DNA of 61,310 nt, filler included, from Sluysia triapertura (taxonomy: Eukaryota), in the NCBI GenBank assembly GCA_046118255.1. It is 4 parts of 4 records of this genome, joined end to end, with 100 filler letters (N's around TTAATTAATTAA, not from the genome) between each part and the next. Parts side by side here need not be neighbours in the genome. Positions count along the whole stretch, not along the records: positions 1 to 13,151 come from JBJNIA010056216.1; 3 more parts are not named here. One strand, written 5' to 3'. The notes beneath the pieces were generated by a model. It made no database searches. It was not told where the DNA came from and was given only the letters and a program-made list of their open reading frames with translations. Position numbers and translations under genes: made by a program. This document shows positions 1 to 61,310 of the stretch, one piece after another (positions within the stretch are counted from its first letter, which is position 1; each line of letters opens with the position of its first letter).

Positions 1-2
1 GA

Positions 3-1780
3 ATGCTCACTAAAAAGAATGTAACATTTAAATGGACTGAAGAACAAACTAAAGCATTCAAACAATTAAAAGAAAAATTAACAACACCTCCAATTTTAAT
101 GTTTCAAGATATGAACAAACCATTTACATTAAGAATTGGTGCTAGTAATTTTGCTGGAGGAGCAATACTATGGCAGAAAAATAAAGATAACTTAGAAGGA
201 GTAATATTATATGCAAGTAGAAGATTAAATAAAGCGGAAATGAATTCTACAATAGAGAATGTCTAGCTGTAGTATATGCTTGCAAATTATTCAAACATTA
301 TTTATTAGGTCAAAAAGTATATTTGTATACCGATCATAAACCATTAACTTACTTGTATAACCATAAAGATGAGGTTTACAAAATTGGCAGAATTTGATTT
401 ACAAAAAGTATATAAACCTGGTTCATTAAATAATGGTGCAGATTGCATGTCTCGTCTAACTAATACAGATGAACAAGGAAATGTAAAACAAATTAAACTT
501 TATTGAAATAATGGCTATATCTGGTAAAATTGAAGAATCAAAAGAAATCATTAAACATCAAAGAAAAGATGAAGAAATGATGCATGTATTTGAAGCAATA
601 GCTAAAGGTCTATTAAGCGAAGAACAAGCTAAGAAATTAGCAATAACTGATGGTATATTGCGTTTCAAAGATCCTAAGGATGAATGGAAAACGATAATAC
701 CTAAATCATTAATAAGTCCTCTATTAATTCAATTTCACGATGGCCATGTTAGGTGGACATTTGTCCACAAGGAAAACATTATCAAGTATTAAGAATAAAT
801 ATTATTGGGATAATATGGATGAAGATATAAAACATTGGTGTAAGAACTGTGCAGTTTGTTGTAGAAGAAAGAATACTGGAACGAAAACTAAAGTACCATT
901 AAACTAATGCCGATACCACTTTCACCGATGGAATTTACTGCAATGGATATAATGGGCCCATTACCCGAAACAATTATTGGAAATAAATAAATAATAGATT
1001 ATTTAACAAAATGGCCCGAATCATATTCACTATCCAATCAAAAAGTTGAAACAATCGCTCACATACTGGTAGAAAAAATAATATATCGGTATGGCACATC
1101 TAGAAAGTTATTAACAGATCAAGGAACTAATTTCACTAGTGATGTAATAAAATCAGTCGCTAAAATGTTTAATTTTTGAAAAAATATACTTCGCCATACC
1201 ACCCACAAACAGATGGAATGGTAGAAAAATTTAATAGAACTTTAATAAACATGCTTCAATCATATGTAAATGAAAGACAAAAAGACTGGGATCTTTATAT
1301 AGCTCCATGTTTATTCGCATATAGAAATTCAGTTCATCCAGCGACAAATTTGACACCATTGAATTTAATGTATGGAAGACACGCGAATATGCCTGTTGAT
1401 TTAGAATGGGTACCACTATCATCTCAATATTTAGAAACTCCGGAATACATAACAATAATGAGAGCAAATTTACAATATGCTTGGAAACGCGAAGGTTTAC
1501 AAATACGACATACTCAAGAAACGTATAAAGATAATTATGATACAAAAGCAAAAGCACATAATTTTGAAATTGGAGATAAAGTATTACTGGATTATTCAAT
1601 AGCGAAACCAGGATACTCTTCAAAATTACATAAACCATTTAATGGACCATATGAAGTGATGAAAACAACGTCTACTAATATATATATTAAAAAACCAAAT
1701 GATATAAATGCAGACTTTTGTAGCACATGTAAATCAGTGTAAATTAGCACCAAAAGAAGAATATAACTTAAGAAACACAA
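3..1780 (+). pseudogene. pol: Gypsy pol: RT connection/RNase H and integrase (zinc finger, DDE core, GPY/F)
   Basis: FKWTEEQTKAF..LTTPPIL; YASRRL; LAVVYACKLFKHYLLGQKVYLYTDHKPL; YYWDNMDEDIKHWCKNCAVC; MDIMGPLP; LLTDQGTNF; YHPQTDGMVEKFNRTL; KLHKPFNGPYEV; split by frameshifts and stops. Confidence 0.95.
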
Positions 1781-1889
1781 AAGTTACAAAAAGTATTTTG
1801 AAGGTTAAACCAAGAACCATAGATAGAGATAAACCACCTTCACCAACAAAGAAATCTTCCGAAAGTGAAATAAAAATGATAACTTCTTC

Positions 1890-2215
1890 ATTCAACTCTC
1901 AAAGTCATTTAATACTAAGTATAAAATTTAATCAAAGATAGATGAGAGCACTTATAGATACCGGATCTAATAATACAGCAATAAATTACTATATGTTACA
2001 GCCTTCAGAAATAGTGACGATACAAGATGTAGGATTAAGATTATTTACAGTAGATGGATCAATTATAAAATTTAATGGAATGTTACAATGTCAATTGATT
2101 ATTTTAGATATAAATAGGTGCACCAATAGTAGTTTGGAATTTTTGTCCTTATGAAATATTAATAGGTATGGATGTTATAAGTAAATTAGATAATATTGTC
2201 ATTCATGGTAGACTA
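1890..2215 (+). pseudogene. Retropepsin-like aspartic protease domain downstream of integrase
   Basis: RALIDTGSNNTAI (catalytic D-T-G), flap-like LFTVDGSII, and after a frameshift CPYEILIGMDVI (ILG-x-D motif); same frame as the integrase tail QTFVAHVNQCK, one TAG at 1939-1941. Confidence 0.8.
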
Positions 2216-2379
2216 TGATTTCTAAAGATGTCAGTAAATGCATAAATATCTTTACCACAAATCGTATTAGATAATTCGCCAAGACCATCTATAACTACAC
2301 TAAATTGGAATAACTTAGATTGGTGGGATAGAGATACTACAGTGACATCAATATCTGGATTAGAGTTGAATCATTAAAT

Positions 2380-4480
2380 ATATCAAGAATAGAAAATAAC
2401 AATGGTAATGATGAATATAATAACAGTAATACTAAAAGTAGTATAATGCTAATAAAGGGGATACAGAATAATAATAAATCTCTTTATATTATTACTTTAA
2501 TACTATTATTTATACAAGTAATAACCATGGTAATTTCGAATCCATCAAAATTGATATCGTACACTAATACTACACAAGGATTCTCTGTAGAAAATACTTT
2601 TAATCGGTATTGGTCAATAGAAATAGACATAAAAAATGAAATTCCAAAATATTATTTAGATATGTATTGAATCTATACTAATCCATTCTTAATGAAACCA
2701 CCTTCATAAATAAACAATAGCTATTACTGTGAACATTCAATTTATTAAATTACCATTTTAATAATTTCATTACTTAATAATAAATCCCAAATAGAACAGT
2801 TTAAAGATATGTTTAAAAAAAGTAATAATATAACTATTGAAGATTGTAATCAACCACTAATAAATGAACCATTGATGATCCAAACAAGGAATAATACTAT
2901 TAATACAAATAAAACTACATCAATTAAACAAAAAGGGGATAATAACTATATTTTTATAATAATTCTTGCGATATTTACTTTGCTTTATTTAATGTCTTCA
3001 ATTTATTACAAAGTTGTTTGTAAAAAGAGTTTATAGATCCAAATATTTTGATTTTTACGATTACGACACAAAGATACAAGTTAAAATATTTGATAACAGT
3101 ATCTAAGCACAATGTATCTGTATAAACCCCGCAAGATTTAATTTCAGTATATGGAAAGTTTACAAACAAAGAATACATAAAAATGTATATCCCCAACAAT
3201 TTGCAGTGGTTTTATGGCAACGGATGATAGACACTTAGTTATGTTTGTAAAAAGTCATGCTAAAGCTATTCAACAATTACACTATTCAATAAAAGGTAAA
3301 CGGGAAAAAACAATTATTATAAAGAAGTTGCATAAGGATCCATCAATAACAATTTTATTAATTGCAGGTACTTTATTTATAATAGCAATAATAAGGGCAT
3401 TATTAATGATTGGTATATTTATTACTACTAAATGCAAAAACACGCATTTGTCAAACAATGATGATAACAATAATCACTATTCAATTCCACGAAATCATTC
3501 ATTCTTTGCTCCTCTAGGACCACCAATGATACCACCACCAATTTATGATTATAATAGTAAAACAAGAATTCCTACACATTATAGTGGAATACAGGTGTCT
3601 TCTGTTTTACTTTGTATTTGCTTAACTTGTATTTCTGATACTTATATATCAAAAATCACGAAAAATAGTATAAGTAGAAGAATTCTTTATTAAAATAATA
3701 TGCAACTGTCAATTCAATCAAAACAGATGAGATAATAGCTGTTATTAAAATAATAGAAAAGAAACTGATATATTTATCAATACGATGTTGCCTGGAAAAT
3801 GGTGTATTACATCAACCAATCCGTATAAAACTACTAAGTACTGGATAATTAATTGTGAAGAATTATTGGAATTTCAATTTCATAAAGTTACTATAACTAT
3901 TGAATTAATAGATAGGACAATATATACACAAAATCATTGGATTCAAACCAACCCGTATATATACTTTGATAAAATAGCGATAAAATTCTCAATATTAGCA
4001 AAAGGGATGGTCATAATTTAGTTAAGATAACAAATCCATTAGAAAACAACTCAGATATTATATAAATATAGTATATACTTATGGATTGATAGTACAAAAA
4101 CAAACAGTCAAACGAAACTATTAAGCTGATTCGTTATTATCAATAATACACGTATGGATACTTTAAACTAATGAAACATTAAAATTCTATGTATTTTGGC
4201 CGTTTAAGACACCTTTCAATCTAGTAATACATATTTCAAACATAACAATAAAAAGGTACGTAAGTACTACAAGAAGAAGACATTAAAATCCTAGTAACTA
4301 AAGATAATACTAAAATAACTAATCTACAGAACTGTAATAATTAACATCAATTAACATTCAACAAAATGATATTAAAATTAATGTATATTTCTACATCTTA
4401 ATAAGTATGCTTTATTCTAAACTTATGGTTAATATCATCATAGAAACTATCATAAAATTTGCACTAAACAAAAATAACCT
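2380..4480 (+). pseudogene. Env-position membrane polyprotein (serial signal peptides/TM anchors, N-glycosylation sequons, PPxY)
   Basis: ORFs at 2446, 2809 and 3214 share one frame; hydrophobic stretches YIITLILLFIQVITMVIS, YIFIIILAIFTLLYLMSSI, ITILLIAGTLFIIAIIRALLMIGIFIT, SSVLLCICLTCIS; sequons NTT/NIT/NNT/NKT; PPPIY at 3532-3546. Confidence 0.6.
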
Positions 4481-4791
4481 AAAATACAAAAATAATTATT
4501 TAAAGACCATTAAAGTGTAGGGCATAATGACGTGTGAAAAATGGGCAGTAATCAGTTGGATTTTCTTCTGTCTAACAGGCTGCCCAATTCTAATACTGTC
4601 ATTTAAATTGTAAATATTAGCTGTTAGGATTTTTGCATATATAACATAATTTTTAAGTTTTAACATATATACAGTACAATTTTTAAGTTTTTTAATAAAG
4701 AGTTTAATAATGATTTATTATTTACTTTAATATTATTATTATATTTCGTTTTATTTCATTTTCTTTTACTTCTTTTATTACATTTTAGAAA

Positions 4792-5200
4792 ATGGTTTAC
4801 AAACGTTGCCCCATATACCAGAAATGTATACACAAAAAATACATAAAAATGACTCCATGACACATAGGGCCCACTTTGAGTGTATGATAGGCCTTTTCAA
4901 ACATTTCGTAGAAGAAACAGTAAATTGTCCTCTTTGTAGGATTCAACTTATAAGTATGAATGTATTCCGTAAGGGAACTTTTCTTTACGAATACATCTTT
5001 GAAAGAATTCTACCACATATATTGAAAAGAGGAATAAAGGTACAGGAAGTGGAAATAATACAACCAGAGGAACTCAATAGAAATACTTCAAACACTTTAG
5101 TTGTTCCTCCAACAAATTTCCCTCCTGAGTTGAAGAAATCTCAAAAGCATAGCTGCCGACATAGGGAAGTGTGAAAATTCTACAAGCTGGCAGGACTATA
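4792..5200 (+). pseudogene. RING-H2 zinc finger (E3 ubiquitin ligase-like) accessory gene of the retroelement
   Basis: From ATG 4792: MVYKRCPI(Y)QKCIHKKYIKMTP, a 1-nt deletion at a Cys codon (~4858), then THRAHFECMIGLFKHFVEETVNCPLCR; C3H2C3 spacing once two lesions are repaired. Confidence 0.75.
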
Positions 5201-5397
5201 AAAAAATATCAAAGATTAAGAAAAAATAAATCTTTAAAGAAAAACAATCAATAATTTAATTTCCTTCAATTCTTTTCTTTACTTTATTTTCCTAAAATAC
5301 ATAAAGATAAAATTACCAATTATGAACTAACGATTATTTTTTCATTGTTAACAATTTTTATATATTTTATGTATTATTCTTAGATTTATAAATATCT

Positions 5398-6600
5398 ATG
5401 TCGGATTATCAACATGCACATATAATAAACAATATTAATTCCTTCTATAATGGAATAAACAGATTTTGCGGTAACAGTGATACTCCATTTGTATTCTTAG
5501 ATTCCAAAGCAACTCCAAATTTTCTGAAAAATGAAATGGATATACATTTTATTACTTACCTCTATGGAGTAAAAGCTTTACAAGCACCTTTGAATATTCA
5601 AACATTAGAAGGCTTTCCAGTAGGAAAAGGTATGATTTTAATAGCATCAGCTAGAGGAGCATTGAAAGTAACTTTATTTATTAATAATCTTCCTCTATAC
5701 TCTCGTATACAGGGATTATTAAAAATATAAAGGAAAGTAGAAGCGGAAGAACTACCAATAACATTTGCTGTTCTTCTCGAATCTGATGTTGATAACATAA
5801 ATGTTTGGCAACAAGGTTTAACTTTCACACATTTACCCTACGAAGATATAGCTAATAAGGATTATTTAATATTTGTAGCAATTAATTTGGCTTTGGATTT
5901 TCATGATACACATCAAATTATTCGAGCTGGTTTTACGCCATATCACAAACAATATCATTCTGAAGAATGAGAATTAAGAACTTTCTCAAAGTAGAACATG
6001 GATTAAAGGAAATTGATTTAAAAGATGCGAGAGATATTGCAGAAATATCATATACATGTAGCTTGCTTACCGGAATTTATTATTAGGACATTTCAAATAC
6101 CTTTTGGATGGTTACGTGGCATTATCAATTTAACTTCTACAAATTTCATCCGTCAAATCGCGCTAGGAAAGTATTAAAACTTTTGTGTCCATTTCCGCCG
6201 AGAGATACTTGCACGAAATTAGCACAAGATTATATATCACTTTTTGAATTGATTAAGCAGAGAAATGCATCATTTTTGCCGCAAATAATTGATCAACATT
6301 TGAATAATCAAATTTCATCTACTTCTGCAGCTTCTTTTCTATTACATAATAAAAATTCTGCACAAAATCTTCCACATAAAGGCAAGAAACATTAAGACAT
6401 AACACTCTCCTTGTTAAATGATATGGTCGACGAAACCGCATTGAAGAGACGGAAAATCGAGAATTCGGCAGATAACTAAGTGGAAAAAGGAAATAAGCAG
6501 CAAGTTGATAGTTTTGAAAATTTCGGTACCATTGATTTAAACCTGGATGGTGACGATTTCTTTGATTATGACGACTTTATTTATATGACAAATATTTAAT
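5398..6600 (+). pseudogene. Unknown ~350-400 aa accessory ORF of the retroelement, with an acidic C-terminus
   Basis: Frame 5398-5730 continues past TAA (RKVEAEELPITFAVLLESDVDNINVWQQGL...); further pieces at 6108-6395 and an acidic tail DLNLDGDDFFDYDDF; coding-like composition. Confidence 0.55.
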
Positions 6601-6688
6601 TTTTGATTATATTCTAATGACAATTTTTTTCCTTTATTATGGTAATTTCAATTCATTAGTCATTTAAAATTAGGGACTAATTTTTCCT

Positions 6689-6702
6689 GAAGGGAAAGTT
6701 AT
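6689..6702 (+). promoter_or_regulatory. Polypurine tract (plus-strand primer)
   Basis: gggactaatttttcctGAAGGGAAAGttat directly before TGTAAA, the typical Gypsy 3' end context. Confidence 0.75.
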
Positions 6703-7071
6703 TGTAAAGTTATTTTTAAATATCTTTGTTTAGTATTAGTAAATTAAATTTTTATGGTAAAATAAAATTAAAAAACAAAAGTTAATAGTATTTTTAGTAT
6801 AGTATTAAAAAACAAATAAATATTAAATATTAGATATTTAAATTTATTAAATCATTATATATTAAATATTTAAAATTATATTAAATAATATTTATTTTAA
6901 TATTGAAATTTATTTATAATATTTGTTCTAATGAATTGAAATTTATTTGTTTTAATGAATCATTATTATGTTGATATGAACATTAAACATTAAAATTACT
7001 ATATAAATAGCTTTTTGGACAGAGTAAAATTTATCAGTATTAACTATATTATTTGTTAAGAAGAATTTACA
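6703..7071 (+). repeat. 3' LTR (~370 bp)
   Basis: Starts TGTAAA after the PPT, ends TTTACA (6-bp inverted termini), TATA-like ctatataaatag near 7000; the 5' LTR is outside the window, so the end is unconfirmed. Confidence 0.6.
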
Positions 7072-7339
7072 TTTAAAGATTGATTTTGTCACAACAGAAT
7101 TTGGGAAATTATATTTTCGAAGAAAATTAAAAGATTATATTATCCACAAAAGAAATTATATTAATACGAATTTTTTGAAATTGAAAAATCATTAAGTATT
7201 TCTTTTAAGATAAATCAAAATTATATATAAAATATACGTAAACTTACTAACAAATTAAGTAAAATTTTGTACGATATAAAATAATTTATAAAATCTGTAA
7301 ACTATTAAATATTAATTAATAAATTAATATTTAAAATAT

Positions 7340-7780
7340 TTTATTATATTATACTAAAGGCTCTCAAATGCTTATCGATATTTCAAGAATACTTAAATGT
7401 TACTAAAGTCTTCATTGTTCTAAAGTTCAAAAGTACCTTAATGCTTCTAAAAGTTCTTCGAGTCCATCTCAAGCTTCCATGAGGTCTCAAACCTTTACAT
7501 AGGTCTTTGGAACTCCAAGGTATTCTTTGACTCTTAACATTATTATGGATGTTTTTTCCTTTCATGATTCTTATACAAACGATGATTACAATGTTCAATC
7601 CATCATTTTGTATCAGTTTTTCTTTCATCTAATAATTCTACATGTTTCTCATTCATCTTCTGATCTACAGTTGGGCAATCCCAACACTTACACGTACATA
7701 TTCACACATAAACTCAAATTCACCTTATTACACGAACACGAAATCATTACAATTAAAACTGAAATTCATAGGTTATGAGA
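7340..7780 (+). repeat. Dispersed repeat family A, copy 1
   Basis: Shares ttcaagaatacttaaa with 12070; catctcaagcttcca..aggtctcaa..cct matches the reverse complement of 26790-26845. Confidence 0.7.
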
Positions 7781-8596
7781 CTTAATATAATAAACCACAG
7801 CTAAAATCTTAACTCTATGTAAAATCAATAATACATATTAGGAAGTTCGATAAGCGTCACATGCTTTGTTACTAGTGAAACTGCATCATTCATTGCCTTT
7901 ATTTTGTTACTGCACCCAGTGGAGAGACCGCCACTCCGGTATTACATGTCGTTGTGAGATTGTATTATGTTGTTGTGAATGTTCACTTTTGTTTTTGCCG
8001 GGGTTGCGATTTTTGTGTTTTTCCTTTTTTATTCTCATTATCATTAATATTATTTTATTTTTTTATTACTATTTTTTTATTTTTATATCACAATTCTTAA
8101 TAATATCGATAATTTTTTAAATATGCAACATGTTACTACTGAAAATGATAAAGTCGAAGGCGTTACCTTTCAAAACTGTTACAAGAAAACCGAGAAATCG
8201 AGATTACATATGCTATATTTTACACGTCGAAATCATCTTTAACAATCTCAATTTTTGGAGAAGTGCCATTTTACTATAATAGCTATAATTTTAAAACATC
8301 GCAACAAATGGAACGTCGGAAAACCTACATAAAAAAAGGGAATGTTCAAATTATGAATTCCTATTGACGAAACATGTTTCGGAAAGCTTTATAATTGATG
8401 TTATTGCTTCGGGAGACAGTTTATGGGGTTTTTATCGAATTTCCAACAAATAAATCTGGAGTTTTGCCAATTGTTTATTGTTAAACACGATGGAACCATA
8501 TTACAAGATAATATATACATTATGTCAAATGATTATCAGTTATATTCATGGTACTCACGAAAAATATGCATTATGGACATCGAAGGCTAAGATAAT

Positions 8597-9255
8597 ATGA
8601 ATTATGATGACAAGTTAGAACTAGATGTCTTTAATAATTTGAATGATTTCAGTAAAAGAAAGTCATCCACTGATTCACGTCTAAAAGATAGTGAAATTCA
8701 AAAATTAAATATTCCAGAGAACCACATTTATATAGATACTGGCCAATGGCCAAGATACATGACAGACGAAGAAGTTGATGCTTATTTTAGTTCTAAGCCT
8801 CTTAATGTAAATAAATCTAAAATTAGAAAATCGAAATTGAGTTAGTGGCTAAAAGATGCCGAAAATTTAGAAATTTATGGAAATGAATATTCAAATTATT
8901 TTAAATTTAGTGCTGTAAGATATAATGAGGGCATGAAAAATGGGATATTCGAATTAATCGAACTACCACTTTCAAGCGAAAATAGTTTAAATATTAAAAA
9001 ATATAAAGTATATTTAAATTCTAATGAAGGAGGAGATCAATAATCCAGTTACCGTTTTTCCTGTTAAAGCTACAAAAGTTTCTGAATTTATTGGATTAGT
9101 TTGTTGGACGTGTACTGAAGAAAATCGAAATCCCCGAATTTCGAAGAAATCATTTCAAAATTTTTAAGTTCATATGTTTGAAGATTTTTAAGTATGAATT
9201 ATGGATATTTCGTTGATACAGATTTAATATATAAATATTGTGAAGGTCTGAAGTA
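8597..9255 (+). pseudogene. MAPKAP1: SIN1/MAPKAP1 (TORC2 subunit) N-terminal and CRIM domain fragment
   Basis: HIYIDTGQWPRYMTDEEVD; KSKLS*WLK..NEYSNYFKF; KKYKVYL; NPVTVFPVKATKVSEFIGLVCWTCTEENRNP; VHMFED..VDTD, resembling SIN1 PMTVV..RVQDLIGLICWQYTSEGREP..LHIAEDDGEVDTD; stop 8843, stop/frameshift ~9041. Confidence 0.75.
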
Positions 9256-9287
9256 AAAGTAAAGCAACAGAATAAAGTAAAAGCTTA

Positions 9288-9340
9288 ACGTGAGTTCACC
9301 AACGTACTGGACTTACCAGTTAGGGTCAGCCGTTGGATTT
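9288..9340. repeat. GC-richer structured motif, copy 1
   Basis: cgtgagttcaccaacgtactggacttaccagttagggtcagccgttggattt; near-identical to 46585-46636. Confidence 0.75.
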
Positions 9341-11689
9341 GTAGATAAAAGTAAAAAGAATTTTCTCGAAATGCAATGTAAATTTAAAAACTTCTTTATT
9401 TGGTTTTATTATTATTACTATTACTTTTTTGAAATTTTTAGTAAGTATGGAGGTTTATAAAAATATAATCAAAAAATAATTTAATTGATATTTTACGTAG
9501 ATCCTATGAAAAATATCGTTAATAAGTATTTTACATAGTTAGAATTAAAATCTAACTATGGAAATCTTTTTCGTAGTACTGATTTTATATTTAAAACTAT
9601 TTAATAAGAACGAAGAAATGTTATCGAAAATTTTATTATACAATGACAAAATGATAATTTATCATTCCGTTACAAAATGAAAATAAAAAATAATATAATT
9701 TACGAGATAATTACTATAAGTAATTCTTATTTCGATAATATTTTAGTAAAGGATTTTTCGTGGATCTATTATAAGATCCAAAATAAATATTAAATAGTTT
9801 ACGTGGATTTTTCGTGGATATCACTCGGATATCGGAACTTATTATAAATAAACTAACGGTTATTTTATTAAATCAAAGGTAAATATGGTCAAAAATCTTT
9901 ATATTGGCTCCCGATATATCGAAGAAAAACCACTATGAGTGTACCAAAAATTTATTGTCGAGAAATTATTGGCAGAATTATTTATTTGTTGTTGTGAAAC
10001 TGAAATTTATTTGTTCATTATGTATAGGATTTATTGACCTTGACCAGATTTGAATTTTAATTTATTAAAATAAAAATATAAATTTTTAAAATTAAATGAA
10101 AATTAATATTTAATATTTACAAATTTTATAAACAAAATTAATATTTAAAATATTTACAAAAATAACAATGAAAAATAAAACATACTTTTGAAAAGTCCAC
10201 AAAAATATCATTTGAATATTAATAATAAAAATTCCATAAAAACATTATTTGAATTCCACAAATATTCAGCAGATATACAAGTCAAAAATAAAAATATTCA
10301 GCAAACACACATAACATAATAGTTCATAGTTCATAATACAACATTAACAATATCAATTCACTCCCAAAATTAAGTTTTTAAATCAAATTAATAACAGCAA
10401 CAAAAATCAAATACAAATTACTATTATAAGTGTTCACGTACAATGATAAAAATAACTAAAATTACATAATTAACAATAACATTTGGAATAATATTGGCAG
10501 CACAATAATCCATATAACAAAACCAGGAGTTACGCAACAAACAATTAAAATATCAATATCTAGAAAGTTAAAAAATATGATAATGCTTAAATATTTTCAG
10601 ATAATCTTAACCTAACTTAATAATTGTTAGAATCAATTATAGAATCAAAAATCAAATTTATCAGTTTTCTATAAACAGATAAAAGTAACAATAAAATTAT
10701 TAAAATATTTCAAAGTAACTTTATTTTATTTTATTTTAACTTTATTTTAGCAATAATTATAAAAATTTGATCAGGGATCCTCCCAAAAAACAAGTTTATG
10801 AATATCTAAAAAAGTTAAAATTAAAATTACTAAAATTAAAAATAATAATGAAATTTATATATGAAAATGTTTCAAAATGATAACCACAAAAAATCATATT
10901 TATTTATTAATAATTTAAAAACTATTATGGTTTCTTATTATTACAAAAATTGCTATTATAAAGCCAGCTAAAATATTTTCCTTAAAAATAATTTATTTAT
11001 TTTATTTTATTTATTTATTCTTTTTAAAATAATAAAATAATAGAAATAAAAAAATATTACCATATGCATGGATAATCTCCTGTTGGATGCCTGTACGATT
11101 GTGTTGTAAAATTTTTAAGTTTTTCATTTTATGCTCTCTCATTATCTAATTAATCTCAAGCCTCACAATAAAACACTTTCTCACACAAATCATCAAAACT
11201 TCTTTGAGAATTAGACTGACAATAACAACGTTGACAATTACATTAGGTACAGCTTCATTAGGTACAAAACACAAAAATTTGATTTATTATCAAATATCAT
11301 TTTCTGTTACTCTACTCAATCCCTTTTTACTTAAATTACTTCTCACATTAAATAACAACCAATAATATTATTAATATACATTAAAAAAATGAATTTAATT
11401 TTAGAATTTAATTGATTTTCAATTTTTCATACCCAATCGTCTAATAAAAATGTTTTAAATTTCTTATTCTCAAACAAACCATTCTACAAACATTTTAAAC
11501 TCACTTGTAGATTCTCCTTTTTCATAGCAGTCATCTCATATTCCATTCATTATATTTGTATCATACTAAGATTAAAAATTCAACATTCCATAATTAAGAA
11601 TTAATTAAAATTTAACTTTGCTCAATATTAAGCTTTCCTTGCATGAACTTGGTCAAACCATACTTTCATCAAAAGGTCTTTTCAAAACA

Positions 11690-25600: not shown

Positions 25601-25852
25601 TTATTTAACAAATTAGAAAACATTTTATCTAATATTATAATGTCACTAGAATTGAAACAATGTTTTGTTAGCTTCATTAAGTAGCTTATACATATCCTGG
25701 TAACAATTATTTAATTCTTTGTAGTTAACATGTGGCGTATTGTATGAATCTTTAGCATCATTCATTAAATGTTTTATACCATTCTTAAAGTCTTCTTTAT
25801 TTATTTCCTCATTATTGTTTAATAATTTACGAATATATCTTTTTGAAGTCAT
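22603..25852 (-). CDS. THADA: THADA/Trm732 (tRNA Nm32 methyltransferase regulator, DUF2428), 5' part; exons 25852-25692, 25645-24240, 23618-22603 (861 codons, open)
   Basis: SNAPEGY, LLVCCWRSCKEISILFG, THKGAFE, TRRSAGLP; GT-AG introns of 46 and 621 nt restore one frame; donor gtaagt at 22602; no downstream exon found. Confidence 0.88.
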
Positions 25853-25929
25853 AATCAAACGAAATATTGATAATTTTTACTTATTATCATATAAATCAAG
25901 TAGTACAAGTTTTTATTAATATTAATTAT

Positions 25930-26060
25930 TTCGGAGGTAGTTTTAGTAGCAAAATGCGAATAATCTTCAGCGACTCATCCGAGATTTTGTTTATTAACAT
26001 GATCTACAAGTTCTTGTTTTTGCGATCCATAAACTTGATTAATATTTTCTTTACGAATAG
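25930..26060 (-). pseudogene. Possible cathepsin B/TINAG-like propeptide fragment
   Basis: QELVDHVNKQNLG*VAEDYSHF resembles the i..iN..n.gW.A.nys.F propeptide motif with Trp changed to TGA. Confidence 0.4.
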
Positions 26061-26437
26061 AATTAATTTTTATTATCATGAAATAAGTGAGCTCCAATAA
26101 AAAAATATCGTATAAAATAATCAAAATAAACGAAGAGATGGATTGATAATAAGAATAAAAAAAATAATGATAACAATTATGCGGTTATTATGTTTATTAA
26201 TATAGAATTGTTGAAATTTATTATGAAATTTTATCAGGGGAAATATTATAAAAGTTATAATAAAAGTTATTATTTGATATTTATTATACAACAATAATGA
26301 TTATAATTTTTATACATGCTTTAATATGATACGAATCGTAATAATAATAACGATAGTTCATGATAGTTAGATGTGATGGTCGTGTTAATTTTTAAATGAG
26401 TTTAGTAGTTTGTTTAATAGTTTGTGTATATGTGAAG

Positions 26438-26537
26438 NNNNNNNNNNNNNNNNNNNNNNNNNNNNNNNNNNNNNNNNNNNNTTAATTAATTAANNNNNNN
26501 NNNNNNNNNNNNNNNNNNNNNNNNNNNNNNNNNNNNN
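26438..26537. other. Assembly gap with linker
   Basis: N44-TTAATTAATTAA-N44. Confidence 0.98.
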
Positions 26538-26639
26538 TATAATTAAATTAATAATTTTTTAAAATATATAAATTTTAATAATTTTTATAATATTTTTTAA
26601 AATTACAAAAAACAAAAAAATTAAAAAATATAAAATATA

Positions 26640-27215
26640 AAATTATGTGCACCTTTACATGTCCAATCGTTGAATAAGAAGCGAGTAAGAAGCATGAAGA
26701 TGCAGGAAAAATTAGTAGAAATTGATGGATACAACATTATAACCATTTCCGGAATAAGAATCATGAAGATTTATAATATTGATATCTTGGTGTTCCAGAG
26801 ACCTATATAAGGTGTTGAGACCTTGTGGAAGCTTGAGATGTACTTGGAAAAACTTTCAAAGCACCCTTGAACTTCTGAATCTTGAGATAATTTAAGACCT
26901 CATTGACCCTTAAGTAATGTTGAAACCTTGATAAGCATTTAAAATCTTTTAATAACCTTATAAAGTTTTGAAATCTTTAAAATATAGTTGAAATAAATCA
27001 GAGTGGTGAAGACGAAGGCATCTAGAACTTCCAAAGCACTTTATAAAATACTAAACAGTTTTAGAACCTTAATAAAACCTTTAAACATAAAAATAAGATT
27101 AAGTCTAAAAATTAATTAATTAAAATCTTAATTGACTTAATTAAGAAAAAATACATCACTGAATAACATTTGAATGCAAAATGGTGTGCCAAAATGGAAA
27201 CTGTGTATGTTTTTG
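26640..27215 (-). repeat. Dispersed repeat family A, copy 3 (inverted)
   Basis: Reverse-complement similarity to 7340-7680 and 11690-12090. Confidence 0.7.
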
Positions 27216-27724
27216 ATGTGTTTTGATTTCATATGAGTCGGAATTTTTTTCCTTCGTTGTATTCTATTTTGTGTAATGCCATTTCTGTTGTCGATTCGTC
27301 AATAAGGTTCTTTATCTTCGGCCATCAGGTTTTGAATTCAAATGAATCCACTTCATGGATGTCCCGAGCTCTTAAGATATATTAAAAGTTATTTCATCAC
27401 ATTCTTTGCTGAACTGTCTCAAACATTGTCTTTACTAATTCTTAAAATTCCAGATGACCTAAATATTTCTTCATTAACGAAACAAAACAAGAAATCAAAA
27501 TTTGGATCCTCTGGTACGCTGTCAGAGTTCATCTGTTCATATAATGCCGTCATTTGTTACTACTCTTAGGCATGCAGTCATATGTCTGACAGCTTCCATA
27601 ACGTAGTCAAGTCGATATAGTACTCCTTTTCTAACAATGACTGCAACTACATCACCTTCGATTTTGAATTTAACATTTTTATAACTTTTCAGACATCTTT
27701 TAAAACCATGCATTTAGTTCAGTA

Positions 27725-27943
27725 CAGGTTTTCCGCCCTTATTTCAATATTGTCAACCTTTATTCCAATTTTGTAAACCCTAATTTCAATTAAATTATAA
27801 TTATTAAATTTTATTAATCCTTATTTCATTTACTGTTAATTTAAAACTTAAATTTAACTTTTGTAAAACTTATTCTTTTTGAAATAAAATATGACAAAAT
27901 TAAAATAAAGATTTACAAAATTGAATTAAGGGCGGAAACCCTG
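27725..27943. mobile_element. MITE with ~35-bp TIRs and TA flanks (Tc1/mariner type)
   Basis: TA-caggttttccgcccttatttcaatattgt ... acaaaattgaattaagggcggaaaccctg-TA. Confidence 0.8.
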
Positions 27944-28549
27944 TACTAATAATGATAATATGTAGTACATAATTATTTAAACATAAATATAAGTTAAATG
28001 AAAATGTTAAATTTAAATCAACACAGAAGTCTTTTCTTTGATGTTTATATATCTCAGCATTTTCAATTATTTGATTTAGCATTTAAGTATAGTTGAAGTT
28101 GTATATTAAATTGAAAACTTTATAATATCCAATTATAGTTTTGTTATAAAAACTGTTATAGTTTTGTTACTAAAAACAGTAAAATGATCCTAAGCAATAA
28201 AATTAACAAATTAGTAGTAACTTGAGAATTAGTTGTCAAGAATACAGATTAGTACAAAAATTGGCGATGGTTTGTGCAAATTAAGAAAAGTCGATATGTC
28301 ATTATTGAATTCAAAAAAAATTATACAAATGATATAAAATTAAATTCTAATTAAGAGTAACGGGATTACTTATTTCAATTTCAGTTTTTAATTCATCACG
28401 TTAATAAAACAAATATAAATTGCATCACTTACACTTCCTATGTAATAGTGGTTCAATTCCATTTTCATTTGAATAATTATTTTGGTGTTATTTTACGAAC
28501 ACGTTTTTAGAATCAATAACTAAGCTGTGATATCGATGTCTTATAATTT

Positions 28550-29188
28550 AATTAATGGACAATCAATAATAAGACATAGTTGGCCATATACAGTAATAAT
28601 TTTACTGATTGTTCTTTAACTTCATCTGAAATTGCATTATTACGATGAGTTATTATAAAAATGTAATATGCAACAATAAAATATAGAAACATTTAAATAA
28701 CCTCGAATTTAATGTAATAATAGCCATAATCATAATCGCGCCAATAATAACAACGATGGCAATGGTAATCGAGCTGTGGAAATTTATATTTTGTGGATTA
28801 ATAAGATAAGGTTTAAAATGTATTGAATGTTTCGCCTGTCAGTGAAAGATTTAGAAAGATGAAACAGGTGTTGAATGTATATGATACGTGTTTCTAGCAT
28901 ATATATTTCTTATAAAACTTTTAAAATAGAAATAAAATGGGAATCTCAAGAATGCTTTCACTCAAAATAATTAACCTTAATATAAAACCCTCTAAAAATA
29001 TATAATTATCTTTTAATCAATAAAATTAAAATAAAATAAACGTTACAAATGCATGAATTACAAATCGCATCATCACTTAATCTGCTTAAACTATCGTCGG
29101 TATTCATATTAGTTTCATCGTTATTTACTGAAATAATCGCTTCATTGGCCGAATTCTTATTTTTCATTATATTTGAAAAAAGTGCCAT
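28550..29188 (-). pseudogene. Possible small spliced membrane-protein gene or fragment
   Basis: ORF MALFSNIMK...CNSCIC ending at a gtaacg donor-like site; downstream hydrophobic ITIAIVVIIGAIMIMAII in inconsistent frames. Confidence 0.3.
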
Positions 29189-29299
29189 AATCTTGTTATT
29201 TTAAACAAAAATAAAAATAATAAAAGTAAAAATAGTAATAACGGTAATAATAATAAAATTTAAAACAGTAAACATATAATAATAATAATAAATTATAAC

Positions 29300-31166
29300 A
29301 AAACAATTTTAATTCCGTCTTTTGAATTGACTGATTAATCGTATGATGTGGTCTAGCTTGTTTACCACGAGGTTGAAATTTAATAGCACTTATGTGATCC
29401 ACTAAATTATCAATGAAATTATAACAAACTTTCTCAGGCGTGTAGATTAAAAAGTGAATCGCTAAAGTTACGGTTAATTCATTACTTTGATTCATTTTAA
29501 TAAGACAAAAATAATTCGTATTGTTACTTAGATCTAATTTATCCGATTCTGGATGTGATCCAAAGAATCGAACATAAATACTGTTTTCTTTTATAACAAA
29601 TGAACAAATAGTATTTTTCAGCAATACATCTAATTGGACTAAGCTCTTCCGACATTGTATCGAATCAAACTTTTTTGTTATTTGGTTAGGAAAGCATAAA
29701 TTGTCAGGTGACAGGTGATCATGTTCCATTAATACAGTAATAGCAACCTTGTGCATACAATACACATGTTCAAAATAAATCATATTGTGCCAATAATTAT
29801 AAAATTGTTGTTCCAAATGATCACATGGTTGATCTGTTTGAGAAATCGTGGGCTTTAAGCCATTACACAATGAAGATGGAATATTACAATATAGACTTTG
29901 ATTATATTGGCAAAAGAAATCTGTGTAATACAACATATCGTCGATTAGTTTCGAATGAATTAATATACTTTGATCAGTACAACGAACTAAATTTGATCTA
30001 ACCAACTTACTGTTGTAGTAAAATGCTGTTAAGGAAGAAGTTAATTTCCTTTGTTGCTCCAATGGCAATTTTGTACTTATAGAAACTTTCATTGAAGTAT
30101 CAGAATAAAGCATTAAAATCATTTCTATATCCAATTTTTGATTATTTATGCTTAAATTAGATAATATGTAGCCCATGTTGAAAAGAGATAAAATTAATGT
30201 TAATGGAGGGATATTGAAATTCTTTTCATGCAAACATTTAATTTGAACTGTGTCTGAAGAATTGCGAAAATCTACTAAATCAAAACATTCTTGGCCAATA
30301 ATATTTAAAGATTCAGTTAACGATTCATTTGAAAATATATATTTACCACCAGTAGCTCTACAAAGTAACTTCAATATATTGTTTTCAGCATGACTTTCAA
30401 TGTCACCAAATTCTTCATAAATATTATCACAGCATACATTTATCACGTTCAAATTAATACTTAAAAACCGCATCAAGCTTAATATGTTTTCGTATTTTTG
30501 CCCCCTTGGAATTTTCATGTTAGCATCAGATATAATAAATGCACTTTTAAAATCAAAATTTTTGTAACAGTCAAAAATTTTCATTGAAACTATTGCATTA
30601 TCAATTATATTATATAAAACATTCTTGGAGCTACCTGTATAATTAGTTTTATAAACAAATGTTTTATCAAAAATTCCTTCAAAATAAGATGACAAATTAG
30701 ATTCAGTAATTAATGATCCACGATCAACTATGACAGTTTGAGTGTTATCAAATAATATACAAGACAGTAATAAATTTTGATTTAAATTTTTAGAATGACT
30801 CGAAATTTTCTGTAAAGTGTTACGTAATAAAGATTCAACTATTAACAAACCAGTTAAAATTTTATTTCTACCAAAACTGGATATATTAAACATAGACTGA
30901 CGAATATCAATTAAAATAGTAATATGACATTGTTCGCTTAAAAAAACAAATTTAGGTTTTACTGAAGAGAATGTATTCGTATCACAGGTTTCAATATTAT
31001 AATCCAACAACTTATAAGAATTTGATTCATTTAAGCCGCGCCTGATGTCATCTGAATCATCCATAAAATTATCAAATTTCTCTAAGAAATGTCTTATAAA
31101 TTCATCTTTTGCAAATAAACACATTCTTTTAAGATAAATAATGAACTCTTGAACACATTCACTCAT
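29300..31166 (-). CDS. SZT2: SZT2 (KICSTOR scaffold) N-terminal ~620 aa; first exon or truncated copy
   Basis: FVFLSEQCHITILIDIRQS, SAFIISDA, LKLLCRATGGKY, LMEHDH..FDSIQCRKSL..SFVIKENSIYVRF match the SZT2 N-terminus; the ORF tail to 29196 is Tyr/Phe low complexity. Confidence 0.85.
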
Positions 31167-32132
31167 TTTTGGTTATGTAAAAAATGTAACAAATATCATA
31201 CTAAAAAAAACTATTCTGCAGCTAATAATAAGCAAAATAAATTGTATAATTTATTAAACTTAATTAAAATATAAGAATAGTATTTCATTAAAGAAAATAT
31301 AAATAAAATGAAAATCTATATTGCTCAAATATTAGTACTTATTGCATTTATTTAAAGAAATTAAATTAATAGCAGAAATAAATTAGTTTAAAAAAATTGA
31401 AAAAAGAATTAATGTAGTCTTTATCTGCCTAAATAAAACTTATTTATTTCAAAGTTTCAGCAACTTGTTTAAAATATAGAGATCATGAAAAATAATTTGT
31501 TTTTATTATGTATGTATTGCTTACCACGTAATTCAACTACAAATTTTTAAAAAATTTCACTTTTAAAATCATAAAGTGCATGGATAATTAAATTTATAAA
31601 ATTTGTTTAAAGTAGATACATAGTGGTGTTATAGCAACATTTAAAATTCACTATTTTAATAATATTCACTAAGAATAAAATAATATAATATTAAAATTAC
31701 AATGAACTTTAATTGATTTTGAAAATGATTTTAACGATTAATTTAAAGTGATCAGAGAAATATTTAATAAATTTGACTTCATTTGATGTATCGTTTCAGG
31801 ATTCCAAACTTGTAAATATAATGGGTTTGTGAAAAACAACTTAAAGATTCATTGATGGATGATTTGATGAAAGGCTTATTCTTAATATTCTTAATTAGAA
31901 ATATTGAGTTCACCTACGATCCTAGTTTTACTGACTTAAGGGCTAGTCCGTGGTGCTGGTATTTTATGAATTACCTGAGGGATCGGTCCACCTAATATAT
32001 ACGCTTTATACCAATTCTGGAGACGTATTATTAGGGTTTTATGCTCAAAAATTTATATTAGATAACTTACTGACTGATACAACTAAATAAGATTAAGTTA
32101 CAACTTTTCAGTTTAAGATTTTATCAAATTTG

Positions 32133-32442
32133 CACAACCCTATATTAAGGTGTTGCTAAAAATTATATTACACAACTCTCTTACTGAGATGTTGTATCGA
32201 AAAGAATATTTTTCACAACTCTTTAATTAAGGTGTTGTTACACAAATGAGATTTTAATACCTTATTATGTTGCACTGTTCTTCGAAATTGCGAATGTTTA
32301 ATTAACTAATGAAGTCGGTAAGCAATGACAATCGTCGGTTGATAAAAATTATGATAATAGCAATTTAAATCAACTCGACACCTGGTCGGTTATTAATATT
32401 AATTTAGTTGAAAGGTTTCCCAACCCTATATTAAGGTATTGG
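32133..32442. repeat. Degenerate palindromic repeat array (four ~23-bp units)
   Basis: cacaaccctatattaaggtgttg (32133), cacaactctcttactgagatgttg (32171), cacaactctttaattaaggtgttg (32214), cccaaccctatattaaggtattgg (32419). Confidence 0.7.
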
Positions 32443-33109
32443 TAAAAGTGAATAAAATGAGTTTGAGTGATATTTTAATATTCCCACTTAGGGTGAATAT
32501 ATGTAAAACTTATATAATAAAAAATCACTTGTTAATTTTCGATGACATCATAACATTAAAACTCATAGCATTAAAACTTTATCTTAATTCCAAAAAATTT
32601 CCTTCTGTCTAACAAACTTTTCTTGAGTCTAAATTGTTTAATGTTACCCTATTTATACTTACTTAAAATAAATTCTTTTCTTTATTAAAATATTTTTTTT
32701 CTAAATAATTTTCTTTGTTTTCTAAAATTAAATATTTCTTTTCCTAAAATTAATTAGTTAATTTAAACAAAAGCTTACTTTTAATTTTAAACAAAATTAA
32801 TTTTAATTTTTTAATTTATTTTATATTTTATTTTTATTTTTAGTATAATAATAATATTTATAAACTTTTAATAAAATAAAATTATAACAAATCATAAATT
32901 ATATCAAAACATAAAATACACCTTTACAATATGATTATTATTTTATGATTTTGAATTAATAAGTATTTCAGATTTAAATAATCTCTTTGCTCAAGTGCTA
33001 CAACGAGGTATTTGTTTATTGAAGTTTCAAAAGGATTTGATAATTACAAATAGAGTATTACTGATATAAATCCGTTATTTGATTACGTTTTGCATCTAAT
33101 ATGGAACTC

Positions 33110-33720
33110 CAGTCGTGGCCAAAGTATTAGACTAAAGACCATTTTTGGGATGAAATTCAGCATTTTTCAAGGTTACTATGAAACTATTAATTAAAAGTTG
33201 GATGTTTCACAGTTTCATGTTTAAATTCCTCATTAGGTCTCCTTCTTACAAAGGTGCACTTGTCATCCAATACTTGAAAGGACGACTCGTCACGAAAACA
33301 CACTTGACTCCAGTCATCCTCAGTTAAATGTTTGTATTGCTTAGCCGATGCTAACCTTTTACTGATAATCCCTTGTGGCAACTTAGGTTGTCTCTCTCGC
33401 AAACCATTGTGTCTACAAATCTCCTTCAGACTGTTCTGGCACTAATGTGAATAACGCAAGTCTCTAACTGCTTTTGCAAAGTTTCACCAAATATTTATCA
33501 TTTCTCACTGGTGTTTTCTTCTTTCTGCCACATTTTCCAAACGACCAAAAAACAGCATATTTTTCCTGTTTTAATCTAATAATTTGGCCACCACTGTAGT
33601 TCGTTGAATCTTATGATTCTGAACGTGCTAAAACAAGATTCTATTTTCTTATCCAAACATAAAAGTTGTACAACTCAAAATTCATTTGGATGCTTCAAAA
33701 GAAGTTAAATAGGCGAAAAT
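33110..33720 (-). mobile_element. Tc1-like transposon remnant
   Basis: KRLASAKQYKHLTEDDWSQVCFRDESSF...VRRRPNEEF..TVKH; Tc1-type terminus cagtcgtggccaaagtatt at 33110. Confidence 0.85.
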
Positions 33721-35577
33721 TGAATGTCACTCTGATTTATTTCGTAAAATTTAGGAAAAAATTCAATCAGAATCCTCATATAAAGGTGTAACTGATCGAA
33801 TGAGACGATTTTTGGGGATGATTTAAAAGGTTTAAAGAAGCACACAAGCATGATTAAAACATATGTTAAAGAGAACCCTAACCCATAGTCAAACAAATTT
33901 TTGAAATTCTCGAAATACACTTAGAAAACGTGTACAGTTTTATTATCTAATCTACAATAATAGATTTCGTTCTTGTCAAATATGAGAATTCTAAATAATG
34001 TAAATCAGAAATTGCTTTTCCTTCTACTATTTTGTGTCAGGGATAAATTGAATATCAACATATTTGATTAATAGAGAAAAAATTCATATTTTAGGCGAGA
34101 AGTCTTTTTGTCGTTTTGAATAATAATTCAAATTGAAGTTTAATTTTATTGTTAAAGTTTGATGTAAACTTTGCTATTCTAAAAAGAATAATAATTATTT
34201 ATATTAGCTTCATATATTTTATTAGGTAGTCATAGCAATCCTTTAAAATTATTAAATTGATGGAAATAAGCCATTTAAAATCTTAATTTTTAAAAAAGAA
34301 ACTTATTACTAAAAGTATAAAAAGAAGTTTCTAGAATGTTCAACAATACAACTAGATTGCAATTGCCTATTTGATTTAGTAAGTTCTGTTTATTTAAGGC
34401 ATTTCAATCTTCATGATTTAGATAATAAAATCTGGATAAATTCTTTTAGTAATTTTTAAATACCCTGATCTAAAGTTTTAGTGTAAAATCTATTATACAA
34501 AAGGTTAAATATCTTATACGATTTTAAGAATAAAATATTAATTTGTCTGTTTACTACTTACCTTTTTCTTCTATTATTTGATTTTTATTGATGATATATG
34601 CTTATAAAATTTTTAACAATTTTTGCATCGTTTCTGGATTAGAAGAATGGAATAATATAAAATTTAAATTTTAAAATTGACTGATACAGTTAAAATTTAT
34701 TCGAAAAACATAACAATTTAGATTGCTTCTAGAAACACATCATTAAGTGTAAGACCCTCCAAAATACAGACGTTTAATTTAACGAATTAATTAAGTTTTT
34801 ACATTAAGATTTGCTTAGATATAGTTACAGGAACGACATAAGACGTTTACTGTAACCAGACCCTGCGCAAAATAAAAATGGAAACAATAGAAATGATGGG
34901 ACAACATCAAAAGAAGGATATAACCATGAAAAATCTGGTAATAATTAATTAATAATAATAGCTGATAGAACACTTACAAAATATAATTAACATCTAATAA
35001 AGTATAATCAAAATATTAACTCTTATCACTTCAACCGGCAGTAATATTACCAACCTTAAGCTTGCGCTTTACTCCAGGAACAAAATGAGATATTTTTGAG
35101 ATTATTGTCGACTTAATTTAATTTTTCATTCATATTATTCAAACATCTGTCCAATCATTGAAATACTGTGTATCAATCGCTCATCACATTTATTAATTAT
35201 ATTACATTATTACAGATTAATTTCCAATTTCAATTATATAATTTTATTCTCAAATAAAATGAATCTGACCACAGTTCTGAATAATGATCATCTAATGTTT
35301 ATCTATTTATAATTATTTCATAACATTAATTTTTTTACATAGAAAATTTACAAAGACGTTCTTTATATTCATATTGTTCTGAATTACACCCCTAGTATTA
35401 TTAAAATATAAGCAACAATATGTATTTAGTAATCTCTAATTTCTAAAGATATTCCATACTAGAAATCCATTTTTCGAGTGGTTCTTAATTTGATACAATT
35501 GGAAAACTTATTAATTTACTGAAGTGATCAATTATTACAAGTATAAACAGTTTACCACGTATGTTAGACTTCAGTAA

Positions 35578-35650
35578 ATGGGCTGACCGGCAATTGAACC
35601 TGGGACCTCTCGCTTCATAGCTGCGCAACTCCGTTCAACAATCCGTCATT
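35578..35650 (-). mobile_element. tRNA-derived SINE head or tRNA pseudogene
   Basis: Minus strand gctatgaagcgagaggtcccaGGTTCAATTgccggtcagccca: anticodon-arm-like segment, variable loop, B box; D arm degenerate. Confidence 0.6.
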
Positions 35651-37864
35651 ATTCTATGGCACTTTAGGCCTGCAACCTAACATGTACATCATTTTAGAAA
35701 TGACCAGATTTAATCCATAACTTGTTTGCACTGGATGTATTCCGATACAACAAAAGAGAAAATATTAAATCTATTTTAGGTTTGTAAATGGCACGTTACT
35801 TCAATCTTTCAGCCTTTAGATGAATAATATTCTTCGACAGTCCCACACTAACTGTGTAAAACAGAATTAATCCTTATGAGCTCGTACATTCCAGAATCAT
35901 AAGAAGAACGCACAATGGATAAAATGGAGAATAAAATAATTATGGAATAGACGGACATTTATTATAATGACAAATCATTATCGGTTTCACTTAGCGAACT
36001 TGAAATATTTCTGAAAGATAACGACAAAGAAGAATTTGAATATTCTTGATTTATTTTAAGAACAATTTCATTAAGTATTACAAAATAAATTATAGCTATT
36101 TTTACATTGATTAACCTTTAGTATACGAATTTATAAAAATCGCAGAATGTGCTGGAAATAGATCTTTTAACACAACCATTTTTTAAGAACAATCCTACTA
36201 TCTATGGGACGATTTTTTATTAAATTAAATTTTACAAATGTTGGATAAAGAATTATTAAAATATAAATATAAAACCACTAAACAAACAAATTATTTAAAA
36301 AAAGATTCGAAGCATCGATTTAAAAATCAAATAGATAAAGAAGTGTCAGGTCGTAAAATTAATGATTGTTAATTGTAAATAATAATAATAATAACAATAA
36401 TAATTCTTGACTTACAGTCTATTGTTAATATTTTTACATATTTAAATGGTGTGATACATAAAATATTACCCCTGCTATGATTTTAATTGGTTTGCTTATC
36501 AAAATTAGTCCTTCCTTATTGGTTCACCTACAATGTACGTTTTATATTCCTACGAAAGACGTACCAGTAGAATTTCAATGACGTATTTACTGCAAAGTTT
36601 TCTTCTGAGGGTTTTTCTAATTAAGATTAAGTAACCTTAAGGGTAATTATCGGTTTAATGCTATACTATTCTTATTGGTGTTGAAAAGCAAAAGTATCTC
36701 AAAGAGGAGAATTATTATTAACCACCCAAAATAAAGGAACTCACACTAAATGAATTTTTATTCAACCAATAACAACTACACATTATAAATTTTTGTCTAT
36801 GATATAAGAATTGACACTACACAAATTTTTCTATGATAAATAAAATTTTACGCGCTTATAATTACGAATAAATAAAATAAATTCCACTCTAATGTGTTTT
36901 TTTATGAATATGAAAATTGAGTGTGTTTTATATCTTAAGTGGGTAAGGTGAACCTGTATAACTAAAACTTACGAATTTAGTTCGCCTTTAAAATCTTCAT
37001 CAAATGCGGATAACCGATAATAACCAAAATCACGTCATTCGATATATACTTTTCTTCAAATAATCATAAATCCAGGCAATTGGAATACTTTAACAATAAA
37101 TCGAATTATCACTCTTTATAAAAGTAAATCGAAAATTTATTCTAACTTTATAACTATTAACTACCGTAAGTCCTTGCATTTATACTGATTTAGTATTTCA
37201 TTACAAAATCCATTAGTATTTTTAATTAAATAATTTTCTTTTTTAATCAAAATATTTATAATCACACATTAGATTGAATATTTAAAATTGTTTACAATAA
37301 TTTTAAATTTAAAATTATGCTAAATTTAGTTTAATATTTGTAATTTATAATCTTTTAATTCTGATACTCCTAAATTAAAAATTTAGCATATGATCAACAA
37401 CACCAAGAATAATTTCTTTAAAATTATTTAAGTAAATTTTCTTTTGAACATTTAAACATCTGAAAGGAATTGATGTGGATATTATTTTAATTAATTTGTA
37501 ATCAGATATATAGTAAACTTAGATTGATTGAAGGTTTTTGCTTTTTTAATAATCAAGTAACAAAATAAAAAATTACTAATAAAATCAATACTAAAATTTA
37601 AAATTTCATTAAGATTTTCATGTATTAGTATTATATTACGGATATATTTGTTATTTTGATAAAATATGGCTTCAAATTTTAGTTTTGTTTAGTTAAATGA
37701 TATTAATTGATAAAGGGTAAACAAAAAATATTTACTGATTAACCGTTAGATAAAAAGTATTTCCAGATATTAAGTTATGTGAAGAAAAAAATTCAAACCT
37801 TGAACCAATTTTCCATACAAAGATGGATATTTTGATAATGGAGTTATTGGAAAGTCATTTTAAA

Positions 37865-38010
37865 TTAAATAAGACTTTTTGTCGACTTTAGAAAGATAAA
37901 TAAAATCACAAAGTACCTCTGTTTCTGATGTCAAACATTGAAGATATGATCAGTACTATCAAGTTGAACTGGATGAAGAATCGAAATGTAAAACTGAATT
38001 TTCAAAAAAG
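37865..38010 (+). mobile_element. Gypsy reverse transcriptase fragment
   Basis: IRLFVDFRKINKITK, NIEDMI, YYQVELDEESKCKTEF. Confidence 0.7.
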
Positions 38011-38719
38011 GATAGACAATCATTATCGTCATTTCAATAATTAATGAATAAGATTTTGAATGATTTAAATTAGAAGACAAATTTAAAATCTTATATTTTC
38101 TAATTATTCAATTTAATTAAATATGTTCGAGATGATTCAGAATTAAAAATTAAAGCGTAAAATATCAAAATTAAGCTTTATGATCGTGTTTCTAATAAAA
38201 ATGTGAAACTTTTAAGACGTTAAAAGTATTTAACTAACAAGTTGGTATCGCAAATTTATTACAAAGATTCGAATTTAGTATTTAAGATAATATTTATTCA
38301 TAATTGAATAATATTTAGTGAACCTAAATATCCGATAAATGAATGTTTAACTTTTATTTTAATTTTAAAATTTTCAACAATTTTACTCAAAATATTGTGA
38401 TGTAATTTATATTTATGCTTATTAATTCTTTATTTTATCGATGTAAGACGCAATCAAAGTATGTCAATAGTTTGATATGAAGAAATGATCTTTGTTTATG
38501 AACTTTAGACCTTAAATACCCTAGACTGCATATGTACAAGTTAAACTATGTTGACTAGACAACAAATAATATTTCATATATGGGGATTGTTAATCAATTA
38601 ATTAAATTGAACTTACTCAATTTAATAAACAAGCCAAACTGTTTTTTGCAATTTTTTCTTTAAACATTTATCTTAATTTTTCTACAAAATTGAATTGTTT
38701 AGAAATGAAATAAATTGAT

Positions 38720-39037
38720 TTACTTTAATTGTTTAATTATGAAACCATAATTCTTTTTAAGAAACATAAGTCCTTTATAAAGATTTCGAATTTGAATATT
38801 TAATTTTTTAATTTCTTTTTGTACTTTTGCTGAATGTTTTTTGGATGTAATTGGAGTAGAATCTATTTGAAACATTTCCATCAGAAGTTTATCACTTTGT
38901 CTTGTATTAGAAAGTAATGTTTTTAACTGATTTTGAAATGAATAATTTATTATTACAAATACCAAGGAGACTATTATGGACACTAACATAGATATTGTAA
39001 TAATTTTACAACAATAGCAATGATCTTTAATATCCAT
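38720..39037 (-). CDS. Putative small single-pass membrane protein with a coiled-coil-like tail, divergent from FTSJ1
   Basis: 105-aa ATG ORF, TM IITISMLVSIIVSLVFVII; start 308 bp from the FTSJ1 ATG; no recognised family. Confidence 0.4.
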   Translation of the reverse strand: MDIKDHCYCCKIITISMLVSIIVSLVFVIINYSFQNQLKTLLSNTRQSDKLLMEMFQIDSTPITSKKHSAKVQKEIKKLNIQIRNLYKGLMFLKKNYGFIIKQLK

Positions 39038-39344
39038 GATATATATATTTTATTCAATTAAAATTTCTAAATAAATTAGACATTTTTTTTAATTTATATA
39101 TAAAATGATTACTGTTAACCTAATTCCGAGATTTTTAGTGAAACATTCTTAATAACAAAACAATGACTTGAACTTTGTAAATGTTTTTAATTGTTACGTG
39201 ATAAGTGAAATATATAAAAGATGTGTAAACTAAATTATCAACAAATCTTGAGAAATTTATTGAATATTCAATTAAAAATATGTTTTGTATAATTGATTTG
39301 ATAATTGTAATTGTTTTAATATTTTAATTTTAATTTAAAAAGAA

Positions 39345-42300
39345 ATGGGTAAAACATCAAAAGATAAGCGCGATATATATTATCGTTTAGCAAAAGAAGA
39401 AGGTTGGCGTGCTAGAAGCGCATATAAATTATTACAAATTAACGAAGAATTTAATATTTTTGAAAGTTTATTTTTATTTAAATTGTTTGAACTAGAAATT
39501 AGAAAATAACGAATTAGTAAAACGTGTTGTTGATCTTTGTGCCGCACCTGGAAGTTGGTCTCAAGTTTTATCAAAAAAACTGTGGCAAAGTAAATCTGAA
39601 GAAGCCAGAGATGAAGTCAAAATAGTAGCTATTGATTTGCAGGAAATGTCACCTATTGAGGGAGTATTTCAGGTTTTGTAAATAAACAATATTTTAATCA
39701 GATTTGTAGTTACAAGGAGATATAACGAATGAAGAAACAGCAGAACAAGTTATTTCACATTTTCATGGTCAAAAGGCCGAATTAGTTGTATGTGATGGTG
39801 CACCTGATGTTACAGGTTTACATGATATTGATGAATTTATCCAACATCAGTTGGTTCTTGCTGCTCTTAATATAGTAACTCATGTATTAGAATTGGGAGG
39901 AACATTTGTAGCTAAGGTATTTCGTGGACCTGAATCACGACTTCTCTTTCGTCAACTTTGTTTATTTTTTAAAAGTGAAGTTATTTGTGCCAAACCGAAA
40001 AGCAGTCGTAATTCCAGTTCAGAATGTTTTGCTGTATGTCGCGGATACCAACCACCTAATGGTTATGTTCCAAATATGTCTAACCCGTTACTATTAGGAG
40101 ATTATAAAGAAAGTAAGCAGATTTTATTTAATAATTTATTTACAATAATTTAAAGGAACTAATTTTTATAGTTTAAGAACATTTTATATATGAATTACTC
40201 GAGATATTAGTAATAAATTTCTGTGATTAAAATAATCGAAATTATTGTAAAGGTCAAATTATTTTCAAAGGACGTCTAAACAAATTTCAGATTTTATCTT
40301 CAAACAATTATTTGCCTGAATTTTTCTGATCTGCTTACTTGTCAAGCTTAGTAGTTTTTTCTTTCATCATATATTTGTCTTGTGCTCTGTCGCCATAGTT
40401 TACCATAAGTGTATTTCGAATTTAATTTAAGTATTTCTTCATCCTTCGAAGATAGGCTATCTGCTTACATAATTTTGGTGTATCAGATTCATAAAATTGT
40501 CGAATGCAATTTTATCGGAATAAAGTGAAACTAATATAAGACCATTCAATTTATTAAGTTATACTATTTATCGTCAAATACTCTGTTTACTACCAGTATT
40601 TCTAATCGGGGCAGCTGCATTCATACTATGGCGTATATGTTAGTGGGTAGGTTTCACATTTGCCTTTCTTTACCACTGCATAATCATTATGAAGCAAATA
40701 GATAAGTATGATTGCAAATATTTTCTTTAATTTAGCTTTTCACAATTATTTTCTCAACAAAATTTAGTTGAAAATCATTAAGAAATGCATAAGAGAATTT
40801 GAGGAATTTAAAATCATCATGGAAATCGATTGTTTTGATTTGTTTATTAATCGATTTTTTACTAGACAACTTTTCTATTCGGGAATATCTGATTTTCACA
40901 TTACTGAGTTAAGGTAATGCGTCATAGTTAACTTCTAATCCATACCCACTAATTTCCTAATAACGTGGTTAATTCGAAGTCAATTTTTAATTTCATTTGA
41001 ATTCATAAATTTTCATTATCTGTCTTTATAATTTTGCATAAACAGCGCATAGAACCCTTTTTACTTATTATTCTATCCAAATACTAAAATAAAGCCCTAA
41101 AACACTATCGATAACATTCTTGAAACACTTTCAATTGCTCTGATTATTGTATTAATATCGTAAATTTAAGGGTTCTCAGTAAAACTACATAGGTTTTACG
41201 ATTCATGTAAAAGTTTGAATGCATCCAAAATGTCTAAGTTTGTCAAATTTATGATAAAACATCGATTTAGTTTCCTGTTATAAATCATTGCAAACACTAC
41301 GTTCTTAGAACTTTTAAGATTGTTGAAATAATGCTTAAAATTTCAATTATCAGTTGTTTATTCAAAAATTTCTATTGTCATCTACCAATAAGTATGTATG
41401 AATTGCATATCATGCGCGTCTATCAGAACCTACAATAAATAAACGAATTTGGTCTACTATATAAAGAGTCGTGAAGTCAAAACGATTTTCATGAAACGTA
41501 TTGCGATAAAAACTTGTGAAATATAAATTAATTGGTAGGCGGAGCATTAAAAATGCAAATATTAATTTATCAACAAACTAATTCGACCCTTTTTAATTTT
41601 ATACAAAGGGTTGACCCAACCAGGAAACATTATATACAATTTAAAAGATAAAATTATTTAAATCTATAACTATAAATTACTAAGTCAATTACCATCGAAT
41701 TTATAACAAAAGAAACAAAAATTGGTTTATCAAAAAGTCTAAAAAATACCTCACTTCGAACTAATTCCTTTTCTTTCGTTGGTAGAATAAATTGATCGTT
41801 TGATAGTTCACCATCCATAAACATAATGAAATGAGGGATAATATGATATTCTCAATAATCTGACAACCCAACCGTTACCGCATGATGGATAATTACCAGA
41901 ATTTTTTTAATATAATGCTAACATTGGTGTAGGGTATTTTAAGAAGCTCACATTTAGAATCATTTCATGATACATCTTTGTCAATTTATTACCACACGGT
42001 GATATCGTACAAAAGTGATGAATATGACATGTACGAGTAAAACCGTCAAAACAGACCAAGTAAGTATCACAATAATAAATCTCGGCGAAAAGTTCCTAAT
42101 CACTGTTCTGATGTAGCATTTAAATACCATTTTCTTTTTTATCGTCCACAAACAAGCATATATTACTCTTCATCAAACAGACATCTTTATTCATAAAATA
42201 ATGGATCAATAGATTAACACACACGCCCTCTAATTCCACACATCTTACTATTTCCCTATTTGTTTGAAGTATCTTATTTGATATATCACCGTCATACCTC

Positions 42301-45300
42301 AGCCTCCCCGCTTTTTATCTTTAATAATTTTCATTTTATTCGATTCATCATTAAAAATTCGTTATTTACGCCACCTTTTAACCAATTCATCATTTTTAAA
42401 ACGTTTCCGTGTTTAACTTTTTTGAGTTCTGGATAGCGCATAAAAATATTAATATTTAATTTCAATTAAGTTTGTTCAATTAAAATTGTTTATTACGGGA
42501 TTTGGATTCAAAATCAACTTTGTACGTTTTTTTTAATTTTAAGGCAATTCGGTTGTAATTAAAAAAGTATATAAAATCTACAAAGACGAGAATAAACTTA
42601 AATCGAAAAGATATCTAGTAATTAAAGAAAACAATAAAAAAGAAATAAACCGATTTCTGTATGACACAGTTGAATCTATGTAGATTGAACATTCAAGATT
42701 TAACAAGGAAACTTTGGATGACTAAAACAGAAAAATGTAAAATACTGGGTGTCTCAATAGTACCAGAACCGCAAAATTAAATAAAAATTAGACATCAAAA
42801 ACGACAAATTTAATAGGTATATTTAGTATTTACGAATGCGATGGGGATTCTCACTGTCCCGATAAACATATCCATTCACTCCATAAGATGCAATCTGGAA
42901 AATCTGATGATTATTTACAAAATCGTAAAAATTCTAATCGATTATCCGGCTCGTCCTCATTTAGGGCGATAAGGTTTTAGACCAATGTCATGCAAGATAA
43001 GGTGGAGTGAGGTTCGAAGCATGTCCAGCTATTTCGATGCCTGGCGGAAAGATTTTTTAGGAGAATGAACAAATGAAACTGCCACTAATCTCAGTTTTCG
43101 GACGACCTTTAAGAGCATTTGGATACAAGATTGAACATTGTCGACTTACTCGGCATCTTTCTTCAACATGCTTGTAGCTACTCCTTAATAACGAAGATAC
43201 GTTCATTTAAATCTAAAGTCCTTTGCCTCATTTTTTAGAATGAGAGTCTAGGAGCGCAAGCTTAACAAAAATCAAGCAATGACATCAGAACAAAATAAAT
43301 AAGATCAAGCAACAAGAGTCATTCGCAAGATTCTACTATTCGCAGAAGAAAGTGAATAGTAGCGAAGATAACATCAAATCTGTTTTAAAATAAGAAATTG
43401 CATTTGTCATTTTTGATATCTAATTTTTATTTTAGTTTGCGGTTCGGTTATTTTTGTTTATATTATATCGAATGCTTTAAGTTATGCAAAAATTTTTAAG
43501 GATTGCATATTTTATAAAATAAAACTAAAACTCGAAAAAATTATTTCGTGAATGTCGCTGAAAATAGTAACGTAATGTGATAAAAATGAATTCGTTCAGT
43601 ATACTTCAATATTTATTTATATAGTCGCATTATAATTGTAAAAATATTGCACATTGACTAAATTACAAATAATTTCCTGATTAGAACATAGAATAATAAT
43701 ATTTTGTTTTCCGCATCAATAAAATAAAGTAAAAATGTATTGAAGGTTTCGCAGGGAAGTCAAAGTTTTGGTGAGCTAGGAATGTGACATTCATACGGGT
43801 CTTTAAAAATTGTCACGAAATCTGTGCATATTATATTATCAATATTTATTCGAAAATTTTAAAAATCGAAAGATTATTTTACTCAAATTAATTTCACTAG
43901 ATATCTTAATATGATAAGTATCAAATTTAACTGTTTAATTCAATAGATACATATATTTCGATAGATTCGATAGATATATAATTTCAACTAGGTGTAGATT
44001 CAAAATTGTTCTTTACAATACGTTGGGCTTTAATTTATTATTTAAAATAATTGTAAGTTCCACAAAAGAACCGATGTAATTATTGTATTGACTGAAAATC
44101 GCATTAATCACATATTTCTTACACATTACTCACTTCTATAAATCCAATGGAGGAATATTTTAATTTTTTCAAGTCTAAATTATCCTCTTCGGTTTGATTT
44201 AAGTATAAAGATGTTGGAAATTTTTACCAATGGTTTCGCGACACGAGAATTTATCTGATAAAACTTAATGAAAAGAGTTTTATTTTTATAAAATTTGTTC
44301 GATTTAAAATTAATTTATTTGTAAAATCTATCCAAGTATTGTTTTTATGCAAAACTGTCTGTTTATGCTTAATATAGCACTTTAACGTTGCCCTCTAGCG
44401 TTTGAAGATCTCATCGTCTTAGCACTACAAGCAGCTCCACTAATGGTTGATAAGTAGATGATGAAAATAAATCCTGTAAAAAAACGTTCAACTAATTCAA
44501 TGAATACATTTTTTCAGTCGTGAAAATATTCGAAAGGATTTCATTTGAGTTGGCAATGTATACTCTTTCAAATTTAACTTCATCTGACACTTCAAAATTA
44601 TTAAAATTTAAAAATTGCAACTAGACAACTAATTTCCATTAATTAGACAACTTTTCCATTAATTTTATATGCAATTCTGTCTAGATCTCTGTAGATTTCT
44701 AATTCTTGCAAGGGGCAGGGTTAATTTATCTCGCCAACCAGTTAGAATTCAGTATTAAAAAGTCTGTAAATGAATTTTTACGAATTACGTAATTTTGATA
44801 CAATAATATGATTTTCCAATAAAATGAACAAAATCTGAATTGCAGGATTACCATTATGATTACTAATAAACAATACAATGATTAAGTACTTCCTACTATT
44901 ATGATTCATAAAAACAGGCCACTGAACCCGGAAGTGGTTTTATATTTATTAAAATTGTTTCTAAGTCTGATTTCTCGTTTTGTGTGCAAATATCTAGCTA
45001 TTTTCATCATCAACAAAGGTGTCCGAAATATTTGCTTTATCTTCATGTGTGCTTTGATAACTTTTTTGATGAACATTACCACTGACATTGTTTAATTCCG
45101 TTTCTTAAAAAATAAACTGAATCATTTTTATCATTATAATTATTGTTCTCTTATTTGAAATAAATTATTTCATGACGATATGTTAATCATTCATTGTTAT
45201 GTAGATTATGAGTCATATTGATAATCCTACAATCCACTACATTGTGTCAATTATATTGGAGAATTATGTTATATCAAAATTGTCTCGCTCTTGTGTGATG

Positions 45301-45794
45301 TCATTTTACAGACTTTAATGCTGAATTCAAATCTGAAATCAGAGTTACAAGTTTCTAGTCTAAATGTTTTAAAATTAACTATTTTATCTTAAAAAGTTAT
45401 TGGTTTTCTGGGAATAAGATGTTCGAGTTTTCCGTACGACACAAAGTTTCTTATACACCTGGCGTTACAAATTAGAGAAATAATCTTCACTGAGGAATTG
45501 AACTAGGATGCTATAGAAAGAACGGTGATCCCTGTAAATTTTAAATTCTTTTATGCTATCATCTTATAGGTTATTACTAATTTTATTTCAGTACCACCAG
45601 AAAGGCCAGATTTAAATTCAGTTAACAGAGTCATTGTACCGTTTGTGTGTTGTGGTGACTTGATGGGTCTGGATGCCGACACGACATATGAATTAGGAGA
45701 TAATTACAAGTATCATTCACCGACTCAGGAACCTATCAATCCGCCATACAAAGAGGCATGCGAGTTAAAGAAAGGGTTAAAAGAAAAGGCGTAA
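39345..45794 (+). CDS. FTSJ1: tRNA (cytidine32/guanosine34-2'-O)-methyltransferase FTSJ1/Trm7, 298 aa; exons 39345-39465, 39503-39672, 39710-40112, 45592-45794
   Basis: [29 protein letters not shown]; [15 protein letters not shown]; [17 protein letters not shown]; [11 protein letters not shown]; [13 protein letters not shown]; [23 protein letters not shown]; GT-AG introns of 37, 37 and 5479 nt give one open frame. Confidence 0.97.
40350..42440 (-). mobile_element. Highly decayed LINE-like fragments in FTSJ1 intron 3
   Basis: Weak relics KRGG*G..VIY (APE endonuclease-like) and [16 protein letters not shown] (pre-RT KKG..YRP-like). Confidence 0.35.
42745..43456 (-). mobile_element. Tc1/mariner deletion derivative, second copy (family of 14065-14800)
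   Basis: TA-ctgggtgtc..ccgcaaaattaaataaaaattagacatcaaaaacgac terminus; internal reverse complement gccctaaatgaggacgagccggataatcgattagaatttt. Confidence 0.8.
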
Positions 45795-46584
45795 CCAATT
45801 ATATATAAGTAATGCGAAATTTAATTTCATTTGTATTTTATTACCCACTTATTTATTATCCAAAATTTATATTTATCTTTTGTTCTTTTCGATTGCTTTA
45901 TTCCACATTATATTACTTTATTACTTATTTCAAAGTTATGAGTACTTCGATTGCAATTAAAATCATAGAGATTGTAGTAATTGAAATGGAAGTTTAACGT
46001 ACTGGTGCTATATTAAAATTTGTGGAAAAGAAGTTTTGTATTTGATATATTATTTAAACAGTATTAATATGAATATTGTAATGGCCAAGATACGATTAAA
46101 CTAATGAAAAATTGAAAATTCAAAATGGACTTAAGGTCCTAACGATTATTAAAATGAAGTGTGTATGCTTTATGAACAATTATTATTACATAAATCTATT
46201 AGGGATTCACTAAAAAGCTTAATTAAAATTACGTTAAAATCTTTTACTAATAAATTGAAAAACATTCGAAAGCTCTGCATATATTGAGGTGAGAAATATA
46301 ATATAATAAACAAGACACAGGATATAATGAGGAATCTTACATCCTGAAACATCTTGATCCACGCTTTCTAGAAACACTAGTGCTTGAAGTAAAAAGTTAG
46401 TTGTCTCCATATAGACAGTGATCGCTTTTCCATAAATCGTATTGCGTTTTGATATACCATTTAAGTAATTTCCAACACCATACAAAATTTTAATTATGCT
46501 ACACAAAAGATAACATTAAGATAACTCAATATTGTAAGTAAAGTAATGTGCGGTTAGAATAAAGTAAATAAATGTAAAGATTAT

Positions 46585-46636
46585 CGTGAGCTCACCAACG
46601 TACTGGACACACCAGCGAGGGCTAGCCGTTGGATTT
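46585..46636. repeat. GC-richer structured motif, copy 2
   Basis: cgtgagctcaccaacgtactggacacaccagcgagggctagccgttggattt. Confidence 0.75.
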
Positions 46637-46984
46637 TAACGTAAAGAAAATGATGCTTAGCTTAAGCTGTAAAGGTCCTACCTAACTCTGTCGGAATTAA
46701 ATACCTGTTGTCATAGAATAAGTCTACATTCAAAATTGATGGGTCATTCGATTTTATTATGTTGATCATGTCTTGAACCAAAGAGATTACTGGTAATTCC
46801 ATAAAAATATCGATAAGTCCATTTAGGGAGATGTTAATATTCATTAACATTTGTGGATCTATTTTTCTTTCCATTAGTGTAATCTTTTTTAATAATTTTC
46901 TTTGTATTGATGAGGGTTGCTAGCTTCACTTAATATAACCAAACTTGGTTTAATACTTTGTGCGTTAAACATATTTAAGCGATT

Positions 46985-47528
46985 CAAATCATTATTTATA
47001 TTATCATTATTTAAATTATTATAATTATTATTAATTATAATTGTTATTATTAAAAATCATTATCATTATTTATATTATCATTATTATTATTAAAAATCAT
47101 TATTAATATTAATTATAATTATAGTTATTATGATTATTATTATCATTGTTATGATTTTCATTATCATTATCATTAACATTGAAATTATTATTATTATCAT
47201 TATTAATATTATTATGAATTATAATTATAATTATTATGATTATTATTATTATCATTAGAATGGTAATAATTGTTATTTTTGTTATTGATATTATTATTAA
47301 TTATAATTATAATTATTAGCATTATTAACTAATTATAATTAACATTATTATTAATATATTTTAAAAAAATCATTATCATTATTATTATTAATTTTCACTA
47401 TTAATATTATTATTAATTATAATAATTATTATTATTATCATCACTATTATTAAAATAATAATTGTTCTTGTTTTCATTATTAATATTATTATTACTCATA
47501 ATTATCATTAAAATTATTGTTATCATTA
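46985..47528. repeat. Degenerate (ATT/ATC)n low-complexity tract
   Basis: Read directly; abuts the gap. Confidence 0.9.
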
Positions 47529-47628
47529 NNNNNNNNNNNNNNNNNNNNNNNNNNNNNNNNNNNNNNNNNNNNTTAATTAATTAANNNNNNNNNNNNNNNN
47601 NNNNNNNNNNNNNNNNNNNNNNNNNNNN
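47529..47628. other. Assembly gap with linker
   Basis: N44-TTAATTAATTAA-N44. Confidence 0.98.
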
Positions 47629-47666
<38 letters not shown>

Positions 47667-47681
47667 TTTTATCAATTTTAG

Positions 47682-47884
47682 AATGATTGAATTTGGTTTG
47701 CCTAAAAGACCAAACCTTAAACCTGGTTTTGCTACTCGTAAATATTATAAAAGTCCTCAATCACTTTCTCCAAATTCTAGTCTTCGCGATTTGGCAAGAT
47801 ATTCCGATGATAATTCTACTAATAAACCTCAGCCTAAAATAAAACGATTGCCACCACATCCTCGAAAGGACTCATCAGAAAATG
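47682..47884 (+). CDS. Internal exon A of an unidentified gene (Pro/Ser/Lys-rich)
   Basis: ttttag acceptor, open frame, G|gttagt donor (phase 1). Confidence 0.6.
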
Positions 47885-48865
47885 GTTAGTGACATTAATA
47901 ACAAATTGTCATTATTATTATTATTTATATTATGATACAAGATTATATGCACAAATCATGGCATTTGAAATTCACAGTTGCTTTCATAGTTTACAAATTG
48001 GTATTATTTTCTTTAAATTAAAATATTTCAATAAAATCATGCTTAAAGAACTCGATTTATGATCATAAGTAGAAATTTATCTTCATGAGTTCGCCTGTGA
48101 TCCAAGGCTTACAAAATGACTTGTTCACACGATTCTGCAGATTAATAATAAGAATAGAAGTCCATAAATCATTTTTACTTATACTTTTGATAAGAAATAT
48201 AATTTTTGAGTTATCTATAATATTCAGTATTTCATAATAAGCTTAATCTAAAATTAATTCGAATTAGAATACTTTAAGTTAGATGTATTTTACGCCTCTA
48301 CTTAAAATAAAGTTAAAAAATGTAAGGTTTTACCTTTCTATTTAAAGTGAGAGTTGAAAAAGTTAACTAAATTTTATACCTATTTAAAATACTCTTAAAA
48401 TGGATTAAAATATTTTATCTCAGATTTTACAACTCTATATTAAACTTACATGTATAAAAACTAACGAATGTTATATATTTCAAATTTTTTACTTTGTAAG
48501 ATCAGATATGTTGCTTCCAATTGTTTCTATTAACTTTTCTTGATAAAGTTTTTTACTTTTTTTGCAATGCTTACGTATACATCAAAACTTTCTTAACAGG
48601 TATTGATTTTAAGATATGGTAATTATTATCAAGTTACGTTAATTAATTATTTAGATATCTAAATTTACCATATTATTTTTTACATTTAAATTTATTAATA
48701 TTATTATTACTTTTATTATTATTACATTATTATTAATTAACTTCCTCATTATATTTTTAGCTTAGTTTAGGTAGGCTATTGACTTATCATAATTTACTAT
48801 TAAATTTTCCTTTTCAGGTTGGTATACATTGCCAAATAAAGAAATTGGGAAAAAAATTGGTGAGA

Positions 48866-48868
<3 letters not shown>

Positions 48869-48930
<62 letters not shown>
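48869..48930. repeat. (ATT)n microsatellite
   Basis: Read directly. Confidence 0.95.
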
Positions 48931-48931
<1 letters not shown>

Positions 48932-49877
48932 AATATCAAAATAATTAAATTAATAATGCTTAAGAGATATAAAGAGATATCACACTTCTAATATAAATTA
49001 TCAGAGAAACGTAGAAAAATTCACTATAGCAAGCTCATTCAATATTAACTAACTATGGAAACGCTAGAACCAGATAAAACATAGAAGAATTATTATGTCC
49101 GTAGTAAAAGAATCTGGAAATTTTATGTTAGAGCAAATACAACTACTGGCAATATAAATATATGAGAAACTAATTCTATTAGTAATACAAACAAAGAAGC
49201 AAATTAAGTTTGAATTGGTTGATTTTAGTAATCGAAATTAATTTAATCATTTAAATACGGTTACTGATGTATCGACAATTCGTTTAAAAATTTACAATCG
49301 TGAATATGAATCATTCGAGTAAGTACAAAATTATTGTTCTTATTAAGGTTACATTATGGTTACGAGATTTGAATATTTTTTAACTACAAGTTGTAATCCT
49401 AATATTTTTGTAGTTTCATTTAAACAAAATTTTGTCGAATTTTAATTGTATCAGATTAATAAAAGTTGTATTTCATTGATTAAATTGATTGTATTTTCTG
49501 ACAGGTTTTCTCGTAAACAGATCCTTTTATTTTCGCAATACCAAATTAAGATTAAAGTCAAGAAACTGTTAAGAAGAATTGAAAATTACTCACAATAATT
49601 TATGGTTTAAAACTTCAAAAGTAACTTTTAAAATCATATTGTAATCTTTTATGTGATTAATGTCTATTTATACTATTTTTTGTACTTTACTATGTATTTC
49701 AAATCTAAGGTCTTTTGACCTTAAAACATAAAAATAATGATTAAATTTATACTAATAGAAGTCACTAAATAATATTTTAAAATAATACTTTTTAATATAA
49801 TAATATTTTTACCGATAAAATAATAATTAATGTTAGTAAAATATTAAATACTTTTTAATAATAATACTAATAACAAC

Positions 49878-49941
<64 letters not shown>

Positions 49942-50056
49942 TTCTGTAATAACAACTATTTAATATTATATTGCACCACTTGTTTACATGAAAAACATTA
50001 CATTAACAACATTACAAATTACATTTCATTTTTATACATTAACATTATTATTATTA

Positions 50057-50111
<55 letters not shown>
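49878..50111. repeat. (AAT)n and (ATT)n microsatellites in inverted arrangement
   Basis: AAT run 49878-49940; ATT run 50045-50111. Confidence 0.9.
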
Positions 50112-50113
<2 letters not shown>

Positions 50114-50825
50114 TTCAATGAAAATTACTGTTAATTTTAAACCGTAATACGAATTTTATTTGTTGATTTATTTTTCTTATTACAATTTTTATCACTTATT
50201 TCCTTTTGAACTCGAAATTGTTCACTTTATAATATAATTCGATTTTTTGTAAACAGTGAGATAACTGTTTTTGGTATTAATCGTGTCATTCAAATTGGTT
50301 TATAATTAAATTTATAATTATATTGTGGAAGTTAGATCTGAACTAATCACTAGTGATGCAAATTTTATAATTAAGTTAAATTTTAATTTACAATACTCAA
50401 AGATTAATGCATAAGGGACCACACATAATTTATTGAATTTAATTGTTACATAATTTTCTAACTGAAAATTTATTAATTGTACTTAGAGTAAAATAGCAGT
50501 TTTAAATGGATCATGATTATTTTCATATGTACATTTGTTAATTTTCTTTAATATGTAAAAATTAATAAATTTGTTGTTGAATAAATATATCTGTCGGATT
50601 ATTGTACCCTGAGTTCCTTAGCTCTATAGGTACTGTTGATAACGATATACTGATACCAACTTACTTAGCTTGTTTAAAATCTAAAATATTTATCTTTTAA
50701 TCTCGCGAGTATTCTACTTGTCTCAGTTTTCGAGACGGAAGTGCTTAATAAACAGTTTATTCTTTAGAATTTAAACTCTTCCTTTTTATCTTGCTGTTTC
50801 GATTAATTTTTTAACATTACATTAA

Positions 50826-50897
50826 CACATTATGAGCGGGGCGGGTATTAGTACCCGTTTTATGTACTGTCACTTAAGAATACCCGCTCATAATGTG
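50826..50897. mobile_element. 72-bp piggyBac-type MITE
   Basis: TTAA-cacattatgagcggg ... cccgctcataatgtg-TTAA; perfect 15-bp TIRs. Confidence 0.85.
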
Positions 50898-51585
50898 TTA
50901 ATATTACAGTATCTAAAATTTTTAGTGTAGCAGTATCATTATGTAATTTTTGGTCTGAGCTATTTACTATTGTGATTTTAATTTTTTGTTAATTAAAAGT
51001 ATTAAATTTTAATTTCTCATTATTTTTATTCAATCTCAATTTAAATTAATTTTCGTTGATTACAATGTTATTAAATTATAAAATCATAATATTTATGTCT
51101 GTTATATTGTTATCACAAATTATTTAAAATTATTTAAAAATCAATTAAAATCATATGAAATGCTTTAAAACTATTTACACATTTTTAAAATCACTTAAAA
51201 AAATAGTTATTTTCTAAAAAAGAAATTATTTTTCAAATAAATGTATAATTGGTTAAAATTTTGTATACATAAAAACTGCAAGCTAAATTACTAAAATTTC
51301 AAAATTTTAATTAAAATAAAACACATGTTAATTATATGTTAATTTGTTTGGATATAATCTAGTTTAGTTTTTTTGGTTTCCATCTATTTGACTCTTTATT
51401 ATTTGAAAAAAGTCATTTAGGTTCTTATTTTTAATTAGCTTTTTATAAATACTTGTTATAATTTAAAGTAATTGTAATACAATATGTTTATGTATTTTTT
51501 TGTAGTTATAAGAATATTTATAACTATAGGTTTATAATTTTATTCAAATTTGATGTTTTATCTTTATCTTTATTTCAATTATTAA

Positions 51586-51786
51586 CTCATTATGAGCAAT
51601 GGGTAATAGTATCCGCTTCGGTGATTGCCGTGTATATCAGCGAGGGGTTTTTTTAGTTTTGTGGACTGTCACTTAAGAGCGGGGCGAGTCTTTATATAAT
51701 TTGAAAAGTATTTTTTAAAAGCGAGGCAAGGGAATAGCAACTGCTACCTCTCTAAGCACTCTATTAGGGTACCCGCTTATAATGTG
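51586..51786. mobile_element. 201-bp piggyBac-type MITE, same family
   Basis: TTAA-ctcattatgagc ... actgtcacttaaga ... tacccgcttataatgtg-TTAA. Confidence 0.8.
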
Positions 51787-53919
51787 TTAATAGGGTTCAA
51801 ATCGGTATATTATAATTGTAATAATGAGTTATCGTCAATTCTTTTGAATCATTTTTCATTTGGTTATAGATGTTTATAGTTTATCATTTTCCCACAAATA
51901 TATTAAAGGGCGGACACTATTACTAATTATAAAACCTAGAAAATCTTTTGGTATTTTATTTTTTATTTTAATATAATATAATAGCAAGAGAATCCCGAAA
52001 ATCAATGTATTATCCAAGAATGAAAATAATTCTAATAATTCTGATGTTTATATACTTTTTTATTTTCACGAATCATTAACTACAATCAGTTTTAACTTTA
52101 TGATCAATTCACTTCCACAATAACTTATATGTATTGAGTATTGTGTTATGGCTGAACAGCCAGTTTTCTTTTTATACGATTTAATTACTGTTTTGGTAAT
52201 ATATTTTCACTGCGTATTTTATTCATTTGTCATCATTTTTAGTTAGTATTGGTTTGTATTTATCACTTTTTAGTGAATTTTACATGTTAATTTGGCATCT
52301 GCATTTTATCCGTGATTTTTTTCTGCAAGACAGTTAAGTGTGAAAGGTTCTTGTCTTTCTTTGTGTTTATTTGCTAATTTCTCATGTTTAAATGTACTTC
52401 TAATTTTTATGAATTAACTTATTGAATTTTTTCGCATTTTTTGAAGTTCGTGGATATTTAGATATTTTTTTGATTTTGTAAAGTAAATGCAATATAATCT
52501 TAGTAAAATGTTTTTATTTCTCAACAATATTTATGGGATTTCTCACTGTTATATTGTACGAATATTATATATAATTTTACTCGTTTGTCATTAATTTATG
52601 TCAGAAATAATTAATAGGTCAAGTTTTGCGTAAAAATAAATAATACTCAAATGTGCTTAATGTTATTTCACTTTAGTGTGTATTAATTTCATCTTTAACT
52701 TTTACAATTAAATTTGAAAATTATTATTGTGGATTAAATACATTAAATCATTTAAAAATTTATTTAACTGAATTTTTTGGCACACTTATTTGTTTCGATT
52801 TTATTTTTTTTCAGTATATGTTATTTTTATAACGCTGAGTCATTGATTTATAATAATAAACAAAGGATAATTATTACACTTTGCATGTGTGTGTGTGTTT
52901 CATTTATTGATTCAAGTGCATTTAATATGAAATATTTCTTAATTTTAAATAAAAGTAATATGACAGTTACTTTTTGATAACTCATCATTTTTGATATTTC
53001 TTTTTTTAGCAGTTCACATTGAAAACACAATATAGCTTGTTCTGATGTGATGCATTTGAATTACTAATCATTAATAAAACTAAATATTATTGGTTAATTT
53101 AGTCTATTTATGTCTAACTTTCTGAACTTGCAATGAAATTATTGACCTTAAGTTTATATTAGCATTATTTGTAAATGAGTTATTGTGGAATGTTTTGTGT
53201 TAAAGTGTGATAATTGAATTTAACTGTTTTGAAGATATTTCGCGAATTAATATATAGAATAATCAATAGTAATAATAATAATAATTATTATTATAGTATT
53301 TTGACATTTAAAAGTATTATTTTTTTGCTACAATTTCGATTTAGAAATGCTGATAATTTATTTTAATTATTTTATTTAAAATGAAAGCAAGTTTTTTTCA
53401 TTAATAATATTAATAATTATATATTACTTTATATTGCACTCATATCTACTGCAAAATAAGTACTCAAAAGCGCTTAAAATAAATCATTCACTAGATTATT
53501 TCTGAAATATAAAGAATTATGTATTTTTCTTAAATATTTCATAATCTTACAGTAATTTGACATTCTCTGGTTGGTGGTTGTATGTTTTTGAACGGTATAT
53601 AACCTATCACCCAGCTTAATATCACTGTGGATTCTCTATAGATTATTATGACTCAAAGAGTTATTCTAAAATTTTTATTATTTAGAAATATTCAGGACTT
53701 CTGCAATGTAAGTATTTGTAAATTATCATGATTTTGAATTCGACTCTTGCTTTTATAGGCATCCAATGTAATTTCTTAAGATAAAGTGTTACGTCTTGCT
53801 TATCTATATGAAATTTTTTCACATTTCTATATGAAGTTGAGTACGACATATCATTGTTATAATATGTTATTAGTTATCTACAAATGAACAGTTTCGAAAA
53901 TTTCATTTTCTTTAATTGA

Positions 53920-54290
53920 TATTTACACCTTTAACAATACACTTTTTGAATCCATATAATAGCCTATATTTCGTACTTTTAGTTTCGCATTTACTGTCTT
54001 GACACCAACAATTAACTTTGTTTCGTTTATTTATTATAAATTATGTCTTGTCTTCATTGATTTTCAAGTATTTATTTCGAATACATTTTATCAATTCATA
54101 TACTAGTTCTTCTGTTCTTTGTATAGTATTTTCTATGTTATTTCAGATATAGTATATATTTGCAAACAATCAGCATATATATGGTAATTAAAAGTCATAT
54201 GATTCGATTGCACTTGAAACATCATTGACATTATAAACTGTAATGGCCCAAGAATTGATCCCTAAAGAACTCCATACTTTACGATTAGTC
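53920..54290 (-). mobile_element. LINE reverse transcriptase fragment
   Basis: KYGVL*GSILGP (GVPQGSILGP motif), YHIYAD (YADD region), LKINEDKT; homologous to 13252-13430. Confidence 0.8.
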
Positions 54291-55599
54291 TTCACGCTTA
54301 ATGTAGCAATTTTTCCCCTTTAAAAATATTTTATTTTATTTTATAAAATATTGCATTTTTACTTTTCACGAATAATGTCCACCGAATTTGTGATTATAAA
54401 TTATTTTTTTCTTCTCACACCTATTTAAAAACTATTTAATTTTCATCATATAAAATCTTTTCTATGGACAACTTCCCTCTAATCAATTTAACATCTAATT
54501 TAACACCATAATTGTTTATATGCAACAGATCTTATACTATGGTTATGTAACAAATTTTCTCTATGCACTATTTAATTACAATGTATATTACAATATGTTA
54601 TCGCTTTGGTGGTTTAGTTTTATACTTTAGTTTTCATTTATTTATTTAGATCCGCATGTTAGTTGGTATTAGTTTGTACCTGTTAGTATTCATTTTTAGT
54701 ATTCACTTTTTCTTGTTTATTGACATTTACGTTTCATCCATAATATCTTCTGGATGCTAATAGATTCTTGCCTTCTCTCATATTTGTCTATTAGTTTCTG
54801 GCTTGTGCTTTGCTATTTAGAGTTGTTCGACTCCTTTTTGATGTATATTTTTTGAATTAACCTTTTTAAGTTGTAACATGAATATGTCTACATCATCATA
54901 TATTTTCAAATTGTGTTCTACAATTGATACAATGCTTATTGAGGACTTTCATTATGTGAAATTAGATTCAAACTTAGTGTGTCTCTTTATTATATTAATT
55001 CATCTGGACCTTTGTTTGTTCACTTTATTGCTTGGTAAACGTACTTAAAGTAGCAGGAATAATAGTATTTTAATAAATTAATTAATTAAATAAATTTCTA
55101 ATGATGAATTTTTTGAAAATGTGAAATTCTTATTCACAATTTTTGGTTATTTTCGTTCATTTACAGCCATTAAATTATAAAATTGGCAGTAGTTTCAACT
55201 GAATTATTAATTTAATGCTAACTATTTTATTTAGCTAATAGAAATAGTCTAATTAGTATGTTTACGTGACCTAATTGCTAGATATTTGACTTCATTTACT
55301 ACTTTATGATTTTATTAGTTTTTGTAATGTGTTGACTACATACAATCAATGAATATAATTGCTATTGAATTTGTAGAAGTTATAAATGAACTTTAATATT
55401 ATAATTATCTACAATGAATACAAATTATTAAAGAATTAAAATATTTTTTGAATACTTTATTGATTCTATGCTTTATAAACCCTTTCGTTATGGGCATATA
55501 CTTAAATTACGCTGCTTATACGTGAAAAAATCAAAAAATGAAATTAAAGATTAAAATTTGAAAAATTTTCGTTATTCTTACAATGTGCGAAGTGTGCAC

Positions 55600-56150
55600 T
55601 TTAAATGGTAAGCTGTTAACGAAAGAAGTTCTTCGCATTGTGAATCATATCTAGGTTAACAAACGATATGTTCCGTTTTAATGCATTATAGTTAGAAAAA
55701 TTCTCAGTACATATTTTATAAAGAATAAGAAATAAAGAATAAGAATAAGCAATATGCATAAAAATAAAGGCCTACTTTTATGAGATGCATGAAGGAATTT
55801 AAAAATGGAAAAATTTAATGCAAACCGAATGAAATTAGAAATCAATGTGGAGAAAATTTATCGTAGAGAATCATTTAAGATATATACGAGATTTCTCGAC
55901 AATGTTGGATATTGCGATCAAATTTGTCATGATAGTGTCAATGCGCACTGCAATAAGTTCGAAAAATGATCGAAGAATTAGAACTAACTGTGTTAAATCA
56001 TCTACCATATCGTTCTGACTTACATAAGTTTTCGATATGGCAAAAATTTAAAATGAATGCTTATTATCGAGAAAGAGGTACAGAAAATCTCGAAATACTG
56101 TTGCAGAAGTGTGGAGCAAAATGGCATTTTTTCTTGAAAATTTTTTGAAA
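55600..56150 (+). mobile_element. Decayed mariner transposase fragment
   Basis: ELTVLNHLPYRSDL (HPPYSPDL motif); YYRERGTENLEILLQKC. Confidence 0.7.
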
Positions 56151-57338
56151 ATTTACTCTTAACGAACATATCACACATTTTTGCATTCGTATTGCGAATT
56201 AAGAGGGTGTGCTGTATTATCCATATGATTGATAATACCACGATCAAAACTATGAGGAGAAACTATCGAAACATGAAATTTGGAAAAATATTGGCCATGA
56301 AAATAGTACGTTGTGATTTTCTTAACACTTAACCTACAGCAAAATAAAATATGACGTAGAGTGGGTGTTCCTGTAACTAAGATTAACATGAAACTTAATG
56401 TAAAAACTTTGAATCAATAAATCTCTAAAGTGAACAAAAATCATATCATGTAAAATAGTTTTTCTTAGCCCATTTCAAATAAAGTACTAATTGTTTTACT
56501 AAAAATAGAATATATTTTAGATATATAATCGTTATTAACTGAATTTATCTTTAGCACGTTCGCTTTCAAGAGTTTTGTGTTTGTGTCGATTGGAAGTGAA
56601 CCTATTAAATTGAATTAAGATTAAAATAGTGAAAAAGGATCATAAATTAACAATTGTGAGACGATTTTAGTCTACATTTTTTAAAGTACATATACTCTTT
56701 AATTAAGGGGTTATTTAGTAATTCAGTGAAATATTCATCGAAACCTTATATTCGAATTTTAATTTTTTACGAGATTCTATTCAGTAATAAATATATTTCG
56801 GAAAATCTTTAGTAAATTATGAATATAATAATTAATAATATTGGCTTTTGTGTATCGAATTTATATTATTGTCAATATTTCGGACGATTGAGAATATGTA
56901 TTAAAAATAATAAATTTTGATCAATAATTCAAATGCCAAATAATAAGATTATTGCAGCAATATGGCAACAATAAATTTGCATATCAAAATATTATATCTA
57001 AAACTAAATTATATCAATAATCAAAAATTGTTTTATAAAAGGCGGTTGGTTATGACTGTAATATGTCAAATAATCTTTAACCACCTTTAATAAAGATATC
57101 TTACGTGTAAATTATATCTTAAAGAAATTACATTATTAAAATTAAAATATGATGGAAATATAGTTTCATTTACATTTACGCTAAATCGTTTAAATCATTG
57201 CTAAATCATTTATGCTTATTAAATTATAGAATGAGTTCATAAAGCAATTCAAACTAAATTACATATGGTATTGAAGTTTAACTTTGTAATTATTTATATA
57301 TAGATTATAATAATAATAATTATTATTATTATTTGTAG

Positions 57339-57601
57339 GAGTGAATCCAGAGAGTTCTCCTGCTCGTCCTGTGGCTCCAAATAGCCAGACAACCCCTTTT
57401 CCTGTCGGACAAGATAAAAACACAATAATTACATCACATGATTCTACACAAACTTACAATCACACTGTATCAGCCAGTGTTGGACCCAGGCCACAATTGC
57501 CACCACTTTATTGGCGCATGAATCCTGCTGATTGTACTTATAGTATGGGAATTGATGAAAAAGGATATGATATTGCATCTCAACATGGTGCCGACTGGCA
57601 G
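57339..57601 (+). CDS. Internal exon B of an unidentified gene
   Basis: tttgtag acceptor, CAG|gttcgt donor, raised GC, phase-1 start compatible with exon A; LPPLYWRMNPADCTYSMGIDEKGYDIASQHGADWQ. Confidence 0.7.
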
Positions 57602-58314
57602 GTTCGTTTAGTTTATTAAGAAATTAAAGTTTCCAGTTTATGTGTTTTAGTTTCAGTGTCCTATAAATTGCAAGAATATTTAGTGAACGAATATATAATG
57701 TAAAATTTATTAAATACAATTTTAATATTTTATTCTTCAGTTAAATTTAAAATGGTTTATGTTTCATTTTGTGGTATCTTTCTCTGTAAAGTTGATAATT
57801 GGATACATTATAAAGTGATGTATCTCTTATATTTATTCTCATCGCTTACATAATTAAAATTATCTTTATCGTAAATATAAGATCGTTTTTAATTACTTTA
57901 AAAGGTTTACTTTCTATTAGTGTAACATAGGTCATTAATTATGAACGAAGCCAATTTTTAGTTTATTAATACTGATTCTTTTTTATCTTCAGGGACTTTT
58001 TCCCTGGCAACAAGACTTTTGTTTTCTTACATTTAGCATTTTAGAATAATATTTTCCTATGTCATCAAGCTATTTCCTCGGTAAAAGCGTTATGAATGTA
58101 TTCCAAGATTGTTTATCATTATTACTATTTCCTTTTATTTCTGGATCGGCACTCCAGTTAAATAATTTTGAATTCTTTTAATTTTTGCGGCTTCATTCCA
58201 GCTATTAGCTTCGGCGATGCTATCATATTCAAATAGAAAATCGCAGAGATTCTCCAGTAAATTTTCTCATTTCAAGTAAAGCCATCTTTTGGCTAATGAG
58301 CAATGTTTCTTTAA

Positions 58315-59229
58315 CACTAAACACACCGTGCCGGGTCAATTGACCCATTTAAGTGTTATTATATGATTTTTTACTTAACCACCAGTTATATTAATTTTTT
58401 TAATGACATTTCTTAAAACATTAATTCCTTATTTTTCATATAACATTTTTGTACTTTTGCTTCTTTAAAAAATGCAACCTTGGGGTTTTCATTATGTTTT
58501 TATGTAACATAATGTTTATAAATATGTATTTATAATGTTTAAAAAATGTTAATAAAACAATGTATTTACACATACATGTAGAGGTGTAACACTAATTCAT
58601 GTACCTACGCAATAACAAAGTCTATGACGTCATGTTTTTTACGACGTTTTTAATACTTCATTACTACTGAATATTACATTTTCAATTGCTTCTTTTTCGT
58701 TTTATTACCTCATTTCTATTATATTCCCAGATAAGTTTGGCATAAAATTCTCGTTGGCATCTGATATAAAGACCCAATACATTGTAAATGGTTTTCCATA
58801 TCTGGGGAAGGATGAAAATGGAATGTCTTTATTTCCATTATCAGAATTTGTTGTTCTGAAACTATTTGAACCATATACAGGATAACTTTTTACAAGTCTA
58901 TCTCTGGCTGCAAAGCTGTTGCAGAAAAGAACTAGTCTTGTAAGGACTATCCGGGACTATTCGCCTAAGTTTGCCAAGAAGGCGAAGGATAACATTCCCC
59001 TTTATTCAAGTAAACTAATGAAATCATAATATTGTACATAACAGTTTACAAAAGTAAAGCAAATAAAAAAGTTTTGCTACTTAGTTCAAAAGATAAAACT
59101 ATCAAAATTGAAGACACAATCAGGTTCTACAACAGTACTAAATTTGGTGTTGATGTGTCAAATCAAATGGCAAGAAAATACACCGTGCTGGTAAGAATAG
59201 GTATAGATAGACCGACGGTATGTTTAGTG
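58315..59229 (+). mobile_element. Internally deleted piggyBac transposon
   Basis: TTAA on both sides; TIRs cactaaacacaccgt / acggtatgtttagtg; transposase relics KFGIKF, NGFPYLGK, DNFFTS, FYNSTKFGVDVSNQMARKYT. Confidence 0.92.
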
Positions 59230-61310
59230 TTAAAGTCATTAGGTAATGCCATTGCTTCAATTTGATTTCTACGTTTAGATTTATAATCTTCGTATAATAA
59301 AATTTGAGTATCTATTCTTACTTAACTTATGTGACTTAATAAAACTTATAATTTTATCCTTAAAACTTACTTAAGGTGTAATATAGTTTTGGGTAAGTAA
59401 AATTTATAATAAACTTCACAAAATTACTAATAAACAGCTTACTCAAATATAATTTGGGTTAATAACAACTTATAATTTATACTTATAAAAACTTATGATT
59501 ATCTCTAAGGTAACACTTTCTTTTAAAACTGCTTTGTGTTCACGACTTTTATGTAAATGTATGATAATGTGATCATTCTGATAATTATGCATAACTTCAA
59601 ATACTTGACGCAATTGTATAGCCAAATTCCGTGAAAATCAAACGGATATAACTCGTTACAATTGTGATAAACAGGATCAGAACCCCCTTCTGACACCAAT
59701 TTCTATGATTCTAAGATTTCATTCGTTTAAGGGTTAGTGTTTGATAGTAAGAATATGAAAATTAATGAATTATTTTATGGGTTCAAAATAAGATTTTATG
59801 TGTTTATGTAGAATTTGTCACATAATATAATCGTGATAGATGGCTGAACCACCACAGATAATGTCTCTATTTTATTCTTATTTTTTGGTTTCTTCGTAAA
59901 TATTTATACGAATCGTTAATTCCAGAAATAATTCCAGAAATATTTTAATCAATTAATAATTTGTAAATGTAATTTACAATTTTTTGAACAACTACGTACT
60001 AAATGTTAAATAAAAATAGCTATTTAAATTCGGCTTAGGATCGTTTAGAATTTTTTACATTACTTGTTATTATTAAATAACAAAACTTACGTAATAATAA
60101 ATTGTTAATATAATTTACAATTTGCTGAACAACTACTATAAAATTAAATAACCACATATAAAATAAAAATTATTATCTAATTTCGGCTTAAAATTATTAT
60201 TATTAAATAATAGAATAATTTGTCAATGTAATTTACAATTCATTAATTACTTACATAACAAAAGTTACATATACATTTGCATAGAGTACTACTTTTACGT
60301 TATTCTAATATGGTGAACCATGTAGGAAGATCAATAAAATAATAAAGTTTAAATACGCTTTTTCAACTTACACAACGATACTTTCCAGGTGATATCAGAT
60401 CTCTTAACTCCGAAATAATTACACAATCCGGTGATGTAATATCGGTAAAAATAAATTAATTTATTTCAACATTAAATTATACTAAAAATAAGTATAAAAC
60501 CTTAAAAATTGAAATATAATATAAAACTTCTTATTTCAAACTTAGCACTTGGATAATAAATTTAGAAGTACGAATTTCCTTAAAGAGAAAGTTTAATACC
60601 TACATCGGAGACGCTCAATATAGGAGGATTTGTATGAGAAAATAGACATAAATTTATTTATGAAATTTCTCCTTAATAAGCACTTGTTTTATTTTGAGGA
60701 TCTGTCCCTAATCTGAATTCATCAGCGGGTTTTTGTCACTTTTGTCTGATTTTCTTTCTTAAAACTTTATCGGAAAGTGCTGTTCAATTATGCGTTTCTA
60801 TTTAACTATTATTTCACAATGTATCTATTAAACAATATAGTAATGACAATTTTATAAGATCAAATTATATTAAAAGACATCGGTTAACATGAAAATTTAC
60901 AAATGTTCAAATAAAATCTCACGGATAAAAATAATTAAACTTTACAAATGATAAGGTAGAATTAAGTAACAATAATTCACTGGATTTTGCATTGTTTACT
61001 CACGAGGTTTTTTTGTAATAATAATACTAATTATAAGAAAAAGATTTCTTAATAAAGATAAAATTTTAATGCTGATTTTAACACTAGACTTATTCTAATG
61101 GAAGAGGTTGATTAATTTAAGTAGGATTTTACGAAAGGATTTTAAGGAAACAAAATTTACTATGTTAAAAAAATCTCTGAATAATATTCCAGATCTAAAA
61201 CCACGGTTGATATTTTATGTTTAATCGAATTCGTTACATTGTAACTATTCAGTGCTTTTATCGGAAAAGTTTACTTAATATTTCGCGTTTATTATACAGC
61301 TGTTCTTGAA

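Follow-up and report, generated by a model that had tools for sequence, protein, structure and literature searches.

A decayed Ty3/gypsy element of Sluysia triapertura with a protease and membrane region behind its integrase

Positions 1–7071 of the window, a 61,310-nt stretch of Sluysia triapertura DNA (GCA_046118255.1) made of four joined parts, belong to one repeated Ty3/gypsy element: they are its 3' half in a decayed state, and this copy is dead. Positions 1 to 13,151 of the window come from JBJNIA010056216.1. The element was probably a gypsy of the gag-env-pol type, in which pol continued past the integrase into a second protease and a membrane part. Two accessory genes, likely spliced, came next, and then what is likely an LTR; the mechanism that would join these parts is a proposed one.

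On the + strand, the element portion carried RNase H, an integrase, a second retropepsin, a membrane region, a RING-like gene, a gene of about 400 codons, a purine tract and an LTR candidate. The coding signal in 1741–6600 lay on the same strand. With the best frame taken in every 300-nt bin, 47 stops were counted in all, against 92.7 ± 6.5 in resamples (none of 300 as low) and 79 on the − strand. This deficit and the module matches agreed with the first-pass annotation, which had described co-oriented, decayed coding modules between the integrase and the PPT/LTR. Rfam gave no match in 1–9000.

Divergent copies, 81–87% identical, were found at 1647–1960, 2700–3005, 3341–3654 and 3927–4246 in one sequencing run, from which the window itself may derive. 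Summed depth in this run, which is not a copy number, was 471–9884 over 1801–6600 against 117–126 in the flank at 8101–8700, with 13–25 per contig. No joint skipped a module at the depth of the family, because the 15 best of 238 joints were all at a depth of 33 or less. The annotated single element, free of nested insertions, held up: it was repeated in the genome, and the same kinds of modules were present in intact relatives.

Pol and its extension behind the integrase

The end of the RT connection and RNase H lay at 3–470 (+), with stops and frame changes (PF17919, E 1.7e-22, and PF17917, E 1.8e-9, on 3–263). The integrase followed at 487–1790 (+), with a GPY/F-SH3 end, a VHVN..YNLR tail and frame breaks near 790, 900, 1175 and 1715. 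Its core at 991–1176 matched rve (E 6.1e-6), and the end at 1173–1739 contained the GPY motif and matched SH3_Tf2-1 (E 0.015). Identity to the integrases of relatives was 45–58%. The order of RNase H then integrase in the window (RT-RH-IN in the relatives, the RT of this copy being beyond the window edge), together with the GPY/F motif, is that of Metaviridae (Ty3/gypsy).

The integrase had been annotated as ending at about 1740. The GPY/F end was found there, but the tail did not stop: the frame changed near 1715 and, with one stop at 1939, continued into a second retropepsin-type protease at 1918–2203 (+), which had DTG at 1957–1965 and a frame break near 2120. Protease profiles of the relatives matched 1918–2109 (iE 2.9e-8) and 2126–2197 (iE 0.0014), the best among 414 six-frame chunks, and thereby bore out the extra protease claimed after the integrase. 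Pfam by itself gave only E 0.058, and tblastn gave E 1.5e-9 to relative P0004 and 1e-6 to relative L011. The first of the divergent copies spanned the integrase–protease junction.

An integrase tree was made from 37 of the 80 metagenome loci (L009–L045) and all 45 proteins found, with no retroviral reference. The window integrase fell in a group of 22 rows (SH-aLRT 83, moderate support in a quick tree). Behind the integrase and in the same frame, a membrane segment was present in 13 of the 21 relatives and a protease motif in 6 of 21, against none of the 61 rows outside the group in both cases. The post-integrase protease and membrane extension is a trait of this lineage. Two of the relatives (L015 and P0005) had integrase, protease, signal, ectodomain and anchor as in the window, and proteases in the relatives flanked membrane modules at three places: behind env, behind a membrane module upstream, and behind the integrase. 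Viral contigs gave no close integrase relative, only eight weak loci. A literature search, with hits mostly short of full text, brought up nothing on a protease behind the integrase, or on an FN3 module, in elements of this kind.

The membrane region (2479–4620) contained three hydrophobic segments with scores of at least 2.4 (2479–2535, 2947–3003 and 3352–3408), against 0.08 expected and with none of 200 resamples as high; a fourth at 4548–4604 scored 2.2. By hydropathy, Module 1 (2479–3003, +) consisted of a signal-like segment (2479–2535), an ectodomain-like stretch with six N-glycosylation sequons and an anchor-like segment (2947–3003). Module 2 (3033–3693, +) was broken and of uncertain topology, with the hydrophobic segment at 3352–3408 and a Pro-rich stretch carrying PPxY at 3535–3546, which might act as a budding signal. 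In 3 of 12 relatives, PPSY was found past the final membrane segment. Module 3 (3694–4620, +) was heavily broken and strand-rich, and ended in the hydrophobic segment at 4548–4604. By eye only, Module 3 looked FN3-like.

A search of representatives with one frame of 2332–5931 (X at stops) gave no hits among 1.84 billion. No homolog or fold was obtained for Module 1 (its single-sequence fold reached a pLDDT of 37), and the membrane region had no significant match to the ectodomains of the relatives. The repeat-unit profile of the relatives reached at best 14.8 bits in this region (3854–3898), against 18.7 elsewhere, and matched no PDB chain; for the unit itself, the Atlas gave an FN3 lead (0.86). 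The ectodomains of the relatives are repeats of a unit that is likely FN3-like, or a small Cys-rich domain.

The 3' genes and the LTR candidate

A separate RING-H2-like gene, likely a true RING gene, was placed at 4792–5174 (+), with a frame change near 4850. The pattern of the RING C-half at 4863–4937 was the only match in the six frames of 61 kb and appeared in none of 400 resamples, and zf-RING_2 gave E 0.021. The N-part was in another frame than the C-half, and Cys or His occupied only six of the eight ligand positions. Of the annotated RING E3, the RING itself is thus likely and the ubiquitin-ligase role a putative one. In relative L010 the corresponding place, first after pol, was taken by an intact RING gene (PF00097, E 1.2e-6), which had no significant likeness to the RING in the window (E 0.02–0.04).

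The last gene, of about 400 codons and broken, lay at 5398–6599 (+), with an N-domain, an exonuclease-like domain, a basic KRRK at 6444–6455 and an acidic end. Its N-domain is likely strand-rich, and the whole is probably a degenerate DEDDh exonuclease gene, judged from its matches to the relatives. These were weak but top-ranked and colinear, at 5437–5676 and 5949–6047 (hhalign probability 6%, 2% and 1%; hmmsearch iE 0.31). The N-domain profile had no hmmsearch match on the gene and ranked it first by the frame-aware scan and hhalign only. No acidic residues were present at the likely first catalytic motif, and no homolog of the gene was found among 54 candidates or in viral contigs.

In the relatives, the 3' genes encoded an ISG20-like exonuclease fused to a strand-rich N-domain, and separate RING genes were present too. 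RNase_T was detected in three of the seven full-length exonuclease-type genes scanned, and their profile matched ISG20L2 (E 1.3e-20). The predicted structure of the L011 exonuclease could be superimposed on ISG20 (Z 19.7, rmsd 2.1, 157 aligned). Further homologs of the N-domain were five proteins only, all near the input, and the Atlas gave no usable match; in fold searches the exonuclease domain filled the results, with weak cupin/AlkB rows at E of about 0.006.

Acceptor-like sites preceded both genes in the window. One, a T-rich stretch with TAG at 4772–4788 (+), was separated from the start codon of the RING gene by 3 nt; the other, at 5367–5383 (+), lay 14 nt upstream of where the last gene starts. 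In the relatives, such a site stood 0–1 nt before the ATG in 6 of 12 3' genes, while for other ATGs the counts were 8 of 1125 and 11 of 939, under a rule set after the sequences had been seen and with the close kin L011 and L012 among the sources of the 12 genes. The spacers before these genes were 170–410 nt. The two accessory genes in the window are likely spliced. The annotated likeness to the layout of complex retroviruses, with accessory genes on the 3' side, was retained on the basis of the acceptor-like sites in the relatives.

A polypurine-tract candidate at 6689–6698 (+) was followed by a 3' LTR candidate of 369 nt at 6703–7071 (+). It began with TGTAAA at 6703 and ended with TTTACA at 7071, giving a 6-nt terminal inverted repeat with TG..CA (background TTACA, 2.8 per kb), and contained TATAAA at 7002. 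No second copy was present within the 61-kb window, and no purine tract with TG was seen after the last gene in the loci of five relatives. Depth over the candidate was 596 and 240 in two bins, below the interior of the element, although an LTR was expected to be higher.

Relatives and known systems compared

Burro-type elements are suspected proviruses. The extended data of Grohme 2018 reportedly may include a membrane domain of FN3-like type at the C-terminus. The first-pass annotation had suspected an undescribed lineage, but the layout of the relatives matches, as far as the available text describes them, planarian Burro/GYPSM1 (PMC6431247) and GAG-ENV-POL elements (PMC13524379). Burro/GYPSM1, in the portion of PMC6431247 consulted, encodes a single, very large polyprotein in which env sits in frame after gag and before pol, and has ankyrin and ubiquitin-related modules and accessory ORFs. 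It resembles relatives P0054 and L013 in having env before pol, and L011 and L012 in having ankyrin repeats. No post-integrase protease or membrane protein, exonuclease gene or splice acceptor is described there, and Burro exceeds 30 kb with long LTRs, against the 369-nt candidate here, the full length of our element extending beyond the window, where its gag, env and RT would lie. The Burro-type accounts compared here, in their accessible portions, end their description at gag, env and pol.

P0054 and L013 were the two relatives long enough to show env. In both, pol was preceded by an env of gB/chuvirus type (PF24664, E 1.2e-91 and 4.7e-94), and the post-integrase module was kept as well. In the available part of PMC13524379, the HSV/gB-type errantiviruses with GAG-ENV-POL order are from Platyhelminthes, Bryozoa and Nematoda, and the env of our relatives is likewise of gB/Monjiviricetes type. 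It shares short motifs with S. mediterranea errantiviruses 1–4: ELREF and HVYQE of the P0054 env occurred, within the eLife supplement as available, only in S. mediterranea rows (two and three places). The main text, in the part available, does not mention accessory genes, exonuclease, splicing, fibronectin or a second protease. The element is likely a member of the flatworm-type gag-env-pol (Burro-like) lineage.

Juno and Vesta of bdelloid rotifers, in the available text of PMC5408684, likewise have a 3'-5' exonuclease gene or a small membrane ORF after pol. There, one ORF3 of the RNase D (DEDDy) class is present, whereas the relatives here have an extended pol and as many as three 3' genes, with an ISG20/REX4-like DEDDh domain fused to the N-domain. 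The arrangement also resembles, by analogy, that of complex retroviruses (foamy viruses and lentiviruses), in that several accessory genes lie on the 3' side, each behind a likely splice acceptor and with a likely part in counter-defence. The extra proteases and the pol-fused membrane protein are not known as retroviral features, and the relatives have a gypsy-type integrase (Pfam) and env before pol; a retroviral-type pol with env after it was not seen in them.

Among additional modules, ankyrin repeats were present in relatives L011 and L012, and a SUMO-like match in L011 reached E 0.095 only. A BCL2-like module seen by eye in L013 gained no support from a follow-up comparison. Pfam found no MATH, BIR, BCL2, SUMO-like or ankyrin module in the element part of the window.

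Proposed mechanism, meaning and rival explanations

In the reading that we favor, the long polyprotein would be threaded through the ER membrane, with signal peptidase cutting at internal signals. The post-integrase protease would cut on the cytosolic side, freeing RT-RH-IN from the membrane part. The released type I membrane protein or proteins would likely be attachment or host-modulating surface proteins rather than a fusogen, and fusion would be left to a gB-type env, encoded beyond the window on the 5' side of pol. Subgenomic RNAs, each spliced at an acceptor just ahead of the ATG, would be the templates from which the RING protein and the N-domain/ISG20-like protein are made. Their products would likely counter host defense, by protein ubiquitination and by binding or trimming RNA ends, for example of small RNAs.

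The 3' side is modular throughout the lineage, with a protease and membrane protein fused behind the integrase and then RING and exonuclease genes. It supplies candidates for attachment, polyprotein processing and counter-defense in an invertebrate retroelement, and complex retroviruses, with their accessory genes, offer a parallel; the useful material is the intact relatives. More tentatively, and with less than even confidence, the lineage may be one of true enveloped invertebrate viruses with an independent complex-retrovirus organization: a gB fusogen, an attachment protein of its own that is fused to pol and bears FN3-like repeats, several in-cis proteases cutting a membrane-threaded polyprotein, and spliced ubiquitin-ligase and ISG20-like nuclease genes directed against host RNA and protein defenses. 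If true, it would deserve its own taxon beside Metaviridae.

The 3' membrane region had been annotated as an envelope, and it could be a fusogen of a novel type, its PPxY serving in budding, in a gag-pol-env virus. Its position after pol is that of env in ordinary errantiviruses, it has the membrane segments, sequons and PPxY, its ectodomains are unlike those of the relatives, and an upstream env is not visible for this copy. Still, no F- or gB-type fusogen was matched in the 3' region (decay lowers the sensitivity of this test), and the env of the relatives as query found nothing in the window; an ORF3 fusion glycoprotein after pol, as in classic errantiviruses, thus appears to be missing. 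The luminal stretches are short (140–300 codons), Module 1 has only two Cys, and P0054 and L013 keep both the upstream gB env and the post-integrase module. We therefore dropped the envelope assignment and regard this explanation as unlikely. Somewhat less likely again is that the 3' cargo consists of pieces of host genes, captured by transduction and carried passively, which play no part in the cycle of the element. Ectodomains and accessory genes do differ greatly among relatives, and the extra ORFs of the rotifer elements, in the available text of PMC5408684, show no clear departure from neutrality. Against passive cargo, the frame is open through the protease and membrane part in relatives just 45–60% identical in integrase, their 3' genes are intact and start at acceptor-like sites, and searches for host homologs found none.

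Separate nested insertions, or an assembly chimera, would be very improbable. No contig covered the whole of 1–7071, and there may be errors in the assembly, since a frame change is seen in ST7, a host gene of the window, too. The modules, however, are all co-oriented, the protease is in frame with the integrase tail, the junction of the two is bridged by a divergent copy, no high-depth joint was found, and L010 and L015 have the same module order. With the rest of the favored explanation kept, there is some small chance that expression of the 3' genes depends not on cis-splicing but on a polycistronic RNA processed by spliced-leader trans-splicing. Such trans-splicing is known for flatworms and nematodes, and the AG directly before the ATG in half of the 12 genes of the relatives, with the spacers given above, fits operon-like processing equally well.

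Coding signal and the post-integrase cassette

The element occupies only the first 7.1 kb of the window, its 5' half lying outside, in AT-rich animal DNA that contains ST7, THADA and TRM7-type genes. The RNase H and integrase of pol were confirmed by Pfam. The co-oriented, decayed coding sequence proposed past the integrase was borne out by a signal on the + strand of this 4.9 kb: the best frames contained 47 stops, versus 92.7 +/- 6.5 in resamples, none of which was as low (0/300). The same 4.9 kb held three strong hydrophobic segments (0.08 expected; 0/200 resamples) and the single occurrence of the RING C-half pattern in the whole window (0/400 resamples).

The integrase tail, after a frame change near 1715 and then one stop, ran on into a retropepsin (DTG at 1957), both halves of which were matched by profiles built from the relatives' proteases (iE 2.9e-8 and 0.0014, the best of 414 chunks), in agreement with the extra protease of the first-pass annotation.

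Every gene of the element was broken by stops or frame changes. In the host ST7 gene (14901-15364), the Pfam match was split over two frames that overlap (profile 27-90, then 83-166) and are not separated by an intron, a sign of either a pseudogene or an indel introduced in assembly. Should this frame change be an assembly error, the same may hold for some of the breaks seen in the element.

Searches with the window integrase yielded 45 proteins and 80 metagenome loci, the closest 44-58% identical. A quick integrase tree of 83 rows placed the window in a group of 22 (SH-aLRT 83). A membrane segment followed the integrase in the same frame in 13 of the 21 group relatives versus 0 of 61 other rows, and a protease motif did so in 6/21 versus 0/61; in these counts the segment of protein P0014 is doubtful, and several rows without a segment are cut or broken. 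Protein P0005 and locus L015 showed the order integrase, protease, signal, ectodomain, anchor and tail, the same as in the window; protein P0006 had two proteases behind the integrase.

Ankyrin repeats were additionally present in loci L011 and L012, whose pol ORF continued past the integrase with a protease, a degenerate protease-like repeat, the ankyrin repeats and then the membrane part. By eye, the protease and its degenerate repeat may form a single-chain protease dimer. Locus L013 (2-10279) and protein P0011 carried a second signal-ectodomain-anchor module ahead of the last pre-RT protease, placing the module on both sides of pol. Protein P0008 also belongs to this group of animal retroelements; its record bears the name of a bacterial MAG, likely through contamination of that bin.

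Copies of the element and the LTR candidate

One sequencing run, X1, contained 27% of the words of the element region. Its contigs were placed on the window at 80% likeness and their depths summed. Summed depth, which is not copy number, was 471-9884 over 1801-6600 versus 117-126 in the flank (8101-8700), with single contigs at 13-25; X1 may be the source of the window. Pieces 81-87% identical to the window covered 1647-1960, 2700-3005, 3341-3654 and 3927-4246, the first of which bridged the integrase tail and the protease start. The 15 best-supported of 238 joints had depths of at most 33 each, so none of them deletes a module at family depth. The stretch is most probably a single element present in many copies, not a set of nested insertions.

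Behind a purine tract (6689-6698) lay the LTR candidate (6703-7071, + strand), 369 nt long, with TG..CA ends and an inverted repeat of 6 nt. No second copy was found within the window. Summed X1 depth across it (596, 240) was lower than inside the element.

Directly behind the LTR candidate started a different, extremely abundant repeat (7201-7800; summed depth 194,000-330,000); related sequence also lay at 26671-26977 and 11995-12090. A further repeat, containing internal sub-repeats, occurred at 14071-14797 and 42747-43455 as two inverted copies of ~73% identity.

The membrane region and the envelope

In most relatives the ectodomain was built from a repeated unit of ~90 residues that has two Cys and resembles FN3 at its end. 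For this unit, Atlas provided a lead only, to the FN3 clan, and a PDB profile search gave no match. Figures in Grohme 2018 reportedly include an FN3-like membrane domain. The window membrane region had no significant match to the relatives' ectodomains and no match among 1.84 billion representatives. Among 12 relatives, 3 had PPxY behind their last membrane segment; the topology around the window PPxY is uncertain.

This 3' membrane region had been taken as an envelope. In protein P0054, a 3735-aa cluster mate of protein P0007, the order is Gag, gB/Monjiviricetes env (E 1.2e-91), two proteases, RT, RH, IN, signal, ectodomain and anchor. L013 followed a similar plan (env E 4.7e-94); ahead of RT it had one more membrane module and three proteases. 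Neither env sequence matched the window. Since these relatives have a gB env ahead of pol and no env match lies in the window, fusion is most likely not the role of the 3' membrane region; any upstream env of this copy would fall outside the window. In the accessible part of the PMC13524379 alignment supplement, two P0054 env motifs occurred in S. mediterranea rows only.

As far as the accessible parts of the sources show, the layout of P0054 and L013, with env ahead of pol, is shared with planarian Burro/GYPSM1 (gag-env-pol; PMC6431247) and the GAG-ENV-POL gB-type errantiviruses (PMC13524379). The lineage, not recognised as a described one in the first-pass annotation, is already known. In the accessible parts of the literature searched, we found no description of the protease and membrane cassette behind the integrase, nor of RING and ISG20-like genes led by acceptor-like sites; part of this may be covered in Grohme 2018, in Repbase, or in the figures and sequence repository of the eLife paper.

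We envisage a single polyprotein that would pass repeatedly through the ER membrane, with luminal cleavage by signal peptidase and cytosolic cleavage by the extra protease. These cuts would separate RT-RH-IN from a surface protein of type I topology. The latter would probably serve attachment or host modulation, and fusion would be left to a gB env upstream of pol.

RING-like and exonuclease-like genes

In locus L010, pol was followed first by a RING gene, which was intact and had no significant similarity to the RING-like gene of the window (4792-5174). Genes combining a strand-rich N-domain with an exonuclease domain were present in L009-L013 and L015. RNase_T was detected in 3 of the 7 full-length exonuclease-type genes scanned, a profile of the relatives' genes matched ISG20L2 (E 1.3e-20), and the L011 gene model (pLDDT 71) matched ISG20 (Z 19.7). 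Acidic catalytic residues were missing from some of these genes. The ORF3 exonucleases of rotifer elements are of another subtype, judging from the accessible part of PMC5408684.

The last gene of the window (5398-6599) ranked top for the N-domain at 5437-5676 (22.9 bits, next 20.7, over the 60 kb scanned) and for the exonuclease domain at 5949-6047 (iE 0.31; 23.8 bits, next 20.7), the two standing in the relatives' order. Each match is weak alone, so this gene is only likely to be of the N-domain/exonuclease type.

Six of 12 3' genes of relatives began 0-1 nt behind a T-rich YAG, versus 8/1125 and 11/939 other ATGs, under a rule fixed only once the sequences had been inspected. In the two 3' genes of the window, a site of this type lay 3 and 14 nt ahead of the ATG. 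The RING and N-domain/DEDDh proteins could be made from subgenomic RNAs spliced in cis, or in trans to a host leader, and would probably counter host defence.

L011 (7268-10371) and L012 (6861-9920) each carried two tandem N-domain/exonuclease genes, with the acidic residues in the second and not the first; these may be an active and inactive pair. A third 3' gene in L011 (10906-11517) gave a weak ubiquitin/SUMO-like match (E 0.04-0.1).

Follow-up and report, generated by a model that had tools for sequence, protein, structure and literature searches.

The textbook view gives LTR retroelements and retroviruses a single protease, and canonical Ty3/Gypsy elements possess one protease only. Retropepsins release themselves from their precursor. 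Several proteases per polyprotein occur in potyviruses (P1, HC-Pro and NIa) and in coronaviruses (papain-like proteases), where they release themselves or their neighbours, while Ginger transposons bear a cysteine-protease tail behind a Gypsy-like integrase. For Ty3/Gypsy elements, the available text of a published account follows the one-protease scheme (PMC5408684). Giant Gypsy elements of planarians, Burro/GYPSM1, are described in the accessible part of their account as encoding one polyprotein with Gag, CCHC knuckles and an in-frame Env between gag and pol, followed by a protease (PR), a spacer termed dUTPase-like, reverse transcriptase (RT), RNase H (RH), integrase (IN) and extra domains including ankyrin repeats, in ORFs of 4,873–5,140 aa (PMC6431247); a Ubi/SUMO-like motif has also been reported for Burro. 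Likewise, GAG-ENV-POL errantiviruses are known in Platyhelminthes, Bryozoa and Nematoda, according to the available portion of that work (PMC13524379). The literature searched, a scope outside which the original Burro paper, Sacco et al. 2022 and Repbase lay, held no description of an extra or post-integrase protease in such elements.

The window analysed here is a stretch of 61,310 nucleotides, filler included, from the Sluysia triapertura assembly GCA_046118255.1. It opens within a decayed copy of a Ty3/Gypsy element, with pol already underway at its first positions; the order is RT-RH-IN, and the integrase contains the H2C2 and GPY/F domains, as detected by Pfam and tblastn. The features of pol and of the protease behind it are as follows.

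3–503, plus strand: end of the RT connection and RNase H, broken (Pfam RT_RNaseH_2, E 1.7e-22, and RT_RNaseH, E 1.8e-9, on 3–263; tblastn with relatives, 6–494).
746–901, plus strand: integrase H2C2 zinc-binding domain (Pfam Integrase_H2C2, E 5e-11, on 764–901; tblastn from 746).
898–1715, plus strand: integrase core and GPY/F (SH3-like) C-terminal domain, in frames 1 then 3 with one stop (Pfam rve, E 6e-6; SH3_Tf2-1, E 0.015).
1717–1776, plus strand: integrase tail and Y-x-L-R motif (sequence; tblastn of P0007, P0009 and P0010 to 1711–1794; relatives' sequences).
1777–1902, plus strand: basic/Pro linker, open in frame 1, ending in a putative N-terminal processing site of the protease at ~1870–1884.
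1903–2200, plus strand: retropepsin-type aspartic protease, pseudogenised (TAG stop 1939–1941, DTG 1957–1965, frame change ~2105–2125, ILIGMD 2156–2173).

The fusion of protease to integrase tail proposed in an earlier note from the sequence alone was borne out in its details. The tail FVAHVNQCK (1717–1743), the basic/Pro linker and LIDTGS share frame 1, read from 1708 with the TAG as the sole stop between tail and Asp, and ILIGMD follows in frame 2 past the frame change. The integrase core, in frame 3, is out of register with the tail, which places another frame change near 1710–1720, so that the path from core to protease crosses two frame changes and one stop; over 3–2215 as a whole, tblastn and the sequence indicate several switches of frame. 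Since relatives read unbroken at all three places, these lesions represent decay rather than programmed recoding. The Y-x-L-R motif after the integrase tail was found in relatives' sequences across the family, and similar flanks in these relatives led us to postulate the processing site at the linker end. Pfam detected no chromodomain after GPY/F, either on 1173–2215 or in the family proteins, and no purine run of at least 14 residues that might represent a polypurine tract occurred in window positions 2000–9000.

A retropepsin behind the window integrase is real. LIDTGS (1951–1968, catalytic Asp codon 1957–1959) provides the D[ST]G triad after a hydrophobic strand and aligns with 25 family proteases, and ILIGMD corresponds to the C-terminal hydrophobic-hydrophobic-Gly motif, lying ~70 residues past D[ST]G at profile positions 73–103 of a domain of ~100 aa. 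The catalytic Asp stands 77 aa from the integrase tail, within the 53–80 aa observed in nine relatives. The profile search that the earlier note had proposed recovered the retropepsin: a local profile of the 25 family proteases, seeded partly from the relatives' own matches, scored 45.9 bits (E 2e-13) and 17.7 bits (E 1e-4) on the two window pieces, the next best among 822 six-frame window tiles being 3.1 bits. Pfam gag-asp_proteas reached E 5e-4 on this broken copy, at 21 bits against a cut-off of 28.2, and HIV-1 protease matched weakly (E 0.003). A homolog search using the window linker and protease alone passed none of 204 candidates.

The window copy is a dead fragment whose own upstream half lies outside the window, and the case rests on intact relatives. 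Three integrase-anchored searches, yielding 78 of 164 candidates, the best 150 of 95,031 and 15 of 1,866, gave 224 proteins, the third search covering proteins up to 3,385 aa. These relatives include a family with 43–57% identity to the window integrase (57% to P0001 over 1188–1715), from which 23 proteins were examined, leaving out the short fragments P0014, P0093, P0102 and P0146. In integrase trees the window fell inside the family clade with supports of 95/95 and 100/99, and its nearest relatives were P0001, P0002, P0079 and P0219, all of which contain the IN-PR fusion, its exact place being modestly supported (86/83 and 54/93). P0005 and P0084 are labelled as proteins of bacterial metagenome-assembled genomes (Turicibacter and Flavobacteriaceae), and probably derive from eukaryotic contigs binned into bacterial genomes. 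A contig scan with P0084 for the DNA of a relative confirmed none of 21 pattern matches. Some distant matches combine integrase, protease and a second RT in one model (P0096, P0161 and further multi-pol cases); we took these for tandem or chimeric gene models and did not count them as relatives.

Intact copies of the fusion, which the note had recommended looking for, are present in the family: nine of the 23 proteins carry IN-PR in an unbroken ORF, in nine a signal-like segment comes directly after the integrase, and five end too early. Pfam placed the post-integrase protease independently in P0001, where RVP reached 29.9 bits for a cut-off of 20.7 and the domain exceeded three Pfam cut-offs; the domain was likewise found in P0003, P0079 and P0219, with weaker matches in P0002, P0220 and P0223. 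The second-protease alternative raised in the earlier note is supported by the four IN-PR relatives that extend upstream of RT (P0080, P0220, P0221 and P0223), every one of which also holds a canonical pre-RT protease; the canonical enzyme is present in all nine relatives with a complete pre-RT position, and as a remnant in P0010. P0223, complete at 2,871 aa, reads Gag, CCHC, Env, PR, spacer, RT, RH, IN, PR, signal-like segment, ectodomain and transmembrane (TM) segment. P0080, P0220 and P0221 contain three proteases (Env-PR-zinc fingers-PR-RT-RH-IN-PR), and P0219 has three protease domains after the integrase, around ankyrin repeats, one of them without a catalytic motif; ankyrin repeats also occur in P0079. 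Of the 17 accessory protease domains, 15 preserve the D[ST]G motif. In P0079 (residues 948–1044) and P0219 (1189–1288) a catalytically dead protease domain lies immediately behind the intact post-integrase protease, and could act as a pseudo-dimer partner or regulator. The extra protease is not required, because nine relatives do without it. Beyond the family, P0135, a distant Gypsy protein with the order PR remnant-RT-RH-IN-chromodomain-Env-like region-TM, has a second protease above the Pfam RVP cut-off at residues 2097–2190, a single sequence that possibly represents an independent origin.

Within the family the proteases fall into two classes. Leave-clade-out profile tests separated canonical from accessory proteases in 25 of 25 cases, and a conserved spacer of ~95 aa, detected with a profile built from seven canonical cases, follows 10 of 10 canonical proteases and none of 15 accessory ones. 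No dUTPase was found by Pfam in this spacer among the family proteins. The first post-integrase protease of P0003 groups with the extra pre-RT protease of P0080 and P0221 (99/99) and is accompanied by the same coiled-coil and zinc-finger module, while the post-integrase protease of P0080 and P0221 groups with the second one of P0003 and the pre-RT extra of P0007 (93/87, unstarred). These relationships between predicted domains demonstrate that accessory protease types switch between the pre-RT and post-integrase slots. When the post-integrase protease was mapped on the pol tree (LG+G4), four changes were needed, a count by which gain and loss are indistinguishable, and a single origin without loss (monophyly) was rejected (p-AU 9e-42). 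Membrane modules are mobile as well, since P0009 has a signal-FN3-like-TM module before the canonical protease (residues 48–231) and another one after the integrase.

The position of the window protease within this scheme is intermediate. The protease phylogeny suggested by the earlier note separated canonical and accessory classes in the family, but left the window protease between them in the tree of family members only, and its row unplaced when 14 outgroup proteases were included. Class scores were 62.1 bits for canonical and 60.7 for accessory, the best pairwise match was the canonical protease of P0084 (39% over 70 aa), and a grouping with the post-integrase proteases of its own sub-branch was neither supported nor rejected (p-AU 0.21). 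As judged from these comparisons, the window protease may have arisen by a separate duplication of the canonical enzyme.

This intermediate character bears on two other readings of the locus. According to the first, the sole protease has moved in the window's sub-branch to give RT-RH-IN-PR with none before RT, as the earlier note had envisaged. The likeness of the window protease to canonical and accessory enzymes in equal measure agrees with such a move, and so does the fact that no sub-branch member shows the pre-RT position: the remaining five IN-PR proteins, the window's four nearest relatives among them, start inside pol and are uninformative in this respect. However, no relative gives support to the relocation, the post-integrase proteases of those four nearest relatives classify as accessory, and P0219, a member of the sub-branch, keeps by eye the spacer that elsewhere follows the canonical protease. 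As all four informative IN-PR relatives retain the canonical pre-RT enzyme, we consider a relocation improbable, and the window protease to be, with high probability, an addition to the pre-RT protease. The second reading would make the protease the opening of another copy's pol, nested or in tandem behind the integrase, a possibility that the canonical-like sequence of the window protease and the chimeric IN then PR-RT models among the distant matches P0096 and P0161 might recall. It is largely refuted and very improbable: neither the pre-RT spacer nor RT follows the protease in 1700–7000, the short open linker with its family motif and family spacing has no space for an LTR, and the same fusion is unbroken in nine relatives.

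In six of the nine IN-PR relatives the ORF continues unbroken from the protease through a signal-like segment and an ectodomain to a TM segment, and the window layout after the protease is, by hydropathy, that of the relatives.

2488–2538, plus strand: hydrophobic internal signal-peptide-like segment (hydropathy 2.69), placed after the protease as in P0002, P0080, P0221 and P0223.
2539–2949, plus strand: putative ectodomain, broken, between two hydrophobic segments.
2950–3000, plus strand: transmembrane-like segment (hydropathy 2.55), then basic residues in the sequence.
3373–3546, plus strand: second transmembrane-like segment (hydropathy 2.89) and Pro-rich tail with a PPxY motif (3535).

The signal-like segment is reached only via further stops and a frame change. 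Segment 3373–3546 is probably a further accessory membrane module, which we infer to belong to the element; the A-rich skew continues to ~4400, and hydropathy revealed further hydrophobic segments at 4548 and 4727. Behind the one at 4727–4777, RING-H2-like motif remnants without Pfam match occupy 4800–4945 on the plus strand, in frames 1 and 3, and may constitute another accessory module. More broken coding-like stretches, without Pfam match, are seen at 5392–6578 on the plus strand.

The membrane protein downstream is distinct from the Env, because in seven relatives (P0080, P0084 and P0220–P0224) the fusion glycoprotein lies in frame upstream of pol, with matches to the gB/chuvirus-type Env PF24664 at E 1e-83 or better. 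The integrase trees are what ties the window to these Env-bearing proteins. Gag/CCHC was found in P0222 and P0223. Upstream of Env, P0220–P0222 show a ubiquitin-like region, with a weak UBX match in P0222 (E 0.006), reminiscent of the Ubi/SUMO-like motif of Burro. The ectodomain repeat of ten relatives is predicted to adopt a beta-sandwich fold (pLDDT 89), the PDB matches of which were nearly all to fibronectin type III (FN3) domains (best E 4e-4, TM 0.64), while the ectodomain of P0013, P0223 and P0224 is, by eye, of another, cysteine-rich type. A search of the ESM Atlas with the P0002 ectodomain gave no usable match. The window ectodomain did not match the profile of the family FN3-like repeat, nor did eight downstream stretches match Pfam; over the whole window the best score of the repeat profile was 9.9 bits uncorrected and 4.6 composition-corrected, with none downstream of the protease.

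The window has a GC content of ~25%. Its parts are separated by identical joints at 13152–13251, 26438–26537 and 47529–47628, each formed by 44 N, a 12-base palindromic spacer and 44 N, so that host genes beyond 13251 are not necessarily adjacent to the element. Host exons lie in 14901–15367, 22576–25710, 29196–31172 and 39710–40153, identified by Pfam as ST7, THADA/DUF2428 and FtsJ methyltransferase, and one host exon of 658 aa without Pfam match is presumably SZT2-like. A dispersed repeat at 7326–7655, 11688–12090 and 26671–27215 has copies 69–78% identical in both orientations. A weak match to the P0223 Gag at 58248–58016 on the minus strand (E 0.001) is probably a remnant of another element copy.

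The front half of the intact relatives thus reads Gag, signal, gB/chuvirus-type Env, TM, optionally an extra protease with zinc fingers, and the canonical protease; the rear half reads spacer, RT, RH, IN, optionally an extra protease, sometimes with ankyrin repeats, signal-like segment, mostly FN3-like ectodomain, and TM. In the predicted proteins, the one-polyprotein architecture, the intact catalytic motifs, the two protease classes and the patchy, mobile extra proteases are well documented, and they allow a mechanism to be proposed. From hydropathy, the signal and TM segments would put Env and the ectodomain on the lumenal side and Pol in the cytosol, leaving Pol tethered at both ends, by the Env tail ahead and by the second signal segment behind. 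The canonical protease would free the front end of Pol, while the extra protease would cut its own N-terminal flank and downstream of itself, allowing the integrase and the accessory modules to leave the rear tether. Where the extra protease is absent, the junction might be cut in trans by the canonical one, which would fit the patchy distribution. The polyprotein could take in a protease-led module while Pol still matures, which would fit the shuffling, and the extra proteases would in this way act as leaders of self-excising cassettes. The role assigned to the second protease in the earlier note, processing of the downstream membrane polyprotein, survives in part: the tether would be cleavable, but the ectodomain would be out of reach of a protease that is cytosolic by the inferred topology.

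Taken as a whole, the explanation of the window protease as an accessory retropepsin, leading a self-releasing cassette in a decayed planarian-type, Burro-like Ty3/Gypsy element, seems to us reasonably likely. Its release step, the detachment of integrase and modules from the rear membrane tether by the extra protease, we would put at slightly better than even. More speculative and rather doubtful is the idea that the elements are reverse-transcribing viruses in which two or three paralogous retropepsins share out the work, with self-excising cassettes, each a protease together with zinc fingers, ankyrin repeats or an FN3 membrane protein, hopping between the pre-RT and post-integrase positions, and with the distant chromodomain lineage of P0135 acquiring its second protease independently.

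The absence of the extra protease from nine of 18 informative relatives, even between close sisters (P0223 with it, P0013 and P0224 without), and the catalytically dead copies kept by P0079 and P0219 could also suggest that the enzyme, a real feature of the family, is aimed at host proteins or merely travels with captured modules. Burro-type elements do bear many host-interference domains (PMC6431247). However, the first post-integrase proteases keep a narrow distance from the integrase tail (Asp at 53–80 aa), and the other extra proteases lead a module or precede a signal-like segment, behind flanks resembling processing sites. This agrees with a role in processing, and we consider the alternative unlikely.

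If the more speculative reading with hopping cassettes were correct, it would offer a general route for giant single-ORF elements to capture host-like genes with Pol maturation preserved. Two to three intact retropepsins per polyprotein, in shifting positions, provide a testable answer to how Burro-type elements can pack Env and many accessory domains into one ORF with Pol still maturing, and the family supplies natural paralog pairs for work on retropepsin specificity. Annotation tools that expect one protease before RT will misread such elements as nested insertions. The value of the window copy itself lies in the family to which it points.

In comparison with known systems, the family shares with canonical Ty3/Gypsy elements (Metaviridae) the order RT-RH-IN, the H2C2 and GPY/F domains of integrase and, in relatives, the retropepsin before RT. 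Unlike in chromoviruses, the post-integrase extra is a protease with a membrane protein and not a chromodomain. Multi-protease RNA viruses and Ginger involve other protease classes and other element types, and serve as an analogy only. With Burro, against which the family was set by description, it has in common Gag/CCHC, the in-frame Env (PF24664) and ankyrin repeats. It differs in the protease after the integrase, since the available Burro text names a single protease and none behind the integrase (PMC6431247), and in size, the proteins from Gag to the last TM, among those of up to 3,385 aa covered by the search, measuring 2,694–3,181 aa (P0222–P0224) versus an ORF of ~4,900–5,100 aa in a Burro element of >30 kb. 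Because this ORF length falls short of that of Burro, we call the family Burro-like rather than Burro. The same gene order and Env type as in the family are found in GAG-ENV-POL errantiviruses with an HSV/gB-type Env, such as Smed_errantivirus_1–6, and Schmidtea Env segments resemble by eye those of P0080, P0222 and P0223; that work, in its accessible portion, scores chromodomains at the integrase C-terminus, and neither extra proteases nor a post-integrase membrane protein were seen in it (PMC13524379). As deduced from their predicted proteins, Gypsy polyproteins with several proteases, among them mobile accessory retropepsins, are real, and constitute a family-level variant of known Gypsy elements.

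Follow-up and report, generated by a model that had tools for sequence, protein, structure and literature searches.

The closest described counterparts of the locus analysed here are the planarian Burro/GYPSM1 elements, giant gypsy-like LTR elements of 25-30 kb from dugesiid hosts in which, in the part of the published description drawn on here, a BCL2-like domain, an in-frame env of the mononegavirus type and the PR-RT-RH-IN block are encoded in one polyprotein; of the ~4,900 aa of the Burro chain, roughly half is accounted for by domains with a name (PMC6431247). The bdelloid rotifer elements TelKA, Vesta and Juno carry separate ORF3s of 210-600 aa behind pol, and the passages of that report used here warn that transmembrane (TM) domains and sequons alone do not define an env (PMC5408684). 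In Drosophila, env-less elements of the MDG1 group encode sORF2, one protein of 63-107 aa with a ~30-aa myristoylated ectodomain; the FAST/sORF2 criteria given in the sections consulted are a single TM, an ectodomain of 10-50 aa and an N-myristoylation motif (bioRxiv 10.1101/2025.03.14.642691).

The window, that is, the whole stretch of 61,310 nucleotides of Sluysia triapertura (GCA_046118255.1) that was analysed, starts inside an element of a related kind. Judged from their sequence, positions 1 to ~7350 represent a degraded copy of a Ty3/gypsy element that is present in high copy number and has a Burro-like layout; all of its features described below lie on the + strand. RNase H is found at 33-430 (Pfam RT_RNaseH_2, E 1.7e-22), the RT and all upstream parts falling beyond the window start, and a broken integrase, comprising the core and the C-terminal SH3-like part, occupies 776-1740 (Pfam rve, E 6e-6; SH3_Tf2-1, E 0.015). 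The stretch behind the integrase is multi-copy, with at least 68 DNA matches (40 of 522 candidates scored) and at least 128-151 protein-level matches per search of the genome's contigs. The copies sort into the lineages S1 (to which the window copy belongs), S2/S3, S4 and S5, between which the domains are 26-61% identical. No LTR ends were delimited, the element homology stopping at ~7350, where it meets an unrelated repeat; this separate ~360-bp repeat (7326-7690) is itself high-copy, with ~85% identity to many contigs.

Contig maps (L079, L133, L134, L137; several internally deleted) give the gene order as BCL2-like, env, PR1, RT, RH, IN, a second protease PR2, three membrane units A, B and C, the stop, a RING ORF and an orphan ORF. 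The order is a composite, as no single copy runs from Gag to the stop, and the longest runs on one contig are BCL2-env-PR1-RT-RH...PR2-A-B-C without IN (L133), BCL2-env-PR1-RT-RH-IN-PR2-A-B (L134) and env-PR1-RT-RH-IN-PR2-A-B-C (L079). The PR-RT-RNase H-IN order of Ty3/gypsy (Metaviridae-type) elements is seen both in these maps and, by Pfam, in the frames of L025 and L150. The upstream env matches PF24664, a mononegavirus-type fusion glycoprotein, with E down to 3e-51, and shares an open frame with the BCL2-like motif (L113, L150) and with PR1 (L150). The BCL2-like motif preceding it is weak, with Pfam Bcl-2 E values of 0.011-0.074 in five ORFs, all below the curated cut-off, and constant in position. 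Gag-, Ubi/SUMO- and dUTPase-like ORFs are plausible by eye at the expected places, with neither a Pfam match nor an exact CCHC motif. We call the element Burro-like on the placement of its env, a comparison made with the published description of Burro.

Behind the polyprotein stop, a separate RING-finger ORF of the same element maps to 4821-5198 (Pfam zf-RING_2, E 3e-7 in relatives), followed at 5392-6395 by an orphan ORF that is conserved at ~310 aa among the copies, is broken in the window and has no Pfam match. The RING-finger protein, with its basic C-terminus, and the orphan take this place in lineages S1-S3 (also L067:891-1826 (-) and L078:2214-2681 (-)). In many copies a large internal deletion has brought env into direct contact with later parts (L020, L027, L132, L133, L137, L138), and one copy carries, directly before the integrase C-terminus, a 459-aa stop-free ORF with no Pfam match (L026:1182-2558 (+)), which may be either captured cargo or an unrelated neighbour.

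As to the host, among the COX1 contigs of the assembly (L196-L198, L199-L200) a COX1 of 27% GC has AAA at conserved Asn sites, the usage of the flatworm/echinoderm mitochondrial code, and the host is therefore likely a flatworm. Three different COX1 genes of 46-47% GC have AAA at Lys sites; they look vertebrate, of a fish-like type, and are taken as co-assembled foreign DNA. Elsewhere the window holds exons of the host genes ST7 (15026-15364), THADA/TRM732 (DUF2428; 22579-23625 (-)) and an FtsJ-like methyltransferase (39710-40150), together with long frames at 16728-17759, 24223-25710 (-) and 29199-31172 (-) that gave no good Pfam match.

The initial annotation had read positions 2380-4480 as a polyprotein in the Env position, a set of small membrane proteins cut from a Pol-fused precursor with serial signal peptides and anchors, lying mostly in the frame of a protease and bearing a PPxY motif. 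Its count of at least four hydrophobic segments holds: three-frame translation gives five (2479-2538, 2947-3009, 3340-3423, 3595-3642 and 4377-4442), of which the first four share their frame with the DTG motif of the protease (1957) and the fifth lies in another frame. The post-TM tail LGPPMIPPPIYDY is likewise present, with PPIY at 3535-3546. A sixth segment occurs in relatives and is gone from the window copy at ~3024-3046, where most relatives have ~60 more bases. The protease is indeed in frame, but it is a second one, behind the integrase, and the coding unit begins earlier than had been annotated, with this protease at ~1879, its last codon being the stop at 4518-4520. A role as the Env of the element is not supported: a separate PF24664 fusion protein precedes protease-RT on the contigs concerned. 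The window copy itself, of 24-27% GC, contains about eight frame changes and many stops across 1711-4547 and is a pseudogene.

The organization is read from relatives, in which a stop-free frame behind the integrase runs from PR2 to the stop by way of A, B and C, three units predicted to be type I membrane proteins, each led by a signal peptide. Such frames join the integrase to PR2 (L080), extend over 789 aa in L160, where the frame opens in the integrase C-terminus and continues slightly beyond signal peptide 3, for 940 aa as a natural frame from PR2 to the stop (L155), and for 983 aa in L167 (3-2951, +). Together with the conservation described below, they support the annotated precursor, which is fused to Pol, has predicted signal peptides and anchors in series and would be the source of several membrane proteins. 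PR2, broken in the window (1879-2227, DTG at 1957-1965), was identified through Pfam gag-asp_proteas in stop-free relatives, with E values of 1e-7 to 5e-6, above the Pfam cut-offs; in a motif scan, DTG was kept in 23 of 33 PR2 copies and absent from the other 10. PR2 is 30% identical to PR1, and this pairwise identity suggests that it may have originated by duplication; the tree of PR1 and PR2 included only three PR1 rows, had no outgroup and carried a long-branch warning.

Behind PR2, a Pro-rich and then Ser/Asn-rich linker (2228-2478), predicted to be cytosolic, leads to a series of hydrophobic runs, in which each of A, B and C is preceded by a short run and followed by a long one; a short linker separates the long run of A from the short run of B, and a polar loop the long run of B from the short run of C. 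We read this pattern as three predicted signal peptides and three predicted anchors; by eye, small residues occupy the likely -3/-1 positions after the short runs. Predicted internal signal peptide 1 (2479-2538) is supported by hydropathy and by the conserved domain that follows, its cleavage being assumed. The ectodomain of unit A (2539-2946, with in-frame stops in the window) comprises a ~95-aa domain with two invariant Cys, delimited by alignment, and a Thr/Asn/Lys-rich stalk, and ends at predicted TM1 (2947-3009), after which the short linker and signal peptide 2 of relatives are missing from the window copy. Unit B has an ectodomain of ~105 aa (3023-3339, frameshifted in the window), predicted to be mostly beta (model pLDDT ~60-79) and carrying two conserved Cys and one conserved sequon, followed by predicted TM2 (3340-3423), which has 28 aa, is unusually conserved in sequence and precedes a basic-Cys-basic motif. 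A predicted cytosolic loop (3424-3594) with a Y-x-x-P motif (HYSIP, 3475-3489), a Pro-rich run and the PPxY (PPIY, 3535-3546) then leads to predicted internal signal peptide 3 (3595-3642), whose hydropathy is 2.7 in L062 and below the 2.3 threshold in L155. Unit C (3643-4376, heavily broken in the window) would consist of a stalk and two domains that are predicted to be beta-sandwiches of an FnIII/Ig-like kind, and ends with predicted TM3 (4377-4442), a short basic tail, a C-terminal IKV and the stop TAG (4377-4520 in all). The ectodomains behind the predicted internal signal peptides thus measure ~140 aa in A, ~105 aa in B and ~270 aa in C.

In S1-S3, the C-terminus of unit C is IKV-stop in 18 of 28 copies, and in three more the frame continues past IKV; four S4 frames have xFI-stop instead. 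A hydrophobic C-terminus of this sort is compatible with a PDZ ligand of class II or with a signal for ER export. The stalks vary freely among copies, and the S4 copy L167 has a ~100-aa Gln/Lys-rich, coiled-coil-like insertion in the stalk of unit A. Two other readings of the ectodomains were tried and rejected, namely that a single repeated domain makes up A, B and both halves of C (hhalign probability at most 2.2%) and that unit B is CUB-like, which had been proposed by eye and found no support.

Units A, B and C are coding and kept by purifying selection. Pairwise dN/dS is mostly 0.02-0.3 across lineages (two pairs were saturated), with 0.02-0.28 for unit A, 0.03-0.26 for unit B, 0.15-0.24 for unit C and 0.05-0.29 for the B loop, against comparison values of 0.14-0.19 for the integrase region and 0.02 for one RT pair, and the low values are accompanied by third-position bias. 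PR2 gives 0.07-0.09 within S4 and 0.44 between S2 and S4, signal peptide 1 gives 0.51-0.53, and TM2 within S4 is 90% identical with a dN/dS of 0.05. The remark in the initial annotation that Cys is scarce is true, yet the few Cys are nearly invariant: the pair of unit A is present in 20/20 and 19/20 alignment rows, that of unit B in 30/32, and the four of unit C in 17-19 of 19. The sequons it had noted are also there, but only some are kept between lineages, one in unit B in 29 of 32 rows and none in unit A in more than 7 of 20. The invariant Cys pairs and the kept sequon fall in predicted lumenal parts.

The B loop was surveyed twice for PPxY, both scans missing copies with damaged anchors. 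Among 110 loci the motif was found in 9/13 S1 and 0/21 S2/S3 tails, and among 195 loci, after manual re-labelling of five rows, in 8/11 S1, 0/21 S2/S3 and 13/20 S4/S5 tails, while three S4 copies have P-T-P-x-Y. PPxY is thus conserved in part of the copies and not kept in all lineages, contrary to a strict late-domain criterion, and the late-domain reading of the motif is weakened. In the S2/S3 tails the loop is still under purifying selection in spite of the missing PPxY (dN/dS 0.18-0.29) and the Tyr-acidic motif is kept. Two features are better kept than PPxY: an acidic/Asn-rich Y-x-x-P motif (48 of 52 tails) and a Pro-rich run that terminates in a hydrophobic-Tyr-acidic motif. This context resembles tyrosine-kinase and SH2/SH3 docking sites, and its better conservation speaks more for a candidate loop on which host adaptors dock than for a strict late domain. 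In the midpoint-rooted domain-B tree, S1 is sister to S2/S3, so that a loss of PPxY in S2/S3 is the simpler reading, and since the motif occurs on both sides of the deepest split of that tree, it is probably old.

Searches for homologues came back empty. The word-index search of public proteins gave no match for a 305-aa S1 frame, nor, against longer proteins, for a 516-aa S2 frame; the BCL2/env region had no match in the same collection either, which indicates that the collection lacks such elements, and these blanks therefore say little about novelty. An HMM of 17 S1-S3 frames found 0 matches at E<=0.001 among 1.84 billion representatives, profile searches of PDB sequences with A, B and C yielded nothing under E 0.07, and the ESM atlas gave no usable match for unit B. 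Structure models were of low confidence, with a mean pLDDT of 46 for A-B and 43 for C. The A-B model had no hit at E<=1e-3 in the Foldseek PDB or viral search, and its VIA listing was filled by TM helices. For the model of unit C at pLDDT 43, Foldseek returned mostly tandem FnIII receptor ectodomains (best E 6.3e-3, CD148 FnIII 1-2), VIA returned Ig-like sandwiches (best Z 6.3, rmsd 2.4, 63 aligned; within the common range), and the ESM atlas returned FnIII/Ig clusters at 0.77-0.81. Unit C may thus weakly resemble tandem FnIII/Ig domains, and because no fold match reached E 1e-3 or Z 8, the FnIII label is only a lead.

Based on these findings, we propose, as a rather probable interpretation, that the polyprotein of a Burro-like gypsy element ends, behind the integrase, with this stretch, which encodes PR2 and three predicted type I proteins that would serve as accessory, receptor-like host modulators beside the upstream fusion protein. 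The ER translocon would thread the single chain in and out of the membrane and signal peptidase would release A, B and C, an arrangement that would leave the PR-RT-RH-IN block tethered to the membrane at both ends, and PR2 could help to free the integrase from this second, C-terminal tether. By analogy with motifs of other systems, the ~57-aa cytosolic loop of B may dock host adaptors through phospho-Tyr motifs, with a WW-binding PPxY that overlaps the last Tyr of the loop in three lineages (S1, S4, S5), and this docking would govern how the unit signals or is sorted. On the same kind of analogy, C may carry a PDZ-type or ER-export signal in its hydrophobic C-terminus (IKV or xFI).

Several other explanations have to be weighed against this one. 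The loop of B might be a true late domain: its PPxY would bring in a NEDD4-type ligase and ESCRT for the budding of particles that bear env, and the motif would sit on a membrane protein and not on Gag. An element with an env needs a budding route, and the probably old motif is found in S1 (8/11) and S4/S5 (13/20), across the deepest domain-B split; however, its absence from all 21 S2/S3 tails, although these remain under selection with their Tyr-acidic motif kept, and the P-T-P-x-Y of the three S4 copies make this reading unlikely. We find it less likely still that the three units act on the virion as attachment or helper glycoproteins in concert with the upstream fusion protein, as the separate attachment proteins of mononegaviruses do. 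Such a role would suit their production in a fixed ratio with env from one frame, the glycosylatable stalks of A and C, the Ig/FnIII-like character predicted for C and the unusual conservation of TM2, whereas the single viral fold search, made with the A-B model, showed no likeness to viral structures, and a signalling-type tail on B would be superfluous for attachment.

That the cassette is itself the fusogen, either a novel Env or FAST-like proteins, appears very improbable. It does occupy the classical env position behind the integrase and encodes several small membrane proteins, but a full PF24664 fusion protein already lies upstream, none of the members scanned has a Pfam fusogen match in A-B-C, and ectodomains of ~105-270 aa with predicted signal peptides lack the hallmarks of FAST/sORF2 proteins (10-50 aa, myristoylation motif), contrary to the FAST-like possibility raised in the initial annotation. 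Its further statement that the stretch is unlike a baculovirus-F-type Env agrees with Pfam, which detected no baculovirus-F homology behind pol in 59 domain rows and two long frames, and with the division of the stretch into three short ectodomains. Finally, almost no credence is left for chance hydrophobic runs in AT-rich non-coding DNA, the artefact against which conservation of frame and codons across copies had been named as the check. The window copy, at its low GC and full of stops, could by itself suggest such an origin; against 300 first-order Markov sequences, it has 4 runs of 15 aa at hydropathy >=2.2 where the controls average 0.8 and reach 4 in 2/300, and a lone PPxY arose in 14/300. 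Yet frame and codon conservation across copies is strong: the frames are stop-free over 789-983 aa, and dN/dS is low, with third-position bias, across lineages that conserve the proteins at 26-61% identity; therefore, the objection fails.

The end of a Burro-related polyprotein is now annotated, as a cassette that is real, selected and apparently unannotated on a known kind of element. An apparently duplicated protease and three selected membrane proteins, some of them constrained like the integrase, argue for a membrane-bound or extracellular stage and an engagement of host signalling, as in complex viruses. A broader picture, which we offer tentatively and hold more doubtful than the interpretation proposed above, is that flatworm Burro-like elements are enveloped viruses carrying an accessory surface apparatus within one ~4,000-residue polyprotein, in which two proteases (possibly pairing within one chain) would flank the replication enzymes, the fusion protein would lie mid-chain, and three receptor mimics released by signal peptidase would stand at the end, one of them with a phospho-Tyr and PPxY module coupling host signalling to particle release. 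Within the literature searched, a layout with two proteases and terminal receptor mimics was found described for no retroelement, and no post-integrase protease or serial membrane cassette was found for flatworm elements, where the original Burro description may hold a prior annotation. The lineages with and without PPxY form a natural contrast that makes the late-domain question testable without sequence changes. For annotation, the case warns that a TM-rich ORF behind the integrase is not necessarily an env.

The precursors of flaviviruses/hepaciviruses and bunyaviruses are processed by signal peptidase, with an anchor preceding an internal signal peptide, and EBV LMP2A and orbivirus NS3, as PY-plus-Tyr modulators, are membrane proteins in which PPxY adjoins Tyr motifs. 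To these systems the cassette is linked by analogy only, no sequence or structure similarity having been detected. With sORF2 it shares the encoding of small accessory membrane proteins behind pol, although its units are larger, predicted to be signal-peptide-led and present alongside an env (compared with the sections consulted of bioRxiv 10.1101/2025.03.14.642691). With the bdelloid ORF3s it shares extra membrane or enzyme cargo behind pol, but it is in frame with the integrase, has its own protease and comprises three serial units (compared with the passages used of PMC5408684). From Burro/GYPSM1, compared by description only, the element differs in the second protease and membrane units behind the integrase, which are not named in the part of PMC6431247 drawn on here, and in a distance from the gag-like ORF to BCL2 of only ~3 kb; in the upstream ORFs scanned (part of a fragmented set), none of the BIR, ankyrin, MATH and AIR1/Smc domains of Burro was found. 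It resembles them in the series BCL2-like, env and PR-RT-RH-IN, in its accessory ORFs and high copy number, and in occurring in an assembly that contains a flatworm-code mitochondrial genome.

Follow-up and report, generated by a model that had tools for sequence, protein, structure and literature searches.

Planarian giant Gypsy retrotransposons of the Burro/GYPSM1 type carry env in frame between gag and protease, and they bear MATH, BIR, Ubi/SUMO-like and BCL2 domains together with accessory ORFs (PMC6431247). As far as the available text of that account goes, it contains no stand-alone RING ORF, its sole mention of RING being the AIR1 motif label in the polyprotein. A second described parallel is provided by Juno and Vesta, LTR retrotransposons of bdelloid rotifers, which have separate enzymatic ORF3s, including DEDD-type exonucleases and esterases; ORF3s of LTR retrotransposons are typically expressed from spliced messages, and the word RING is absent from the main text of that paper (PMC5408684). 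In the literature we found no stand-alone RING ORF in an LTR element, and the original Burro paper, Repbase and supplements may already annotate some. Accessory ORFs in Gypsy elements are already known. AIR1 is a zinc-knuckle family. Large DNA viruses encode RING ligases that act against host defences, and retroviruses usually borrow host ligases via adaptors.

The window, by which we mean the whole stretch of Sluysia triapertura DNA that was analysed (61,310 nucleotides, filler included), contains a broken RING-like ORF downstream of a decayed Gypsy pol. We put the probability at roughly 0.7 that this ORF was once a 3' accessory gene of a giant, Burro-like Gypsy retroelement and is now dead in this copy. 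The features on which this reading draws are as follows:

6..1782, + strand: remains of the 3' part of a Gypsy pol, spread over several frames and cut off by the left edge, with RNase H, integrase zinc finger, integrase core and an SH3-like end
1915..2203, + strand: second retropepsin-like piece with an IDTGS motif (Pfam gag-asp_proteas, E 0.058; tblastn), as in relatives P0001-P0003 and locus L003
2332..3693, + strand: C-terminal region of the polyprotein, decayed, which closes with a membrane segment and a PPxY tail (piece 3181-3693)
3749..4200, + strand: decayed open stretch from the ORF list, possibly a further accessory ORF
4766..4788, + strand: pyrimidine tract plus YAG resembling a 3' splice acceptor (16 of 20 pyrimidines), ending 3 nt before ATG 4792
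4792..4860, + strand: 5' RING piece, with start codon, ligand 1 (Cys 4807), Tyr 4816 at ligand 2 and a frame break at 4858-4859
4860..5174, + strand: 3' RING piece, with ligands 4-8 (His 4863, His 4872, Cys 4881, Cys 4926, Cys 4935) and Arg 4938
5398..6395, + strand: decayed ORF, possibly the clade's exonuclease-like accessory gene, a weak match (tblastn E 0.057 to L004)

The preliminary description had joined the frame of ATG 4792 to a "4806 frame" to obtain a RING-H2 motif. This motif is real, and the second frame corresponds to 4731-5174. The ATG 4792 frame holds C-P-I-Y at 4807-4818 and meets a stop codon at 4858-4860, and the 4731-5174 frame (+ strand) continues with H4863-x2-H4872-x2-C4881-x14-C4926-P-L-C4935-R. 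Six of the eight RING-H2 ligands are thus present, split over frames 4792-4860 and 4731-5174: the site of ligand 2 is a Tyr (codon 4816), and ligand 3 coincides with the frame break, 13 residues past ligand 2. The spacing (x2, x13, x1, x2, x2, x14, x2) falls within the RING-H2 range. For comparison we used 121 viral loci fetched by a RING-H2 pattern, which yielded 106 distinct domains. Among these, a gap of 13 residues between ligands 2 and 3 occurs in 19 and a gap of 14 between ligands 6 and 7 in 4, and Arg follows ligand 8, as it does at 4938, in 87. The window copy has no Trp after ligand 6, a residue demanded by the reference pattern, and has an extra Cys at 4825 in its 5' piece. The 3' half of the motif lies inside a 147-codon open frame in DNA of 25% GC, where about 78 residues follow Arg 4938 up to the stop at 5172-5174; the ORF therefore ends at 5174, short of the 5200 given earlier. 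All nine contigs of run X1 listed at this stop differ from the window, which suggests that the RING ORF of the family probably extends further. The ligand 2 and frame-break positions are absent among the best-supported run X1 differences, which were those listed, and no second copy of the RING region was found within the window.

A pattern covering the 3' half, H-x2-H-x2-C-x(8-20)-C-P-x-C-[RK], is found a single time in the window and never in 300 shuffled windows, and the looser H-x2-H-x2-C-x(8-20)-C-x2-C averages 0.003 per shuffled window. Scored in three blocks against the 106 viral domains, the window copy reached 34.9 bits with an X at the frame break and 17.9 in one frame, compared with best matches of 8.0-18.9 bits in 12 shuffled windows and 65-90 for natural domains. 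Because of the pattern used to fetch it, the reference set is biased to C-G-H-x-F-H and so penalises the window sequence. An HMM built from the same domains gave about 10 bits, a score exceeded by two of six shuffled windows, and the upstream frame added nothing. With hhalign, the whole domain aligned at a probability of 26.5% (P 0.0007; score 22.6 against a maximum of 15.8 in 40 shuffles), the upstream frame contributing just 0.7 to the score. Pfam found no RING in either piece scanned alone (E<=1), NCBIfam gave no match to the RING pieces and Rfam none in the window. The earlier suggestion that a nearest host or viral homologue might be traced led to none for the RING ORF: a word search with the 3' piece (proteins of 56-181 aa) gave no candidate homologue, phmmer against 1.84 billion representatives returned 0 matches, and PDB sequences returned 0 at E<=10 for the RING piece. 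The ESM Atlas leads for the 3' piece were all below 0.9, and 10 of the 10 named matches belong to the RING clan; a single-sequence AlphaFold model of this piece had a pLDDT of 45.

Judged by these sequence comparisons, the ORF is a divergent derivative of RING-H2, dead in the window copy, and its two lesions, at ligands 2 and 3, belong to the wider decay by which pol is broken as well. RING-H2 (C3H2C3) ligases of the zf-RING_2 type share with it the ligand order, the spacing and the C-P-x-C-R end; they have eight ligands, whereas the window copy is two short. The claim of a RING-H2 ligase hidden by a frame break is thus borne out for the RING-H2 derivation, through the block score and hhalign, and the word ligase fits the lineage rather than the window copy, since two ligands are missing here. 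The viral ligases named as parallels, ICP0, p28 and IE2/PE38, are RING-HC proteins, and we found no sequence link to them beyond the shared RING fold.

The start of the 5' piece carries a signal of its own. Among 196 + strand ATGs at 100-9400, ATG 4792 is the sole one that combines a YAG no more than 5 nt away with 14 or more pyrimidines, and this acceptor signal supports 4792 as a true start independently of the protein motif. Five loci of the same integrase clade reach past the polyprotein (L001, L002, L003, L004 and L006), with two to three same-strand ORFs 3' of it in every case. Of these 11 accessory ORFs, 7 have their first ATG no more than 3 nt from a YAG, compared with a background of 91 of 905 ATGs in those loci (binomial p 2.4e-5). 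As an observation in its own right, the start of these 7 lies no more than 1 nt from the YAG acceptor, and this row of acceptor-led 3' ORFs in the five loci resembles subgenomic splicing or a trans-spliced operon.

Upstream of the RING-like ORF, RNase H precedes the integrase and the integrase is Gypsy-type, which identifies the decayed pol as Ty3/Gypsy (Pfam rve, E 6e-06; SH3_Tf2-1, E 0.015). The best integrase relatives are metagenome proteins at 45-56% identity; when P0001-P0012 and P0086 served as tblastn queries, the piece with the integrase core (1176-1736) was matched at 45-57% identity. In a quick tree of 178 columns, for which 81 of 88 candidates were kept and 7 dropped for short matches, the window integrase falls in a 20-row clade (SH-aLRT 97). 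Planarian Burro/GYPSM1 sequences, including those of S. mediterranea, are outside the scope of this tree, and the term Burro-like refers to the layout of the relatives. Within the clade, P0086 (a polyprotein of 3735 aa) and L004 (L004:2-10279, >3400 aa) have a Monjiviricetes_fusion glycoprotein ahead of the protease. Env between gag and protease is the layout reported for Burro (PMC6431247), and we therefore call the element Burro-like; a further likeness is found in L003, which has ankyrin repeats downstream of the integrase. In the element of the window itself, the part where env would stand lies outside the window. No BIR or ankyrin repeats were matched by Pfam in the decayed window pieces at 2332-3693.

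The available part of the Burro account (PMC6431247) does not mention certain other traits of the clade, namely a second protease after the integrase, a membrane tail and the acceptor-led 3' ORFs standing in a row. An extra retropepsin follows the integrase in the window (1915-2203), in P0001-P0003 and in L003, and P0003 has two, flanking a C2H2-like motif. The membrane segment in piece 3181-3693 has a hydropathy of 2.66 over 19 residues; a terminal membrane segment was present in 12 of the 12 relatives examined and PPxY in 3 of them. Farther 3', DEDD-type exonuclease-like ORFs occur at L003:7268-10371 (two in tandem), L004:10617-12104, L006:5011-6525 and L002:3723-5873. Those of L003 and L004 include RNase_T-family exonuclease ORFs, and those of L002 and the first of L003 are degenerate, without a Pfam match. 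Separate 3' ORFs that include exonucleases, as in L003 and L004, are shared with Juno and Vesta, and the clade has two to three such ORFs in a row. Pol, the second protease, the membrane tail, the RING-like ORF and the ORF at 5398-6395 are all on the + strand of the window. The last of these scored 25.8 by hhalign against a maximum of 18.9 in 102 control stretches, and its z of 4.8 holds against one of six relatives only, with a break position picked for the best score and shuffles not so optimised. An HMM of the clade's exonuclease-like ORFs gave -3.0 bits in the window, within the range of 20 shuffles, and the stretch at 3749-4200 matched neither Pfam nor the relatives' accessory ORFs. Viral contigs gave at best weak integrase matches and no RING of the L002 type. 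Two clade members, L089 (G001) and L090 (G002), come from MAGs that bear a bacterial label; since G002 contains 13 integrase matches as well as two RING ORFs, these contigs look eukaryotic, or mobile, within their bins.

RING genes were also found in related elements. Across 152 loci the RING pattern was matched in two, L002 and L023. L002 is the only one of the five clade loci with 3' DNA that has a RING, and its RING is of another type than that of the window. The gene is an intact 445-aa RING-HC ORF at L002:2055-3389 (Pfam zf-C3HC4, 28.7 bits, cut-off 21) in a locus whose integrase is 50% identical to that of the window, and it sits between the polyprotein tail and the exonuclease-like ORF common to L003, L004 and L006. 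Like the window ORF, this L002 gene is acceptor-led, follows the polyprotein in an element of the same integrase clade and carries its RING close to the N-terminus; unlike that ORF, it and its family (P0087-P0093) are of the C3HC4 type, are 404-446 aa long and show no likeness to the window outside the RING, to which the alignment of the family profile with the window is confined (hhalign P 0.011). Six relatives of the L002 RING (P0088-P0093) share 44-51% identity with it. The L002 RING is closest to cellular RING clusters (Atlas 0.93-0.95), and its family may be RNF10/Mag2-like. Because it resembles a cellular family, it was probably captured separately from the RING-H2 of the window. Outside the clade, the last gene of the Gypsy locus L023, 3' of env-like ORFs, is a RING-HC-like ORF of 116 aa (L023:9426-9776; Pfam E 2.7e-05, below the cut-off). 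The RING genes of L002, L023 and the window suggest repeated capture. Two further RING matches, L274 and L275 (G002), were set aside as element RINGs, no pol being seen on their contigs.

Every bin of positions 1-7000 is covered by contigs of run X1, and 13,970 of 18,300 run X1 records are less than 95% alike, from which we conclude that the region is a diverged repeat; depth in this run is not copy number. The variable sites listed inside the RING ORF are each covered by 7-18 run X1 contigs. Among the contigs listed, none links the RING with pol or with the membrane tail; a joint 1576->4722, seen in one contig with 21 letters on one side, was set aside. No LTR pair or long direct repeat was found in the window, the 5' end of the element lying outside it, and there is no purine tract of at least 11 followed by TG between 5100 and 8300. 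A candidate LTR start near 5170 was rejected, because other copies differ there and the repeat cover runs past it. The earlier placement of an accessory gene inside an LTR element is thus sustained indirectly, by the Gypsy pol upstream, the multiple copies, the acceptor-ATG signature and the L002 RING, and falls short at the element boundaries, where an LTR pair is missing. On this evidence the RING probably lies inside the Gypsy element.

A different origin would be that the RING ORF comes from another repeat, either a nested or adjacent element or a carried host exon, that merely lies beside the Gypsy pol, its acceptor being an ordinary intron end. The missing LTR pair and the lack of a bridging contig among those listed leave room for this, as do the summed run X1 depth, which varies about threefold along 2199-6280, the distance from membrane tail to RING (1.1 kb in the window against 250 bp in L002) and the frequency of YAG within 3 nt of window ATGs at large (78 of 1086). 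However, the ORF has the strand and the region of the clade's accessory ORFs, a strong pyrimidine tract stands immediately 5' of its ATG, a weak exonuclease-like remnant follows downstream, and the scanned pieces revealed neither a transposase nor any other gene of a mobile element. We consider such an origin unlikely. The motif could also be a chance cluster of Cys and His in decayed AT-rich DNA, given that Pfam, NCBIfam, PDB and homologue searches found no match, that the HMM score lies inside the shuffle range and that the Atlas leads stay under 0.9. Chance would nevertheless have to account for a strict half-motif that no shuffled window produced, a block score reached by none of the 12 controls, an independent acceptor-ATG signal ahead of the 5' half and an open frame of 147 codons despite 25% GC, and we regard it as highly improbable.

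It is also conceivable that the gene belongs to the element and is derived from a RING but serves as a zinc-binding adaptor or decoy rather than as an active ligase; its family might use Cys 4825 or lack one ligand throughout. The low scores of the RING profiles (HMM and hhalign), the rare gap of 14 residues, the missing Trp and the degeneration of neighbouring exonuclease-like ORFs (that of L002 and one of the L003 pair) would all be in keeping with this. Against it, the Arg after ligand 8 is the common residue and the gap of 13 is within range, and the reference set is biased to C-G-H-x-F-H. An adaptor or decoy seems quite improbable to us.

As a dead copy of an accessory gene of a Burro-like element, the ORF can be placed in the layout of complete relatives, whose polyprotein runs from Gag and a viral-type fusion glycoprotein through protease, RT, RNase H and integrase to a variable extra region and, last, a membrane tail. 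Separate ORFs follow in a row, most of them starting directly behind a 3' splice-acceptor signal. The RING ORF may be expressed from its own spliced RNA, or possibly by trans-splicing. Working copies would bind two zinc ions in the cross-brace manner of RING-H2 domains and recruit an E2. The window copy retains Ile after ligand 1, Pro after ligand 7 and Arg after ligand 8, positions that take part in E2 binding in RINGs. Residues C-terminal to the RING might then bind a substrate. Least certain is what this substrate would be: given the preceding steps, it is close to an even bet, if slightly short of one, that it is a host factor limiting the element, for example one of silencing, RNA surveillance or stress. 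The neighbouring exonuclease-like genes point to RNA handling. PPxY motifs recruit host ligases and act in budding; a budding role for the RING, which had been proposed as one option, is less likely, because the upstream membrane tail carries a PPxY of its own. In a broader and tentative view, for which we would not claim even odds, the clade consists of giant, enveloped Gypsy elements that work in the manner of complex retroviruses, with a row of separately spliced 3' accessory genes in which a recurrent "RING slot" was filled independently by RING-H2 (window) and by a cellular RING-HC ligase that was captured (L002 family) beside exonuclease-like genes, together forming a counter-defence kit against host RNA and ribosome surveillance; the L023 lineage would have converged on a terminal RING ORF.

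If true, a retrotransposon lineage with RING genes of its own, gained repeatedly, would demonstrate that elements of this kind can bring about the degradation of host proteins without an intermediary, and from the substrates one could be led to anti-transposon factors of invertebrates that are not yet known. This would extend the suggestion, made in the account of Burro, that these elements meddle with ubiquitination (PMC6431247). The window copy is a fossil, and its value lies in the clade it reveals and in the intact RING ORFs of its relatives.

As a whole, the window consists of AT-rich sequence (20-31% GC in most 1-kb stretches) with N gaps. A repeat of very high depth in run X1 occupies 7217-7686; one contig joins it to place 4483, and it has an inverted copy of 69% at 26671-26977 and a partial copy at 12006-12089. 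A further decayed ORF (8120-9043, + strand) lies in a repeat of lower depth, and neither of its two scanned pieces had a convincing match in Pfam. At 14901-15685, pieces of ST7 appear in overlapping frames (14901-15257 and 15026-15367), consistent with a short intron or an assembly error. The animal-type genes recognised in the window are ST7, THADA and FtsJ.
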